Assembly (NCBI GenBank): GCA_017456005.1
Contig: JAFTLJ010000072.1
Location: 74,372-138,371 of the forward strand
Reading direction: 5' to 3'
Length of the DNA stretch: 64,000 nucleotides
Source: Clostridia bacterium
Lineage (GTDB): Bacteria; Bacillota; Clostridia; Oscillospirales; CAG-272
Under the pieces are notes generated by a model. That model was given only the letters and a program-made list of their open reading frames with translations. It had not been told where the DNA came from and ran no database searches. Below are positions 1-64,000 of this stretch, one piece after another. The number at the start of each line of letters is the position of its first letter. The stretch's first letter is position 1. A program made the translations under genes and the position numbers.

Positions 1-1
1 G

Positions 2-715
2 CATTTGCAAGACGGAAGAACGGCTTTTACAGTTCCGCTTGGAAAGCCTTTCCGCGAAACGTATAAAAATCTTGTGGAATATTGCTCTTTTACCTGGGAA
101 AAGTTGGTGTTTGCCATTGTTTCGGCAGATGAAAAGGACGAAATTTTAAACTTTTTTCCGCAAGCGGAGGTTTCCTATGAAAGGGATTATTCCGATTATG
201 TGTATATCGGTGAAAACCTTGCCACTTTAAAGGGTAAAAAATATTCGGGGCAGAGAAACCATATAAACAGATTTATGCACGAAAACGATATTTGGAATTT
301 CGAAGAGGTTTCTGCGGTAAATTTACCCGAAATAAAAGTTTTTTTTGAAGCTTATAACAGAGAAAACGAAAAAAACACTTTTATGGCGGTGACTGAAAGG
401 AATTGTGTGAGAGACGTGCTGGAAAATTTTGATGCATACGGTTTATACGGCGAGGCTCTGCGTGTGAACGGTAAAATAGTAGGCTTTTTCCTGTGCGAGG
501 CTGTATACGACACTCTTATTGTCCATATAGAAAAATGCGACAGAAATATAACCGGTGCATATCAGATGCTTGCAAAAGAGGAAGCGGCGAAATATTGCGT
601 CGGCTCTCTGAAATACGTCAACCGCGAGGATGACTCAGGTGACGAGGGCTTGCGCAGATCTAAGCTTTCCTACCACCCCGTATTTATAGCGGAAAAATAT
701 ACGGTTACTGTTTGA
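2..715 (+). CDS. DUF2156 (MprF/LysX C-terminal-like, GNAT-fold) domain protein; 5' end lies outside the window
   Basis: The frame is open to the window edge. Motifs KKYSGQRNHINRF, VHIEKCD and NREDDSGDEGLRRSKLSYHP are typical of DUF2156 proteins. Confidence 0.75.
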   Translation, partial: HLQDGRTAFTVPLGKPFRETYKNLVEYCSFTWEKLVFAIVSADEKDEILNFFPQAEVSYERDYSDYVYIGENLATLKGKKYSGQRNHINRFMHENDIWNFEEVSAVNLPEIKVFFEAYNRENEKNTFMAVTERNCVRDVLENFDAYGLYGEALRVNGKIVGFFLCEAVYDTLIVHIEKCDRNITGAYQMLAKEEAAKYCVGSLKYVNREDDSGDEGLRRSKLSYHPVFIAEKYTVTV

Positions 716-723
716 GGTGCGAT

Positions 724-1401
724 ATGACAAGAAAAACAGAAATCGTGGAATATAACACCGAATGGGAGAAAATATTCAAAGAAGAGGCAAAAGCCATAAA
801 GAAAATACTTGGCAAGAACTGTGTCGATATACAGCACATAGGGGATACGTCTTTTAAAGGCGCGAAAATTTGCCCTGATGAGGGTCGGATCGAAATCTGC
901 TTTATGGTAATTGTAAAAAATAAAAGCGAAGTTTTTGAAAATTCGGGCGCTCTTGAGCAAATAGGGTATTTTAATTGCAAAACATTCTACTATAAAGACG
1001 GCAAGGAAAAAATGGTACTCTACATATATGATAAAAATAATGATTCCGATGCAAAACGTATTCAAGAACACCTTTCTGTGAGAGATTATATGATAGCTCA
1101 TCCGGAAAAAGCTGTTGAATATGCGAAATATAAAGCGAATATTATGGATAAATTTGAAGATGTGCGCGATTACTGCGTCGAACGGGATAAATTTATAGAA
1201 GAATTAAAACCCGATATATATAAATGGAATAAAGAGCAAGCGAAAATAGGTATGGGGCTTTCCCTCGGAATGTGCTTCGGTATGTCCATAGGTACGGCAA
1301 TCGGTGCGGCTATGGGCAATGTTGCGCTCGGTATGACTATGGGTATGAGCATAGGTATGTGCCTCGGCATAGCATTCGGTTCTGCAAAAAACAAAAAGTG
1401 A
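724..1401 (+). CDS. GrpB-like (UPF0157) domain protein with a C-terminal glycine-zipper membrane segment
   Basis: The N-terminal ~170 aa resemble GrpB (EWEKIF...HIGDTSFKG..., degenerate). The C-terminus is GMGLSLGMCFGMSIGTAIGAAMGNVALGMTMGMSIGMCLGIAFG. ATG 724 has GAGG 6 nt upstream; the ORF-track start 712 is a TTG. Confidence 0.7.
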   Translation: MTRKTEIVEYNTEWEKIFKEEAKAIKKILGKNCVDIQHIGDTSFKGAKICPDEGRIEICFMVIVKNKSEVFENSGALEQIGYFNCKTFYYKDGKEKMVLYIYDKNNDSDAKRIQEHLSVRDYMIAHPEKAVEYAKYKANIMDKFEDVRDYCVERDKFIEELKPDIYKWNKEQAKIGMGLSLGMCFGMSIGTAIGAAMGNVALGMTMGMSIGMCLGIAFGSAKNKK

Positions 1402-1408
1402 GGCATAT

Positions 1409-2158
1409 ATGAGCAAAGAAGCGGAATTTCTTTATAATATAGCGGTTTCGCACGAGGTCTACCCCGAAGAGCTCGACGGCGAATCGCTCGCGATACTTGA
1501 TATGCTTGCGGAAATCCGCGAGCTTGGTTACCCATACGAGCATTTTGCCGATATAGAACTGCGCACAGTAAAAGACACGGAAATAATGAAAATACTTCTT
1601 AAATATTACCCTCAGGTGGAATCGCTTTTTACAAAAGAAACAATTTTACGTAAAATAGACCCGAAGAAGTTTCCTGCCGCCATAGAGCTTGCATATGATG
1701 AATATAAGGGGCTTTCTCCGCTTGAAAAGCATGGGATGTCCGGCTTACAGGAGGTTATTGCAAAGGGGAAGCCGAGCGAGGAATATTTGAATTTTCTTCT
1801 TTCGCTCGTCAATACGCCCGATAATTACTCTGCTGGTTTTCTTATAAGAGAAAGGCTTGTTAGAAGCGCACCCGAAAAGCTGCGCCCATATACTTTTGAA
1901 TTTTATAACGGCGTTTTGCTTATGGATACGCTGAAGGAATTTGCGCGCTATGGAGATGCCGAATCTGAAAATATACTGCGCCGCGCGAAGGATATTACCG
2001 AAGCGGAACTTATGGATATACATAAAAAACAAAAGTATGAAATGTGTGTCACGATGCATGAAAGATGCAGAGCATACTGCACCGCGGAAAATATAAGATA
2101 CGAAGCAAAAAGACTGCTCAGAAAGCTCGAAAAGAAAAAAGCGGAAAACACCCATTGA
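1409..2158 (+). CDS. hypothetical protein (helical, no recognised domain)
   Basis: 249-codon ORF with an ATG after GAGGC. It sits close behind the previous gene and ends inside a bidirectional terminator. Confidence 0.6.
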   Translation: MSKEAEFLYNIAVSHEVYPEELDGESLAILDMLAEIRELGYPYEHFADIELRTVKDTEIMKILLKYYPQVESLFTKETILRKIDPKKFPAAIELAYDEYKGLSPLEKHGMSGLQEVIAKGKPSEEYLNFLLSLVNTPDNYSAGFLIRERLVRSAPEKLRPYTFEFYNGVLLMDTLKEFARYGDAESENILRRAKDITEAELMDIHKKQKYEMCVTMHERCRAYCTAENIRYEAKRLLRKLEKKKAENTH

Positions 2159-2180
2159 CAAATTTGTCAATGGGTGTTTT
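2147..2180. terminator. bidirectional rho-independent terminator between convergent genes
   Basis: Perfect palindrome AACACCCATTGACAAA/TTTGTCAATGGGTGTT, flanked by A-run and T-run. Confidence 0.75.
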
Positions 2181-2192
2181 TGCGTAAAACTT

Positions 2193-2639
2193 TTAAACTT
2201 TAACTTTTACAACGACTTTGCGTACTTTTTCGGGTGCGCCAATCGCGATATTGGGGGCGTGAGCATCGCCGGGGAAAAGCACGGCAAATTTGCCTGGGCA
2301 AAGCGTTACTGTGTCTGTAGGGCCGCGGTAGAAGCGTATATCACCTTCGGGGCGGGGCAGAACTTCTTCTGTCATATCCTCGAGCGCGCCCACGTTCATA
2401 TGCTCCTTGCCCGAAAGCAGGCACTGAATGTCGATATATTTTATATGCGCTTCGGGAGTATCGTTCACGGGTTGTGTTTCGTAAGTCGTGAGGAAGAAGA
2501 ATAGGTCTTCGCCGTCTACATAGTAGCGTTTGTCTTCAAGCGCGGAAAAATCTGTGTCGCGCAGTATTTCCAGCCCTTTGTAAACGCCGGGGTGTATGCC
2601 CTTGTAGGCATCTATGTGAGCAATTGTATCAAAAATCAT
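2193..2639 (-). CDS. YhcH/YjgK/YiaL (DUF386) family protein
   Basis: N-terminus MIFDTIAHIDAYKGIHPGVYKGLE and the size fit the family. ATG 2639 has GAGGAA 7 nt upstream; the ORF-track start 2654 is a TTG. Confidence 0.8.
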   Translation of the reverse strand: MIFDTIAHIDAYKGIHPGVYKGLEILRDTDFSALEDKRYYVDGEDLFFFLTTYETQPVNDTPEAHIKYIDIQCLLSGKEHMNVGALEDMTEEVLPRPEGDIRFYRGPTDTVTLCPGKFAVLFPGDAHAPNIAIGAPEKVRKVVVKVKV

Positions 2640-2650
2640 GGGTTGTTTCC

Positions 2651-5548
2651 TCAAAGCTCAATAACTATCTCATTTACGCCGTTTTCCATCATCGGGAATA
2701 CGTTTCCGCAGGGTGTGCCGTTGAACGTGCATTTCGTGTTTTCCGTAACACGCGCAAAGCCTGCGTTCTTCTTAACTCTGATATTGTAAACCGCGCCTTT
2801 TGTTATTGTGAAGCTCATATCCTCTGTGCCTTCGGGAAGCATAGGGTCTATTTTTATGCCGTCTGCCGTATAGGAAATACCGAGCATTTCAAATATTGCG
2901 AGCGTAAGCCAGCTTGCTGTGCCGGAAAGCATAGGACCAACGTTTTCGCCCGTCATAGAGTTCGTGTACTGGGTGCAGAAACGCGGGTTGCCCTTCATAA
3001 CGAAAGGATTATTCATTGTCTTATAGGGAAGTACGTTTTCCATTATACCGAAAGCGAGGTGGAGAAGGTCTTTTGCGAGTTCTTCGTCTTTAACAACTTT
3101 TGCCTGCTTGAACGCCGCTACACACGCCATCATAGCTGCGTGCTTGAATACGCCGCCGTTTTCGCGGTCGCCGCGGAAGTAAAGGCCTGTTGCAGTGCCT
3201 GTAGCAACCTTTTCAAGGTCGCACTGTGTGCAGAGAATGGGACCGTATACGGTGGAAAGATTTTCGCGAACCGTGCCGAGCATGGTTTTGATCTCTTCTT
3301 CCGTGGCAACGTCGGAAAGAAGCGCCCAGGAGAAAGAGTTGAGGAAGTAGGATCCGTCTTTTGTTTTATCTGTGCCGAGCCCGTCGCCTTTGGCACCGAG
3401 GTAGGAATATTCACCGTGGTTGATAAGTGCGCGAGCAAAGAAATTTTCTTTCCAAGCAGAAATTTGGATTTTTTCTGTGAGGTCGGCAGCTCTTGCGGAA
3501 AGCTCTGCGGCATATTCATCTCTACCCGTCGCTTTTGCAAGATCTGTGAGGTTATCATATGCAATGCGGAGAAGGAATGCGTTCATAACGCTTTCGCAAT
3601 AGTCGCTTTCAAAACGTGTGCCATAAGGAGCGCCTGTTTCTTCAAGCTGTTTTGCATATGCTTTTTCTTTGGTTTCACCGTCTATCCAATCATTATCGAG
3701 CTTGAGAGCATCGTTCCAGTCTGCACGGTCGAGAAGAGGCAAACCGTGTTTGCCGACGGAGATTTTACCGCTGTATTCAACTGTTGCCATAAGTGTATCC
3801 CAAAGCTTGCGTGTTTCTTTTGTGCCTGCAACAGGGAATTCGCTATCGAGGAACCCGAAATCGCCTGTGAGGAATACATATCTGTAAACCGCCTGTGTGA
3901 GCCAAAGAGCATCGTCGGAGCAGAAGCCCGCTTCTTTGCCTGCAAAGAAGAAGTTATGGTTTGCATAGCCCATTTTATATACATTGCCTACCCATTTGGA
4001 AAGGAGAGAGCGTGCAAGCTCGCCCTTGCCCATAGCGGCCATATAATATACGGAAGCGTACACGTCCTGAATTTCGCGGAAGCCTATTTCACGGAAGCTC
4101 TTTTGTGTCCAGGCGAAGGAGCGAGAAACAAAAGACTGATAAAGTACCTGGAAGGGGAGGTTGTTGTTAACATAGGAATCGAAGAGCACATCGCCGGTAT
4201 TAACCTTAACATAAGAGGAATATGTTTTGTAGAATTCCTTCATATTATCGAAAGCTTCATCGAAAGCGGATTCGTTTGCGTATTTTTCTGCGAACAAGCC
4301 AAATTTTTCATCGAATACCGGTGTTATATCGCCTCTGCCTGCAACTATGCCAACATAGCAATCGAGTTTTTTCTGCTTTTTGGGTTCAAGTGTAATGGTT
4401 TTGCCGAGAGCGTAGAATGGAACAACTTTCTGCGTATGTGCGCTTGTGAGGTATGCGCCGTGTTCGGGGTGTTCGAGCGTTCCTCTGCCTATAAAGTTTA
4501 TGTAGTTTTCCGTATAATCGTCGAACGCCTCGCCGTCGCAGAACATTGTGGCAAAGCGGCGTGTTTTCTTAAGGTAGAAGGGGTTGGGAATTGGGCAAAC
4601 AGCCACAGGCTTGCCGTCTTTTTTTGCAACCGCGCCTTCCCAGGTGATGCTCGCGTAAAGAATATCGTTTGTCATGGATTCGGGCGAGCAGAGTGCAAAC
4701 ATACCTGTTGTAACGACCTTGAGCTTTCTTGCTTTGTTGCCGATATTTCGTATTTCTATGCGCTGTGCTTCGACTGCATCGGGCATACCTTCTTCAAAGG
4801 GAAGAATGAAAATGGTGCGTCGGATAATAAGCCCACATTTTGTCTGGTACGTAATAACCGTATGGTTCTGAGCGTGAACGCAGAAAGCGTCCTCTATATT
4901 TTCTTCGGCATTGGCAGAGTAGAAAATCTGCTTGCCGTCTTCAAAAATATAGAATTGGCGGTTGCAAGGCTCGCCGCTATCCTCGGGAATGAGGTCGAAG
5001 CGGGAAGCTGTAACGTTAGTGTTAGCAACAGAACGGAAAGCACCCCTGCCGAAAGAGTCAAGCGAAGCTTTTGGGGTTGTGAGAAGCGGTTCGTCTGCAT
5101 CTACACGGCAACCGAGAAGCAGGTTTATATCGTAGTGTGTACCTACACGGGGCATTTTGAGGTCTATAATATGCTCGCCGTTCTCGCCGAGGTCGCCTTT
5201 TGCGCAAATCATATCCTCAAAGGAAGAAACTATAAGGTCCTTTACATTTTCGGGAATATCGTATGAATTTTTTTCTGTGCGAAGAGTAATATCTTTTCCG
5301 AAAAGTTCAAAAAGAATGCTGTCATCGGGAATGCTGTCTACAAACGCGCAAAATTCGGGAAACGAGAAAAGTCGCAGGCAGATCGGCGCGGAATAAGGAA
5401 GCCCCAAAAAGGCAACTGCGCGTGTTCTGTCGGCAGAAAGGAACTCGGCGTCAAGTACGCCGTCTTTTGCGGAAAGCGAAAAGACGTTTGAGATTTTTTC
5501 TTTGGCGGTCAAATGCTTATCTCTGGATTTTTCGTAAGTAAAATTCAT
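2651..5548 (-). CDS. GH94-family glycoside phosphorylase (cellobiose/cellodextrin/chitobiose-phosphorylase type; substrate not assignable)
   Basis: 965 aa. The motif FRGDRENGGVFKHAAMM and the C-terminal half are typical of GH94. GAGGTG SD before the ATG. Confidence 0.85.
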   Translation of the reverse strand: MNFTYEKSRDKHLTAKEKISNVFSLSAKDGVLDAEFLSADRTRAVAFLGLPYSAPICLRLFSFPEFCAFVDSIPDDSILFELFGKDITLRTEKNSYDIPENVKDLIVSSFEDMICAKGDLGENGEHIIDLKMPRVGTHYDINLLLGCRVDADEPLLTTPKASLDSFGRGAFRSVANTNVTASRFDLIPEDSGEPCNRQFYIFEDGKQIFYSANAEENIEDAFCVHAQNHTVITYQTKCGLIIRRTIFILPFEEGMPDAVEAQRIEIRNIGNKARKLKVVTTGMFALCSPESMTNDILYASITWEGAVAKKDGKPVAVCPIPNPFYLKKTRRFATMFCDGEAFDDYTENYINFIGRGTLEHPEHGAYLTSAHTQKVVPFYALGKTITLEPKKQKKLDCYVGIVAGRGDITPVFDEKFGLFAEKYANESAFDEAFDNMKEFYKTYSSYVKVNTGDVLFDSYVNNNLPFQVLYQSFVSRSFAWTQKSFREIGFREIQDVYASVYYMAAMGKGELARSLLSKWVGNVYKMGYANHNFFFAGKEAGFCSDDALWLTQAVYRYVFLTGDFGFLDSEFPVAGTKETRKLWDTLMATVEYSGKISVGKHGLPLLDRADWNDALKLDNDWIDGETKEKAYAKQLEETGAPYGTRFESDYCESVMNAFLLRIAYDNLTDLAKATGRDEYAAELSARAADLTEKIQISAWKENFFARALINHGEYSYLGAKGDGLGTDKTKDGSYFLNSFSWALLSDVATEEEIKTMLGTVRENLSTVYGPILCTQCDLEKVATGTATGLYFRGDRENGGVFKHAAMMACVAAFKQAKVVKDEELAKDLLHLAFGIMENVLPYKTMNNPFVMKGNPRFCTQYTNSMTGENVGPMLSGTASWLTLAIFEMLGISYTADGIKIDPMLPEGTEDMSFTITKGAVYNIRVKKNAGFARVTENTKCTFNGTPCGNVFPMMENGVNEIVIEL

Positions 5549-5622
5549 TTTGCACCTCTTTATATGTTTTTTATAAATAATTACGTATATATTTAGGGGA
5601 AATTTGCCCTTTTATATAATAA

Positions 5623-5660
5623 TACCACAAAACAAAGAAAAAATCTACTGTTTTGTGGTA
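5623..5660 (-). terminator. stem-loop between the MFS and GH94 genes (possible intercistronic terminator or processing site)
   Basis: 12-bp stem TACCACAAAACA/TGTTTTGTGGTA with a 14-nt loop. The downstream sequence on the minus strand is only moderately U-rich. Confidence 0.4.
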
Positions 5661-5668
5661 CATAATGA

Positions 5669-6895
5669 TTATTTTTTGCTTTTTTGCAGGTAATGGTATA
5701 CGGGAATGGCACAAATAGGGAAAATTGCTGCTACAAGCATGCCGAGCTTCATACCGAGCTGCTCTTGCGAAAGTGAAATATTGAGTGCGAACTCATATAG
5801 CTTCGGGCTTGCCGCGACAGCATCTGTTATTATGCCTATAAGCTGTGGACCGATGGAAGCGCCGAGGTCGCCGCCCGCTGCCATCATAGCAAATATGAAC
5901 ACGCCGCCCTGTGGGAAGCGCTCGGATGCTACGATAAGGCTGCCGGGCCAAAGCATGGAAACACAGAAGCCTGTTAGCGCACAGGCTATAAGCCCTATTA
6001 CAGGCATATCGGAAAGCGCCGCTGTCACATAGCACACGGAAGCGCCCAAGGCACCGAGAAAGAGGACGTTTTCTATGTTTTTGCCTTTTTTTGCGTATAT
6101 TGTGCGCCCCATGCCGAGCATAAGGGAAAAGATTGCAACGCCGAATATATCGCCCCATACTTTTTCTATACCCAGCGCCCCTTCGAGGTAACCGGAAGCC
6201 CACTGCGCCATAGTGCATTCTGTAGCGCCGCCAAGAAAAATTGCGAGCACACAAAGCCAGACGCCTCTGTTACCAAGCAGGTGCAGAGCTCCGGTAGCTT
6301 TTTCCGGTGTTTCTATGGGAGGTATTTCGGTTCCAGCAAAGAGTATGGAGGAAAATATCGGAACGAGCATAAGTATAAATGCAAGGATCTGCCAATTTTG
6401 AGATTTGAAGAGAAGAAGAAAAATTGTGCTGAAAATTATTACAAACACAACACCCCAAGCATATATGGAGTGCAACTTGCTCATTTCTCTGTCGGGGTCC
6501 TTGGCAGGGATTTCCGCTATAACAGGGCTTATAAGCACCTCGGAAAGACTGCCCGAAACCGAGAATACCACAGTACCCACGGCGAGCCCGAGGTATATGT
6601 TTTGTGGAAAAATCACAGGGGCGAGAGCGTAAAGGAGAAGCCCTATAGAAGTGAGCAGAGGGGTAAATTTAACAGTTTTGGCAATATTGAATTTATGGGA
6701 GAAAAAAGAAAAGATAAGGTCTATTGTAAGCTGTGTTACAAAATTTATAAGCACGAGCAAGCCGAGGAGCGAATATGATATGCCGTATAGCGAACGAAAC
6801 GTAAGGAACAGCACGGGAGAAAGGTTTCCCACCACAGACATAGAAATGTTTGTGGTGTAGCAAGCAAGTTTAAGCCTTTTGTAGTTGTTTTTCAT
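5669..6895 (-). CDS. MFS transporter
   Basis: Highly hydrophobic multi-helix protein of MFS type. The start was moved to ATG 6895 (MKNNYKRLKLACY...). Confidence 0.85.
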   Translation of the reverse strand: MKNNYKRLKLACYTTNISMSVVGNLSPVLFLTFRSLYGISYSLLGLLVLINFVTQLTIDLIFSFFSHKFNIAKTVKFTPLLTSIGLLLYALAPVIFPQNIYLGLAVGTVVFSVSGSLSEVLISPVIAEIPAKDPDREMSKLHSIYAWGVVFVIIFSTIFLLLFKSQNWQILAFILMLVPIFSSILFAGTEIPPIETPEKATGALHLLGNRGVWLCVLAIFLGGATECTMAQWASGYLEGALGIEKVWGDIFGVAIFSLMLGMGRTIYAKKGKNIENVLFLGALGASVCYVTAALSDMPVIGLIACALTGFCVSMLWPGSLIVASERFPQGGVFIFAMMAAGGDLGASIGPQLIGIITDAVAASPKLYEFALNISLSQEQLGMKLGMLVAAIFPICAIPVYHYLQKSKK

Positions 6896-6995
6896 AAGAT
6901 AGTCCTTTTGTATAATGGATTTTTGGGTTATTTTAGCACGCCGGATTAAAAAAATCAACATTAAATTTAAATTTTTGTTAAAATTTTGATATTCA

Positions 6996-7024
6996 TTGAT
7001 TTTTTGATATATATATGGTAAAAT
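6996..7024 (+). promoter_or_regulatory. sigma-A-type promoter for the COG0523 operon
   Basis: TTGATT, 17-nt spacer, then TGgTAAAAT (extended -10). Confidence 0.5.
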
Positions 7025-7067
7025 AAAAAGAAAATACTGCGCTTAGGCGCAAAAAGGAATGATGAAA

Positions 7068-8252
7068 ATGACAAAAATAGATGTTTTTTCCGGCTTTTTG
7101 GGTGCGGGCAAAACCACACTTATAAAAAAACTTATTAAAGAAGCCTATACGGGCGAAAAAATCGTGCTTATCGAAAACGAATTCGGTAAAGTTGGCATAG
7201 ACGGCGGATTTTTGCAGGATGCCGGCATAGAGATTACGGAAATGAACTCCGGCTGCATTTGCTGTAGCTTGGTTGGCGATTTCGGCAAGGCTATGGCAGA
7301 GGTTATAGAAAAATTTCACCCCGACAGAATTATCATAGAGCCCTCCGGCGTAGGTAAGCTTTCCGATGTTCTCGCCGCTGTTGCAAAGGTAGAAAGTGAC
7401 GAAGTTAAGGTTTGCGGTGCGGCAACCGTGGCAGATGCGGCAAAATGCAAAATGTATATGAAGAACTTCGGTGAATTTTACGATAATCAGATAGAAAATG
7501 CAAACGCTATCATACTCAGCCGTACGGCCGGTATGAAAGCAGAAAAAATAGACGAGGTTGTGGCTATGCTCCGCGAAAAGAATGCAGACGCTATTATAGT
7601 TACTACACCTTGGGATATGCTGGATGGCAAAAAGATACTCGAGGTTATCGACGGTTCAAGAAAACCTCTTGAGTTCCACGATGACGAGGAAGAGCACGAG
7701 CATCACCATCACCACCATGACCACGACGAATGTGATGACCCCGAGTGCGAATGCCACCACCATCACCACGATGACGAAGAAGGGCACGAGCATCACCATC
7801 ATCACCACCATGACCACGACGAATGTGATGACCCCGAATGCGAATGCCACCACCATCACCACGATGACGAGGAAGAGCACGAGCATCACCATCACCATCA
7901 TCACCACGACCACGACGAATGTGATGACCCCGAATGCGAATGCCACCACCATCATCACCACGCCGATGAAGTATTTGAAAGCGTTGGCGCGGAAACAACA
8001 AAGAAATTCACTATTGACGAAATAAAAGAAAAGCTCGAAGCGCTCAATGATGAAGAAAAATACGGCAAGATTTTGCGCGCAAAGGGTATAGTTGCTTGCG
8101 AATGCGGCAAATTTATCTATTTTGACTTCGTTCCCGGCGAGGCAGACGTTCGCGCAGGCGAACCTGATGTTATAGGTAAGCTTTGCGTTATAGGCTCCAA
8201 AATAAACCGCGATGCGGTATCCGAACTTTTCGGCGTAAAATTGAAAGCGTGA
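7068..8252 (+). CDS. COG0523 (CobW/YjiA/ZigA-type) metallochaperone GTPase with a triplicated His/Cys-rich insert
   Basis: Walker A GFLGAGKTTL, an N-terminal CxCC-type motif (GCICCS), a C-terminal CobW_C-like domain and a His-rich linker. Candidate ATGs at 7059, 7062 and 7068; 7068 has the best spacing to AAGGAA. Confidence 0.9.
   Translation: MTKIDVFSGFLGAGKTTLIKKLIKEAYTGEKIVLIENEFGKVGIDGGFLQDAGIEITEMNSGCICCSLVGDFGKAMAEVIEKFHPDRIIIEPSGVGKLSDVLAAVAKVESDEVKVCGAATVADAAKCKMYMKNFGEFYDNQIENANAIILSRTAGMKAEKIDEVVAMLREKNADAIIVTTPWDMLDGKKILEVIDGSRKPLEFHDDEEEHEHHHHHHDHDECDDPECECHHHHHDDEEGHEHHHHHHHDHDECDDPECECHHHHHDDEEEHEHHHHHHHHDHDECDDPECECHHHHHHADEVFESVGAETTKKFTIDEIKEKLEALNDEEKYGKILRAKGIVACECGKFIYFDFVPGEADVRAGEPDVIGKLCVIGSKINRDAVSELFGVKLKA
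7677..7962 (+). repeat. in-frame tandem repeat (units of 90, 93 and about 102 nt) encoding HDDEE(E/G)HEHHHHHH(H)DHDECDDPECECHHHH
   Basis: Units start with CACGATGAC at 7677, 7767 and 7860. The copies are near-identical at the nucleotide level. Confidence 0.95.
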
Positions 8253-8256
8253 GAAT

Positions 8257-9201
8257 ATGAGAGAAACACCACTTTATCTTTTTGTAGGCTTTCTTGAAGG
8301 CGGCAAAACAAGATTTATTAACGATACTATTGTCGAAGGTCAGTTTGACGACGGCGAAAAAACGCTCCTTCTTCTTTGCGAGGAGGGAATAGAGGAATTC
8401 GACGAAGAATTTCTTGCGAGCAAAAATATTTCCATAGAGGTTATAGAAGACAAAAGCGAGCTAAACCCCGACCACCTTGAGGTTTTGCAGAAAAAACACG
8501 GTGCTGTCCGTATTCTCTGCGAATACAACGGCATGTGGCTTATAACCGACCTTTTTGCAGCTTTGCCGGATGGCTGGCTTATACCCCAGATAATGATGTT
8601 CTGCGATGCGGAAACCTTTTTCGATTACAACACGAATATGCGTTCGCTCGTTGTAGATAAGCTAAATAACACAGACCTTGTTGTATTCAACCGTTTCTTG
8701 CCAGAATACGATAAAATGGAATATCACAAGATAGTCCGCGGTGTTTCGCGCGGTGTGGAAATTGCATATGAATACCCCGATGGCAACGCGGAATATGACG
8801 ATATCGAAGACCCGCTTCCTTACGATATTGATGCACCCGTTATAGAGGTTGCAGACGAGGATTTTGCTATTTGGTACCGCGACGTTTCCGAGGAGCTTGA
8901 TAAATACCACGGAAAAACGGTTAAAATCAAGGGGCTTGTGGCAAGAAACCCTCAAATACCGAAGGATTCCTTCGTTATAGGCAGAGATATTATGACTTGC
9001 TGTGTGGACGATATCAAATATGCAGGTATGCTTGTAGAAGGAACATCTCGTTTTTCTGCAAAGCACGGCGATTGGATAACCCTTACGGCAAAAATAATTA
9101 TTAAGAACAGCAAGGTATACGGCAGAAAAGGCCCTGTGCTTACAGCAATCTCTGTTGAAAAGGCAGAGGCTCCTGCGCAGCCTGTGGCAACGTTTTATTG
9201 A
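8257..9201 (+). CDS. fusion protein: CobW-like P-loop N-domain plus a DUF1980/TIGR03943-type C-terminal domain
   Basis: N-terminus LYLFVGFLEGGKTRF (Walker A GxxxxGKT). The C-terminus has VIGRDIMTCCVDDIKYAG and ends ...PAQPVATFY, as in the YcgQ/TIGR03943 C-terminal domain. It starts 4 nt after the upstream stop. Confidence 0.75.
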   Translation: MRETPLYLFVGFLEGGKTRFINDTIVEGQFDDGEKTLLLLCEEGIEEFDEEFLASKNISIEVIEDKSELNPDHLEVLQKKHGAVRILCEYNGMWLITDLFAALPDGWLIPQIMMFCDAETFFDYNTNMRSLVVDKLNNTDLVVFNRFLPEYDKMEYHKIVRGVSRGVEIAYEYPDGNAEYDDIEDPLPYDIDAPVIEVADEDFAIWYRDVSEELDKYHGKTVKIKGLVARNPQIPKDSFVIGRDIMTCCVDDIKYAGMLVEGTSRFSAKHGDWITLTAKIIIKNSKVYGRKGPVLTAISVEKAEAPAQPVATFY

Positions 9202-9223
9202 TACTATTTTTATGGAGGACGAT

Positions 9224-10231
9224 ATGGCTCGCAAATTTACACCTGTAGATGAATCTCTTTTTAAAACAGAACCTTGTATTACCCGATACCCCGAAACCAT
9301 ACTTTCCCGCAAGGATGTTCCGTACCCATCTGCGCTCACATTTAACGCAGGCGTGCTTAAACGCGAAAACGGGGAATATATTATGATATTCCGCAACGAT
9401 ATCGGTGATTACGACAAGCAAACGCTGGAGGGAACAAACCTTGGTCTTGCTTTTTCCGACGACGGCTTGCATTGGAAGGTAGAGCCCGAACCCTGTTTTG
9501 CCATGCAGGACGATGAGATCATGCGCATATACGACCCCCGTATAACGGAAATCGACGGAGAATATTGCATTTGCTTTGCTGTGGATACAAAGCATGGTGT
9601 TTGCGGTGGCATGGCTACCACAAAAGACCTTAAAAACTTCGATGTAAAATCCATTTCTGTCCCCGAAAACAGAAATATGGTGCTTTTCCCCGAAAAGATC
9701 AACGGTAAATACGTTCGCCTTGAACGCCCAATGCCCGTTTACTCTCGTGGGGGCGACAAATTTGATATTTGGCTTTCCGAATCGCCCGACCTTGTGTATT
9801 GGGGCAATTCCAAGCTTGTGCTCGCTACGGAGGACGTGCCTTACTGCAACGATAAGATAGGCCCCGGTGCGCCGCCCATTAAAACGGACAAAGGCTGGCT
9901 TATAATTTTCCATTCCGTAGACGTAGACCCGGAGCGCGGAAAGCGCGGCTGGGAAGCGGCATGGAAAAAGCGCTACGTTATAGGCGTGGCACTGCTTGAC
10001 CTTGAAGATCCTTCAAAGGTTATCGGTATGAGCAAAAAACCGCTTATTGTACCCGAAGGGTACTGGGAAACGGAGGAAGGCTTCCGCACGCACGCGCTTT
10101 TCCCCTGCGGTATGCTTCTTGAAGATGACAATACCGTGCGCATTTACTACAGCGCGAGTGATGCTATCGTAAGAATGGCAAGCGCGAAGCTCGAAGATCT
10201 GCTGGCGCTTTGTACAGATCCTAGAAAATAA
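9224..10231 (+). CDS. GH130-family glycoside (beta-mannoside-type) phosphorylase
   Basis: Motifs AFNAGV-like TFNAGV, LAFSDDGLHW, YDPRITEIDGEY, NRNMVLFPEKINGKY and GWLIIFHSV. ATG 9224 follows GGAGGA; the ORF-track start 9155 overlaps the upstream gene. Confidence 0.85.
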   Translation: MARKFTPVDESLFKTEPCITRYPETILSRKDVPYPSALTFNAGVLKRENGEYIMIFRNDIGDYDKQTLEGTNLGLAFSDDGLHWKVEPEPCFAMQDDEIMRIYDPRITEIDGEYCICFAVDTKHGVCGGMATTKDLKNFDVKSISVPENRNMVLFPEKINGKYVRLERPMPVYSRGGDKFDIWLSESPDLVYWGNSKLVLATEDVPYCNDKIGPGAPPIKTDKGWLIIFHSVDVDPERGKRGWEAAWKKRYVIGVALLDLEDPSKVIGMSKKPLIVPEGYWETEEGFRTHALFPCGMLLEDDNTVRIYYSASDAIVRMASAKLEDLLALCTDPRK

Positions 10232-10237
10232 TATTAA

Positions 10238-10269
10238 CCCGCAAGTTAATTACTTGCGGGTTTTCTTTT
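10238..10269. terminator. bidirectional terminator between convergent genes
   Basis: CCCGCAAGT/ACTTGCGGG stem followed by TTTTCTTTT. Confidence 0.8.
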
Positions 10270-11074
10270 ATCTATGCGAATATCTTGTGCCGGGCAAAGG
10301 CTCGCCCAAAAGCTCTGTGATGGTGACAACCTCATAGCCTTCGGCATCAAGACGCTCTAGGATTATTTTCAAGGCTTCATAGGTGTTTTCGTAAATATCG
10401 TGCATAAGAATAATGTCGCCTTCTTTTACAGTGGACATAACGTTTTGCACTATAGTTTCCACGTTTTCTTTTTGCTCGCTTGCACTATCGTTACCTTTGT
10501 GCTTGTAATCGAGAGAATCTACGTTCCAAGTTATAATAGAGTAGGGGCTTGCTTCTATACGCTCCTGCGAAATGCTGCCGCCTATGGGGCGCATAAGCGT
10601 GGCTTCATAGCCGGAACAGAATTTTTTAATAGCCGCCACGGTTTCGCTCATTTCATACTGATATTCTGCATCGGAACAGTTTTTGTAGTTTTCGAGGTGA
10701 GTATATCCGTGTATGCCGAGCTCGTGCCCGTTTCTGAAAAGGTAGAGGGCTGTGCTGCTGCCGTTATAAACTCTTTTTTCGCCGCCTATGCGATTGCCTA
10801 CAACGAAAAACGTGGCGTGAAAGCCGTATTTTGCTAGCTCGTCGGCTATTGCCACTGTCCACACGTTGTGGGGGCCGTCGTCGAATGTTATTGCCACGCG
10901 CTTTTTGGGTTCGGGCGGTGTAACGGAAGTGGTGCTTGATGTGGTGGAGGAGGTTTGTGTTGTTGCCGAGCTCGCAGTGGTAACGCTCGGTGTTTTACCG
11001 CCGCAGGATGTAAGAAAGCATATCGCGGCTATATATAAAAGTAAAAACGTTCTAAAAAATTTCTTTATTCTCAT
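10268..11074 (-). CDS. polysaccharide deacetylase (NodB/CE4) lipoprotein
   Basis: Signal/lipobox MRIKKFFRTFLLLYIAAICFLTSCGG, a Ser/Thr-rich linker, and NodB motifs TFDDGP and HGYTH. The start was moved to ATG 11074. Confidence 0.85.
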   Translation of the reverse strand: MRIKKFFRTFLLLYIAAICFLTSCGGKTPSVTTASSATTQTSSTTSSTTSVTPPEPKKRVAITFDDGPHNVWTVAIADELAKYGFHATFFVVGNRIGGEKRVYNGSSTALYLFRNGHELGIHGYTHLENYKNCSDAEYQYEMSETVAAIKKFCSGYEATLMRPIGGSISQERIEASPYSIITWNVDSLDYKHKGNDSASEQKENVETIVQNVMSTVKEGDIILMHDIYENTYEALKIILERLDAEGYEVVTITELLGEPLPGTRYSHR

Positions 11075-11116
11075 TTGTTTCCTTGTTTGGTACGGTGGTG
11101 GGTTTGCTACATTAAC

Positions 11117-11145
11117 AGTATAGCATTCCCAAAAGAGTTTTTCAA
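11117..11145 (-). promoter_or_regulatory. sigma-A-type promoter of the deacetylase gene
   Basis: On the minus strand: TTGAAA, 17 nt, TATACT. Confidence 0.5.
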
Positions 11146-11160
11146 GTGGAAAAACAGAAA

Positions 11161-11167
11161 TGTCGAA
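11161..11167. promoter_or_regulatory. Spo0A-box-like heptamer TGTCGAA, 16 nt upstream of the -35
   Basis: Exact match to the 0A-box core. A 7-mer is expected about 8 times by chance in 64 kb counting both strands, so this is weak evidence alone. Confidence 0.3.
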
Positions 11168-11179
11168 AAATGTTAACAT

Positions 11180-11218
11180 TTGTAAAACCGAAAAGAGCAC
11201 GGCTTGCGCCGTACTCTT
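11180..11218 (-). terminator. rho-independent terminator after the CE7 esterase gene
   Basis: On the minus strand: AAGAGTACGGC-GCAA-GCCGTGCTCTT, then TTCGGTTTT. Confidence 0.7.
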
Positions 11219-11225
11219 TAAGCTG

Positions 11226-12410
11226 TTATTTTTCGTAAACAGGGAAGTTTACCTTAAATTCTTCTGCTTCAGGGGATTGATATAGATGTATTTTATTCTG
11301 AATTACACGCATTTCCTTGTGTGTGGGAATAGCGTTATAGAAAGAGAAAATACCCGTGGGGTGGCAAGTATAGTCGCCAAGGCCGGCCATAAGCTTAACG
11401 GGTGCCGTTATGCGTGTAGCAAGATTCGTAAGGTCGTAATACGCTATGCCGCGAATAAACTGTGGGTCGCCATAGCGTATTCTGCCGATAGAAGCCGCGT
11501 TAATATCGCAAAGCCACGGAATATATATATCGAGCAGGTTTGTTTCTGGAACGAGCGTGGAAGCAACCGTCGCCTGGAAAGCGCCCTGGCTGCCGCCGTG
11601 CAAAATAAGCTCTCCGTTGAAGTTATCGAGCGTCTGCACAAATCTTGCGGCTTGTGCGGCACGAAGGGCCATATATTTAAAATAACATTTTTCGGGATCC
11701 TTGTTCTTTTCCGTGACAAGGCCGTAGTCTTTAAGTCGTGTCTGAGCGAGCTTCTGGTAGTATTCGTCGGGTCTGCCGTTTTCTATACCGTGGGCGTTTA
11801 TGTAGAAGATGATTTTATCTTCCTGGCAGCTTATTGGTGCAGGCACTACACCATAGCCCTTATAGCAAACGTACGCCGGGAATTTGCCTTCCTTTTTGGG
11901 GGCTGTGAGGTAACCCGAAACAGGCATCGGACCGGGGGCTTTTATCTTCATATCGTAGATATAAAAATCGGGGTACTCTTCTTTAACTATTTCTTTATAG
12001 CCTATCGTTTCCACGTCTGTGGCGTAGAGCTCTTTTTTGCAGTTTTCCCAGAATTCCGTAAAATCCTCCGGCATAGGTGTCGTCGTGCGAAGGGTTTCGA
12101 CCTCTGCGCCGGCGCCGCCCTCGAAATCATCGCAATCCTCGAGCTTTTCGCCGTTTGCATCGAGCGCACGGCAGATAACGCGCGCAAAGCCGGGATTGTT
12201 CATAACGGTCTCGAGTGTTATAGTGCCGCTTTCGCCGCTTGCAGTTCCTTCTATTTTGTCTTCAAAATCGCGTTCTATGGTATAATAGAATGTGTGGCAG
12301 GTTATTTTTTTGCCTTCTTCACGAAGCTCAAGGTCGAAAACCATCTTTTCGCCTGTTTTGTACTCTACGGGGTGACTATTTGTTTTACAAAAAAAATATT
12401 TCTTTCCCAT
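11226..12410 (-). CDS. CE7-family acetyl esterase (acetylxylan esterase / cephalosporin-C deacetylase type)
   Basis: Nucleophile elbow HGGSQGA (GxSQG) and the ~390-aa size are typical of CE7. Confidence 0.85.
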   Translation of the reverse strand: MGKKYFFCKTNSHPVEYKTGEKMVFDLELREEGKKITCHTFYYTIERDFEDKIEGTASGESGTITLETVMNNPGFARVICRALDANGEKLEDCDDFEGGAGAEVETLRTTTPMPEDFTEFWENCKKELYATDVETIGYKEIVKEEYPDFYIYDMKIKAPGPMPVSGYLTAPKKEGKFPAYVCYKGYGVVPAPISCQEDKIIFYINAHGIENGRPDEYYQKLAQTRLKDYGLVTEKNKDPEKCYFKYMALRAAQAARFVQTLDNFNGELILHGGSQGAFQATVASTLVPETNLLDIYIPWLCDINAASIGRIRYGDPQFIRGIAYYDLTNLATRITAPVKLMAGLGDYTCHPTGIFSFYNAIPTHKEMRVIQNKIHLYQSPEAEEFKVNFPVYEK

Positions 12411-12425
12411 TTTTGTTTATTCCTT

Positions 12426-13574
12426 TCACAAAAGTTTTTTCTTTATGTATTTTACGGTTTTTTCAGATGTGCCTTTGTCAAATTTTTCGTATTCATCGAA
12501 ATTGCTGAATGTTCCGCCCTCGTTAGAGGACCAACCGATAAGCCATTTGTTTTTCTGTTCTTCGGAAAGTGTATCGCTATCGGATTTGAATTTGAAAATA
12601 TGGAAACTCTCTTTTTTTACATCGGTTTTCCCGATATACTCTATTTCATCCGGGGCTTTACCCAGCTCTGTGGGGTATGTGAGCCAATGCACAAGGTCGC
12701 TTTTTGCTAGGTATTCCTCGTTTGCAAGCTCGGTGGGGAAGCGCTCGGTTTTGTTATGCTGATGAAGTAATCCGTACAGGTTATCCGCATATATCAGATC
12801 GCCGGCAAGTGTGTTTATTATGTCCTGCGGAATTTCTTCATTTGCGGCAAGGAGCGATGAAACGGAATAAAAACTCAAATTATTTTTGCCGAGAGTCATA
12901 ACCTCCCGGAGCGAAGCCTTTATAGAGTCGTTTATGAAATATTTGCAAATGTCGCAAGCGTGTTCAAGCGCGTCCTCGGCATCTTCGTTCAAAGCGTCAC
13001 GCAAATTTATATAGCGTACCATTTCGGCCGCTATGTAGCTCGAAAGCTCTTCCTTGGAGCTTTCAAGCAGATGCGGAAGATTTTCTCTGTAATGAAGCAA
13101 GCCTGCATAAAGAAGCCCTTTTTCATATTCGTCTGTAGACTCCGAAAGAGTTTTCAAGAGGTTTTTGACGTCAACTATGGAAACTATTTTTTGAGAAAAA
13201 ATATCGTCTATAGCTTTTTCTATATGCATTTCTTTTTCCATAAGCTGGCTTGTATTTTTTATTATTTCCATATTTTTAAGAGAAATTTCCGCAGGGTTTT
13301 GGTGTACAGTCATTATTAAGGCAAAAAGCTTATCCGTATACATAAAGATCAAGCTTTTTTCTTTATACGTTTTTGCCTCCGCGACCAAACTGCCTATGCT
13401 TTTCATTTCACTTATAATGAAATCGGAAATCAGCGCTTTGTTTGAATCGGTAAGTTTTATTCGCTTGCTTTTGAGAAAAGCATATATCATAGCGATCATC
13501 TGCGTTTTTTCATCATAATCATTGTTTTGCTTTATGTCTGATATAAGAGACGTAAGCAAATTTGTTTCTGCCAT
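12426..13574 (-). CDS. hypothetical protein (helical; no recognised domain)
   Basis: Long ORF 15 nt upstream of the CE7 gene. The start is ambiguous between ATG 13589, 13580 and 13574; 13574 has the best GGGTGG spacing. Confidence 0.6.
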   Translation of the reverse strand: MAETNLLTSLISDIKQNNDYDEKTQMIAMIYAFLKSKRIKLTDSNKALISDFIISEMKSIGSLVAEAKTYKEKSLIFMYTDKLFALIMTVHQNPAEISLKNMEIIKNTSQLMEKEMHIEKAIDDIFSQKIVSIVDVKNLLKTLSESTDEYEKGLLYAGLLHYRENLPHLLESSKEELSSYIAAEMVRYINLRDALNEDAEDALEHACDICKYFINDSIKASLREVMTLGKNNLSFYSVSSLLAANEEIPQDIINTLAGDLIYADNLYGLLHQHNKTERFPTELANEEYLAKSDLVHWLTYPTELGKAPDEIEYIGKTDVKKESFHIFKFKSDSDTLSEEQKNKWLIGWSSNEGGTFSNFDEYEKFDKGTSEKTVKYIKKKLL

Positions 13575-13622
13575 TAACATACCACCCATTCAATAAAATA
13601 TTATTTAAATCATAACAAAGAT

Positions 13623-13651
13623 ATTTTAACATATTTATCCGTAAATATCAA
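13623..13651 (-). promoter_or_regulatory. sigma-A-type promoter
   Basis: On the minus strand: TTGATA, 17 nt, TAAAAT. Confidence 0.5.
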
Positions 13652-13661
13652 TAGCAAACAC

Positions 13662-13691
13662 AAAACACGGCAATTTTAATTGCCGTGTTTT
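13662..13691 (-). terminator. terminator after the cyclophilin/M6 operon
   Basis: AAAACACGGCAATT/AATTGCCGTGTTTT palindrome with flanking T and A runs. Confidence 0.75.
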
Positions 13692-13697
13692 GAAGTT

Positions 13698-14903
13698 TTA
13701 ATCTATTACCTTTATATATTCGATAACAGGCTGGTATTCTTCCTTTAGGAAGCCCATATTATAGCCGCTGGAGTTTTCTTCGAATGCGTGGAACATTGTG
13801 TTGCTTTCGATATATTCGAGTATATTCATGCCGGAGGTTACCCAGCCGAAAGCGGCATAATCGCCGTTAAGGTGCGAAGCGTTGTCGAGCATAATGAAGA
13901 ACTGGTTCGAGGCGCTGTCGGGCTTGGAGGAACGAGCCATGGAAAGTATGCCTTTTCTGTGGAGAAGGCCGTTCGGCACACCGTTGGAGGAAAATTCGCC
14001 TTTGATGGCGTCGGTTTCTGCGCCACCGCCAATCTGAACAACAAAATCATAATTCATTCTTATGATGTTAAGACCATCGTAATAGCCGCTGTTCACAAGC
14101 TTCAAGAAGTTTTGAACCGTTATTGGTGCAACCGTTTCGTCGAGAACCATTGTAATTTTGCCATAACCTTTAAGCGACATTTCTACGGTATGAAGAGTGT
14201 GACCCTCCGTATTTACGGAAACAGAAGGGCTGAAAGGCTCTGCTTCTGTGGGCGCGCCTTCTATTTCGGGTATTTCCACACCGTTGTTTCCGGTAACCTT
14301 CATTTCGCTTATTGTAAGCTGAGATTTAGCATCGAGGAAGCCGTTTTGGTCAATATAGGAATCTGTTGAAATATCATCTTCTATTGCTTCGAGTATATTC
14401 ATTCCCGCTGTTACCCAGCCGAAGCCTGCATACGAGCCGTCGAGGTATGAATTATCATCAAGCATGATGAAAAATTGGTCGGAAGCACTGTTCATAGAAA
14501 TGCCGTTTCTCGCCATGGAAAGCACGCCTTTTTTGTGGAGAAGGTCGTTTTTTACGCCGTTTTCCGCAAATTCACCTTTTATACAATCTGTTCCTTCGCC
14601 GCCTGCGTTCTGCATAACGAAGCCGTGCTGAAGACGGGAGATTTTTGTGTTATTAAAATAACCGCTGTTTACAAGGCTTAGAAAATTCGTAACCGTTATG
14701 GGAGCTACACTGGCGTCGAGTGTAAGGCTTACTGTGCCGTAGTTCTTTATTGTCATTTCAACGTAATGTAGGCTGTGGCCTTCGGTATCGACGGAAATGT
14801 TTGCCTCGAAAGGCTTTGCTGCCATTTCACCTCCGCAAGAAACGAGCGAAAGCGTAAGGCATACGAGCATTATTACAAGTGTGCAAGATATAATTTTTTT
14901 CAT
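13698..14903 (-). CDS. lipoprotein with two tandem cyclophilin-type peptidyl-prolyl isomerase domains
   Basis: Lipobox LSLVSCGG. There are two homologous ~165-aa units, each with VAPITV.NFL.LVNSGY...GVLSMAR...SASDQFFIML...FGWVT.GMNILE. Confidence 0.9.
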   Translation of the reverse strand: MKKIISCTLVIMLVCLTLSLVSCGGEMAAKPFEANISVDTEGHSLHYVEMTIKNYGTVSLTLDASVAPITVTNFLSLVNSGYFNNTKISRLQHGFVMQNAGGEGTDCIKGEFAENGVKNDLLHKKGVLSMARNGISMNSASDQFFIMLDDNSYLDGSYAGFGWVTAGMNILEAIEDDISTDSYIDQNGFLDAKSQLTISEMKVTGNNGVEIPEIEGAPTEAEPFSPSVSVNTEGHTLHTVEMSLKGYGKITMVLDETVAPITVQNFLKLVNSGYYDGLNIIRMNYDFVVQIGGGAETDAIKGEFSSNGVPNGLLHRKGILSMARSSKPDSASNQFFIMLDNASHLNGDYAAFGWVTSGMNILEYIESNTMFHAFEENSSGYNMGFLKEEYQPVIEYIKVID

Positions 14904-14911
14904 TTTTGGGG

Positions 14912-16369
14912 TTAATCCTCTGTTCTTGTTATTTTCACTTTCATTTCTGCGCCGGCTTCATCGAGCACTTCTACGCAGAGATTCCATTTTTCGCTTACAC
15001 CTTCGGGGAAAGAGTTGAGCGAGTAGGAATGGGAAGCCGCGCCGCAATAGTCGCGAGAATTGAATATTGCTGTTTTGGGGTCTTCCGATTTATAGAAGAA
15101 GGGAATTGCTTTGGGATCAGTATCATCGTAAAGAGGGCCAAATTTTACAAAATTGCCGTTTTCATCGAGTATTTTTTCCATGCCGTCGCGCGGTTTTATA
15201 GCAACGCCGAGGTCGTGGCGTTCACCGTTCGGGCGGTTGGAGGAAACACACTGCGCTTTCCAAAACCATTTTTTGTTTATGGCTTCATCTATGTGCCAAA
15301 CCACAACGCCGCCCTTGGTTTCATCATAGGTAAGAAACTCTTCGAAGCCCTCTTTAAGGCGAATTTCGCAAAGGTAATATTCGTCGGGGTTGGGTGTGGG
15401 AATTTTGAGAATATTATTTTTGCCCGAACGCACGGAATAGAGCGTGTAAACACCATCTTCCGTAGCCTCCTCCGCCTTTGCCCAATCGAAAAGCAGGCGC
15501 TGGTAGGGGTCCATATATGTAGGGGTGTTACCGCCGTTTGAATGGTTGCCACTGGACATGATAGAGAAGCGGCGTGGCGTGGGCCAGCGTTTTTCCGCAT
15601 CTTCCGGAGGGGTATAGCGAGAGTACATATCCTGTGCGCCAAGATTGTGCGCAAGCTCGTGCGCGGGCGTGCCGATCGTCATGCCTTTCATATCGATTCT
15701 TCTGTGCTCGCCTACGTTAGAGAAGCAGGTAAGGTGTATACCGTCGCGCGTTTCGACCGTGATATGCTGGCTTGTGCCGTGCACCATAAAACGCGCGCGA
15801 GGGTCGGGTGCATTTTCATAGTCCGGCGCTTCGTAGCTCTTGTCGCCGCGCTGTGTGGAATGGTCATAGCCTGCGTTTAGAATTATTATAGCAAATTCAT
15901 CGGGGGTTACTCTGCCGTCATCGTCTGTATCGTACTGGTTAAAGTCGATATAAAGTTCGCACATTTCAACTATATCGTGAATTGCCTTCTGTGCGGCGCT
16001 CTTGTTCGAAAAACCTTTGAAGTTTCTGAGAGCTGCGGGGTGTGGGAAAGGAACAGCTATTTTTATAACGCCTTTATCCATATCGAGTCTTTGCGGGTGG
16101 TCGATTTTTGCGGGGTAGAACCAGAAGTTTCCACAGGTCATCTCCTTGTAATAATCTGTAAGAGAAGCTCCGTTTTCTCCAAAAAATCTTTCGTAAACTT
16201 CCATAGGGTCAGAAGTTGTCCATTGCTCGCCATAGTAGGGGCTTGTGGGGTCTGTAAGGAGCTCGGGATTTTCTGGATCGAAATGGTCCACTCCTTCGCC
16301 GCTGGGATCGTAGCTTGCGAGAACGATAAGAAGAGGGGTTGGTTCTTTTCTTTTGATGATTTTTCTCAT
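14912..16369 (-). CDS. M6-family (immune inhibitor A-like) metalloprotease domain protein
   Basis: HExxH motif in TPAHELAHNLG. The layout is M6-like. It lies 8 nt upstream of the PPIase gene. Confidence 0.8.
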   Translation of the reverse strand: MRKIIKRKEPTPLLIVLASYDPSGEGVDHFDPENPELLTDPTSPYYGEQWTTSDPMEVYERFFGENGASLTDYYKEMTCGNFWFYPAKIDHPQRLDMDKGVIKIAVPFPHPAALRNFKGFSNKSAAQKAIHDIVEMCELYIDFNQYDTDDDGRVTPDEFAIIILNAGYDHSTQRGDKSYEAPDYENAPDPRARFMVHGTSQHITVETRDGIHLTCFSNVGEHRRIDMKGMTIGTPAHELAHNLGAQDMYSRYTPPEDAEKRWPTPRRFSIMSSGNHSNGGNTPTYMDPYQRLLFDWAKAEEATEDGVYTLYSVRSGKNNILKIPTPNPDEYYLCEIRLKEGFEEFLTYDETKGGVVVWHIDEAINKKWFWKAQCVSSNRPNGERHDLGVAIKPRDGMEKILDENGNFVKFGPLYDDTDPKAIPFFYKSEDPKTAIFNSRDYCGAASHSYSLNSFPEGVSEKWNLCVEVLDEAGAEMKVKITRTED

Positions 16370-16433
16370 AAGATTGCCTTCCTTTTTGTTAAAAGTTGTT
16401 TATATGTTTATGAAAAATAATAAAGTAATTGGT

Positions 16434-18191
16434 TTAGACCGCAAACTGGCTCATATAGATTTTAGAGTAAAAAACGCCTTTTGCGAGAAGCTCTTCGTGC
16501 TTGCCGCTTTCTACGATAGCGCCGTCGTTCATAACGAGAATCTTGTCGGCGTTCTGTACGGTAGAAAGTCTGTGTGCCACTATAAAGCTTGTTTTGCCCG
16601 CCATCATTTCGTCCATAGCTTCGCTTATTTTTATTTCCGTTCGCGTATCTATGGAGGAGGTCGCTTCATCAAGAATGAGTATTTTCGGGTTTTGCAAAAT
16701 AACACGAGCTATGCATATGAGCTGCATCTGCCCCTGTGATATGGAGGCGCCGCCTGCCCCTATAATGGTGCTATAGCCGCCGGAAAGCTTGCGGATAAAA
16801 TCGTCTGCACGCGCTTTTTTTGCCGCCGCTACTATTTCCTCGTCGGTGGCGTCCGGCTTTCCGAGCGCGATGTTATCGCGAACGGTGCCTGCGCGGAGCC
16901 ATGTGTCCTGAAGCACCATGCCGTAGTTTTGGCGAAGACTGCGGCGTGTAACTTCCTCTACGTTATTTCCGTCTACGGAAAGTGTGCCGCCCGTAACGTC
17001 ATAGAAGCGTATGAGCAGATTTATAAGTGTGGATTTGCCTGCGCCCGTGGGGCCTACTATAGCAATATGCTCGCCCTCGCGTACATCTAGGTTGAAGTTT
17101 TCGATAAGCGGTCTTTCGGGTTCATAAGAGAACGAAACGTCGCTAAAACGTATATTTCCGTTTGCTTCGGGCATTTCTGGAAGAGCGGCATCGGAAGCCT
17201 CTTCTTTTTCTTCCAAAAATTCAAAAACGCGGGAAGCACAAGCCGTAGCATTCTGAAGCTCTGCTATAACGCCCGAAATTTCATTAAAAGGCTTGGTATA
17301 TTGGTTAGCATACACCAAAAAGGAGGAAAGTATACCTACGCTCATACCGCCGCCTGCGGCTACAAGACCGCCGGAAAGGGCCACCGCAGCATATACCAGG
17401 CTGTTTACAAATCTTGTGGCTGGATTTACGAGCGAAGAAGCGAATGTTGCAACCTGTGAAGCTTTCTTGAGGTCTTCGTTAAGTGCTTCAAAACGAGAAT
17501 GGAAGTTTTCTCCGCCGCCGATTGCTTGAATTGTTTTTTGCTCGCCGATGGCTTCGTCGATAATTGCGGTCTGCTCACCGCGAATACGTGTTGTTTCACT
17601 GAACATAGAGTAAGTTTTTCTTGCTATAAAGTTAGCCACAAGCAGGGAAACCGGTGTAAGCACAACGACAACTATTGTGGAGACAATATCAAGTGTGAGC
17701 ATAAACACAATAGTACCGACTATTGTCACCGCGCCCGAGAAGAACTGTATAGAACCTATTACAAGCCCTTCGGAAAGCTGTTCAACGTCTGCCGTAACAC
17801 GGCTTATAATATCGCCGTGAGGGTGCGTGTCTATGTATGAGAGGGGAAGGTGCTGTATTTTATGCATAGCCTGCGTGCGTATATTTTTGACGATGCCGTA
17901 TGCCGCAGAGTTTATGAATACCGTCATAAGCCACTGACCTATGGCGGCAAATGCTGTAAAAAGGCCGATAGTAATGAAATATTCGAAAATTTGTTCAAAA
18001 TCTACCTTTCCCGCTTCCACTATACAGTCTATTGCCTCACCTATGAGTATGGGAATATACAGAGTGGACGCCGTAGAGATGCATGCGAATACAAACGCGA
18101 ATATAACTGCGGCACGGTGGTTTTTAGCGTATGAAAGTGCTTTGGCAAGTGTTTTTACAGAGGAGAAAGCAGAATTTTTTTTCTTTTTCAT
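16434..18191 (-). CDS. ABC exporter, fused permease/ATPase (ABCB type)
   Basis: Six-helix TMD plus an NBD with GPTGAGKST, LSGGQ-like ISQGQMQ and ILILDEATS. ATG 18191 overlaps the upstream stop (ATGA). Confidence 0.9.
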   Translation of the reverse strand: MKKKKNSAFSSVKTLAKALSYAKNHRAAVIFAFVFACISTASTLYIPILIGEAIDCIVEAGKVDFEQIFEYFITIGLFTAFAAIGQWLMTVFINSAAYGIVKNIRTQAMHKIQHLPLSYIDTHPHGDIISRVTADVEQLSEGLVIGSIQFFSGAVTIVGTIVFMLTLDIVSTIVVVVLTPVSLLVANFIARKTYSMFSETTRIRGEQTAIIDEAIGEQKTIQAIGGGENFHSRFEALNEDLKKASQVATFASSLVNPATRFVNSLVYAAVALSGGLVAAGGGMSVGILSSFLVYANQYTKPFNEISGVIAELQNATACASRVFEFLEEKEEASDAALPEMPEANGNIRFSDVSFSYEPERPLIENFNLDVREGEHIAIVGPTGAGKSTLINLLIRFYDVTGGTLSVDGNNVEEVTRRSLRQNYGMVLQDTWLRAGTVRDNIALGKPDATDEEIVAAAKKARADDFIRKLSGGYSTIIGAGGASISQGQMQLICIARVILQNPKILILDEATSSIDTRTEIKISEAMDEMMAGKTSFIVAHRLSTVQNADKILVMNDGAIVESGKHEELLAKGVFYSKIYMSQFAV

Positions 18192-19906
18192 TTTGCCGCC
18201 TCCTTTTCTTTGCGGAACTGAGAATAGTATATTTCGCTGTAAACCTCGCACGTTTCAAGAAGCTCCTTGTGAGTGCCGAGCCCCACAAGCTCGCCTCTGT
18301 CGAGAACGGCTATCTTATCTGCGTGCATAACGGATGCCGCACGCTGCGAAACGATGAAAAGTGTGGGGCATGGAGAAAGCTCTCTTATAGCCATACGAAG
18401 GTTTGCATCTGTAGCGAAGTCGAGAGCACTTGTGGAGTCATCGAGAATCAGCACAGAGGGCTTTTTAACAAGCGCTCTTGCTATGCAAAGGCGCTGCTTC
18501 TGCCCACCGGAGAAGTTTTTGCCGCCTGCTTCGACTTCCGAAGAAACACCTCCGCGCTCTGCCACAAAATCGTATGCCTGCGCTGTTTTAAGGGCGTTTT
18601 CTATATCTTTGTCGGTGGCGTTCGGTGCGCCAAAACGCATATTTTCTGCGATCGTACCGCGGAAAAGTACGGATTTTTGCGGTACAACACCGATTTTTTC
18701 GCAAAGATCTTCTTTAGATATATTTTTTATATCTTTACCGCCGATGGTTACCGAGCCTTCGGATGTATCATAAAAACGGGGAATCATGTTTACTACTGTT
18801 GATTTGCCGGAGCCTGTACCGCCGATAATACCGATAATTTCGCCGCTTTTAGCGGAAAAGCTTATGCCGGAAACGGCATTTTCGCCGCCGTTTTTATATT
18901 TGCAGGAAACGTTTTTGAACTCTACCTCGCTACCGTCTATTTTTTCATTGCCGTAGACGATAGAGGATTTGATTTCGAGTGTGCTTTCTATACGGGAAGC
19001 GCATGCAAGTGCTTTTGTAACAGTTACTATAAGGTTGGCAAGCTTTATAAGTTCTATGAGTATTTGCGACATATAGTTATAGAGCGCAACCACATCGCCC
19101 TGCGAGATAAGACCGCTGTTTACGCTTATCGCACCGCGATATATAAGGGCAATAAGCGCTATATTGACTATCGCATATGTAAGAGGGTTCATAAGCGATG
19201 CCACTCTGCCTGCTTTGTTGAGCGCGCGCGTCATAGCATTGTTGAAGGAGCCGTATGCTTCCTCTTCCTCGTTTTCTCTGGAAAGGGCACGTACCACCCT
19301 AACCCCCGCAAGATTTTCGCGTGTAAGAAGCACTGTTTTTTCAAGGTGCTTTTGAACTTTTTTGTGGAGAGGAACCGTTATTCCCATAATTGTGAATACA
19401 ACAACGGCCAAAATCGCTATAGCTGCAACAAAAACGAGTGCGGCATCTACGTCTATCGTGAACGCCATGATCATAGAACCGAAAACAATGAAAGGCGAAC
19501 GAGAGAAAAGGCGCAGGAACATATTTACACCGTTTTGAACCTGGTTTACGTCGCTTGTCATTCTGGTTATCATTGTGGAAGCCCCGAGCGAATCAAGCTC
19601 CGAATAGGAAAGTGAAGCGGTGTGGCTGAAAAGTGCGCTGCGAAGTCTTGCCGAAAAACCGCAGGCTGCTCTGGCGGCAAAATATTGTGCCACAAGTGTT
19701 GATGAAAGGCCTACAACGCCGAGTAGTACCATAAGACCACACATTTTCACGATATACGCTTTGTCTGCGTTGCCTATACCCACATCGATAATACTTTTAA
19801 CGACAAGCGGTATGCAAAGCTCGAAAACGGCTTCGAGCGCTTTGAAAATCGGGCCCAAGATACATTGGGTTCGGTAACCCTTCATATATCTTAATAGCTT
19901 TTTCAA
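18188..19906 (-). CDS. ABC exporter, fused permease/ATPase (ABCB type; probable heterodimer partner)
   Basis: GGTGSGKST, FSGGQKQRL and VLILDDSTS. TTG start 6 nt after GGAGG. Confidence 0.9.
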   Translation of the reverse strand: MKKLLRYMKGYRTQCILGPIFKALEAVFELCIPLVVKSIIDVGIGNADKAYIVKMCGLMVLLGVVGLSSTLVAQYFAARAACGFSARLRSALFSHTASLSYSELDSLGASTMITRMTSDVNQVQNGVNMFLRLFSRSPFIVFGSMIMAFTIDVDAALVFVAAIAILAVVVFTIMGITVPLHKKVQKHLEKTVLLTRENLAGVRVVRALSRENEEEEAYGSFNNAMTRALNKAGRVASLMNPLTYAIVNIALIALIYRGAISVNSGLISQGDVVALYNYMSQILIELIKLANLIVTVTKALACASRIESTLEIKSSIVYGNEKIDGSEVEFKNVSCKYKNGGENAVSGISFSAKSGEIIGIIGGTGSGKSTVVNMIPRFYDTSEGSVTIGGKDIKNISKEDLCEKIGVVPQKSVLFRGTIAENMRFGAPNATDKDIENALKTAQAYDFVAERGGVSSEVEAGGKNFSGGQKQRLCIARALVKKPSVLILDDSTSALDFATDANLRMAIRELSPCPTLFIVSQRAASVMHADKIAVLDRGELVGLGTHKELLETCEVYSEIYYSQFRKEKEAAK

Positions 19907-19945
19907 AATAAACCTCCGTTTGAATTTATAAATATATACAAAGAA

Positions 19946-19974
19946 ATTATCTCATAATATGAAAATTTTGTCAA
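19946..19974 (-). promoter_or_regulatory. sigma-A-type promoter of the ABC exporter pair
   Basis: On the minus strand: TTGACA, 17 nt, GATAAT. Confidence 0.5.
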
Positions 19975-20118
19975 TACTGTAGCGGAAAAATAAAATAAAT
20001 AAAACCAGTGAAATTTGCGGCAATTTCGAGGGTTTGCATATTTATCATTATCAATGAAAGTGAATCGTTATATCATTAGTGAAAAAGTAGATAATTTTTA
20101 CAATATTGAAAAAATCTC

Positions 20119-20147
20119 TTGACAATATATCTGGGTATGCGTATAAT
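20119..20147 (+). promoter_or_regulatory. sigma-A promoter of the Fur-family/metal ABC operon
   Basis: TTGACA (20119-20124), 17-nt spacer, TATAAT (20142-20147). Confidence 0.75.
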
Positions 20148-20166
20148 ATGAGAATAATTCTCATAT
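20146..20166. promoter_or_regulatory. Fur-family operator, a perfect 21-bp palindrome overlapping the -10
   Basis: ATATGAGAAT-A-ATTCTCATAT. The core TGAGAAT-A-ATTCTCA is a 7-1-7 box that differs from the Fur box TGATAATnATTATCA at one position per arm. Confidence 0.75.
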
Positions 20167-20178
20167 TCAGAGGCTGGA

Positions 20179-20601
20179 ATGAAAAACGAAAAGAATATAT
20201 ATAAAACCTCTCAGCGTGAGCTTCTGCTGGATTTTCTTCGTTCGCATCCCGATGAAGAATTTTCTACGGAGGAAATAACGGGTGCGCTTTGCGGAAAAGC
20301 CATAGGAAAGAGCACGGTATACCGCCTTATTTCCAAGCTTTGTGAAGACGGCGACGTTTTGCGAACAAGAGGGGCAGGCGGAAAGAAGATTTTGTACCGA
20401 TATATAGATAAGTCACACGCTTGCGACGAGCATTTTCACCTGAAGTGTCGCGATTGCGGTAAAATAATACATCTGGATTGCGATTTCATGGCAGAGCTTG
20501 AAGGGCATATAGCCGGCGCACATGGATTTAGGCTTGACCCAAAATCCACTGTTATAAACGGCATATGTGCCGAATGCGAGAAAAAGGAGAGCATAGAATG
20601 A
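20179..20601 (+). CDS. zur: Fur-family transcriptional repressor, probably Zur
   Basis: Winged-helix N-domain. C-terminal HFHLKCRDCGKIIH...GICAECE metal sites. It is translationally coupled (ATGA) to a metal ABC ATPase. Confidence 0.75.
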   Translation: MKNEKNIYKTSQRELLLDFLRSHPDEEFSTEEITGALCGKAIGKSTVYRLISKLCEDGDVLRTRGAGGKKILYRYIDKSHACDEHFHLKCRDCGKIIHLDCDFMAELEGHIAGAHGFRLDPKSTVINGICAECEKKESIE

Positions 20602-21308
20602 TATTAAAATGCGAAAACGTGGCTCTTTCATACGATGGGCGCACGGTTGCGGAAAATATAGATTTTCAAATCAACGAAGGCGATTATCTTTGTATACTCG
20701 GCGAAAACGGTTCCGGTAAAACTACACTTGTAAGTGCCTTGCTCGGTCTAAAAAAGGCGGCAGGTGGGAAAATTATATACGGCAACGGCGTAAAAGCGGA
20801 AAATATAGGTTATTTACCGCAAAAGCAGCGTTCGGGGGAGGATTTTCCTGCCTGCGTGCGCGAAATTGTGCGTACGGGTTTTCTCGGCAAACGCGGCTTC
20901 AGGTTTTACTATTCAAAAGCAGAGCGCGAACGCGCGGAAGAAGTCATGCAAAAATTAGGTATATCGGGGTTTGCCAAACGTTCTTTTTCAGAGCTTTCGG
21001 GTGGTCAGCAAAAAAGAGTGCTCCTTGCGCGCGCCCTCTGTTCGGCGGAAAATCTGCTTATATTAGATGAACCCACAGCGGCGCTTGACCCGATAGTTAC
21101 AGAAGAGCTTTATGAAATGACGAAAAAGCTTAATGCCGAGGAAAAGCTTTCTGTAATAATGGTTTCCCACGACGTTTCTGCAGCAACAAAATATGCAAAT
21201 AAAATTTTGCATATAAAGCACGAGCAGCTTTTCTTTGGTTCTACAGAGGAATATTTAAAAACAGACCTGGCAAAGGCATATTTGGGAGGGCACGGCATTG
21301 GTGGCTGA
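20598..21308 (+). CDS. metal (Zn/Mn-type) ABC transporter ATP-binding protein, ZnuC-like
   Basis: GENGSGKTT, LSGGQQKRV and LLILDEPTA. Confidence 0.9.
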   Translation: MILKCENVALSYDGRTVAENIDFQINEGDYLCILGENGSGKTTLVSALLGLKKAAGGKIIYGNGVKAENIGYLPQKQRSGEDFPACVREIVRTGFLGKRGFRFYYSKAERERAEEVMQKLGISGFAKRSFSELSGGQQKRVLLARALCSAENLLILDEPTAALDPIVTEELYEMTKKLNAEEKLSVIMVSHDVSAATKYANKILHIKHEQLFFGSTEEYLKTDLAKAYLGGHGIGG

Positions 21309-22119
21309 ATTTTTTGGTTATTTTTCTTTCGCGTTTACTTGGCGCTTGCTCATAGTAGGCTTGCTTTTGGCTGTTTGCTCGGCTTTGCTCGGTGTTTGCC
21401 TTGTGCCGAAACGCTATTCTATGATAGGTGATGGCCTTTCTCACGTTGGCTTCGGTGCGCTTGCAGTAGCTTCGGCTCTTGGTGCGGCACCGCTTGCGGT
21501 TGCAATGCCTGTAGTTATAATAGCCTCCTTTTTGCTTCTGCGTATAAAAGAAAACGGCAAAATAAAGGGCGATAGCGCAATAGCCATGATCTCTTCCGGT
21601 GCGCTTGCATTGGGCGTTATGATAGTTTCGCTTTCCGGCAGCAACACAGATTTGGAAGGATATATGTTCGGCAGTATACTTGCCATAACAAAAACGGATT
21701 TTATAACGGCGCTTATAATCTTTCCTATTGTTATAATATCGTTTGTGGTTTTTTATACACAAATATTTGCTGTTTCATATGATGAAAGCTTTGCCCGCGC
21801 TACGGGTATGAAGGCAGGCTTTTACGATATGCTACTTGCTGTGCTCGTGGCTGTTACGGTAGTTATAGGCATGCGCATTATGGGTACGTTGCTTATTTCC
21901 GCGTTGGTCATTTTCCCCTCCATCTCCGCCATGCGTGTATGCAAAAGCTATTTTGCAACAAACGTTTGTGCGGTTGCGGTATCTGCGCTAAGTTTTCTCG
22001 TCGGCATGTTTTCGTCTTTTATTTTCTCCACGCCGATAGGCGCTTCCATAGTAATTTGCAACGTGATCTCCTTTTTTGTGCTTTCTGTTGTTGGAGCTAT
22101 ACTTAAACGAAAAGGATGA
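21298..22119 (+). CDS. metal ABC transporter permease (ABC-3 family, ZnuB-like)
   Basis: Hydrophobic ABC-3-type protein. TTG start 7 nt after GGAGGG, overlapping the upstream gene. Confidence 0.9.
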   Translation: MVAEFFGYFSFAFTWRLLIVGLLLAVCSALLGVCLVPKRYSMIGDGLSHVGFGALAVASALGAAPLAVAMPVVIIASFLLLRIKENGKIKGDSAIAMISSGALALGVMIVSLSGSNTDLEGYMFGSILAITKTDFITALIIFPIVIISFVVFYTQIFAVSYDESFARATGMKAGFYDMLLAVLVAVTVVIGMRIMGTLLISALVIFPSISAMRVCKSYFATNVCAVAVSALSFLVGMFSSFIFSTPIGASIVICNVISFFVLSVVGAILKRKG

Positions 22120-22131
22120 TATGAATATATG

Positions 22132-22166
22132 AAAAGAACTTGCTTCTGAAGCAAGTTCTTTTTCTC
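22132..22166 (+). terminator. rho-independent terminator
   Basis: AGAACTTGCTT-CTG-AAGCAAGTTCT followed by TTTTCTC. Confidence 0.85.
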
Positions 22167-22201
22167 AATTTTGAATTGTTTTTGCCTCAACAAACGAGAG
22201 G

Positions 22202-22230
22202 TGGACAAACCATGTGCTTTATGCTACAAT
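22202..22230 (+). promoter_or_regulatory. promoter of XRE paralogue 1
   Basis: TGGACA, 17 nt, TACAAT, followed by the conserved leader AAAATCAGAAAC. Confidence 0.55.
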
Positions 22231-22238
22231 AAAATCAG

Positions 22239-22252
22239 AAACGGTACCGCTT
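22239..22252. promoter_or_regulatory. candidate operator palindrome in the leader of XRE paralogue 1
   Basis: AAACGGTACCGCTT. The core CGGTACCG is a perfect palindrome; the 14-bp dyad has one mismatched pair. Confidence 0.4.
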
Positions 22253-22282
22253 TTAAAATAATTATTGAAAGGAAATGAAAAA

Positions 22283-23377
22283 ATGTCATTTGGAAATGTT
22301 ATAAGAAAATTACGCCGCGAGGCTGAGATGACACAGGAAGAGCTTGCGGAGCTGCTCGCAATCTCTCCGCAGGCGGTAAGCCGTTGGGAAACGGAAGCGG
22401 CTATGCCCGATATTTCGCTTTTGCCTAGGCTTGCAAATATTTTTAACGTAAGCGCAGACGAACTGCTCGAAATCAACGTGGCAAAGAACGAAGAGAAGAT
22501 AGAAGAGTTTCTAAAAAATGCAAAACGTGCGTTGCACCATGGAGATTTTCAAAAATCGGCAGAAATACTCGGTGAAGCGCACAGTATGTTTCCTCGTTCA
22601 TATAAAATAATGTATGAACTTGCAAACTCGCTTTTGTGCGTTTATTCAAGACAGGGCAAAAAGGAGTATGATGACGTAATCGCACTTTGCAAAAATCTTT
22701 TGAACAACTGTACAGATAACACTTTGCGCTACGAAGCTATGGAAACGCTGGGGCTTGCTTACCATTATGCCGGAAAAGACGAAGAAATGATAAAGCTTTC
22801 AGAGCAGATGACACCTTTTGCGTACTCAAAGGAAAGATTTATGATGTGGCGATGGGGATTTGACAGCGAAACGCTTGCAAAAAGGCAAGGTTATTTATCG
22901 GATTTGCTTCATGAATTACTGTACACATTACTACTTATTCCTAATAGCAAAAAGTATTCGCGAGAAGAAACAATACAAATATGGAAGCAGATAATTGATA
23001 TAACAGAAATTATGTTTCCGGATGGAGATTATCAGGTTTTTGCACAAATTGCGGCAACCACATGCGATTGTATAGCACGTAAATACTTACAAAACGGGGA
23101 GAAGGAAGAATGCCTTTATTGGTTCGAGCGTGCGTGCGATTATATTTTGTATTTAGATACGTATGATACCAATCCTATAAATACAGCGCCTGCGCCGCAC
23201 ACCTCTCTTGCGTTAAACGGCGCTAAGGGAAGCAGATGGATAAAAGAAAACGGACGAACAATGAGCGAAGAATACCTAAAAGCTTGGCATGAGGGCAAAG
23301 AAATGGAGAAAATAAGAGAAGAAGCGCGCTTTAAATCTATTATTGAAAGATTGAAAGAGCACGCTGTGAAGACATAA
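22283..23377 (+). CDS. XRE-family HTH regulator with a long helical-repeat (TPR-like) C-terminal domain, paralogue 1
   Basis: N-terminus MSFGNVIRKLRREAEMTQEELAELLAISPQAVSRWE. The ~300-aa helical C-domain is colinear with the protein at 43160-44230. ATG 22283 follows AAAGGAA. Confidence 0.8.
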   Translation: MSFGNVIRKLRREAEMTQEELAELLAISPQAVSRWETEAAMPDISLLPRLANIFNVSADELLEINVAKNEEKIEEFLKNAKRALHHGDFQKSAEILGEAHSMFPRSYKIMYELANSLLCVYSRQGKKEYDDVIALCKNLLNNCTDNTLRYEAMETLGLAYHYAGKDEEMIKLSEQMTPFAYSKERFMMWRWGFDSETLAKRQGYLSDLLHELLYTLLLIPNSKKYSREETIQIWKQIIDITEIMFPDGDYQVFAQIAATTCDCIARKYLQNGEKEECLYWFERACDYILYLDTYDTNPINTAPAPHTSLALNGAKGSRWIKENGRTMSEEYLKAWHEGKEMEKIREEARFKSIIERLKEHAVKT

Positions 23378-23417
23378 TTACCCCAAATTTGCTTTTGCGT
23401 ATTTTCTTACGTGGCCG

Positions 23418-23456
23418 TCACAATCGTTTAATATCCATTCCAATGTTCAGTTCCAT
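23418..23456 (-). pseudogene. 12-codon relic of the 5' end of an XRE-family HTH gene (MELNIGMDIKRL*) with an intact SD and promoter
   Basis: AAGGAG lies 7 nt before the ATG. The peptide matches the canonical XRE N-terminus and aligns with MNITLNQQLKRL of paralogue 2. No continuation is visible in any frame. Confidence 0.4.
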
Positions 23457-23502
23457 TGTGATTCTCCTTGTAAGTAAAGTAAATGGGCACGTTTCTGATT
23501 AT

Positions 23503-23530
23503 ATTATATCATAAATCTAAACATTTACAA
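23503..23530 (-). promoter_or_regulatory. strong orphan promoter driving the XRE relic, convergent on paralogue 1
   Basis: On the minus strand: TTGTAA, 16 nt, TGaTATAAT (extended -10), then the leader ATAATCAGAAAC. Confidence 0.55.
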
Positions 23531-23583
23531 GCGAAGCATAGGCGACAAGGATTTAACTAACGGTTAAATATTTTGAACAGCAG

Positions 23584-23622
23584 AAAAAGCCTCGGCAAGG
23601 AAACTCCATGCCGAGGCTTTTT
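23584..23622. terminator. bidirectional rho-independent terminator
   Basis: AAAAAGCCTCGGCA-11 nt-TGCCGAGGCTTTTT. Confidence 0.85.
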
Positions 23623-23681
23623 GTATTTGATTTCAGTGAACTGTCCTTTAGAATCAAGACTAATGCTTCGGGGCTTTAAGA

Positions 23682-24599
23682 TTAAAAGAGTTTTTCAGCA
23701 ACCTTTGCAAGACCTTCGTTTGTTTTTTCTGTTATTTCGATTCCGTCGAACAGTGTCCATGTTTCTATGTGTGTCATAGATTCATCGGGAGCAAGAGTAT
23801 AGAGAGGGGAAAGAGACTCGAGTTCCTCGAAGAGGTTGTTTGTATATACCTCGGTAGAGCAACCGAAATCGGGGTATTCGGCTCCCACTTGATATTCGGT
23901 ATATTTAACAAGTGCCTGTCCATCATTTATATAAGCGGAATGACCGTTTGTGTTGTTTATGCCGAGCTTGAATGCATCCGCAGCATCTTTATCCTGCGAA
24001 ACAGTAAGATATTTATCGCAAAGAGTGAAGCGGGTATCTGTGAAGCGGGCATACGGCCACATAACGAGCGTTCTGTTGGGAAGAAGCCCTGTATCCTCCG
24101 TAGGTTGCGGAACGAGTGCCGTGCCGCCAGGAGCCATTACGGAAAGACACCAAACAGAGCCTTTGATATATGTTGTATTTGTATTAGCTATTTTGTGCGA
24201 AATTTTGATTTCGGGTTTATCCTCTGCCATTTCAAGCTTTACGGAAATTTGTATACCGGTTACAGCTTGTGCAGGGGGGACAAATTCTGCACCGTTTGCA
24301 AATGTGGAGTAGAGAACTTTTTCGTTGTCGGGATAGTATGTTTCAGGGAAGCCTTCGGGGCTGAGCCATATGCGGTGACCGCCGTATGTATACCAAGTCT
24401 TTCCATCGCCGAACATAGAAGAAACGTCGTTTGAGAAATTTCTTTCCACATCTTCAAACATCATATTTTCTTTACCTTTAAGGTTGCATTTTATAATTCT
24501 GGGGCCGATGTCAACTGTTACGAAAACCTCCATATAATCATTGGAGATCGCAAGACATTTGCCGAAATTCTTGTATTTCACTTCTTTTATGGAAATCAT
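23682..24599 (-). CDS. galactose-mutarotase-like (DUF4380-like) protein
   Basis: All-beta composition. The pattern GPRI...GGHRIWLSPE resembles aldose-epimerase-fold DUF4380 proteins. ATG 24599 follows GGGAG. Confidence 0.6.
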   Translation of the reverse strand: MISIKEVKYKNFGKCLAISNDYMEVFVTVDIGPRIIKCNLKGKENMMFEDVERNFSNDVSSMFGDGKTWYTYGGHRIWLSPEGFPETYYPDNEKVLYSTFANGAEFVPPAQAVTGIQISVKLEMAEDKPEIKISHKIANTNTTYIKGSVWCLSVMAPGGTALVPQPTEDTGLLPNRTLVMWPYARFTDTRFTLCDKYLTVSQDKDAADAFKLGINNTNGHSAYINDGQALVKYTEYQVGAEYPDFGCSTEVYTNNLFEELESLSPLYTLAPDESMTHIETWTLFDGIEITEKTNEGLAKVAEKLF

Positions 24600-24600
24600 A

Positions 24601-25077
24601 TTATTGTACTCCCTGTTTTTCATTTTTTTGAGATTTTAAGCCTTCCAGCTCTTGCATGAACGTATCGAGATCTTTAAATTCTCTGTAAACTGAAGCAAAA
24701 CGCACATATGCTACGTCATCAAGCTGTTTGAGCTTTTCCATTACAAGAACACCTATTTTGCTGGAAGGCACTTCGTGTGTAAGAGAGTTTTGAAGCTCCA
24801 GCTCTATCTCGTTTACAATGTTTTCCATTTGTTCGAGCGGTATGGGGCGCTTGTGGCAAGCCTGAATAATTCCGTTTAAAAGCTTGTTTTTATCAAATGT
24901 TTGCCTTGTTTTGTCTTTTTTTATAACAAGCAATGGCAAGGTTTCCACTGTTTCATACGTTGTGAAACGGTTTTGGCAGGAAAGACATTCGCGTCTGCGG
25001 CGAATACTCGCGCCTTCTTCCGCAGGGCGGGAATCCACAACTATGCTTTTGCTATATCCGCATTTTGGGCATTTCAT
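24601..25077 (-). CDS. nrdR: transcriptional repressor NrdR
   Basis: [42 protein letters not shown] zinc ribbon plus an ATP-cone. Confidence 0.95.
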
Positions 25078-25168
25078 AACCTATAACCTCCGTTAGTATA
25101 TCTTTACTGAATAAGTATAGCATATATTAACGAAAAAAGCAAACATAATTTGAATTTGTTTTGAAATT

Positions 25169-25453
25169 TTATAGAATTTCTGCAAACCCATCGGAATAAA
25201 TTTCCTCAACCTCACAGGGAAGCACTATGTTTTTATAGAGCTTATCAAAAAGTACAAATGCACTTATCCTGCTGTTTGCAAAATCGGAAATAAAGAAATC
25301 TTCTTCGCTACCGTCTTCACATCTCATTGAAATCAGTACAGAGTATCGTGATAGGTATTCCGTGCCGTTTTCAAAAAGTCTGTAGGTAACAGTAAGATTT
25401 TCTTTTGAAACTCTTTTCATTAAAATTATTGAATCGTTGTGAATATATTGCAT
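25169..25453 (-). CDS. small hypothetical protein (94 aa)
   Basis: ATG 25453 lies 6 nt after GGAGG. The longer ORF-track start 25543 has no SD. Confidence 0.55.
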   Translation of the reverse strand: MQYIHNDSIILMKRVSKENLTVTYRLFENGTEYLSRYSVLISMRCEDGSEEDFFISDFANSRISAFVLFDKLYKNIVLPCEVEEIYSDGFAEIL

Positions 25454-25535
25454 ATTGACCTCCGTTTTTTTGTCGTTTGCAATAAACAAGATAATGCTTT
25501 TTTTAGATTTTGTAAAGTGAAAGACGTTTACTGTA

Positions 25536-25637
25536 TTCGACATATCTCGGCAATATTCGACAAAAAATCAAAGAAGCAATATACATAATGGAATAAATTG
25601 GGCACAAAATAGCGGTTGTTTGTAGAATTTTGTCGAA
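25536..25637. promoter_or_regulatory. cluster of three Spo0A-box-like heptamers
   Basis: TTCGACA at 25536-25542 and at 25556-25562 (both TGTCGAATA on the gene strand, 20 bp apart), and TGTCGAA at 25631-25637. Confidence 0.4.
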
Positions 25638-25687
25638 AAGAGTATAAAGTAAGAATATATGCTGAATTTTATGAATTATTATTCGTT

Positions 25688-25743
25688 AAATAAAAATGTC
25701 ATAGGGTGAAAACTCTGCAAAATGCGGTTTTTCACCTTATGAC
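25688..25743 (-). terminator. terminator after dusB
   Basis: 15-bp stem GTCATAAGGTGAAAA/TTTTCACCCTATGAC (one G-U pair), followed by ATTTTTATTT on the minus strand. Confidence 0.75.
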
Positions 25744-25754
25744 AAAGTGAATGA

Positions 25755-26741
25755 TTATTCATTTTCTGATTCGAGAGAATATGCATAATTCAGAAGAAGT
25801 TCTCTAACTTCTTCAAAAGAATCTATCAAATTAAGTTTGCCGCGTATGGTTGCGGAGCCGCGCAAAGATTTTGTAAAATGAGCTGTATGCACACGGCTTT
25901 CACGCAAACCGGTATATTCGCCCTTATCGGCAATTCTCATTTCTATCTCACGGATAGCTTCTTCTATTCGCTCGCGTGGGGTAGGCGGAGTGTATTCTTT
26001 CCCCTCGAGAGCCGCTTTTACTTCTTCGAAAATATAAGGGTTGCCAAGCGCTCCGCGAGCTATTGCCACCGCATCACATCCCGTTTCGCGGAACATATTA
26101 AGCGCATCTTCTGCATTAAATATATCTCCATTGCCTATAACAGGCACGGAAACGGCTTTTTTTACCTTTGCTATATAAGATATATCGACGCCGGGGGAGT
26201 ACAGCTGTTCTCTGGTTCTAGCGTGTACACATATGGCAGAAGCACCGTTTTCTTCTGCTATTTTTGCGACGTCAACAACATTTTTTGAAGAATTGTCCCA
26301 TCCCAATCGCATTTTCACAGTTACGGGGAGGTTGCCTGTAACGTTTTTTACCGCATATACAATTTTTCCCGCCAAATCGGGTGTTTTCATAAGCGCACTG
26401 CCTTCGCCGTTTTTTACCACTTTGTTCACAGGGCATCCCATGTTTATATCTATTGCGGCGCAGGGCGTTCCCGCCTTGATCGATTCGTTTATAAGGAAAT
26501 CCGCAGCGCGAGCCATATATTCCGGTTCGCAACCGAAAATTTGCAGAGCGATAGGCATTTCTTCTTCGCGTATTTTGGCAAGCAGAGGCGTTTTTTTATC
26601 GTTATAGCAAATAGCTTTTGCCGATATCATTTCGGAAACAAGATAATCCGCACCGAATCTTTTGCAGGAGGCACGAAATGTATAATCCCCCTCGCCGGCC
26701 ATGGGTGCAAGCATAACTTTCCCAAAAAAGTTTTCAGACAT
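25755..26741 (-). CDS. dusB: tRNA dihydrouridine synthase DusB
   Basis: LAPMAG...DINMGCP...KMRLGWD...HARTR motifs of the Dus family. Confidence 0.9.
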   Translation of the reverse strand: MSENFFGKVMLAPMAGEGDYTFRASCKRFGADYLVSEMISAKAICYNDKKTPLLAKIREEEMPIALQIFGCEPEYMARAADFLINESIKAGTPCAAIDINMGCPVNKVVKNGEGSALMKTPDLAGKIVYAVKNVTGNLPVTVKMRLGWDNSSKNVVDVAKIAEENGASAICVHARTREQLYSPGVDISYIAKVKKAVSVPVIGNGDIFNAEDALNMFRETGCDAVAIARGALGNPYIFEEVKAALEGKEYTPPTPRERIEEAIREIEMRIADKGEYTGLRESRVHTAHFTKSLRGSATIRGKLNLIDSFEEVRELLLNYAYSLESENE

Positions 26742-27019
26742 ATGCTTTTCTCCTTAGAAAAACTTTATTTACAATAATAATACAACATTGTGAAAAAAAA
26801 GTAAATAAAAAATTGAAAACTTGATAAAATGATATGGAAATAAAAGAAAAAACGGCGCAAAACTCTTGAAAGAAAGAACATTTTGTGGTATCATTATATA
26901 TAAAACATTATCATGAGTTATAATGCTCATTTTTAAAGCTTTAAATCTCATTTAAGAGAAATCTTAAACATTATTTCTATACCTTGGTATTTATAATGTT
27001 TGCTCTTCGGAGGAAGAAA

Positions 27020-28051
27020 ATGAAAAACGAACCTACGGCGCAGGGCTTTTTCGGAAATAATGCCGAAACGGGTGCGGAAGCCGTTATTTCCCAAAATCTC
27101 GAATACGTATTTTGTGCCGAAGCTTCAGTATATGAACGCAAATTTGCGCATTTAAGTGAGCGCGCCGCTGTAATCGCGCGTTTGCTTAAGGAAAAATCAA
27201 ATTTTACGGATGTTATGAAAGCGGTAGCTGTTTTCGACGAGGCATCGGAAATATATACAAAGTTAAAAGGCGAACGAATGGATTTTTCTTTGTATTTTGA
27301 TGAAGCCAACCAAGGTGAGTCGGCGTGCCTTTCAAAATATTCAAAAATATTAAATGACTTATATATATGTAGATCTATCGCATTGTTGAACGAAACAAAG
27401 TGCGGAAAAGAAGAACTTGAAGCCTTTATTTGCGAAAGAGAAGAGATAGAAATAGCGCAACATAAAGAAACTTATGATAAAAAAGTTTCCTTTGTTCGCG
27501 GAAATCAATCGGGGCGCGCTTTTGAATATTTTGCAAAGTTCGTTCCCGGTGTTTTGGCAGAATATGAAGAGGATTTCAAAAGCGCTTGCGAAGCTGTCGC
27601 AAACGGAGAATCAACATACGCTATAATTCCAATAGAAAACTCACTCGACGGAAGATTAAACAGCTTTTATAGGCTAATAGAAAAATATACTCTTTTTATT
27701 GTTTTGACTGCGGAAATTCCATCGGATGATTACGAAAGCAGTACAAAATTTGCTTTGGTTTATAGAAATCCAGATGTGATAGAAGCCGAAGGAGAAGAGT
27801 TTTTTGAATGTAAGCTCACTTTTTCACACCAAAGCGAGCTCGGAAACGTAATACTTGCTGCGGACTACTTTGGAGCAGAGGTGCGCAAAATACACTCTTT
27901 GCCCCTTTCCTTTGGTGGAAGAGAAAATTCTTTTGATATAATTTTCGGGATAGATGGGTCGGATCTGGCAGGGCTTTTCTGCTATCTGTTCTTAGAATAT
28001 CCTCATTTTACTACAGTGGGATTTTATACTTCTGTGGAGGTATATACGTGA
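27020..28051 (+). CDS. divergent prephenate-dehydratase/ACT-like protein with an N-terminal helical extension
   Basis: YAIIPIENSLDGRLNSFYRLI resembles the PDT PIENS.EG motif. It has TKF where TRF is expected and HSLP where ESRP is expected. ATG 27020 follows GGAGGA. The stop overlaps the ruvC GTG (GTGA). Confidence 0.55.
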   Translation: MKNEPTAQGFFGNNAETGAEAVISQNLEYVFCAEASVYERKFAHLSERAAVIARLLKEKSNFTDVMKAVAVFDEASEIYTKLKGERMDFSLYFDEANQGESACLSKYSKILNDLYICRSIALLNETKCGKEELEAFICEREEIEIAQHKETYDKKVSFVRGNQSGRAFEYFAKFVPGVLAEYEEDFKSACEAVANGESTYAIIPIENSLDGRLNSFYRLIEKYTLFIVLTAEIPSDDYESSTKFALVYRNPDVIEAEGEEFFECKLTFSHQSELGNVILAADYFGAEVRKIHSLPLSFGGRENSFDIIFGIDGSDLAGLFCYLFLEYPHFTTVGFYTSVEVYT

Positions 28052-28563
28052 GAATACTTGGTATAGACCCGGGAATAGCCATTGTCGGTTATGGCGTTAT
28101 AGATGCCGAACGCGGTAATTTCCGTTTGGTTGCAATGGGCGCTTCTCGCACACCTACGGGCATTCCCGTAGAAAAGCGTGTGGAAATGGTATATGACGAT
28201 ATTTGTGAGCTTATAGACGCTTATAAGCCTGATTGTATGGCTTGCGAAGAGCTTTTCTTTAATACCAACCAAAAAACGGCTATTGCCGTGGCAGAGGCAC
28301 GCGGAGTCATTTTGCTTGCGGCAATGAAGAAAAATTTGGATTTTTATGAATACACTCCCCTCCAAGTTAAACAATCCGTTGTTGGCTACGGAAGGGCGGA
28401 GAAGCGGCAAGTTATGGAAATGGTAAAAATGTTTTTGCATCTTGAAAAAGTGCCTAAACTTGATGATACTGCAGATGCATTGGCATTGGCTATATGCCAC
28501 GCACACGCATCTGAATCTAAAATACAGGGATTTTATAATTTAAAGAAGGAAAAATTGCTTTGA
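28048..28563 (+). CDS. ruvC: crossover junction endodeoxyribonuclease RuvC
   Basis: MRILGIDPGIAIVGYGVID...EELFF...ADALALAICHA. Confidence 0.95.
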   Translation: MRILGIDPGIAIVGYGVIDAERGNFRLVAMGASRTPTGIPVEKRVEMVYDDICELIDAYKPDCMACEELFFNTNQKTAIAVAEARGVILLAAMKKNLDFYEYTPLQVKQSVVGYGRAEKRQVMEMVKMFLHLEKVPKLDDTADALALAICHAHASESKIQGFYNLKKEKLL

Positions 28564-28586
28564 TTTTTTAAAGCAGGTAATATACT

Positions 28587-29204
28587 ATGTTTTATTATGT
28601 TCGCGGCGAACTTGCGGTTTTAGAACCCGGAACGGCTGTTGTAGATTGTGCAGGTGTTGGATATAAGCTTCTGATAAGCGATAACACCCTTGGAAAGCTT
28701 GCAAATATGGATAAAAAGGAAGTTTTGCTATATACGTATATGTATGTACGCGAAGATGCGGTAGATCTTATAGGCTTTGCATCCAAAGAAGAGCTTTCTG
28801 CATTTAAAATGCTTATTTCCGTTTCCGGCGTGGGTCCCAAGGCCGCTATGTCCATACTATCGTTGTTAACGGTAGAAAAATTTGCACTTGCAGTAAGTAC
28901 ACAGGATTCCAAAGCTATCGCAAAAGCTTCTGGTATTGGCCCGAAAACTGCGGCGCGCATAGTGCTGGAGCTTAAAGAGAAGGTAGCAAAGGAATTTGCG
29001 GCGGTTCCTGCAGGCATAACAGAGCAAGAATTGTTCAAAGAAGAAATCAGTATGAGCGGCAACCTTGCGGAGGCAGAAAAAGCTCTTATGGTTCTTGGAT
29101 ATACGAAGGCCGAAGCGCAAACCGCCCTTAAAGGAGTACCGCCGACAGCGAGCCTTGAAGAAATGGTTTCTGCGGCGCTCAGAAAAATGGCACTTCGCTT
29201 TTGA
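28587..29204 (+). CDS. ruvA: Holliday junction branch migration protein RuvA
   Basis: MFYYVRGEL...VGYKL...L.SVSGVGPK.A..IL. Confidence 0.95.
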   Translation: MFYYVRGELAVLEPGTAVVDCAGVGYKLLISDNTLGKLANMDKKEVLLYTYMYVREDAVDLIGFASKEELSAFKMLISVSGVGPKAAMSILSLLTVEKFALAVSTQDSKAIAKASGIGPKTAARIVLELKEKVAKEFAAVPAGITEQELFKEEISMSGNLAEAEKALMVLGYTKAEAQTALKGVPPTASLEEMVSAALRKMALRF

Positions 29205-29222
29205 TTTTAGGGGTATTTTATA

Positions 29223-30320
29223 ATGATAGATAGATTTGACACTTCCGATTACAGCTCTGCCGAAAGCGGAGAAAGAATAATCGGCACATCATATAGAGAA
29301 GAAGACAGCGAAATAGAAAACGGACTTCGTCCGCACGCGTTAGATGAATATATTGGCCAAGAAAAAGCGAAAGAAAACTTAAAAATATACATCGAAGCCG
29401 CAAGAAAAAGGGCAGATGCTCTCGATCACGTGCTTTTATACGGTCCTCCCGGACTTGGTAAAACAACTCTTTCTACGATCATTGCAAACGAGCTCGGTGT
29501 GAATATACGAATTACGTCCGGTCCCGCGATCGCCAAACCCGGCGACCTCGCAGCGATACTAACCAGCCTTTCTGAAAACGATGTGCTTTTTATAGATGAG
29601 ATTCACCGTCTTTCCAGAAATGTGGAAGAAATTCTTTATCCCGCAATGGAAGACTATGTAATAGACTTTTTTGTTGGAAATGGTCCGGCGGCGCGCAGCG
29701 TTCGCCTGCCGTTGCCAAAATTCACGCTTATAGGTGCTACAACACGCGCAGGTCAGCTTTCTACACCTTTGCGCGACAGATTCGGTGTTTTGCTTCGCTT
29801 AGAGCTTTACACGCCGGAGGAGCTTGCGCTTATAGTTAAGCGTAGCGCGGGAATACTCGATATTATGATAGAAGAAGACGGCGCTATGGAAATAGCAAAG
29901 CGTTCTCGCGGTACACCTCGTATAGCTAACCGTATGCTGAAGCGCGTGCGCGATTTTGCCCAGGTACGCGGCGATGGAATTATAACCAGAGAGATTGCAG
30001 ATAAAGCGCTTACAATGCTTGAAATAGACCATCTTGGGCTTGATAATATCGACCGACGCATGCTTACTACCATTATAAGGTTTTATGATGGCGGCCCCGT
30101 AGGGCTTGAAACTCTGGCGGCTACGATAGGCGAAGAATCCATAACTTTAGAGGATGTGTACGAGCCTTACCTTATGCAGATAGGCTTTCTGAGCCGCACG
30201 CCCAGGGGCAGATGCGTAACTCACCTTGCATATGAGCATTTGGGGATTCCGTTCAGACGTGTCGTTCACGCCGCAGATTCCCCTATGCAAACAAAAATAA
30301 ACTTTGATGAAGGAAAATGA
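29223..30320 (+). CDS. ruvB: Holliday junction DNA helicase RuvB
   Basis: [12 protein letters not shown]...[13 protein letters not shown]...LFIDEIHRL. Confidence 0.95.
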
Positions 30321-30325
30321 TTTAA

Positions 30326-31183
30326 ATGTGGATAGCAGACGCTTGGAAGGAATATGAACTTATAGATACATCGGACGGGCTTCGCCTTGAACGTTGGGGA
30401 AAATATACGCTTGTACGCCCCGATCCGCAGGTTATTTGGCGCGGAGTAAAAGAAAATCCTCTTTGGAAAAAAGCCGATGGCGTTTATTCTCGCGAAGGCG
30501 GCGGCGGCAAATGGTCCAAGCTTGCCGTGCCCGAAAGCTGGAACGTAAATTACGGGAATTTGAAATTCAAAATAAATCCAATGGGCTTTAAGCATACGGG
30601 GCTTTTCCCGGAACAGGCTGTGAACTGGGATTGGTTTTCCGACCTTATTGCAAACGCCAATCGCCCTATAAAAGTGCTTAATCTCTTTGCCTATACAGGC
30701 GGTGCAACTGTGGCAGCGGCAGCGGCAGGTGCTTCTGTTTGCCACGTAGATGCTTCCAAAGGCATGGTTCAAATGGCAAAAGAAAACGCGGCACTTTCCG
30801 GGCTTGCCGATGCACATGTAAGATATATTGTAGACGATTGCGAAAAATTTGTGGAACGCGAAATACGCAGGGGAAACAAATACGACGGAATTATAATGGA
30901 CCCCCCTTCGTATGGCAGAGGCCCGAACGGGGAGGTTTGGAAGTTGGAGGAGTGCATAGGAAGGTTTGTTTCTTCCGCGGCTAAACTTCTTTCCGATGAT
31001 CCTCTTTTCTTCCTTTTGAATTCTTATACAACGGGGCTTTCCGCCTCCACAATGGGGTATATACTCAACCTTGAAATAGCAAAAAAACGCGGCGGCAACG
31101 TTGTTTCCGATGAAATTGGGCTTGCCGTTACTCAAACAGGGGCACCGCTTCCTTGCGGCGCTTCTTCCAGATGGACTAAATAA
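30326..31183 (+). CDS. class I SAM-dependent methyltransferase (COG1092/RlmI-like catalytic domain)
   Basis: VLNLFAYTGGATVAAA...IIMDPPSYGRG. Confidence 0.8.
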   Translation: MWIADAWKEYELIDTSDGLRLERWGKYTLVRPDPQVIWRGVKENPLWKKADGVYSREGGGGKWSKLAVPESWNVNYGNLKFKINPMGFKHTGLFPEQAVNWDWFSDLIANANRPIKVLNLFAYTGGATVAAAAAGASVCHVDASKGMVQMAKENAALSGLADAHVRYIVDDCEKFVEREIRRGNKYDGIIMDPPSYGRGPNGEVWKLEECIGRFVSSAAKLLSDDPLFFLLNSYTTGLSASTMGYILNLEIAKKRGGNVVSDEIGLAVTQTGAPLPCGASSRWTK

Positions 31184-31206
31184 CTATTTATTTTTGGGGT
31201 GTAAAA

Positions 31207-32082
31207 ATGGCTGAAATTGTTATAAAAGCAGAAAATCTATCTTTCTTTTACGAAGAAGATGATGGGGCAAAAATACCTGTGCTTCAAAACTTCGATCTCG
31301 AAATCGAGAAGGGCTCTTTCGTTGCTCTTCTTGGGCATAACGGAAGTGGCAAAAGCACTCTTGCAAAACTTTTTAACCTTATACTTACACCCGAATCGGG
31401 TAATCTGTATCTTTTCGGCAAAAGAGTAGATGAAAACGAAATGACAGATGACGAGCTTTTTGAAATACGCCGACGTATCGGGATGGTTTTTCAAAACCCC
31501 GATAACCAACTCGTTGCCACAATAGTTGAAGAAGACGTGGCTTTTGGTCCTGAAAACCTCGGTGTACCGCCCAAAGAAATACGCCAACGCGTAGATGATG
31601 CACTTGATTTTGTGAAAATGAAAAAGTTTGCACGCCATAGCCCACATCAGCTTTCCGGTGGGCAAAAACAACGTGTGGCAATAGCAGGAATTTTGGCTTG
31701 CAAACCGGAAGTAATAATTTTTGACGAATCTACCGCTATGCTCGATCCCTTGGGGCGCGCAGAGGTAATGTCCACCATTGAAACGCTGAATAAAGAATTC
31801 GGCACGACGATTGTTCTTATAACCCATTACATGGAAGAGGCTACGAAAGCAGGACGTGTTGTCGTTATAGACAACGGCAAAAAGCTTTTAGACGGAACGC
31901 CGAAAGAAGTATTTAAAGAAACCAAAATATTGCGCAAAGCAGGGCTAGATATTCCACAGACAACTCTTCTTTTGCAAGAGCTTGCCGATATGGGATATGA
32001 TCTTCCGAGAAATGCGCTTACACCCGAAGAAGGTGCGGAAGCACTTGCGAAAATTCTATCTGAAAAGGAAAAGATAAAATGA
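31207..32082 (+). CDS. ecfA1: ECF transporter ATPase EcfA1
   Basis: GHNGSGKST, LSGGQKQRVAIA, IIFDESTAMLDP. First gene of the ecfA-ecfA-ecfT set. Confidence 0.9.
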   Translation: MAEIVIKAENLSFFYEEDDGAKIPVLQNFDLEIEKGSFVALLGHNGSGKSTLAKLFNLILTPESGNLYLFGKRVDENEMTDDELFEIRRRIGMVFQNPDNQLVATIVEEDVAFGPENLGVPPKEIRQRVDDALDFVKMKKFARHSPHQLSGGQKQRVAIAGILACKPEVIIFDESTAMLDPLGRAEVMSTIETLNKEFGTTIVLITHYMEEATKAGRVVVIDNGKKLLDGTPKEVFKETKILRKAGLDIPQTTLLLQELADMGYDLPRNALTPEEGAEALAKILSEKEKIK

Positions 32083-32942
32083 CGGCAGCAGAACTGAAAA
32101 ATGTATCTTATATATATAGCCAAAATACGCCGTTTATGAAAGTAGCGGTAGATAATATTAACATAACCTTTGAAGAGAATATGACTATCGGCCTTATCGG
32201 CCATACGGGCAGTGGAAAATCAACTGTTGCGCAAATGCTCAACGGTATTTTACGCCCAACCTCGGGTGACGTTTTGATACGCGGCAAAAATATGTGGGAA
32301 AGCCCCAAAAAACTAAAAGAATTTCGCTATCTGACGGGTCTTGTTTTTCAATACCCCGAATATCAGCTTTTTGAAGAAACCGTTTATAAAGATATCGCCT
32401 TTGGCCCGAAAAATATGGGGCTTGCAGAGGAAGCTATAGACAGAAGAGTGCGCGAAGCAGCAAACTTTGTAGGTCTTTCCGAAAGCGTTCTCGAAAAATC
32501 CCCGTTTGATATATCCGGTGGGCAAAAACGCCGTGTTGCTATAGCCGGTGTTATTGCAATGAACCCCAAAAACCTTGTATTGGATGAACCTGCGGCAGGG
32601 CTTGACCCTCGCGGCAGAGATGAAATACTCGGAAGAATACGCGAATATCAGCAACAAACGCATTCTACGGTTATTATGATAAGCCACAGTATGGAAGATA
32701 TGGCGCTGTATTGTGATAAACTTGTGGTTATGCATGAATCTAAGCCAATTATGGCAGGAACCTGTGAGGAAGTTTTCTCTCGCGCTGAAGAACTTGAAAA
32801 AGCCGGGCTTGCCGTTCCGCAAGTTACCAAACTCATGATGGAGCTTAATAATAGGGGATATAATGTAAATACATCTGTTTATACAGTAGAGGAAGCAAAA
32901 AAAGAGCTTCTTCGCGTACTGGGAGGTGAAATAAAATGCTGA
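32079..32942 (+). CDS. ecfA2: ECF transporter ATPase EcfA2
   Basis: GHTGSGKST, ISGGQKRRVAIA, LVLDEPAAGLDP. Overlaps ecfA1 by 4 nt. Confidence 0.9.
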   Translation: MTAAELKNVSYIYSQNTPFMKVAVDNINITFEENMTIGLIGHTGSGKSTVAQMLNGILRPTSGDVLIRGKNMWESPKKLKEFRYLTGLVFQYPEYQLFEETVYKDIAFGPKNMGLAEEAIDRRVREAANFVGLSESVLEKSPFDISGGQKRRVAIAGVIAMNPKNLVLDEPAAGLDPRGRDEILGRIREYQQQTHSTVIMISHSMEDMALYCDKLVVMHESKPIMAGTCEEVFSRAEELEKAGLAVPQVTKLMMELNNRGYNVNTSVYTVEEAKKELLRVLGGEIKC

Positions 32943-33757
32943 AAGATATAACTCTTGGTCAATTTTTTCCCGGTAATTCTGTTTTGCACAGGCTTGACCC
33001 ACGAGTAAAAATTGTTATATGCATTGCATATATAGTTGGCATTTTCCTGTGTAATTCACTTGCCGCGTATATATTTCTTATTGCCATGACGGTTTTGCTG
33101 ATGCTTATTTCACAGCTTCCTGTAAAAACCGTTTTAAAGGGAATACAGCCCGTTGTGGTAATAATAATTTTCACGGCTGTATTAAATGTTTTTTGGCGAG
33201 GCGGCGAAACAGAGCTTTTCAGCTTTTGGATAATAACTATTTATCTTGAAGGCGTTACTTCTGCCATATTTATGATGATACGTATTATAGCACTTGTTAT
33301 CGGCACTTGTATTATTTTGACGTATACTACGTCCCCCATAGCACTTACAGATGCTATAGAGCGTTTGCTCTCACCGTTGCGCATTTTTAAAATTCCCGTA
33401 CATGAATTTGCTATGATGATGACTATTGCGCTAAGGTTTATTCCCACTCTTATAGAAGAAACCGATAAAATCATGAATGCTCAAAAAGCGAGAGGCTCCG
33501 ATTTTTCTACAGGCAGTCTTGCAGAAAGAGCAAAGGCTCTTGTGCCTGTTCTGGTGCCCCTTTTCATTTCTTCTTTTAGAAGAGCGGATGAGCTTGCTGT
33601 TGCGATGGAATGCAGATGCTACCGTGGCGGTTCCGGCAGAACGAGAATGACACAGCTTCATTTAGCTAAAAGAGATTTCTTTTCTATCCTTTTAACAGCT
33701 TTATTTATAGCATCGGTTTTACTAATCAATCAATATTTTCCTATATATGTAGTTTAA
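32936..33757 (+). CDS. ecfT: ECF transporter transmembrane component EcfT
   Basis: LHRLDPRVK... and ARGSDF...ELAVAMECRCY, typical of EcfT/CbiQ. Confidence 0.9.
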   Translation: MLKDITLGQFFPGNSVLHRLDPRVKIVICIAYIVGIFLCNSLAAYIFLIAMTVLLMLISQLPVKTVLKGIQPVVVIIIFTAVLNVFWRGGETELFSFWIITIYLEGVTSAIFMMIRIIALVIGTCIILTYTTSPIALTDAIERLLSPLRIFKIPVHEFAMMMTIALRFIPTLIEETDKIMNAQKARGSDFSTGSLAERAKALVPVLVPLFISSFRRADELAVAMECRCYRGGSGRTRMTQLHLAKRDFFSILLTALFIASVLLINQYFPIYVV

Positions 33758-33761
33758 ACAA

Positions 33762-34517
33762 ATGAAGTATCTATTAAAACTTTCTTATTGCGGCACAAAT
33801 TATGCAGGCTTTCAGGTTCAGCCCAATGCGAACACTGTACAAGCAGAACTTATGAGTGCCGCAGAAAAAATTTTTACAGTTCCGTGCCTTGTAACGGGAT
33901 GCAGCCGAACAGACAGCGGTGTGCACGCATACGAATATTATGCTACGGTCGAAGTTTCCTGCCAAGGAGCCAATATTTCTTCCGATAAAGTACCGCGCGC
34001 GCTTGCATCTGTATTACCCGATGATATATCGGTTATATCCGCTTGGCATGTGGAAGATAATTTTTCGGTTCGCCGTGCCGTCAGCGGCAAGGAATATGTA
34101 TATACATTATGGACAAAAGAGTATTCAAACCCTTTTCTTGCCGACAGAGCGTGGCATTACACGCGCCAGCTGAATATCTCCAAAATGAATGAAGCCGCAA
34201 AGCTTTTGCAAGGCAAACAAGATTTTGCCGCGTTTATGTCCAGCGGAAGCAGCATAACTGATACCGTGAGAACCATTACACGTTGTGAAGTTATCGCAAG
34301 TGAAGACGGCATAGTAAAAATTTACGTTGCGGCAGATGGATTTTTATATAATATGGTAAGAATTATTGTGGGGACACTGGTTTATGTGAGCGAAGGAAAA
34401 ATAAAAATCGAAGATATTTCGGATATACTTCGCTCTAAAGATAGAAAAAAGGCAGGAAAAACAGCCCCGGCAGGTGGTCTTTATTTAAACAAAGTATTTA
34501 TTGAGTTTGAAAGGTAA
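33762..34517 (+). CDS. truA: tRNA pseudouridine(38-40) synthase TruA
   Basis: Y.GT.Y.GFQ.Q...GCSRTDSGVHA...GFLYNMVR. Confidence 0.95.
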   Translation: MKYLLKLSYCGTNYAGFQVQPNANTVQAELMSAAEKIFTVPCLVTGCSRTDSGVHAYEYYATVEVSCQGANISSDKVPRALASVLPDDISVISAWHVEDNFSVRRAVSGKEYVYTLWTKEYSNPFLADRAWHYTRQLNISKMNEAAKLLQGKQDFAAFMSSGSSITDTVRTITRCEVIASEDGIVKIYVAADGFLYNMVRIIVGTLVYVSEGKIKIEDISDILRSKDRKKAGKTAPAGGLYLNKVFIEFER

Positions 34518-34523
34518 TCAAGC

Positions 34524-35747
34524 ATGGCACGAAGCATTTTTTCTCGTATTAAAGATAAAACCGATACAATGGCGGCATATCTTCCGTACGAAAGCGTATA
34601 CTATGAGAGTATAGCGGATTGTTATAAATATGTAAGACAAGGAATGGTTGTGCTGTTTGCGTTCGTTGTTCTTTTGATTATTTTATTATGCCACAAAGAA
34701 TTGCAACCGGAAAATTTCCGTTACCTTTTCAAATATATAGATGTAGACCCTGTAGCTATTTCTGCAAACTATAACGATATTTATTATAATACGAACGATA
34801 ATACTGTTTTCACCTTTTATAAAGGCGACCTTGCCATTATCGGAGATGGAAGGATAAAGCTATACAACATAGCGGGGAATAATATTTTAGACGAAAAACT
34901 TGAAACAGAAAATGCCATGTGCAGTTCCGACGGAAAATACCTTGTTATGTATTATCCGGGAGAAAAGAGCATTTCCGTTTTTAATTCATTTTCGAAGCTT
35001 TACAGTATTGAATACGACTATCCCGTTATGTATGCTTCCGCAGGCTCAAACGGCAGTTTTTCTGTAGTTACGAGGGACGAAAATTATCGCTCAACTGTAT
35101 ATATATATAATAGCTCTTTTAAAAGCGCATATACTTGGCGCAGTAATGAAAAATATGCCGTTTCTGCGGCAATATCGCCAAACGGAAAGAATGCGGCCGT
35201 GCTCACTTACATTCAAAACGAAGGAACTTTCTTGCGCGAAATTACCGTTCGCAATATATCAAAAGACAAGCAAATACTTTCTTCCTCTTCGGAAGGCGGC
35301 ATGCCTTTAAAAGTTGGATTTTTTGAAAACGACTGCATGTATATCGTAAACTCCGATGGGGTGGAATTTTACAATAAAGATTTTGAAAAAACAACAAGCG
35401 TTTCTTTTGAAAGCGAGCTTCAGTTTTACAATACGTTTTCGGATGGAGCTGTTTTTATAACAGGGAAAAACAAATCCGATACTACCGTGCATTATTTCGA
35501 TTCAAAAGGCAACAAAAAATTAACAGAAAATTTTCAATATACCGTATTGGATGCTAAAATTATTGATGATATAATATATTTACTTACAGATACGGAAATA
35601 TATAGGTTTTCAAACAGAGCCATCGCAAAAGCAAAAATAGAGGGCGGGGCAGAGGCAATGTTCCTTTTTAACGATGGCAACGTTATGGTTTGCTATGAAA
35701 CACAAACCAATCTTATAAAAGAATCTGATTTTAAAAAAATCAATTGA
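34524..35747 (+). CDS. membrane-anchored hypothetical protein (single N-terminal TM, beta-rich; possibly DUF5711-like)
   Basis: 407-codon ORF. Hydrophobic segment MVVLFAFVVLLIILL, then a repetitive beta-rich region. Family assignment is from memory only. Confidence 0.55.
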   Translation: MARSIFSRIKDKTDTMAAYLPYESVYYESIADCYKYVRQGMVVLFAFVVLLIILLCHKELQPENFRYLFKYIDVDPVAISANYNDIYYNTNDNTVFTFYKGDLAIIGDGRIKLYNIAGNNILDEKLETENAMCSSDGKYLVMYYPGEKSISVFNSFSKLYSIEYDYPVMYASAGSNGSFSVVTRDENYRSTVYIYNSSFKSAYTWRSNEKYAVSAAISPNGKNAAVLTYIQNEGTFLREITVRNISKDKQILSSSSEGGMPLKVGFFENDCMYIVNSDGVEFYNKDFEKTTSVSFESELQFYNTFSDGAVFITGKNKSDTTVHYFDSKGNKKLTENFQYTVLDAKIIDDIIYLLTDTEIYRFSNRAIAKAKIEGGAEAMFLFNDGNVMVCYETQTNLIKESDFKKIN

Positions 35748-35760
35748 AAGGAGATTATCC

Positions 35761-36411
35761 ATGTCCGCTGCTTTGGATATTATACTTATAGCAATAATTG
35801 TTGTATTCGCCATTATTGGTGCTAAAAAAGGTTTTTTCTTGGCTGTTGCAGGTTTTGCTTCACATTTTGTAGGCTTACTCGCTGCGGTTTTGTTCTATAA
35901 GCCTTTTTCAACACTTATAAAAAAACTTCCTTTTCTTTCGAATATGATAACGGAAGTGGAAATGCCTAAACTTGATACAGGCGATGGACTTATGGAAAAC
36001 CTCAAGGCCATCATGAATTATATCGTTACTAACGAAGATATCGGAGGCACCACAGAAGCAATAATAAACAATCTTATTGCCGACGTTGCTTCTATTATAA
36101 TAGCCTTTATAGTTCTTTTCATAGGCGTTTCTCTTCTTACAAAGCTTGTATTCCACCTTTTGAATTTTGCGGCAAAAATGCCAGTTTTGAAGCAGATAAA
36201 CGGTACGCTTGGCGCTGTTATGGGTATTTGCACGGGCCTTTTCTGGAGCTGGATATTTGCTCTTGTTTTCGGAGGTGTTATTTTCCCGATATGCAACGAA
36301 AATTGGCCCAGTATTTTTACTGACAATATGCTGGAATCATTTATATTCAAGCTTTGTTCAGAATTTAATCCTATCGCATTTATAGCAAATTTGTTGCAAA
36401 AGTTACTCTAA
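35761..36411 (+). CDS. CvpA family membrane protein
   Basis: N-terminus LDIILIAIIVVFAIIGAKKGF and multiple TM segments, typical of CvpA. Confidence 0.75.
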   Translation: MSAALDIILIAIIVVFAIIGAKKGFFLAVAGFASHFVGLLAAVLFYKPFSTLIKKLPFLSNMITEVEMPKLDTGDGLMENLKAIMNYIVTNEDIGGTTEAIINNLIADVASIIIAFIVLFIGVSLLTKLVFHLLNFAAKMPVLKQINGTLGAVMGICTGLFWSWIFALVFGGVIFPICNENWPSIFTDNMLESFIFKLCSEFNPIAFIANLLQKLL

Positions 36412-36524
36412 TATCTTAACCGTATATTCCTATATCGCGCCGCTTTGCTTGCGCGATGTTACATATGCCGCACGGTGGCACGGCAAAAGCAAAATACATT
36501 TGCCGCCGAGAAGGATTTTTTCAA

Positions 36525-38876
36525 ATGATGCAATTATGTTCGAGATGTAATAAACGAATGGCCGTTGTTTTTGTCACAAAGCTCGAAAACGGAGAAAGCA
36601 AGAACGAAGGGCTTTGCTTGAAGTGCGCCAGAGAGATCGGTATACCTCAGGTGGACAGTATTCTTTCCGGAATGGGTATAAGCTCTGACGACCTCGACAA
36701 TATGGAAGACGAGATAACTAATCTTGTGGCGCAAAGCACTGAAAATACCGACGTTGACAGCGATAATGACGATGACGACAATTCAAGTCGCACACCCGCG
36801 CTGGATTTTGCTAAACTTTTTGGCAGCCTTCCTTTTCCTCCTATAAAAAACAGCAATATGCCTGTAAAAAAAGAGGACGAAGAGAAAAAAGAAGGTGTCA
36901 AAGAAAAAGATAAATCAAAAAAGAAGAAGGAAAAAGAGCGCAGATATCTTTCCATGTATTGCCGCGATTTAACTTCTGCCGCAAAAGAAGGGAAGCTCGA
37001 TGCCGTTATAGGAAGAGAACGCGAAACCGCACGCATGATGCAAATTCTTTCCCGTAGGCAAAAGAACAATCCTTGCCTTATAGGCGAGCCCGGCGTAGGC
37101 AAAACTGCAATAGCGGAAGCTTTGGCACAAAAAATTGCCGCAGGAGATGTTCCATATAAGCTTAGAGATAAAGAGGTTTATTTGGTAGACCTTACTTCGC
37201 TTGTTGCGGGAACACAGTTCCGAGGTCAGTTCGAAAGCCGAATGAAAGGTCTTATAGATGAGGTAAAAGCCCTTGGTAATATCATTTTGGTAATAGACGA
37301 GGTACACAGCATTGTTGGTGTCGGCGATTCCGAGGGAAGCATGAATGCTGCAAACATACTTAAACCTGCGCTTTCAAGGGGTGAAATTCAGCTTATAGGT
37401 GCCACAACGCTAAATGAATACCGCAAATATATAGAAAAGGACTCCGCATTGGAACGCCGTTTCCAGCCTATTATTGTGGAAGAACCTTCTATCGCAGAAA
37501 CAAAAAAGATACTTTCCGGCATAAAAAAATACTACGAAACATACCACAGAATAAATATTTCTGAAGCTATTATTTCGCGTGCTGTAGAGCTTTCCGAACG
37601 GTATATTACAGATCGTTTTCTGCCAGATAAAGCAATAGACTTGCTTGACGAGGCGGCGGCTTACGTTGCAATGAATTCGCCCGTTGTAAATCGTCTTGCT
37701 GCGGTTGAAAAAGAGCTGGAAGAGCTTAAAAAGCAGATAGCTGAAATCGATGAAAATCCATTACCTGCAGATGCAGATGACCAAAGAAGAAACGAACACT
37801 ATGAGCTTGTTGCCTCCATAAAAGCTAACCAGCTTAAGGACGAAGCGGAATATGAAAAACTTAAAGCCGAACTTGCTACGATTGAGCTTACGGTAGATTC
37901 GCTTGCTCGGGTTATCGAAATTTGGACCGGTGTTCCTGCAGGAACTATAAACGCCAACGAATTTGAACAGTTGAATACCCTTGACGATCGCCTTAAAGCA
38001 AGAATTAAAGGGCAAGATGAAGCTGTTAATGCAGTTGTGCGCGCCATAAAGCGCAATCGCGCAGGAGTTTCCTATAAACGCAAGCCCGCATCATTCATTT
38101 TTGCAGGGCCTACGGGTGTGGGCAAAACAGAACTTGTAAAAGTTCTGGCGACGGATCTTTTCAGCACGCCGGATGCCTTAATTCGCCTTGACATGTCTGA
38201 ATTTATGGAAAAACATTCTGTTTCCAGAATGATCGGCTCGCCCCCCGGATACGTTGGCTACGATGATGCTGGTCAGCTTACTGAAAAAATTCGCCGCAAA
38301 CCTTATTCTGTAGTATTGTTTGATGAAATAGAAAAGGCTCACCCCGATGTGCTCAATATTCTTTTGCAGATTCTTGACGATGGCAAGGTTACGGATTCGC
38401 ACGGAAAAGAAGTTGATTTTTCCAGCAGTATTATCGTTATGACAACAAATGCAGGCTCTAACACAAGCTCTGGTACCGCCGGATTTGGTGTTAGCGAAAA
38501 AACTGCCGCAGAAAACCGTACGGAACGTGCGCTTTCAGAATTTTTGCGCCCTGAATTCTTGAATCGTGTGGACGAAATTATAACCTTCAGACACCTTGAT
38601 AAAGAAGATTTCCGCAGAATTGCCGCTAATATAATTGGCGATTTGCGCACGGCATTGGCGGAAAAGGGAATAGGTGTTTATTGTACGGATGCGGCGCTCG
38701 CTTTAATTGCCGAAAAATCATTCTCTGTAAAATACGGTGCGCGCAATATGCGCCGCTTCATAAGCAGAAATATAGAAGATATAGCTGCGGAAAAAATAAT
38801 TTCTGCTTACGAAAGAAATATAACTCAAATAATTATCGATGCAGACCATGATGAAATTACTGTTGATGTAAGATAA
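36525..38876 (+). CDS. ClpE-type Clp/Hsp100 AAA+ ATPase (two NBDs, N-terminal zinc ribbon)
   Basis: CSRC-22 residues-CLKC (the CX2C-X22-CX2C spacing known for ClpE). NBD1 GEPGVGKTAIAE, NBD2 GPTGVGKTELVK. An acidic then KEKE-rich linker follows the ribbon. Confidence 0.9.
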   Translation: MMQLCSRCNKRMAVVFVTKLENGESKNEGLCLKCAREIGIPQVDSILSGMGISSDDLDNMEDEITNLVAQSTENTDVDSDNDDDDNSSRTPALDFAKLFGSLPFPPIKNSNMPVKKEDEEKKEGVKEKDKSKKKKEKERRYLSMYCRDLTSAAKEGKLDAVIGRERETARMMQILSRRQKNNPCLIGEPGVGKTAIAEALAQKIAAGDVPYKLRDKEVYLVDLTSLVAGTQFRGQFESRMKGLIDEVKALGNIILVIDEVHSIVGVGDSEGSMNAANILKPALSRGEIQLIGATTLNEYRKYIEKDSALERRFQPIIVEEPSIAETKKILSGIKKYYETYHRINISEAIISRAVELSERYITDRFLPDKAIDLLDEAAAYVAMNSPVVNRLAAVEKELEELKKQIAEIDENPLPADADDQRRNEHYELVASIKANQLKDEAEYEKLKAELATIELTVDSLARVIEIWTGVPAGTINANEFEQLNTLDDRLKARIKGQDEAVNAVVRAIKRNRAGVSYKRKPASFIFAGPTGVGKTELVKVLATDLFSTPDALIRLDMSEFMEKHSVSRMIGSPPGYVGYDDAGQLTEKIRRKPYSVVLFDEIEKAHPDVLNILLQILDDGKVTDSHGKEVDFSSSIIVMTTNAGSNTSSGTAGFGVSEKTAAENRTERALSEFLRPEFLNRVDEIITFRHLDKEDFRRIAANIIGDLRTALAEKGIGVYCTDAALALIAEKSFSVKYGARNMRRFISRNIEDIAAEKIISAYERNITQIIIDADHDEITVDVR

Positions 38877-38919
38877 CACAATAAAAAGGCAACTTGAAAG
38901 TTGCCTTTTTATTGTGTTT
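38876..38919 (+). terminator. rho-independent terminator after the Clp ATPase gene
   Basis: 19-bp stem ACACAATAAAAAGGCAACT/AGTTGCCTTTTTATTGTGT with a TGAA loop. Confidence 0.85.
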
Positions 38920-38980
38920 ATGAACAAATTCCAATGCTTTGATTTGTTTGTAATAACAAGAAAAAAGTTAGCCGAAGCTA

Positions 38981-39009
38981 TTGACTTTTGGGAGTATAAG
39001 TGGTATGAT
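38981..39009 (+). promoter_or_regulatory. sigma-A promoter of the amino-acid ABC operon
   Basis: TTGACT, 17 nt, TGgTATGAT (extended -10). Confidence 0.6.
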
Positions 39010-39073
39010 TTTATCAGCGTTTTAGCAAACTAAAACGAAATTTAAAATCAAAGTCAGAAAAGAGATACTAAAA

Positions 39074-39874
39074 ATGAAAAAGATCATTTCTCTTGTGCTT
39101 ATTATGGCACTTATGCTCACATTTGTTTTTGCATTTGCAAGCTGCGGCGAAAGCAAAACCGTCGTTATTGGTTACACACTCTACGATCCTATGAACTATG
39201 AAGATGAAAACGGCGAGCTCGTTGGTTTCGATACAGAGCTTGCAAAGGCTGTTTTCAAAAAGCTTGGTTATACACCTATTTTCAAAAAAATCGAATGGGG
39301 CCAGAAATATACCGAGCTTAATTCCGGTACAATCGACTGCATTTGGAACGGTTTCACAGCTAATACAGCCGATGATGACGGTATCGCAAGAAGCGAAAAA
39401 GTAGACTTCTCTTACAATTATATGAGAAACAAGCAGGTTATCGTTACAACAAAAGAACTCGCAGCAACAGTTACAGACGTTAACTCCCTCGCAGGCAAAG
39501 TCGGCTCTGTTGATACAGGCTCTGCAGGCGATACTTACCTCACAGAAAATCTTACCGGTGCAATCAAAAAAGGCGTTACTTCTCAGCTCGATGCTATGAG
39601 AGAACTTGCTCTCGGCACAGCAAACTTTGTTGTAGTTGACGACCAGCTCGCAAGAGCATACGTTGGCACAGGCGTCTACAAAGACCTTGCTATTGTTGAA
39701 GCTGTGGCAGGCACGGAAGAATTCTATGCTATCGGATTCAAAAAAGACAGCGAACTCACAGCAAAAGTAAATAAAGCTCTCGAAGAACTTGCTGAAGACG
39801 GTACTATCGCCGCTCTTGCTGAGAAATATGGTGTTTCCAACACAGTAATCACAGATTTCTCTAACCAGAAATAA
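39074..39874 (+). CDS. amino-acid ABC transporter substrate-binding lipoprotein
   Basis: Lipobox FAFASCGE. Type-3 SBP pattern GFD.ELAKA...IDCIWNGFT. Confidence 0.9.
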   Translation: MKKIISLVLIMALMLTFVFAFASCGESKTVVIGYTLYDPMNYEDENGELVGFDTELAKAVFKKLGYTPIFKKIEWGQKYTELNSGTIDCIWNGFTANTADDDGIARSEKVDFSYNYMRNKQVIVTTKELAATVTDVNSLAGKVGSVDTGSAGDTYLTENLTGAIKKGVTSQLDAMRELALGTANFVVVDDQLARAYVGTGVYKDLAIVEAVAGTEEFYAIGFKKDSELTAKVNKALEELAEDGTIAALAEKYGVSNTVITDFSNQK

Positions 39875-39890
39875 GATAAATTTCAATGAA

Positions 39891-39937
39891 AAACTATACA
39901 AGGCACGATATATACGCGCCTTGTAGTTTTTCTGTTT
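39891..39937 (+). terminator. intercistronic hairpin or partial terminator after the binding-protein gene
   Basis: Bulged stem AAACTA..CAAGGC.CG/CG.GCCTTGTAGTT, then TTTTTCTGTTT. Confidence 0.55.
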
Positions 39938-39955
39938 ATAAAGAAAGGTGAAAAA

Positions 39956-40666
39956 ATGAGTTTTTGGGATATTACACTTGAGCTCCTTTCGGGCTTTGGT
40001 TTTACATTGGCTTTATTTATCTTAACACTGATTTTTGCAATTCCTCTCGGTCTTGCCATCTCTTTTGCCAGAATGAGCACTATAAAACCCGTGCAATCGG
40101 TAACAAAAGTGTTTATATGGGTAATTCGCGGTATACCGCTTATGCTTCTTATTTTCATAATCTACTATCTCCCCGGTTTACTAGGAAACGGTTCTTATAA
40201 TATATTCAATGATCTCGATCTTGAGTTTACAAAACTTGCGGGAAGTAGTGAACTTTTGCGTTACGGTAGCTTTTTGGCGGTTTTGATAGCTTTTGTGATA
40301 AACTATTCCTGCTATTTTGCGGAAATTTTTCGAGGCGGTATCGAAAGTATCCCTCAAGGACAGTATGAAGCAGGACAGGTTTTGGGTCTTACAAAGAGCC
40401 AGATTTTTACAAAGGTAGTGCTTAAACAGGTTATTAAACGCATTTTGCCCCCGATGACAAATGAAATTATAACCCTTGTTAAAGATACTGCACTAGCCAA
40501 TGCTATTGCTATACCGGAAATTATACTTTGCGCGAAAGATTTGGCTTCCACAAAAGCTATTATATGGCCTTTATTCTATACGGCGGTCTTCTATCTTATA
40601 TTTGTTGGTTTGATCACTATTATTTTGGGTAAAGCGGAAAAGAAGCTTTCCTATTTCAAAGCGTAA
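39956..40666 (+). CDS. amino-acid ABC transporter permease
   Basis: HisM/GlnP-type EAA-loop region (YEAGQVLGLTKSQIF.KV.L.Q). Confidence 0.9.
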   Translation: MSFWDITLELLSGFGFTLALFILTLIFAIPLGLAISFARMSTIKPVQSVTKVFIWVIRGIPLMLLIFIIYYLPGLLGNGSYNIFNDLDLEFTKLAGSSELLRYGSFLAVLIAFVINYSCYFAEIFRGGIESIPQGQYEAGQVLGLTKSQIFTKVVLKQVIKRILPPMTNEIITLVKDTALANAIAIPEIILCAKDLASTKAIIWPLFYTAVFYLIFVGLITIILGKAEKKLSYFKA

Positions 40667-40678
40667 GGAGGAACGAAA

Positions 40679-41473
40679 ATGTTTTTGGAAGTTAAAAATA
40701 TAACCAAAAAGTTCGGAGAAACCGATGTTTTGAAGGGAATCGACTTCGACCTGGAAAAAGGACAGGTTCTTTCCATAATTGGCTCTTCCGGTAGCGGCAA
40801 AACGACGCTTTTGCGTTGCCTTAATTTTCTGGAAACTCCCGATACAGGTACTATTTTTGTTGACGGCGATTGTATTTTTGATGCAGCAGACACAAGAAAG
40901 AAATCTTCTGCGGAAGCAAGAGAAAACAGGCTCAGCTTTGGTCTTGTCTTCCAATCCTTCAATCTTTTTCCACAGTACAGTGTTATGGAGAACCTTATGC
41001 TCGCACCAAAGCTTCGTGCAAAAGAAGAAGCGAAGAAAAAAAGGCTAAAAAAGTCAGCTCTCGACAAAATGTACGCTGAAATAGAAAAAAAAGCCGAATC
41101 TTTGCTCGCTTCCGTAGGTCTTTCCGAAAAGCATAATTTCTATCCGTGCGAGCTTTCCGGCGGTCAGCAGCAGCGTGTTTCTATTGCACGTGCGCTTATG
41201 CTTGACCCTGATATACTTTTCTTCGATGAGCCCACAAGCGCGCTCGACCCGGAAATAACGGGCGAGGTGCTTAAGGTTATAAAAGGCCTTGCAGCCCACA
41301 ATATGACAATGATTATCGTTACACATGAAATGAATTTTGCCCACGAGGTTTCCGATAAAATCATATTTATGGATGAAGGTGTTGTTGCGGCAGAAGGCAA
41401 ACCGGAAGAAATATTTGCGAGCGAAAACGAAAGACTTCACCATTTCCTTGCGGCTTTTAACGGGGAAAATTGA
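40679..41473 (+). CDS. amino-acid ABC transporter ATP-binding protein
   Basis: [41 protein letters not shown]. Confidence 0.9.
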
Positions 41474-41502
41474 GTCTTTACTTCGCATTTTAACTACAGA
41501 AA

Positions 41503-41509
41503 TGTCGAA
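41503..41509 (+). promoter_or_regulatory. Spo0A-box-like heptamer TGTCGAA upstream of spoIIAA
   Basis: Exact 0A-box core, 21 nt upstream of a TATAAT at 41530-41535. Confidence 0.4.
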
Positions 41510-41555
41510 TAATTTTATCCATCATTTCCTATAATACGACAATATTTTTACCTAT

Positions 41556-41597
41556 AAAATGGTATCCTTTATACAAGGATACCATTTTTGTTTTTTG
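41556..41597 (+). terminator. strong rho-independent terminator that ends 12 nt before the spoIIAA start codon
   Basis: AAAATGGTATCCTT-TATAC-AAGGATACCATTTT followed by TGTTTTTT. Confidence 0.85.
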
Positions 41598-41608
41598 GAG
41601 GATGTTGA

Positions 41609-41950
41609 ATGGAAAATCTTATAATTTCATATAAAGATGAAGTTTTGACTGCTAAATTATTAAGCGAAATAGACCATCACAGTGCTGTTAATGTTCGGGA
41701 GAAAATAGACTCCGAGTTATATAAACAACTGCCGCGAACGCTTATTTTTGACCTCTCAGAGGTTAATTTTATGGATAGCTCCGGGCTGGGTTTGGTTCTT
41801 GGCAGATATAGCAAAGCAAAAGAGATAGGGGCGGAGGTAAACATAAAAAACCCCTCAAAACGAACAGAAAAAATATTTCATATGGCAGGCACAGACAAGC
41901 TGATAAAAATAATACACGACAAGGAGATAAAAAATGAAACAAATAAATGA
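41609..41950 (+). CDS. spoIIAA: anti-sigma-F factor antagonist SpoIIAA (STAS domain)
   Basis: STAS pattern with the phospho-site context DLSEVNFMDSSGLGLVLGR. First gene of the AA-AB-sigF triad. Confidence 0.9.
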   Translation: MENLIISYKDEVLTAKLLSEIDHHSAVNVREKIDSELYKQLPRTLIFDLSEVNFMDSSGLGLVLGRYSKAKEIGAEVNIKNPSKRTEKIFHMAGTDKLIKIIHDKEIKNETNK

Positions 41951-42374
41951 GATCAAATGCACTTTTCTTTCGCTTTCACAAAATGAGGGACTGGCTAGAA
42001 GTATAGTTTCCGGTTTTCTTTTGCCTCTCGACCCCGACGTAGAGGAACTCGCAGATCTGCGTTGTGCAGTTTCAGAAGCAGTTACAAATTGCATAGTGCA
42101 CGCATATAGAAATGGAGTAGGTAAAATTTCGCTTACACTTCGCGCATATGAAAACCGAACATTTAAAATGATAGTTGCCGACAAGGGTTGCGGTATAGCA
42201 GATGTAAAAGAAGCTAGAAAGCCTATGTTTACCACGTTGCCGGATGAAGATAGGTGTGGTATGGGATTTTCTATTATGGAAAGCTTTTCGGATAAGCTGG
42301 ATGTAAAATCAAAAGTGGGAAAGGGCACAAGGATCACACTTACAAAGAAACTTTCGTCTGCCGACGATACATAA
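41934..42374 (+). CDS. spoIIAB: anti-sigma-F factor / serine kinase SpoIIAB
   Basis: HATPase motifs EAVTNCIVHAY, DKGCGI and GMGFSIM. Overlaps spoIIAA. Confidence 0.9.
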   Translation: MKQINEIKCTFLSLSQNEGLARSIVSGFLLPLDPDVEELADLRCAVSEAVTNCIVHAYRNGVGKISLTLRAYENRTFKMIVADKGCGIADVKEARKPMFTTLPDEDRCGMGFSIMESFSDKLDVKSKVGKGTRITLTKKLSSADDT

Positions 42375-42392
42375 ATAAAAGGAGGTTATTTA

Positions 42393-43130
42393 ATGTCGGC
42401 AACAGAAGAAAAACAAAAAGGCGAACATAATCTCGGGCTTATACGAAAGTATCAAAGCGGCGATAATAAAGCACTCGAAATGCTTATAGAAGAAAATATC
42501 GGGCTTGTAAAGAATATCGCAAAACGATTTTACGGACGCGGCACAGAATACGAAGATATTGTGCAAATAGGCACTATTGGTATGATAAAAGCCGCCAAAA
42601 GCTTCGATGAAAGCTATAATACAGTGTTTTCCACCTACGCTGTACCACTTATTATAGGCGAAATACGCCGTTTTTTGCGCGATGACGGTATAATAAAAGT
42701 AAGCCGCGACGTACGCAAGAAGGGATCTGTAATACTGCACGCAAAAGAAGAATTTCAAAAGACACACCAGCGAGATCCTAAAATTTCTGAGCTTTCTGAA
42801 ATTTGCGGCTATTCAGAGGAAGAGGTGGTGTATGCTTTGGATGCATCCAGTCCTGTTTCATCGCTGCAAGAAAGTATAGGAAATGATGATAATTCTGCAA
42901 CTATAGAAGAAATGACGGCATCGGACACAAATGAAATCGAAACCGTTATAGACAATATCGCCTTGCGCGAAGCTATTTCTCATCTACCGAAAACGCAGCA
43001 ACAAATCGTGCATCTGCGTTTTTTTAAGGAGCTTTCCCAGCAGGAAACAGCAAATATTTTAGGTCTTACCCAAGTTAAGGTTTCACGCGAAGAAAAGAAA
43101 ATTTTCGCTTTTTTAAGAAAGGAATTATAA
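42393..43130 (+). CDS. sigF: sporulation sigma factor SigF
   Basis: Sigma-70 regions 2 to 4 (DIVQIGTIGMIKAAKSFD, YAVPLIIGEIRRFLRD). Position after spoIIAB. Confidence 0.9.
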   Translation: MSATEEKQKGEHNLGLIRKYQSGDNKALEMLIEENIGLVKNIAKRFYGRGTEYEDIVQIGTIGMIKAAKSFDESYNTVFSTYAVPLIIGEIRRFLRDDGIIKVSRDVRKKGSVILHAKEEFQKTHQRDPKISELSEICGYSEEEVVYALDASSPVSSLQESIGNDDNSATIEEMTASDTNEIETVIDNIALREAISHLPKTQQQIVHLRFFKELSQQETANILGLTQVKVSREEKKIFAFLRKEL

Positions 43131-43132
43131 CG

Positions 43133-43161
43133 AAAAATGCCCACAAAAGTGGGCATTTTTT
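43133..43161. terminator. bidirectional terminator between sigF and XRE paralogue 2
   Basis: AAAAATGCCCAC-AAAA-GTGGGCATTTTT. Confidence 0.85.
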
Positions 43162-44230
43162 AATATTGTGCATATTTTTCAAGCTTCTCTTTGATAGTTT
43201 TCATTTGCACGTAATCTTCAAACCTATCATAGCGAGATTTTTTTAGTTCATTTAAAAGTAAAGCGCTGTCGTTTTCGGTATAATTTTTAGAGCTTCCTTC
43301 TACATTGTCGTAACAATGATTCACGATGAATGAGGTGAAATATCCACTTTGGCGTGTATCATATTTGATTGCGTGCTCTGCAGCGGCTTCCAGATGCGAT
43401 AAAAACTCATCTTCCTTTCCGAGATTCAAGCAACAATGGGCAAGCTCTAAATGAATATTCTTGATTCTTGCGTGGTAAAAACCAAAATTTCCATCTTCAT
43501 AAAGCGCGTTAAATACAGCTATAGGGAAGTTCAAGAGCTTGATTTTTTCTTCATCGGTAAAGTTACCTTTGTTTATCATCAAGCTGACATTTAAAAATAT
43601 TTCATCTGCCATCCATTCGATATTTCCTTGGCATCTTCTTATTTTTTTATCGCCCTCTAAAATATGTGCCAAAAGTGCTTGTTTTGTCACATTGCAATCT
43701 GATGCCATAGAAGCATATTTTTGTGCATTTTTTGTGTCTTTTTTGCCGTAATGATACGTAAAGCAAAGCGTTTGTATAGCTCCATCACGGTATTGATTAT
43801 CTGTGCATTCATCCAGTATTCTTTCGCCCAGCTCTATTATCTCATCGGCGTTTTGCGTGCGGCTTTCAGCACCGAGAGCACACATTAAGAAATACATGAC
43901 TTGATAATTGTTCGGAAACTCTTTTTTAGCTTCGCGCCAAAGGGCAATACGTTCCGATGTTTTGCCTTGGTTAAAAAAAACTCCTTCTTGGGCTAAATAT
44001 TCATCAATTTTTTTCTGCTTTAGCGCCTCATTTACACCGAGAATCTCGTCTACAGTAACATTATAATATTCGGCAATCTGTGGAAGCAAAAGAATATCGG
44101 GATAACCATCTCCTCGTTCCCATTTGGAAACCGCTTGAACCGTTATGCCGAGGAAAGTAGCAAGATCTTCCTGAGTATTACCTTTATTTCTGCGCAATCT
44201 TTTAAGCTGTTGATTGAGTGTAATATTCAT
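43160..44230 (-). CDS. XRE-family HTH regulator with a helical-repeat (TPR-like) C-terminal domain, paralogue 2
   Basis: N-terminus MNITLNQQLKRLRRNKGNTQEDLATFLGITVQAVSKWERG. Colinear with 22283-23377. ATG 44230 follows GGAGAA. Confidence 0.8.
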   Translation of the reverse strand: MNITLNQQLKRLRRNKGNTQEDLATFLGITVQAVSKWERGDGYPDILLLPQIAEYYNVTVDEILGVNEALKQKKIDEYLAQEGVFFNQGKTSERIALWREAKKEFPNNYQVMYFLMCALGAESRTQNADEIIELGERILDECTDNQYRDGAIQTLCFTYHYGKKDTKNAQKYASMASDCNVTKQALLAHILEGDKKIRRCQGNIEWMADEIFLNVSLMINKGNFTDEEKIKLLNFPIAVFNALYEDGNFGFYHARIKNIHLELAHCCLNLGKEDEFLSHLEAAAEHAIKYDTRQSGYFTSFIVNHCYDNVEGSSKNYTENDSALLLNELKKSRYDRFEDYVQMKTIKEKLEKYAQY

Positions 44231-44258
44231 AACAATTCTCCTATCGTTTTCAAAAAGT

Positions 44259-44272
44259 AACAAGCGCTTGTT
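44259..44272. promoter_or_regulatory. perfect 14-bp palindrome in the leader of XRE paralogue 2 (candidate operator)
   Basis: AACAAGCGCTTGTT, immediately after the conserved AAAATCAGAA leader. Confidence 0.45.
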
Positions 44273-44280
44273 CTGATTTT

Positions 44281-44330
44281 ATTATAACAAAATAGTCATA
44301 TTGTTTCAATGACGGTATTGTTTAAATATG
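44281..44330 (-). promoter_or_regulatory. 50-nt promoter module L (promoter of XRE paralogue 2)
   Basis: Minus strand: CATATTTAAACAATACCGTCATTGAAACAATATGACTATTTTGTTATAAT (TTGAAA, 17 nt, TATAAT). Confidence 0.6.
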
Positions 44331-44373
44331 TTTTTAAAACTAAACGGGAAGTTTAAATTTTAAACAAAGGGAA

Positions 44374-44934
44374 TTACACCCCCATTTTTTTTACTCTTCT
44401 GTAAAACGTATTTGGCTTTAAATCAAGCTCTGCCATTGCTTGACGAGCAGTTATTTTATCTGCGCGCCAACGCGCACAAACTTTGCGGAACCGCTCCTCA
44501 TCCACAGCGATTGGAGTTCTTCCTTTATACTTTCCTTCGCGCTTTGCAAGTGCTATGCCTTCCGCCTGTCGTTCCAATATATATCCGCGCTCCAGTTCCG
44601 CCATTGCCGCGAATATTGTAAGCATAAATTTTCCGCTAACAGAGTCGGTATCTATATTTTCTTTTAACGAAACGAGAGCAGCGCCCTTATTTTTTATTTT
44701 TTCAACAATATCAAGTAAATCGCGAGTATTTCTCGCGAGTCGCGAAATACTTTCCACAACCACAATGTCTCCGTCTCGTATATAAGCGAGCATTTCCGCG
44801 AGCTGAGGTCTGTTTATGTTTTTACCACTTTGCTTATCTATATAAACCTTTTCTATGCCCATATTACTAAAGGCTTCTGTTTGTCTGCCTTCGTTTTGCT
44901 CCTGCGTAGATACTCTGACATAACCGATTTTCAT
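44374..44934 (-). CDS. small serine recombinase (resolvase/invertase family)
   Basis: MKIGYVRVSTQEQN catalytic serine motif, E-helix region, and C-terminal HTH (ITARQAMAELDLKPNTFYRRV). 186 aa. Confidence 0.9.
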   Translation of the reverse strand: MKIGYVRVSTQEQNEGRQTEAFSNMGIEKVYIDKQSGKNINRPQLAEMLAYIRDGDIVVVESISRLARNTRDLLDIVEKIKNKGAALVSLKENIDTDSVSGKFMLTIFAAMAELERGYILERQAEGIALAKREGKYKGRTPIAVDEERFRKVCARWRADKITARQAMAELDLKPNTFYRRVKKMGV

Positions 44935-44968
44935 TATATATCATCCTTTCGGCATATTTTATGCTTAT

Positions 44969-45018
44969 ATTATAACATATTTTTGTTTATGTATCAATAG
45001 GGTATTCAATTAAATATG
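44969..45018 (-). promoter_or_regulatory. 50-nt promoter module R (promoter of the recombinase gene), homologous to module L
   Basis: Minus strand: CATATTTAATTGAATACCCTATTGATACATAAACAAAAATATGTTATAAT (TTGATA, 17 nt, TATAAT). Confidence 0.6.
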
Positions 45019-45066
45019 AAATATTTCAAAAATAAAAATCATATTTTATTGACACATATATTTATA

Positions 45067-45094
45067 ATGTCAATAGGGTATACCCATATGACAT
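45067..45094. repeat. 28-bp imperfect palindrome, a candidate recombinase binding or crossover site
   Basis: ATGTCAATAGGGTATACCCATATGACAT. 11 of 14 dyad pairs match, and the core GGGTATACCC is perfect. Its left half repeats TCAATAGGGTAT found at 44994-45005. Confidence 0.4.
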
Positions 45095-45102
45095 ATAAAC
45101 CA

Positions 45103-45137
45103 TAAAAAAAGACGCATACATTTTGAGTGTATGCGTT
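45103..45137 (-). terminator. rho-independent terminator after khpA
   Basis: On the minus strand: ACGCATACA-CTCAAAA-TGTATGCGT, then CTTTTTTT. Confidence 0.85.
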
Positions 45138-45147
45138 TCTTTTTGCG

Positions 45148-45405
45148 TTATTCAGCATCCTGAATCTCATCTTTGATGTTAACCGTAACTTTTTTGCCGC
45201 AGTTGTTGGCTGCTGTTTTCATAAGCTGGCGGATTGCACGAGCAATTTTGCCGCGCTTGCCGATAACCTTGCCCATATCGGAAGGGGATACGGAAAGTTC
45301 AAGCGTAACGTGTTCGCCGTCTTCTTTTTCAACAATAATAATTTCTTCGGGTTTATCGACAATTGCGCGCGTAATGTTCGCAAGAGTGTCTTTAAGGTTT
45401 GTCAT
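45148..45405 (-). CDS. khpA: KH-domain RNA-binding protein KhpA (YlqC)
   Basis: About 85 aa. KH motif VIGKRGKIARAIR. Position directly after rpsP. Confidence 0.85.
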   Translation of the reverse strand: MTNLKDTLANITRAIVDKPEEIIIVEKEDGEHVTLELSVSPSDMGKVIGKRGKIARAIRQLMKTAANNCGKKVTVNIKDEIQDAE

Positions 45406-45426
45406 TAGTTAGCCACCCCGAAACGA

Positions 45427-45672
45427 TTATTCTGTAACGCCGGCCTTTTTGAGAAGAGATTTTACAGTATCTGTGGGCTGAGCACCGTTTTTGAGCCACT
45501 GCTGAGCTTTTTCTGCGTCGATTTTGATTTCAGCAGGCTCTGTGAGGGGGTTGTAGTAACCGATTTCTTCAACGAATCTGCCATCGCGAGGGAAGCGAGA
45601 GTCTGCAACAACAACGCGATAGAAAGGAGCTTTTTTAGAGCCGAGTCTTGTAAGTCTGATTTTAACTGCCAT
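45427..45672 (-). CDS. rpsP: 30S ribosomal protein S16
   Basis: [26 protein letters not shown]. Confidence 0.95.
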
Positions 45673-45759
45673 AATAATTTTCCTCCGAAAATAATTTCTT
45701 TATATAATATTTTTAAATTTATAAATTTTCAATAACTTGTATTGAATAATTATACTATG

Positions 45760-47082
45760 TTAGAACGGCATTTTGCCGAATTTGCCAAACTTTTTGCCGC
45801 TTGTCATTTGTTTCATGAGCTTATTAGTTTGCTCATACTGTTTAAGAAGCTTATTTACCTCTTCAACCGTTGTTCCCGCACCGGACGCGATGCGTTTTTT
45901 GCGAGAAGAGTTGATAATATCGGGCTTTTCGCGCTCCGCGGGTGTCATAGAAAGGATGATTGCTTGCATACGATCGATAGCTTTTTCATCAACCTTTGCA
46001 TCTTTAAGTGCACCGGGTTTTACGCCGGGGAGCATACCCATAAGAGAATCGAGTGAACCCATTTGTTTAAGCTGCTCAAACTGATCGAGGTAATCGGTTA
46101 GCGTGAAACGGGATTTGCGAAGTTTTTCTTCGAGCTCCGCCGCCTTTTTATCGTCAAAGTTCTGCTGAGCTTTTTCGATAAGTGAGAGCATATCGCCCAT
46201 ACCGAGAATTCGAGAAGCCATTCTGTCGGGATAAAAAGGCTCTATAGCATCGAGCTTTTCGCCTGTACCGATATATTTAATTGGCTTGCCTGTAACGTGT
46301 TTAACGGAAAGTGCCGCACCGCCGCGAGTGTCGCCGTCCATCTTTGTCATGATGACACCGGTAATATCGAGAAGCTCATTGAACTTCTCTGCAACATTAA
46401 CGGCATCTTGACCCGTCATAGCGTCTACAACAAGAAGGATTTCTGTGGGTTCAAGCTCGTTTTTTATATCTACAAGCTCATCCATCATACCTTCATCGAT
46501 ATGAAGTCTACCTGCTGTATCTATAAAGAGCATATCGCAACCCTGGCGGATACATTCTTTAAGCGCGTGTTGGGCAATTTTGACAGCATCCTTGCTTTCT
46601 TCTGTAAACACAGGAACACCTACCGCTTCACCTACAACCTGCAACTGCTTAATAGCCGCGGGGCGATATATGTCGCAGGCTGCAAGCATAGGATGTTTTC
46701 CATCTTTTTTAAAGAGCGAAGCGAGTTTTGCTGTATGAGTAGTTTTACCTGCGCCTTGCAAACCAACCATCATTATAATTGTGGGAGGTTTTGGAGCGAT
46801 TTGTATTTTGGAAACAGTATTTCCCATAAGAGCAGTCAGCTCTTCGTTAACAATTTTTATAACCTGCTGTGCGGGGACAAGAGATTCGAGAACTTCCTCG
46901 CCGACGGCACGTTCTGTAACCGTATTTACGAAACTGCGAACAACTTTGAAGTTTACGTCTGCTTCGAGAAGTGCAAGCTTAACAGCACGCATACCTTCGC
47001 GAACATCTTTTTCCGTCAGTTTACCTTTGTTTTTGAATTTCTTGAAAGCCTCGTTCAGTTTTTCCTGAAGATTTTGGAACAT
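45760..47082 (-). CDS. ffh: signal recognition particle protein Ffh
   Basis: NG domain (GLQGAGKTT, DTAGR) and a Met-rich M domain. Confidence 0.95.
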   Translation of the reverse strand: MFQNLQEKLNEAFKKFKNKGKLTEKDVREGMRAVKLALLEADVNFKVVRSFVNTVTERAVGEEVLESLVPAQQVIKIVNEELTALMGNTVSKIQIAPKPPTIIMMVGLQGAGKTTHTAKLASLFKKDGKHPMLAACDIYRPAAIKQLQVVGEAVGVPVFTEESKDAVKIAQHALKECIRQGCDMLFIDTAGRLHIDEGMMDELVDIKNELEPTEILLVVDAMTGQDAVNVAEKFNELLDITGVIMTKMDGDTRGGAALSVKHVTGKPIKYIGTGEKLDAIEPFYPDRMASRILGMGDMLSLIEKAQQNFDDKKAAELEEKLRKSRFTLTDYLDQFEQLKQMGSLDSLMGMLPGVKPGALKDAKVDEKAIDRMQAIILSMTPAEREKPDIINSSRKKRIASGAGTTVEEVNKLLKQYEQTNKLMKQMTSGKKFGKFGKMPF

Positions 47083-47084
47083 TT

Positions 47085-47444
47085 TTACTCCTTCATTATA
47101 CTTCCGGCGCTTTGTATAAGCGAAAGAAGCCTATCGAATTCTATGCTTTCGTGTGTATAATTTGCTTTAAGTTCTTTGATAATGCTTTCGGCTTCTTCCA
47201 ATTTATCGTTGAATAATGAAATTTTAGAAGTAAGAGCCAATTTCTCTTCATAGAAAATAAGCGATTCCTCGGCGTGCTTTATAGCATATCTGACACCTTG
47301 GCGTGAAAGCCCTGTATGTTCGGCAATTTCGGCAAGCGAGAGATCTTCGTTATAATAAAGATCAAACATATTTTGTTGTTCGGGTGTCAAAAGAGCACCA
47401 TATGCGTCAAAAAGAACTGAAAGACGCAGATTTTTTTCAAACAT
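47085..47444 (-). CDS. ylxM: YlxM (UPF0122) putative DNA-binding protein
   Basis: LFDAYGALLTPEQQNMFDLYYNEDLSLAEIAE. ATG 47444 follows GAGGT. Position upstream of ffh. Confidence 0.85.
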   Translation of the reverse strand: MFEKNLRLSVLFDAYGALLTPEQQNMFDLYYNEDLSLAEIAEHTGLSRQGVRYAIKHAEESLIFYEEKLALTSKISLFNDKLEEAESIIKELKANYTHESIEFDRLLSLIQSAGSIMKE

Positions 47445-47490
47445 ATTGCCAATAACCTCATTTTTCAGTGTAAAGCAAATTACTTTACAT

Positions 47491-47519
47491 AGTATATCAT
47501 TATATGTGGATTTTGTCAA
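47491..47519 (-). promoter_or_regulatory. sigma-A promoter of the ylxM-ffh operon
   Basis: On the minus strand: TTGACA, 17 nt, TATACT. Confidence 0.6.
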
Positions 47520-47559
47520 GTATTTTTTTAGTTTTTTGTTAAAAATGTTGTAATATTAT

Positions 47560-47595
47560 AAAAAGTAGCTTTTCTTTCAAGAAAAGCTACTTTTT
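47560..47595 (-). terminator. rho-independent terminator after the SGNH hydrolase gene
   Basis: AAAAAGTAGCTTTTC-TTTCAA-GAAAAGCTACTTTTT. Confidence 0.85.
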
Positions 47596-47597
47596 AA

Positions 47598-48401
47598 TTA
47601 TATTTTATAATTTTTATGAGGAGTGCCTACAAGCCCGATTTCCGAAAAATCTTTGAAATTATGGCGAATAATATAGTCTATATAAGAAATAACCATTTTC
47701 GCCGTAAGAGCATATCCTGCAGGATTCATATGACCGTGAAGGTAGAATTTTTCTTTAAAAGCTTCATCATAAACAGGACCATATTTTTTTAAATCTATAA
47801 CATATGAATTATCAAAAAATTCCGCAAGCTTATACATAAGCTCTGCATGGGCATCCTTTAAAACCTGAAGCTCGTAACGGTTATTTTCTTCGGGCATTGT
47901 CATGAAGAAAAATTTTGCATCGGGGCTTATCTTCTTTAGGCGCTGAACGATCATTGCGTAATATCCTGCAAATGTCGGTGCATTCTTTGTATAGTCATCT
48001 ATACATATATCATCTATAGAACCAACAGGCTGTCGAGCATTGAGAAGGTCGTTTACGCCAAGAGCTATTATATAAGCTTTGCATTTGTATTCTGTCTTCC
48101 AGAAATCTTTTTCGTCTGCGAAAGTAGACATATATTCCTTTGCGGTCATTCCACCACGAGAAAAGTTATAAACTGTGGTGCCTGTGGCACGAGCGAGGAA
48201 CTGTCCCCAAGAATAGTCGTAATAGTCGTGGTAATGACGCGTTCCGTCCATATCCATAGTTTCAAACTCTCCGGAAGAAAGGCTGTCGCCAACGCAGCCT
48301 ATGGTGCGTAGTATTCCGCAGAATCCGCCATCTTCAATTATACGTTCCAATGGTTTTTCTTCGGCATTATCGATCGTTTTTATAAATGAATTGATATCCA
48401 T
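47598..48401 (-). CDS. SGNH/GDSL-family hydrolase
   Basis: Block I GDSLSSG, block III GVND-like ALGVNDL, and a C-terminal DxxH-like LHGHM. ATG 48401 follows AGGAG; the longer ORF-track form would run through its own promoter. Confidence 0.75.
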   Translation of the reverse strand: MDINSFIKTIDNAEEKPLERIIEDGGFCGILRTIGCVGDSLSSGEFETMDMDGTRHYHDYYDYSWGQFLARATGTTVYNFSRGGMTAKEYMSTFADEKDFWKTEYKCKAYIIALGVNDLLNARQPVGSIDDICIDDYTKNAPTFAGYYAMIVQRLKKISPDAKFFFMTMPEENNRYELQVLKDAHAELMYKLAEFFDNSYVIDLKKYGPVYDEAFKEKFYLHGHMNPAGYALTAKMVISYIDYIIRHNFKDFSEIGLVGTPHKNYKI

Positions 48402-48434
48402 AAAATCATCTCCTAAAAAATCATTTCTAAAAAT

Positions 48435-48463
48435 ATTATAAGATATAGAAAGATTTCGGTCAA
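48435..48463 (-). promoter_or_regulatory. sigma-A promoter of the SGNH hydrolase gene
   Basis: On the minus strand: TTGACC, 17 nt, TATAAT. Confidence 0.6.
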
Positions 48464-48641
48464 GTAATTTCTTAAAATAATTCTTTAAAATGATGTGGAG
48501 TTCATTTTTTCTAAAAATAATGGGAAAATACGATGTTTTCAAAATACTTGATTTAAGCGCCTGCAAGCGATGTTAAGTTTTTGGATAGATAAATGTATGG
48601 CAGATATATGTTGCGTGGATTTTTCCAATTTTTCATTCCCT

Positions 48642-48673
48642 CAATTATACAAAATTTTCATTTTGTATAATTG
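48642..48673. other. perfect 13-bp-stem hairpin in an unannotated AT-rich spacer
   Basis: CAATTATACAAAA-TTTTCA-TTTTGTATAATTG. Confidence 0.5.
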
Positions 48674-48868
48674 CCTATATTTTTTCTTGGAGGCACATAA
48701 AACCATGGCTTACGCATAAATAATATATGCCTCCGCATTTGTTCAGTATCCCCTATTCTCTCCGTTTAAAATTCTCAATATTTTTTGTAAAAACAAGGTT
48801 GGGTACATTTTTATAAATTATATTAGGAATTTAAGATAAGAAATGGTTAAGCTACGACTGTTGCCTAC

Positions 48869-49330
48869 TTAATCATTGTCATATTTAAATTTTTCAACAA
48901 AGAGATTATATTTTTTCGAAATTTCAGTAATTTGTTTTAATGTTAGTTCACAAGCTAGATACATATAAAAATCATAACCTGTTTTCCAAATAAATTCATT
49001 TGAATAAAGCTTTCCCCAACATTTTTCACGAAGACAATCGGCAGCAAAGGTAATAGCTTTTTCGTTATTCAAAATCTCATTATCTTGCCAATCAAGATTC
49101 TCTTCATATTTTTCTAAACATAAGATTTTAAGTTTGTCTATTTTCAATAGTTTAAATATATGAACAAGCATTTCGATATAATTCGATTCTATTTTCATAT
49201 ACTCCGGATAATCAAACTCTTTACCATTATATATTTTACCTATATCACTGTAAGCTGTCCATTCATCAATGGTATATATATTGTTTTTTCTATATTCGGA
49301 ATTATATTTTGAAATACGGTAATAGTTCAT
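48869..49330 (-). CDS. hypothetical protein (153 aa, AT-rich gene)
   Basis: ATG 49330 lies 8 nt after GGAGG. No recognised domain. Confidence 0.5.
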   Translation of the reverse strand: MNYYRISKYNSEYRKNNIYTIDEWTAYSDIGKIYNGKEFDYPEYMKIESNYIEMLVHIFKLLKIDKLKILCLEKYEENLDWQDNEILNNEKAITFAADCLREKCWGKLYSNEFIWKTGYDFYMYLACELTLKQITEISKKYNLFVEKFKYDND

Positions 49331-49397
49331 ATAAAAAACCTCCATGCTTAAAAAACAAAGAGACAGAGAAAGTTTGGTCCCTGTCCCTTTATACAAG

Positions 49398-49691
49398 TTA
49401 TTTTGCGGATGCAAGAGCGCGTTCGAGCCATATCATACCGATATCGAGCGCATCGTAAAGCCCGGATTTTTCCCCTTGCTTAATGATTTTGTTCTTCTCT
49501 TCCGTAGAAAGTATCTGGACGAGAATTTTATCGGGTACTTCAGCACCACCGACCTTTTTGTTTGTAAGTATCATCAAGAAAAGATAATATTTATCTTCCA
49601 TATTACCATAGCAGATAATATTTTTTTCTCGTACTAAGGGTTTGCCTTTAAAAGTAATATATTTTCCCTGAAACGGTATTTTTGTTTCCAT
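49398..49691 (-). CDS. small hypothetical protein (97 aa)
   Basis: ATG follows GAGAGG. It sits downstream of divIC in the same orientation. Confidence 0.55.
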   Translation of the reverse strand: METKIPFQGKYITFKGKPLVREKNIICYGNMEDKYYLFLMILTNKKVGGAEVPDKILVQILSTEEKNKIIKQGEKSGLYDALDIGMIWLERALASAK

Positions 49692-49769
49692 AATTTTTGT
49701 AACCTCTCTTTAATTTATATTTTAAAGCTGTTAAACAGCCGTTATGTGCTTATAATAATATCCTAAAAT

Positions 49770-50072
49770 TTAATTGCTTTTCTTAAATACGATTTCACCT
49801 GTTTTATGAAACCCGAGTTGCTCTCTGGCATACTTTTCGATATATTCCTTTTCGGAAAGCGTGAAATCATATTTTAATTCGTCAACCTCATCTCGGTAAA
49901 GCTTTACGGTAGCCGCCAGTATTGCTTTTTGCTCGTTTAAAGTTTTTATTTGAGTTTTTAACGCAAAAATTGTTGCTGCCAAACAAAACAATACGACAAC
50001 GGCAATAATAACTTTAATGGATATTCTTTTAGTTTTTTGAAATTTTAGTTTCTCAAATATCATTCTGAACAA
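49770..50072 (-). CDS. septum formation initiator (FtsB/DivIC family)
   Basis: N-terminal TM followed by a coiled coil. The C-terminal ARE.LG...GE pattern and the position after yabQ fit the family. Confidence 0.8.
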   Translation of the reverse strand: MFRMIFEKLKFQKTKRISIKVIIAVVVLFCLAATIFALKTQIKTLNEQKAILAATVKLYRDEVDELKYDFTLSEKEYIEKYAREQLGFHKTGEIVFKKSN

Positions 50073-50677
50073 AATCCTTTTTTTGATTTATCCAATATTA
50101 AATAGATGCGTTTTCTTGAATATTCTTTTGCACGTTTTGCTTTTATGGCATTTGCTACAGGAAAAACTGTTATACGCATTATAAAGCAGAATATCTTTTC
50201 CAATATAAGAAAAATTATCTTTATAGGATATATTATAATATAAAACGCCCAATAAAGCAAGCACCGCAGCAAAAATATAATCCTTACAGAAAAATATATC
50301 GTTAACTTTCCTAATGTAAAAAAATAAACCGCCGCACCTAAAAAAGTAAATATTATAAAGTATAACCGTACAGATCCGCCGTTTATATGATATAAAAACA
50401 GTACTTCACAAATTGATGCTATTATCCAAAAAGTTATATCTTCGCAAAAAGTAATAAGATTATTTGAAAATTTAATTATATCGAAAAAAAGACGTTTATT
50501 TTTAAATGTCCTATTCTGCGGTATTTTTATGAATTCATAAAATTTGCCTTTCGGCATTAAATAAGGCAAACGTGATATACGCAAAACGCGAAATACATCG
50601 TATAAAATCCCCAAAAATATACCAAGCAATACCGCCAATAAAAATGCGGAATATCGGCCGTAAAACGCGTTTATCAT
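50060..50677 (-). CDS. yabQ: spore cortex biosynthesis protein YabQ
   Basis: Polytopic membrane protein with GIFLGILYDVFRVLR. Overlaps yabP and divIC. Confidence 0.8.
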   Translation of the reverse strand: MINAFYGRYSAFLLAVLLGIFLGILYDVFRVLRISRLPYLMPKGKFYEFIKIPQNRTFKNKRLFFDIIKFSNNLITFCEDITFWIIASICEVLFLYHINGGSVRLYFIIFTFLGAAVYFFTLGKLTIYFSVRIIFLLRCLLYWAFYIIIYPIKIIFLILEKIFCFIMRITVFPVANAIKAKRAKEYSRKRIYLILDKSKKGFCSE

Positions 50678-50952
50678 CGGAACATTCTCGCAAAAAACCC
50701 GCTTTTCTGCGCTTGTATTTTATCGTGGTAAGATATATTATCCACTTTTCCATCCACTATCATAGTGCCGCTTGCCACGTTCATACTGATAATATGCAGC
50801 TCACTGCCGCCTATTTCCAATGTGCCGTCTGTCGTATTTAAAAATATAGAATTTTCATCAGAACTTATAATGTCGCAAACACCGGATATATTAAGCTCGG
50901 CTCTGTTTCGCAGAATAAGTTCGGTAGTGTTTTTTTCTTTTGTTTGTTCCAT
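50674..50952 (-). CDS. yabP: sporulation protein YabP
   Basis: L.LRNR..L.ISGV.D..S.DE..I.L.T..G.L.I.G..LHI pattern. Confidence 0.9.
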   Translation of the reverse strand: MEQTKEKNTTELILRNRAELNISGVCDIISSDENSIFLNTTDGTLEIGGSELHIISMNVASGTMIVDGKVDNISYHDKIQAQKSGFFARMFR

Positions 50953-51012
50953 ATCTTTTCTCCTGTTATATAAAAACTATTGATAAAAGATATGAAGTTT
51001 TTTTAAAAAATA

Positions 51013-51258
51013 TTACTGTTCCAATACCTCAAAAAGGCTGGAAGCTTCGTTTTTTAACGTGTGTTCCTTTATATCCGTTACTCTAACTCGGAGAGTTTTT
51101 TCTCCAAATGTAATTTCTATAATATCGCCGATTTTAACATCGTAGGAAGCCTTGGCTTCTCTGCCATTGACTCTAACGTGTTCGGAATCACATGCATTGT
51201 TTGCTACCGTGCGCCGTTTTATAATACGGGCCACCTTTAAATATTTATCGAGTCGCAT
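51013..51258 (-). CDS. rqcP: S4-domain RNA-binding protein RqcP/YabO
   Basis: MRLDKYLKVARIIKRRTVA...VNGREAKAS.DVK.GD is very close to B. subtilis YabO as I recall it. Start at ATG 51258. Confidence 0.85.
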   Translation of the reverse strand: MRLDKYLKVARIIKRRTVANNACDSEHVRVNGREAKASYDVKIGDIIEITFGEKTLRVRVTDIKEHTLKNEASSLFEVLEQ

Positions 51259-51279
51259 ATCCTTTAAACCTTTCAAGTG

Positions 51280-51312
51280 GGAAAAAAGAGAGCCGCTAAA
51301 AGCTGCGGCTCT
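51280..51312 (-). terminator. terminator after hup
   Basis: On the minus strand: AGAGCCGC-8 nt-GCGGCTCT, then CTTTTTT. Confidence 0.8.
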
Positions 51313-51324
51313 GCTTTTTAATAA

Positions 51325-51600
51325 TTACTTATTAACCGATTCTTTAAGCGCTTTGCTTGCGGAAAATGCGGGGTATTTTGCCGCGGGGATTGTAATTTTT
51401 TCTTTTGTTTTTGGGTTTCTGCCTGTTCTTTCCGCCCTCTGTTTAACGTCAAAAGAGCCAAGACCGGAAATTTGAACTTTTTCGCCGTCTGCAAGTGCTT
51501 GTTCTATGGAAGCTATAAAAGCAGTAACGACAACATCTACGTCTTTCTTTTTCATGCCCGTAGATTTAACAACGTTTTCTATTAAATCTGTTTTATTCAT
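51325..51600 (-). CDS. hup: HU-family DNA-binding protein
   Basis: MNKTDLIENV...GFGSF-like GLGSFDVKQRAERTGRNPKT. Confidence 0.95.
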   Translation of the reverse strand: MNKTDLIENVVKSTGMKKKDVDVVVTAFIASIEQALADGEKVQISGLGSFDVKQRAERTGRNPKTKEKITIPAAKYPAFSASKALKESVNK

Positions 51601-51763
51601 AGTAAAGTTCCTTTCAAAACATAAAATTTCATATATATTCTAATATAAAAATACTACTGAAATAAGTATAACACCATTTTAGTATTTTTACAATAGTTTT
51701 ATATAATTTTCCCAAAAAACAAGAAAAAAATATCTTATTTATGTTATTAAACACAATAGAAAA

Positions 51764-54700
51764 TTAAAACAGTGACATCTGGCTCGTTTCGGAAAGACCA
51801 TCAAGCGCGCCGTTATTTTGTAAAATTTCTATAACTGCTTTGGAAATGCCTGTGCGCTCTCGCAAGTCTTCCACAGAAAGGTATTCTCCACCCGGGCGAG
51901 AATCTACAATACTTTGTGCTGCTGCATCTCCGAGACCGGAAAGCGAGGAAAAAGGCAAGCGTATTTTGCCATCTTCGGTCAGATAATATTTAGCATCTGA
52001 TTTATATATATCAACAGGTAAAAATTTAAATCCACGTGCTAAATATTCGTATGCCATAAGCATGGCCGAGTACGTTTCATTATCCTTCTGCGTAGCTTCT
52101 TTCCCTTTTGCCTTTATTTCTTCCATCGTTTGCAAAATAGCGTCTTTTCCGCGCATAGCAAGTTCTCCGTCGAAACCGCCGGGTGCAGCACTCCAATAGC
52201 CTGCATAGAAGGCAAGGGGCATATGAACCTTATACCAGCCTATTCGTATAGCGCTCATTACATAAGCCGCCGCATGTGCTTTCGGGAACATATACTTGAT
52301 TTTTTTACAAGAATCTATATACCAATCGGGAACCCCTTCAGCTCGCATTTCAGCTTCAAATTCTGGTGTAAGCCCTTTTCCTTTTCGCACCATTTCCATT
52401 ATCTTGAATGCGTGGCTTTTTTCGACGCCGTATCGTATCAGCGCAAGCATAATGTCATCGCGTGTTCCTATAACGGTGGAAATTGTACACGTACCTTTAC
52501 GAATAAGTTCGCTTGCATTTCCTAGCCATACGTCTGTACCGTGCGAAAGCCCTGAAATCTGCAAAAGATCTGCAAAATTTTTAGGTTTTGTATCTTCAAG
52601 CATCTGCATAACAAATTTTGTGCCAAATTCGGGTATGCCGAGTGTGCCGAATTTTACCCCAATGGGTGTAAGGTCGCAACCGAGAATTTCGGAAGATTCA
52701 AAAATTTTATATGTATCGGGGTCGTTCATAGGAACGTCGAGAACGCTTGTATCTGAAAAACGCTCTATAAGCTTATACTTTGTCGGAATATCGTGGCCAA
52801 GTTCGTCGAGCTTCAGGAGCGTATCGTGAAGATACGAGAATGTAAAATGCGTTGTTACAATATCGGAATTTGGGTCGTCCGCAGGGTGCTGAACGGGGCA
52901 AAAATCGTATATTTCGTATTCTTTCGGAACAACAACTATACCGCCGGGGTGCTGCCCTGTGGTGCGTTTTACGCCGACACAGCCTGCAATAACACGGTTT
53001 ATTTCGGATTTATTTACAGAAATATTTTTATCTTCCATATATTTCACAACAAATCCATATGCTGTTTTATCTGCAAGAGTGCCTATCGTGCCGGCTCGGA
53101 ATACGTTTTCTGCACCGAAAAGTTCTTCTGTATACTTATGAACTCTTCCCTGTACATCACCCGAAAAGTTAAGGTCTATATCGGGCGATTTATCGCCGTA
53201 GAACCCCAGAAATGTTTCGAACGGAATATCATGACCGTCGTTTACGAGTTTTTCGCCGCATTGTGGGCAGTTTTTATCGGGCAAATCAAAGCCCGAGCCA
53301 ACAGAACCATCGGTATAGAATTCAGAATAATTACATTTGGGGCAATAATAGTGTGGCGGCAAGGGGTTAACCTCTGAAATGCCGCCCATGGAGGCAACAA
53401 ACGAAGAGCCAACCGAGCCTCGCGAACCAACCAAATAACCGTTATCCTCGCTGAATTTTACAAGCTTTTGCGCTATCATATAAAGAACGGCGAACCCGTT
53501 TTTTATAATAGAGGTGAGCTCTTTGGAAAGTCTGTTTTCTACGAGCTCAGGCAAGGGATTTCCATACATACTGTGCGCTTTTTCATAGCACATTCTGTGC
53601 AGATCCTCTTCCGCTCCCTCAATATTAGGCGTAAAAGTTCCCTCGGGAAAAGGACGTATATCGCCCGAAATCATATCGGCAATTTTATTTGTATTGGTCA
53701 CTACGACTTCATATGCTTTTTCTTCGCCGAGATATTCAAATTCTTTGAGCATCTCTTCCGTTGTTCTGAAATATAAATGTATATCTCTGTCTGCATCGGA
53801 GAATTTTTGCCCCGCAAGCAAGACCTTACGGTATATTTCGTCTTCGTAATTCAGAAAATGCGCATCGCAAGTCGCAACAACGGGTTTGTCTAAAGCCTCG
53901 CCAAGCTTTATTATCGTTTTATTTATCTCTTTTAAAGTATCCTCGTTTGCTACAGTACCGTTTTCTATAAGGAATGAATTATTGCAAAGCGGCTGAATTT
54001 CCAAATAATCATAAAAATCTGCCATAGCAAGCAGGTCATCCCACTGTTTGTTTTCGAGTACGGCGCTGTAAAGCTGTCCTGCTTCACAAGCAGATCCTAT
54101 AATTATGCCCTCCCTATGAGCTTCCAAAACAGTTTTTGGAACACGAGGAACTTTTTTATAATATTCAAGGTAACCTTTTGATATAATTTTATAAAGATTT
54201 TTAAGACCTATTGCATTTTTAGCATATAAAATTATGTGGTATGTCTTGAGTGAAAGTGGGTCTGTGCTTTTGTTCATAGCAAGAGACATTTGTGCAGGGG
54301 TATATATACCTTCGCCAGCCAACTTTTCTACCATTCTATAGAAAATCTTGGCGCACATTTCGGCATCATCACTTGCTCTGTGGTGGTTAAATTCACCAAT
54401 ATTAAAATATTCAGCTATAATATTCAGTTTGTGTTTTTTGAGGTCGGGATTCGCAAAGCGCGACATGGAAACGGTGTCGAGATAGGGGTTTTCAAAAGGA
54501 ATTCCATTATCCTCCGCTACCTTGCGTATAAAACTCATATCAAACGAAGCATTATGTGCAATGAGCATCCTGCTGCCTATAAATTTAATAAAATCCGCAA
54601 CGGCTTCGCTATCTTTCGGAGCCCCTTTTACCATTCCATCTGTGATGCCGGTCAGCTTTACAATTTCCGCCGGAATAGGGGTTTCAGGGTCTACAAAGGT

Positions 54701-56215
54701 CTGAAATCTTTCCAAAACCTCGTTGTTTTTCACCAAAACAGCTCCTATTTCTGTGATTTTACAGCTAAGTGGAGAAAGACCCGTGGTTTCAATATCAAAG
54801 ACCACAAATTCATCTTCGAAGCTTGCTTTATCGCTTCCAAATATGGCTTTTGCAGTATCGTCCACAAAATAACCTTCTACACCGTAAAGAACCTTTATGT
54901 TTTTGCCGTCTTTTCGTAGCTTTTCTACTGCAAGCATCGCTTCCTGATAGCCTTGAACATTTCCGTGGTCTGTAATTCCTATAGCAGGATGACCGAATTT
55001 TGCTGCGGTTTTTACAGCTACATCGGGCGGAATAGTAGCATCCATAGACGACATATTTGTGTGCAAATGGAGCTCTACTCGCTTAACCGGTGCATTATCC
55101 TCACGTGCAAGCTTTTTTATTTCCATCACAGCGTATGGTGTGAGCACGTTTTCATTTTCAAATTCGTCAAAAGCATATTTTCCTTCCAACGCCAAAACCA
55201 TGCCGTCTTTGATATTCAAAAACTCTTGTTCGCCGTTTTCTGTAGAAATAAGCTTTTTTACTGTCAAAGAGCCGTTTTTGTCCGTTATTCCAAAAGAAAC
55301 GGAAAAATTCCCTTTCTTTTTCATTTCCTTAAGGCTATAGCCAAAAACCTCGCCCGCTACGGTTATTCCGCTCATAGCGCGGTTTAGAGCAGCTATGGTT
55401 ACAGGGCGAATATTGAATGACTTTCCGTATATGACACGAGGCTCGCTTACATCAAGAGTCAAGAATCCGACATGGAGAAAACCGTTATCATCAAAATAAG
55501 CATCTTTAATTTCATTTAATAGTGTAGTTTTTGCATTTTTAGGCAGAGATGCTGTATATTCAACCGTTGCCGAACCTTGTGGCGTAACCTTAACTCCGTT
55601 TTTTTCTGCCGCCTGTTGAGCAGCTTTTGTGGGCGGAGCATCTGCATCGGAAAAGCTTCTGCCTGTAAAGGCACGTATCTGGCGCTGAATAGTTTCATCA
55701 AATTCGATATCGGCTGTTTCAGAGTGCGTAAAGTCAATTTCACATTTTATACCGAACTCACGAAGAATTATATTAGAAAGCTTCGTTTCCATTTGCGCGC
55801 ATTTTACAAAGTCAACAGCCCCTTCCCCAACATTTAAATGAATCGTTATCTTTTTTCCTACTATATCAAATGTTGCTTTGGGCAAAAAACTTCTGGAAAC
55901 GGCATCGGTTCTTTGTGCTTCATAAAGAATCTCTTTAAAGCTCTCGTCACAAAATAATTCCGAATCGTATTTGGGATAAATTTTTGCATAATTCAGCATA
56001 TATGCTTTCATTATTTCGCGCTCTGCCGTGTATATTTTTTTATATGGTATAACAAACGGGAAAGAAACGTCTGCCTCTACGGCTCTTTCTGCCTTGGCAA
56101 CTCGCAAATTGCCAACAATTCTGCCTATATCGGTAATTTCGCGGCTTTCGCGAGAAAAATCACATCTCGGGAAAGCGGCAGAAAGAGTTTTTGTGGTTTG
56201 CATTTTTGTTTCCAT
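51764..56215 (-). CDS. polC: PolC-type DNA polymerase III alpha subunit
   Basis: About 1480 aa with PHP, 3'-5' exonuclease (FVVFDIETTGL) and polymerase core. The start could alternatively be ATG 56203. Confidence 0.95.
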   Translation of the reverse strand: METKMQTTKTLSAAFPRCDFSRESREITDIGRIVGNLRVAKAERAVEADVSFPFVIPYKKIYTAEREIMKAYMLNYAKIYPKYDSELFCDESFKEILYEAQRTDAVSRSFLPKATFDIVGKKITIHLNVGEGAVDFVKCAQMETKLSNIILREFGIKCEIDFTHSETADIEFDETIQRQIRAFTGRSFSDADAPPTKAAQQAAEKNGVKVTPQGSATVEYTASLPKNAKTTLLNEIKDAYFDDNGFLHVGFLTLDVSEPRVIYGKSFNIRPVTIAALNRAMSGITVAGEVFGYSLKEMKKKGNFSVSFGITDKNGSLTVKKLISTENGEQEFLNIKDGMVLALEGKYAFDEFENENVLTPYAVMEIKKLAREDNAPVKRVELHLHTNMSSMDATIPPDVAVKTAAKFGHPAIGITDHGNVQGYQEAMLAVEKLRKDGKNIKVLYGVEGYFVDDTAKAIFGSDKASFEDEFVVFDIETTGLSPLSCKITEIGAVLVKNNEVLERFQTFVDPETPIPAEIVKLTGITDGMVKGAPKDSEAVADFIKFIGSRMLIAHNASFDMSFIRKVAEDNGIPFENPYLDTVSMSRFANPDLKKHKLNIIAEYFNIGEFNHHRASDDAEMCAKIFYRMVEKLAGEGIYTPAQMSLAMNKSTDPLSLKTYHIILYAKNAIGLKNLYKIISKGYLEYYKKVPRVPKTVLEAHREGIIIGSACEAGQLYSAVLENKQWDDLLAMADFYDYLEIQPLCNNSFLIENGTVANEDTLKEINKTIIKLGEALDKPVVATCDAHFLNYEDEIYRKVLLAGQKFSDADRDIHLYFRTTEEMLKEFEYLGEEKAYEVVVTNTNKIADMISGDIRPFPEGTFTPNIEGAEEDLHRMCYEKAHSMYGNPLPELVENRLSKELTSIIKNGFAVLYMIAQKLVKFSEDNGYLVGSRGSVGSSFVASMGGISEVNPLPPHYYCPKCNYSEFYTDGSVGSGFDLPDKNCPQCGEKLVNDGHDIPFETFLGFYGDKSPDIDLNFSGDVQGRVHKYTEELFGAENVFRAGTIGTLADKTAYGFVVKYMEDKNISVNKSEINRVIAGCVGVKRTTGQHPGGIVVVPKEYEIYDFCPVQHPADDPNSDIVTTHFTFSYLHDTLLKLDELGHDIPTKYKLIERFSDTSVLDVPMNDPDTYKIFESSEILGCDLTPIGVKFGTLGIPEFGTKFVMQMLEDTKPKNFADLLQISGLSHGTDVWLGNASELIRKGTCTISTVIGTRDDIMLALIRYGVEKSHAFKIMEMVRKGKGLTPEFEAEMRAEGVPDWYIDSCKKIKYMFPKAHAAAYVMSAIRIGWYKVHMPLAFYAGYWSAAPGGFDGELAMRGKDAILQTMEEIKAKGKEATQKDNETYSAMLMAYEYLARGFKFLPVDIYKSDAKYYLTEDGKIRLPFSSLSGLGDAAAQSIVDSRPGGEYLSVEDLRERTGISKAVIEILQNNGALDGLSETSQMSLF

Positions 56216-56219
56216 CCTT

Positions 56220-57299
56220 TTAAATAAGTTTTCTTATTTCTGCAAAAAGCTCGTCTACGATGCCTGTTTCGGGAATTTTGCGAATGATCTTGCCATGTGA
56301 AAAAAGAAGTGCTTCGTGGTCACCGCCGGCAATGCCTATATCAGCTTCTCTTGCTTCGCCCGGTCCGTTTACGGCACAGCCCATTACAGCAACAGTTAAC
56401 TTTTTGTTTACATTGCCAAGCTCGGGCAGACGTTTTTCAACCTCTTCACAAATTTTTATAAGGTCTATTTTTGTTCTGCCGCATGTGGGGCAAGATATAA
56501 CATTTATATATTTTTCGTCTGTAAGCTCAAGCGAACGAAGCAATTTTTTACCGTAATATATTTCGCGAACAGGGTCATCAGTAAGCGAAATTCTAATAGT
56601 ATCGCCTATTCCGGAAAGAAGCAAAGAACCTATGCCCGCCGCGGACTTTATAAGTCCGCTTTCACCTCTGCCGGATTCGGTAACACCGATATGGAGGGGA
56701 TAATTGCATTCGTTTGCCACTATTTCAGATGCCTTTTTCATTTCGGCAACATGGCTGGATTTTATAGATATAACTATATCATCAAAATCGTATCTTTCAA
56801 GCAGTCCTGCGTGGTAAAGTGCGCTTTTGGCAAGTGCTTCTGGTGTCGGTGCGCCGTATTCTTTTAGAATATGAGGCTCCAGAGAACCCGAATTTACGCC
56901 TATGCGTATGGGAATGTTTTTGCTTTTGCAGGTTTGAGCAACAGCTTTTACGTTCTCGTCGGCGCCTATATTGCCGGGATTTATGCGTATTTTATCTACG
57001 CCTGCATCTGCTGCAGCAAGAGCTATTTTATAGTCAAAATGTATATCTGCTACCAAAGGCACCGAAACGCCGCGCTCTTTAAGCTCGGCGATCGTGCGTG
57101 CGGCAGATATATCAGGAAGCGCAATACGTACAATATCAGCACCCGCTTTTTCAAGCGCGGATACCTGCTTATATGTCGCTTCTGCATCGTGGGTATCGGT
57201 GTTTGTCATAGACTGAACGGAGATTGGTGCATTTCCGCCGATATACACATTACCGACCTTAACTTGCTTTGTTATTCTTCTTATATCGTTATAATTCAT
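56220..57299 (-). CDS. ispG: 4-hydroxy-3-methylbut-2-enyl-diphosphate synthase IspG
   Basis: VGNV.IGG.APISVQSMTNT...CPTCGR...MGCAVNGPGE. Confidence 0.95.
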   Translation of the reverse strand: MNYNDIRRITKQVKVGNVYIGGNAPISVQSMTNTDTHDAEATYKQVSALEKAGADIVRIALPDISAARTIAELKERGVSVPLVADIHFDYKIALAAADAGVDKIRINPGNIGADENVKAVAQTCKSKNIPIRIGVNSGSLEPHILKEYGAPTPEALAKSALYHAGLLERYDFDDIVISIKSSHVAEMKKASEIVANECNYPLHIGVTESGRGESGLIKSAAGIGSLLLSGIGDTIRISLTDDPVREIYYGKKLLRSLELTDEKYINVISCPTCGRTKIDLIKICEEVEKRLPELGNVNKKLTVAVMGCAVNGPGEAREADIGIAGGDHEALLFSHGKIIRKIPETGIVDELFAEIRKLI

Positions 57300-57302
57300 A
57301 AT

Positions 57303-58346
57303 TTATTTCTCCATAAAGTTACCTATTATGGCTCCTATATCTTTTATCGTTATAAAAGCCATAAAAGCAAACAAAATCATCATAGCCACAAAATTTATAT
57401 AGCCCTCTACATTTTTATTTATGGGTCGGCGAATTATAAGCTCTATCAAAAGAACTATCATTCTGCCGCCGTCGAGCGCGGGGATAGGAAGAAGATTCAT
57501 TACGCCAAGGTTCATAGCAAGCAATACGAATATATACCAAAGCTTTGCCGCATCATGCTTTGCCGCGTCGGAAATAACGGCAGTTACGCCTACCGGCCCC
57601 GAAAGGTCATTTACACCAAATTTTCCCGTGAATAAATCAGCAAGAGAATCTACAACAGTGCGTATTGTGAGAAAAGACTGCCAAAAGCTCTGTTTCATAA
57701 CAGAAGCAAAATTTTTTTCCGTCCTGTATACGATAAAATCGAAATTGCCGAAAGTAACCCCGGAGGCTTCGTCTGTTTGAGTCGGAAAAACAACATTTGG
57801 AAGAACTATTCTTTCGCCATCGCGAATTACTGTAACGTCAACAGGCTCATAACCGTATCTTCCGATAAAATAGCTGTATTCTTGAGCTATATGAATATCA
57901 TGACCATCTATTTCGGCAATAATATCGCCAACCTGAAGACCGTAGTTATTTGATGTTGCTTTATCATCGAAAGCTGCTATCTGAGTTCCCGGCAATACTT
58001 TAGTATTTAGAACGATAATGAACATTACGATAATTCCAAGCAAAATGTTGAAAACAGAACCTGCCGCTGTCACTATCATTCTTTGCCAAACAGGCTTTTT
58101 GTCAAATGCATTCGGGTTGTCGCTTTCTTCGTCTTCTCCCGCCATGCTTACAAAACCTCCTATAGGAAGAGCGCGCAAGGAATATGCTATTCCCGTTTTT
58201 TTCGAAGTTTTTGAAATAAGCTTCGGCCCCATTCCTATGGAAAATTCGTTTATTGCCACATTAAATATTCTTGCTGTGAGATAGTGACCCAGTTCGTGAA
58301 TAAAAATCAAAAGTCCGAACAAGAGAATCGCTATTAAAATATACAT
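57303..58346 (-). CDS. rseP: RIP metalloprotease RseP (M50, with PDZ domain)
   Basis: HELGHYLTAR motif, a PDZ segment and NLLPIPALDGG. Confidence 0.9.
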   Translation of the reverse strand: MYILIAILLFGLLIFIHELGHYLTARIFNVAINEFSIGMGPKLISKTSKKTGIAYSLRALPIGGFVSMAGEDEESDNPNAFDKKPVWQRMIVTAAGSVFNILLGIIVMFIIVLNTKVLPGTQIAAFDDKATSNNYGLQVGDIIAEIDGHDIHIAQEYSYFIGRYGYEPVDVTVIRDGERIVLPNVVFPTQTDEASGVTFGNFDFIVYRTEKNFASVMKQSFWQSFLTIRTVVDSLADLFTGKFGVNDLSGPVGVTAVISDAAKHDAAKLWYIFVLLAMNLGVMNLLPIPALDGGRMIVLLIELIIRRPINKNVEGYINFVAMMILFAFMAFITIKDIGAIIGNFMEK

Positions 58347-58430
58347 TAAAAACCTCTCAAATTTGCTGTGTTTGCTATTATAATTTAATTATTATTCGCT
58401 TTGCTTACATATTATACCGCATAAATTATT

Positions 58431-59288
58431 TTATGCAAGAAGCTTTATACCCAATATGGAAACTATAGCCATAAGAATCGGGGCAACAGCGATAATAGAA
58501 TCGAATCTGTCCATAATGCCGCCGTGTCCGGGCAACACCTTGCCATAGTCTTTAATTCCCTGCTCACGTTTTATAAACGAAGTAACAAGATCACCGAGCT
58601 GGGAAACAACTGCGATGCCTGCTGCCGAAACCGCAAGAGCTATATAGTTTACATTGAGCCCTGCAAAGTGCGCAAGGCATACGCCGTAAATTTCAAATCC
58701 TATTATAGAGCCGCATATGCCTCCGATAGCGCCTTCTACGGTCTTCTTGGGGCTTACCTGGGGTATAAGCTTATGTCTGCCGATGGCAACGCCAACAAAA
58801 TATGCAAACGAATCGGTACACCAAGAGCCTATAAATATAAGGTAGAAAAGGTATTGTCCCATTTCCACACCGTCCACAGAAAAATATCTGAGCCCGATTA
58901 TGGAAAGAAAACCGCACATAACGTAGAGTACTGTTGCAACATGAGCTGCTGCTGCAGTATATTTAACCTTACCTGTATTAAACATAGATGCCACAAATAC
59001 AACAAACGCAAAGGCAAATCCAGCGCAAACAAGAAGCTCCATATATTGCTCTGTTCCGCCGAAGAAAATCGTTATAGCAGCCGCTGCGATTGCGAATAGG
59101 TATGTAGGTATGGAAATAAACCACACTTTTCTTACGCCAAAGCAACCGCACATTTCATTTGTAGCAATAAGCGCAAGCAAGCTTATAACTATCATAAAGG
59201 CGTATTTGCCTATTTCATGTCCCGAAAAAACGAGCACGGGCAGGAAAAGTGCAAAAGCCACAACACCTGTGATTATTCTTGTACGCAT
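58431..59288 (-). CDS. cdsA: phosphatidate cytidylyltransferase CdsA
   Basis: C-terminal signature S.IKR..G.KD.G..LPGHGG.MDRFDS. Confidence 0.9.
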   Translation of the reverse strand: MRTRIITGVVAFALFLPVLVFSGHEIGKYAFMIVISLLALIATNEMCGCFGVRKVWFISIPTYLFAIAAAAITIFFGGTEQYMELLVCAGFAFAFVVFVASMFNTGKVKYTAAAAHVATVLYVMCGFLSIIGLRYFSVDGVEMGQYLFYLIFIGSWCTDSFAYFVGVAIGRHKLIPQVSPKKTVEGAIGGICGSIIGFEIYGVCLAHFAGLNVNYIALAVSAAGIAVVSQLGDLVTSFIKREQGIKDYGKVLPGHGGIMDRFDSIIAVAPILMAIVSILGIKLLA

Positions 59289-59290
59289 AG

Positions 59291-59974
59291 TTAAACGCCT
59301 CCAAATCTTCTTTTTCTGTTTCCAAACTGTTCTATCATTTCATCGACCTCTGAATTTTTAAGATCTGGCCATAAAGTATCTGTAAAGAAAAGTTCGGAAT
59401 ATACCGATTGCCACATCAGGAAATTGGAAAGACGCATTTCTCCACCCGTACGAACTATCATATCAGGTGCGGGACAAACGCCGGAATAGATATTGCTGGT
59501 GATATCATCTTCTGTAAATGCTGTTTTTCCTTCGGCAATCAATTTGTTTACAGCATCTACTATTTCTGCTCTTCCGCCATAGTTTATAGCTATGCAAAGC
59601 TTTTTGGGGCGTTCTGCTGTTTCGCTTTCCAAAAACTCCATTTTTGCTCTCATTTCGGAAGAAAAAGGCGCTTTTGAACCAAGAAATACTATTCCTACAT
59701 CTTTATCGAGAGATTTTTTTGCTTCATCGAGGTAATCCATAAAAAGCTTCATTATGGCATTAACCTCGTTTGCAGGGCGCTTCCAGTTTTCGGTGGAGAA
59801 AGCGTAAAACGTGACATACGGCACGCCTATATCGTAGCAATGCGAAGCGATTTCTTTGAATTTTTTTGCGCCAAAAGTATGACCGTATTCGCGAGGCATC
59901 ATTCTTTTTTTAGCCCATCTTCCATTACCGTCCATAATAAACGCAATGTGTTTTATTCCGTGTTGTATTTCCAT
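59291..59974 (-). CDS. uppS: isoprenyl transferase (undecaprenyl-diphosphate synthase) UppS
   Basis: HIAFIMDGNGRWA...FSTENW.RP...RTGGE.R.SNFL.WQ. Confidence 0.95.
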   Translation of the reverse strand: MEIQHGIKHIAFIMDGNGRWAKKRMMPREYGHTFGAKKFKEIASHCYDIGVPYVTFYAFSTENWKRPANEVNAIMKLFMDYLDEAKKSLDKDVGIVFLGSKAPFSSEMRAKMEFLESETAERPKKLCIAINYGGRAEIVDAVNKLIAEGKTAFTEDDITSNIYSGVCPAPDMIVRTGGEMRLSNFLMWQSVYSELFFTDTLWPDLKNSEVDEMIEQFGNRKRRFGGV

Positions 59975-59995
59975 AAGACAGCACCTCTAATTGCA

Positions 59996-60020
59996 GTTAA
60001 CCGCCGTTGTGCGGCGGTTA
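59996..60020 (-). other. GC-rich stem-loop between frr and uppS with no U-tract (possible processing or pause element)
   Basis: TAACCGCCG-5 nt-CGGCGGTTA. Confidence 0.4.
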
Positions 60021-60035
60021 CTGAAAATGTTATTT

Positions 60036-60590
60036 TTAGATAGACATAACGTCGTGGTTTTTCTTTTCTGTTATTGCATCGATCTTTGCAATGTAGTTAT
60101 CTGTAAGTGTCTGAACATCCTTTTCGGAAATTTTCTGTTCGTCTTCAGTAATTTCGCTGTTCTTCTTCATTGCTTTGATCTTATCGTTTGCTTCGCGGCG
60201 AACGTTTCTCACGGCAACTTTGGCATCTTCGCCCATTTTTGTTACCTGCTTAGAGATTTCTTTTCTTTTTTCGCCTGTGAGCGCAGGGAATGCAAGTCTT
60301 ATGCATTTACCGTCGTTCTGAGGGGGGATGCCGAGATCGCTTTCGTTGATAGCTTTTTCAACAACCTTGAGCATATTGCTTTCCCAAGGTGTGATGATGA
60401 TCGTGCGTGCATCGGCAACCTTAACTTCACCAACCTGGTTTACAGGTGTGGGCATGCCCCAGTAGTCAACTCTGATCTTGGAAAGAACGTTGGGGTTTGC
60501 ACGACCTACGCGGATCGTTTCGAGTTCAGATTCATAACCTGTGATGAGTTTTTGCATTTTTGCTTCAAATGCTTTTGTGTCGAGTTTCAT
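60036..60590 (-). CDS. frr: ribosome recycling factor
   Basis: L...RTGRA-like IRVGRANPNVL...I.PW...EERRKEL-like GEKRKEISK. ATG 60590 overlaps the pyrH stop (TAATG). Confidence 0.95.
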   Translation of the reverse strand: MKLDTKAFEAKMQKLITGYESELETIRVGRANPNVLSKIRVDYWGMPTPVNQVGEVKVADARTIIITPWESNMLKVVEKAINESDLGIPPQNDGKCIRLAFPALTGEKRKEISKQVTKMGEDAKVAVRNVRREANDKIKAMKKNSEITEDEQKISEKDVQTLTDNYIAKIDAITEKKNHDVMSI

Positions 60591-61309
60591 TATTTTTCTC
60601 CTCCTACAATAGTTCCTATTTTTTCGCCGCAAACAGCTCTTATAATGTTATCAGGGTCATCGAGACCGAACAGCAAAATCGGAATTTTATTTTCCATACT
60701 GAAAGATGTTGCGGTAAAGTCAAGAACTTTAAGTTCATTTTTAAGAATATCAATATAGTCAATGCTGGGTATTTTCTTTGCAGACGGATCTTTCTTGGGG
60801 TCGGCAGTATAAACGCCGTCTACATTTTTGGCAAGAAGAACGATTTCTGCGCCGATTTCAGCACCGCGCAAAACAGCCGCCGTATCTGTAGAGAAAAAGG
60901 GGCTACCGATGCCGCAACCAAAAATTACAACCTTGCCGTGTTCCAAATGGGAAATAGCTTTGTTGCGAATATACGGCTCAGCAAATGCCTTCATTTCGAT
61001 AGCTGTCATAACACGTGCGGGAGCGCCGATGTTTTCGAGCATATCTTGAATTGCAAGGCAGTTGATAACTGTGGCGAGCATACCCATATGGTCGGCACGA
61101 GTACGGTCCATACCTTCTCCCTGTCTACCGCGCCAAATGTTACCGGCGCCAACAACGATAGCAACCTGAGTACCCATATCAACACACTGTTTGATCGTAC
61201 CGCAAATTGTTCTTAGAAAATTTTTGTCGATTATCTCGCTGCCGCCTGCCATAAGGGCTTCACCAGATAATTTTACCAAAACTCTTTTGTATTTCGGTGT
61301 ATCCATCAT
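60590..61309 (-). CDS. pyrH: UMP kinase PyrH
   Basis: YKRVLVKLSGEAL...VVGAGNIWRG...TTDTAA-like STDTAAVLRGAEI. Confidence 0.95.
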   Translation of the reverse strand: MMDTPKYKRVLVKLSGEALMAGGSEIIDKNFLRTICGTIKQCVDMGTQVAIVVGAGNIWRGRQGEGMDRTRADHMGMLATVINCLAIQDMLENIGAPARVMTAIEMKAFAEPYIRNKAISHLEHGKVVIFGCGIGSPFFSTDTAAVLRGAEIGAEIVLLAKNVDGVYTADPKKDPSAKKIPSIDYIDILKNELKVLDFTATSFSMENKIPILLFGLDDPDNIIRAVCGEKIGTIVGGEK

Positions 61310-61394
61310 TATATTTTACCTCCGCTTAAAATGGCTCTATGATACAAATATAATTTTACCTTAAAATTTCTACTTTGTAAATATCTTTTTTGCA

Positions 61395-61433
61395 AAAATA
61401 CAAAAAACAGACCGAAATTAACAGTCTGTTTTT
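61395..61433 (-). terminator. terminator after the DHHW gene
   Basis: On the minus strand: AAAAACAGAC-11 nt-GTCTGTTTTT, then TGTATTTTT. Confidence 0.8.
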
Positions 61434-61458
61434 AATTTTTTTAAAAATTTCAGCAATT

Positions 61459-62598
61459 TTAAGAGATCGAACCCTGCCCAAGCGTGTTTAGAGTGCCCGT
61501 ATTATACATAAAAAGCACATCGCTGTTTTCGGAGAATTCTATAAATCTTCCAAGGTTTGAAGATGAAACATAACGTATATCTAAAAGCGTTATTTTAGAA
61601 TACGTGCTTAACAGAAGGGGGGCGAGGCTGGAGCCGAATGAATCTCTAAAAATAATAAGTTCCTTCACGTTTGTACAGCTTGGGTTTTCTATTGTTATAA
61701 TGGCACGCGGTCCGTGCAGAAAAACGTCATACGTATCTACAGTGCCAAGTTTCTCTTTGGCATAAATATCGATGTATTTTCCGCTTTCATAATCGAAAAC
61801 TTTGCAGTTTTTTATCTCATTATTTGTCAGATAAATAAGTGAATCGGGCTCTATGGGAAGTGCGGCTTGACCATAATAAGCCCCTCTGAAGCCTTCATAA
61901 ATTTCATATTCGTAATCGTCTGGTTTAATATTTCCCGCTTCACCCATAGAGTCTAAAAGCTTGTTTGCTACACCGAAAAGTTTCTCCTGTTTCCAGTGCA
62001 AATCTGTTCTGTAATAATCATTCTCGGTAAGCTCGCCACGTATATCTATATAATTATACCCACTAAGTTTTTCGTTCATTATGGAAAACATTCTATCGTA
62101 ATCAAGCGAAAGATAGCCGCTCGCTTCGGCAGAATAATAGTTTTTATCGGGTACGATCGTGTAATATACATTTGCATTGTTATTCGAAAAATATTTGTTT
62201 ATAACTTTCAAATATATGTCTGCGGTTCGTTCTACGGCTTTTTCATTCAGCTTATATTCCATTTTGAATATTCTGTCGTTCAATGTAAATATATCATTTA
62301 CATCTTTTTGCATAAATAAATATCGTCGTGTAGCAACATTCAGTGTTCTGAAGCTGTCCCTTGCTATGAACTGATCGAGTAAATATTTTTCCAAAGCATC
62401 GAAATATCCATTGCCGTTTATATCTTTTTTCAAAAGTTTTTCTACGGAAAATTCGGGAAATTCAGCAAGCTTTCTCCTTTCGGAATAGGATATTTCCGTA
62501 TCGGGCAAAAATATACCGGATATATCGAAAAACAGCATAACGCCTATAAAGGAAAACAATATTATTATATTTATAACCTTTTTAAATCTTATTTTCAT
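61459..62598 (-). CDS. DHHW-family protein (MBOAT partner; N-terminal membrane anchor)
   Basis: N-terminal TM. The motif YRTDLHW matches the family-defining D-x-H-W. It lies 9 nt downstream of an MBOAT gene. Confidence 0.75.
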   Translation of the reverse strand: MKIRFKKVINIIILFSFIGVMLFFDISGIFLPDTEISYSERRKLAEFPEFSVEKLLKKDINGNGYFDALEKYLLDQFIARDSFRTLNVATRRYLFMQKDVNDIFTLNDRIFKMEYKLNEKAVERTADIYLKVINKYFSNNNANVYYTIVPDKNYYSAEASGYLSLDYDRMFSIMNEKLSGYNYIDIRGELTENDYYRTDLHWKQEKLFGVANKLLDSMGEAGNIKPDDYEYEIYEGFRGAYYGQAALPIEPDSLIYLTNNEIKNCKVFDYESGKYIDIYAKEKLGTVDTYDVFLHGPRAIITIENPSCTNVKELIIFRDSFGSSLAPLLLSTYSKITLLDIRYVSSSNLGRFIEFSENSDVLFMYNTGTLNTLGQGSIS

Positions 62599-62607
62599 AT
62601 CTTCTCC

Positions 62608-64000
62608 TTAAAATCTGAAATAAATAAATGGGTTGAACGACCCGTTTATAAGGCTTGCTGTGCATACGAGCAATATTATTATATAGCATATGGGCTTTAA
62701 GAGCGAAAGCGTAATATCTCCCGCTTCTTTTGCGGAAATAAGAGAAACAAGTTTTTTTGCGATCGGAGTGGCAAGAAGCGCAGAAATGCAAAGCGTGGCA
62801 GAATAACTTGTAAGATAATACAGCGCTTCATCGTTATATATATCAATACCTTGCGCGCCAAACATGGCGGAAAGTGTTATCCCCGCTTCCGAAACATTTG
62901 CGGAGTTAAATATTACAAAGCCAATAACAGTCAGAAAAAGAGTATATATATGCCCTATTATATTTCCGGGTATCTTCGGTATTTTTGAAAACAGCGGCAA
63001 AAGAAAGAATTTTTCTACAATAAGAATTATTCCAAAATAAAGACCCCAAAGTATAAAGTTCCATTCCGCACCATGCCAAAATCCGGTAAGCATCCATACA
63101 ACCAATATATTTAGTATCAAACGCCACTTTTTCACTCTGTTGCCGCCAAGTGGTATATATACATAATCGCGGAACCAAGTACCAAGTGAAATGTGCCATC
63201 TGCGCCAGAATTCCGTTATGCTTTTTGATATATATGGATAGTTAAAGTTTTCGAGAAAATGAAAGCCAAATACCCTGCCGAGCCCTATAGCCATATCGGA
63301 ATATCCCGAAAAGTCAAAATATATTTGCAAAGTAAATGCCACCGCACCCATCCAATACGAAAGTACGGTTTTTTCTTGAAGCCCCGAAATAATTACGCCA
63401 AGTTCTGCAAGTGTATTTGAAAGTAATACTTTTTTACCTAGACCGATGGCAAATCTGCCCACACCGTATGCAATATCATCCAATGAATGTTTTCGACCTT
63501 TTAACTCTTCTTGAACCGTGGAATATCTTACGATCGGGCCCGCAATGAGCTGTGGAAAAAGCGAAACGTAGGTTGCAAAATCAAAGAAATTGCGCTGTAC
63601 TACGGCTTCCCCTCTATACAAATCTATTGTATAACTTAATATTTGGAAAGTATAAAAGCTTATACCTATCGGAAGCGCAAAAGAAAGCGCGCCTATTTCC
63701 GTGCCGAAAATATTATTTATATTGTTTATAAAAAAATTGCTGTACTTAAAAAATCCCAAAAGCCCTACGCCTATGACAATAGAAGAAATAAGAGCCGACT
63801 TTGCTCCCTTTCTTCCGCGATATTTTTCTATAAGTAATCCGTGCGCATACCCGGAAAGCGCAGCGGCTATCATAAGAAATACATATATAGGCTCTCCGGC
63901 AAAATAAAAGAAAAGGCTTGAAAGCAACAAAACAATATTTTTTGCTTTTGGCGGCACTATAAAATAAATAATAACAGTAATAGTCAAGAAGTAATATATA
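62608..64000 (-). CDS. MBOAT-family O-acyltransferase (AlgI/DltB-like); 5' end lies outside the window
   Basis: Polytopic protein with FW.RWHISL..W.RDYVYIPLGG and the conserved His in GFWHG. The frame stays open upstream of the TTG at 63987 to the window edge. Confidence 0.85.
   Translation of the reverse strand, partial: IYYFLTITVIIYFIVPPKAKNIVLLLSSLFFYFAGEPIYVFLMIAAALSGYAHGLLIEKYRGRKGAKSALISSIVIGVGLLGFFKYSNFFINNINNIFGTEIGALSFALPIGISFYTFQILSYTIDLYRGEAVVQRNFFDFATYVSLFPQLIAGPIVRYSTVQEELKGRKHSLDDIAYGVGRFAIGLGKKVLLSNTLAELGVIISGLQEKTVLSYWMGAVAFTLQIYFDFSGYSDMAIGLGRVFGFHFLENFNYPYISKSITEFWRRWHISLGTWFRDYVYIPLGGNRVKKWRLILNILVVWMLTGFWHGAEWNFILWGLYFGIILIVEKFFLLPLFSKIPKIPGNIIGHIYTLFLTVIGFVIFNSANVSEAGITLSAMFGAQGIDIYNDEALYYLTSYSATLCISALLATPIAKKLVSLISAKEAGDITLSLLKPICYIIILLVCTASLINGSFNPFIYFRF

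Follow-up and report, generated by a model that had tools for sequence, protein, structure and literature searches.

The locus studied here raises the question of whether two similar promoter modules, placed in direct orientation around a recombinase gene, act as a genetic switch. It lies in the window, by which we mean the whole stretch of DNA (64,000 nucleotides) that was analysed. The first-pass annotation had quoted two 50-mers on the minus strand, 44330->44281 (module L) and 45018->44969 (module R, here R1), and both match the DNA letter for letter; as it had said, each contains a -35 element, a 17-nt spacer and a TATAAT -10 element. The modules enclose only the recombinase gene, with a start-to-start spacing of 688 nt (given earlier as about 690 bp), and the two genes were also correctly described, one encoding a small serine recombinase (PF00239 at residues 3-136, E=1.4e-43) and the other an XRE-HTH protein with a long helical C-terminal part. 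The claimed identity of about three quarters was borne out (37/51 columns, 72.5%), but two compensating 1-nt gaps are needed rather than a single 1-nt indel; ungapped, the identity is 32/50. From this, either a shared operator or an excision of the recombinase gene had been proposed. We observed that neither excision nor co-regulation is supported, and neither is recombination between the modules or any other switch at the locus. The reading that we favour, at a probability of roughly 0.8, is a solitary res-resolvase cassette that happens to lie beside the native promoter of the XRE regulator, with a likeness between L and R1 that probably does not denote a switch. The features of the locus are collected in Table 1.

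Table 1. Features of the locus, in window coordinates
Feature	Position	Strand	Basis
khpA-type KH-domain gene, left flank of the cassette	45148..45405	-	PF13083, E=6.6e-22
Intrinsic terminator of the khpA operon	45112..45136	-	terminator scan; kept in occupied and empty alleles
Presence/absence segment of 735 bp (res-like region and recombinase gene)	44366..45100	-	alignment with L088, L091 and L094
Site I, 12-2-12 palindrome TGTCATATGGGT AT ACCCTATTGACA, presumed crossover site	45068..45093	-	family conservation
Accessory half-site TGTCAATAAAAT, offset +39 from site I	45043..45054	-	forward half-site at +39 in 31/~50 loci
Central accessory palindrome TTATTTTTGAAA TA TTTCATATTTAA	45010..45035	-	11/12 palindrome in L005
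Accessory half-site ACCCTATTGATA, offset +90, overlapping the recombinase -35	44992..45003	-	reverse half-site at +89/+90 in 41 loci
Module R (R1), predicted recombinase promoter	44969..45018	-	-35 TTGATA 44997-44992, 17-nt spacer, TG-TATAAT 44974-44969
Small serine recombinase, 186 aa	44374..44934	-	PF00239; N-terminal catalytic domain and C-terminal HTH
Weak hairpin over the recombinase stop codon, then TTTGTTT; possible leaky terminator	44369..44383	-	terminator scan
Module L, predicted native promoter of the XRE gene	44281..44330	-	-35 TTGAAA 44309-44304, 17-nt spacer, TG-TATAAT 44286-44281
14-bp perfect palindrome AACAAGCGCTTGTT, just 3' of the L -10	44259..44272	-	identical across lineages
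XRE-family HTH regulator, 356 aa, helical C-terminal domain	43160..44230	-	PF01381

The likeness of L and R1 is real and exceeds chance. Within 43100-45450, a sigma-A promoter scan ranked them as the top two promoter-like sites, each with 11/12. They align with a score of 21, which no other non-overlapping pair reached among 7,750 pairs of 50-mers that end in TATAAT (mean -2.3, sd 4.7), and this score also headed 12,711 pairs of 50-mers containing -35 and -10 elements (mean -5.3, sd 4.7, runner-up 15). They are the top-scoring promoter pair in the window, at a z of about 5.6 for a pair that was picked post hoc and in which about 14 matches are supplied by the promoter elements. The 64 kb contain just three copies of the pattern ATACC-N(1-3)-ATTGA, all of them at this locus and on the minus strand. 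The third copy, at 45081-45070, had been overlooked in the first-pass annotation. In L005 a perfect 26-bp palindrome, TGTCAATAGGGT-AT-ACCCTATTGACA, has this copy as its right arm, and the window carries the same palindrome with two mismatches (site I).

Judged from its translation, the recombinase is a resolvase-type small serine recombinase: domain order, size and catalytic residues are all those of the small serine recombinases (resolvase/invertase family). Among solved structures the top match was Gin (103 bits), whose residues 1-178 align to residues 1-180 of the recombinase with the HTH included, followed by Sin (88 bits). The alignments to the Sin, gamma-delta and Tn3 resolvases cover the catalytic domain, and gamma-delta scored 78 bits over this domain only. 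Residues Y6, R8, S10, D36, R68 and R71 are crucial in Tn3 resolvase (PMC2794168), and their equivalents Y5, R7, S9, D33, R65 and R68 are all present here, as seen from the translation and the Gin and Sin alignments. The equivalent of Tn3 D67, a residue reported to be non-essential in Tn3 resolvase (PMC2794168), is a serine. The gene is under strong purifying selection and does not decay, with a dN/dS of 0.025-0.04 (about 0.03) against relatives at 89-95% identity. Its pS (0.65-0.78) is comparable to that of ffh (0.56-0.61), which points to vertical co-divergence at this locus. Stronger equivalents of the hairpin at its 3' end were seen in L095 and other family members.

Upstream of the recombinase gene lies a conserved res-like region of roughly 105 bp, and R1 falls inside it. 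We surveyed 80 reference-genome loci encoding relatives at 55-89% protein identity and observed a 12-2-12 palindrome with the consensus TSCCRWTRGGGT-NN-ACCCYAWYGGSA in 56 distinct loci, usually 110-170 bp 5' of the start codon. Almost every locus had exactly one full site within +/-4 kb, as is expected for a resolvase. Site I has the form of a crossover site, with inverted 12-bp motifs around a 2-bp centre, at which cleavage is predicted. The palindrome is perfect in L005 and L099. At 21/24, against 15/24 for the runner-up, site I is the sole full site in the 64 kb.

Between site I and the start codon, predicted accessory binding sites follow at +39, about +62 and +89/90, and this layout recurs in about 50 distinct loci at 55-89% identity. 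The family equivalent of the central palindrome, TTTTGGCA-TA-TGCCAAAA, was found at an offset of about +62 in 21 loci; in the window the offset is about +58, and the CATATTTAA within R1 reads as the decayed right arm of this palindrome. The half-site nearest the gene matches the window's own site I arm at 11/12. Across the loci the accessory half-sites co-vary with the site I arms, at 4.61 of 7 variable positions against 4.16 +/- 0.08 when shuffled; none of 2000 locus shuffles reached the observed value, in a test that ignores relatedness among the loci. The accessory region is symmetric and is itself a 64-66-bp palindrome. Taken by pattern and by the precedent of Tn3 and Sin, from which the subsites are assigned, site I and the accessory sites would together have the anatomy of a resolvase res site.

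R1 can then be read as the promoter-proximal end of this res, with ATACCCTATTGATA as the last accessory half-site, containing or overlapping the -35 element. It would thus belong to an ordinary, previously uncharacterised resolvase res site. It had been stated that the arrangement is not a described switch type; a recombinase promoter within the accessory part of res, immediately 5' of the gene, is in fact the classic resolvase layout. Since a family-conserved half-site overlaps the R1 -35, autoregulation of the recombinase by occupancy of this half-site is a reasonable inference, and by analogy with Tn3/gamma-delta the recombinase bound at res would repress its own promoter.

We also evaluated the gene order around the cassette. 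khpA is the last gene of the housekeeping operon ylxM-ffh-rpsP-khpA, with the same synteny in L001, L005 and L099, and on the other side of the XRE gene lies a convergent spoIIAA-spoIIAB-sigF. Exact-protein look-ups with the khpA product yielded three contigs (L088, L091 and L094) in which khpA is directly followed by XRE, with an intergenic region of 170 nt and no recombinase. In these empty alleles the khpA terminator is kept and the sequence runs straight into ...GAAAGTTAAACTACACCGCCATTGAAAAC...TTCTGTTATAATAAAATCAGAACAAGCGCTTGTTAC..., a stretch that comprises module L, including the -35 and extended -10, as well as the palindrome downstream of it. A comparison of relatives for the segment, as had been suggested, thus confirmed its presence and absence, but the segment measures 735 bp and its edges are outside the modules. 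The left edge is just past the T-run of the khpA terminator and immediately outside site I, and the right edge is 9-13 nt beyond the recombinase stop codon and ~35 nt upstream of L.

These alleles bear directly on the proposal that the modules are recombination substrates, deletion between which would excise the recombinase gene and fuse a hybrid promoter to the XRE gene in a one-way switch. It is true that the direct repeats, 688 bp apart, enclose the recombinase gene only and that natural alleles lacking this gene occur. However, one junction of the empty alleles lies at the khpA terminator and the other at the recombinase stop codon, both outside the repeats. The natural indel is not a product of L x R1, because that deletion would retain site I and leave about 229 nt, whereas the empty alleles have no site I or any res and an intergenic region of 170 nt. 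The crossover-type site is the separate 26-bp palindrome at 45093-45068; R1 contributes an accessory half-site, and module L carries no 12-2-12 site (the best other full-site score anywhere in the 64 kb being 15/24). For a serine recombinase to act, each of the two partners must carry a dimer site, and their central dinucleotides must match (PMC5357621, PMC2602789); the missing dimer site in L counts against the proposal. Moreover, the empty contigs belong to a lineage of their own, at a divergence of about 11%. Lacking both crossover-competent repeats and junctions within the repeats, an excision or promoter-fusion switch was rejected, and we regard it as exceedingly improbable.

The distances at housekeeping genes were 0.110 between the window and the empty lineage, 0.123-0.132 between the window and the sister clade, and 0.128-0.142 between the empty lineage and the sister clade. 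The three clades are nearly equidistant, and the empty contigs are not population variants. These near-equal distances, along with a shared XRE-sigF junction and an XRE identity of 94%, make it modestly more likely that the empty lineage lost the cassette than that the cassette was gained independently. The observations indicate that the cassette is inherited vertically downstream of khpA. As we picture it, the cassette would be a self-contained unit of about 735 bp (the ~105-bp res-like region, promoter, gene and weak terminator), sitting between the khpA terminator and the XRE gene promoter. In L095/L096, whose recombinase is 95% identical, homology to the window does not extend past the stop codon, after which comes a different gene; this is a second, independent breakpoint.

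The edges of the segment carry GTTTA repeats, at 45100-45096 and 44365-44361. A target-site duplication was considered and rejected, and the repeats are treated as microhomology only, because L005 and L099 show no evident counterpart of them. We likewise rejected a crossover at site I as the way in which the cassette integrated: its right end lacks a hybrid site, and across 78 loci no half-site is conserved near the recombinase stop codon. The whole window has no known RNA element at gathering score (sub-threshold matches were terminators) and no tRNA gene, and no tyrosine recombinase was found among the tested ORFs of roughly 300 aa.

From its elements, module L appears to be the XRE gene's own sigma-A promoter. 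It predates the cassette, since it is present in the empty alleles that lack the recombinase. The window has an XRE paralog at 22265-23377 (26% identity, E=3e-37) with no recombinase nearby, and its promoter reads TG-TACAAT, then AATAAAATCAGAA, then its own near-palindrome of different sequence. The -10-proximal half of L would on this comparison be a trait of the XRE regulator family. The palindrome AACAAGCGCTTGTT is invariant in all lineages though the XRE proteins are only 51% identical, and the sister clade has a second copy of it inside the promoter spacer. It is likely to be the operator of the XRE protein, through which L is probably autoregulated. The XRE regulator matched solved structures in the HTH only. 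Among the 80 loci, an XRE homolog near the recombinase was observed only in the syntenic clade and in L055, and a general linkage of the two genes was not seen.

The first-pass annotation had also suggested a shared operator with autoregulation. For R1 this held, with the family-conserved half-site over the -35. For L it did not: the look-alike TTTCAATGACGGT matches the window half-site at 7/12 in register, and at 10/12 only on deleting one base. Matches of this class number 19 in the window against 21-40 in shuffled sequence, and the look-alike is at chance level because the class is no commoner in the window than in shuffles. A related proposal is that the recombinase also binds this degenerate half-site and so couples XRE expression to the recombinase level. 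TTTCAATGACGGT does overlap the L -35, the sister clade has the same TTTCAAT in its accessory half-sites, no other promoter pair in the window is as alike as L and R1, and the derived substitutions of L in the window lineage go toward R1. Yet the empty alleles, which have no recombinase, conserve this motif as well (ACCGCCATTGAAAA); in L it stands alone, with no partner arm for a dimer; and the similarity of L and R1 is low in orthologous occupied loci. We consider such cross-regulation distinctly unlikely.

When we examined the resemblance by lineage, the L/R1 score was 21 in the window, 18 in same-species contigs, 13 in L097, 8 in L099 and 6 in L005, all of them occupied loci, and the L of the empty alleles scored 8 against the window R1. 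The similarity is thus specific to the window lineage. Three sources may account for it. Both modules would be promoters close to consensus, each having a 17-nt spacer and an extended -10. Read on the opposite strand, the outer motif of the half-site, TGTCAAT, gives the -35 consensus (A)TTGACA, and any strong -35 would therefore resemble a half-site. The third would be the 9-mer CATATTTAA, common to L and R1 in the window lineage alone.

In L this 9-mer is derived, as the other two clades both carry GAAAGTTAA, and the three substitutions that lead from GAAAGTTAA to CATATTTAA all go toward R1. Promoter constraints do not account for them, and we count this against the favoured reading. Micro-conversion or chance could each explain the derived 9-mer. 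Short-patch gene conversion from R1 to L in the window lineage would have given the extra identity (CATATTTAA, AATACC) as a functionally meaningless by-product. The direction of change agrees with this, since the R1 version CATA(T/A)TTAA is older (it is also found in the 95% lineage, L095) and the L version derived, with 3/3 substitutions toward R1. However, the identity comes in patches (9 nt, an indel, 6 nt, a mismatch, 5 nt) and not as one continuous tract, homology so short is a poor substrate for recombination-based conversion, and three substitutions could agree by chance at roughly (1/3)^3. We therefore hold gene conversion to be unlikely.

The solitary cassette that we favour can be set against its wider family. 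The resolvase family numbers more than 7,800 homologs at E<=1e-20, and integrative and conjugative elements of gut Clostridia commonly carry its members. Where family loci of different genomes are compared, nucleotide homology typically stops 0-60 nt from the recombinase stop and reaches 0.5-4 kb upstream. The upstream neighbours include an Amidoligase_2 and class-II glutamine amidotransferase pair, a tyrosine integrase and GmrSD_N, which are typical cargo of integrative or conjugative elements. Family members were also seen on IMG/VR contigs, one of which has the window's exact site I, and L120 has an orphan res-like region without a resolvase gene, beside a tyrosine integrase. Unlike those family members, the window cassette is solitary among housekeeping genes. 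No close plasmid-borne relative was found from which to name the family, the best plasmid matches being about 50% identical with generic annotation only. Resolvase/res systems act on two direct-repeat res copies in a molecule (a cointegrate or multimer). The window holds one copy, as does each family locus; a lone chromosomal res has no obvious substrate, and this too counts against the favoured reading.

We also considered a host function, because the cassette is kept beside khpA near synonymous saturation, with a dN/dS of about 0.03 and an intact res. The cassette may in that case be a host-domesticated system rather than a dead remnant. A chromosomal resolvase acting in trans on mobile elements with a cognate orphan res, such as that of L120, would be one possibility. 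Another would be a serine-recombinase route to chromosome dimer resolution. The GC skew of the plus strand, positive as far as about 43 kb, turns negative beyond it, and its change point at about 42,950 falls between the convergent sigF and XRE genes, at a distance of 2.1 kb from site I. No XerCD-type dif was detectable in the 64 kb, a match at 47482 being the ylxM-ffh promoter. In L105/L106, of the sister clade and with the same khpA-rec-XRE order, there is no skew switch or change of gene orientation within 10 kb, and the empty lineage has the same convergent junction with no cassette. The terminus reading is therefore of low probability, and dimer resolution was demoted because the site is not consistently at the terminus. 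All known chromosome dimer-resolution systems use tyrosine recombinases (PMC5357621). If true, a host function would make this the first serine-recombinase counterpart of such chromosomal systems; the evidence is weak, and we judge host domestication of either kind very unlikely.

A new promoter-bracketed excision or co-regulation switch does not stand, and follow-up effort on it is spared. What the analysis offers instead is the predicted res architecture of a large, previously uncharacterised family of 186-aa resolvases, along with a clean natural case of a stand-alone res-resolvase cassette under strong purifying selection at a housekeeping locus.

Several known systems can be compared with this cassette. 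With the Hin, Gin and Cin invertases it has in common the best solved-structure match (Gin) and the 26-bp 12-2-12 geometry of site I, which we take to resemble hix/gix. These invertases use two inverted sites around a nearby segment and an enhancer, whereas the window locus has one site and an accessory-site array typical of resolvases. A DNA invertase switch was rejected, as the 64 kb contain a single full site (best other match 15/24) and family loci likewise have one within +/-4 kb. In XerS/difSL, too, the recombinase gene adjoins its single chromosomal site, and the window site is close to the GC-skew switch; the enzyme here, however, is a serine recombinase, and the cassette of the sister clade is not at a skew switch.

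Sin (pI9789/Tn552) and beta (pSM19035) are, like the window enzyme, Firmicute small serine resolvases with a res (resH, six) upstream of the gene, and these plasmid resolvases resolve multimers. A Tn3-family transposon is defined by a DDE Tn3-type transposase and terminal inverted repeats of roughly 38 bp. The locus has neither a Tn3-family transposase nor terminal inverted repeats, its flanks being khpA/rpsP/ffh and XRE/sigF and its variable segment measuring just 735 bp, and such a transposon was rejected. The res of Sin has a single accessory site with directly repeated half-sites and a spacer bound by HU/IHF (bioRxiv 10.1101/2021.12.07.471667; PMC2428073), whereas the accessory half-sites in the window are inverted, with apparently two accessory dimer sites, and the copy is chromosomal and solitary.

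Compared with Tn3/gamma-delta, the similarity of the protein is modest (78 bits to gamma-delta, and a serine at the D67 position), the site I spacer is 2 bp (26 bp in total) and the accessory region is a 64-66-bp palindrome. The res of Tn3 spans 114 bp with three dimer sites (PMC2602789), against about 105 bp in the window. What the two have in common is a recombinase of ~185 aa with an N-terminal catalytic domain and a C-terminal HTH, a multi-subsite res directly 5' of the gene with a 12-bp inverted-repeat crossover site and dimer-type accessory sites, and a recombinase promoter inside this res, which permits autoregulation.

We observed that a perfect palindrome, AACAAGCGCTTGTT, lies directly past the -10 element of the XRE gene promoter. 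It was 100% conserved between lineages (the window, L005, L097 and L099, which carry the recombinase cassette, and L088, an empty-allele contig), and the XRE proteins encoded there are only 51% identical. In the sister clade the palindrome is present twice, with the extra copy inside the promoter spacer. This palindrome is likely the operator of the XRE regulator.

Features of the stretch with their coordinates
Feature	Positions	Strand	Remarks
Perfect 14-bp palindrome AACAAGCGCTTGTT	44259-44272	-	directly past -10 of XRE promoter
Second XRE-HTH regulator with helical domain, 370 aa	22203-23377	+	26% identical to first XRE protein
181-aa ORF	48869-49414	-	in low-GC stretch 48000-52000; without Pfam match

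The window encodes a second regulator of this type. Its promoter matches that of the first XRE gene in the TG-extended -10, AATAAAATCAGAA and the layout of the palindrome, and the palindrome itself (AACGGTACCGCTT) differs from that of the first gene. Two such paralogs are also found in the sister lineage (L099/L105).

When we compared the first XRE gene with the empty-allele contigs (L088/L091/L094, where khpA directly precedes XRE), the first ~200 nt (44030-44230) showed only ~75% identity, as against ~97% for the remainder of the gene. The L094 gene changes over to window-like sequence part-way along. From the alignment, the 5' part of the gene looks like the product of mosaic recombination. 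The promoter modules of the XRE gene (L) and of the recombinase gene (R1) have the 9-mer CATATTTAA in common, on the minus strand at 44322-44330 and 45010-45018 respectively, in the window lineage only. In L it is reached from GAAAGTTAA by three substitutions, each towards the older sequence of R1; both micro-conversion and chance are possible origins.

The plus-strand GC skew turns from positive to negative within 42300-44100 (change point ~42,950), and gene orientation converges at this flip, in the sigF/XRE gap. The flip and the convergent genes probably mark either the terminus of replication or the breakpoint of a rearrangement. A search across the 64 kb of the window detected no XerCD-type dif motif. 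GC content is 0.33 at 48000-52000, compared with 0.41 overall.

At L095 and L096, the recombinase is 95% identical to that of the window, and the cassette again lies downstream of khpA. The XRE gene is absent beside it; a 327-aa gene without a Pfam match begins on the opposite strand, 19 nt past the recombinase stop codon, and synteny with the window stops exactly at that codon. Among the Oscillospiraceae copies, DNA common to different genomes terminates at the recombinase stop codon, so that a mobile block ends with the recombinase gene. Many of these copies have a conserved gene pair before res, one gene for an Amidoligase_2 protein (~370 aa) and one for a class-II glutamine amidotransferase (~305 aa), at -2200 to -117 from the recombinase start (L029, L039, L060, L020, L051, L049 and others).

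An orphan res-like region was present in L120 (3440-3570), consisting of site I, the presumed crossover site (TGTCACTTGGGTATACCCTATTGACA), and a half-site (TGTCAATAGGGC) ~85 nt apart. It adjoins a tyrosine integrase, with no serine recombinase gene within 3 kb, and the same site is carried by L112 and L114. On a viral-classified contig (L121, IMGVR_UViG_3300029612_000065), site I at 3889-3914 is identical to that of the window (TGTCATATGGGTATACCCTATTGACA), and the recombinase beside it is only 52% identical.
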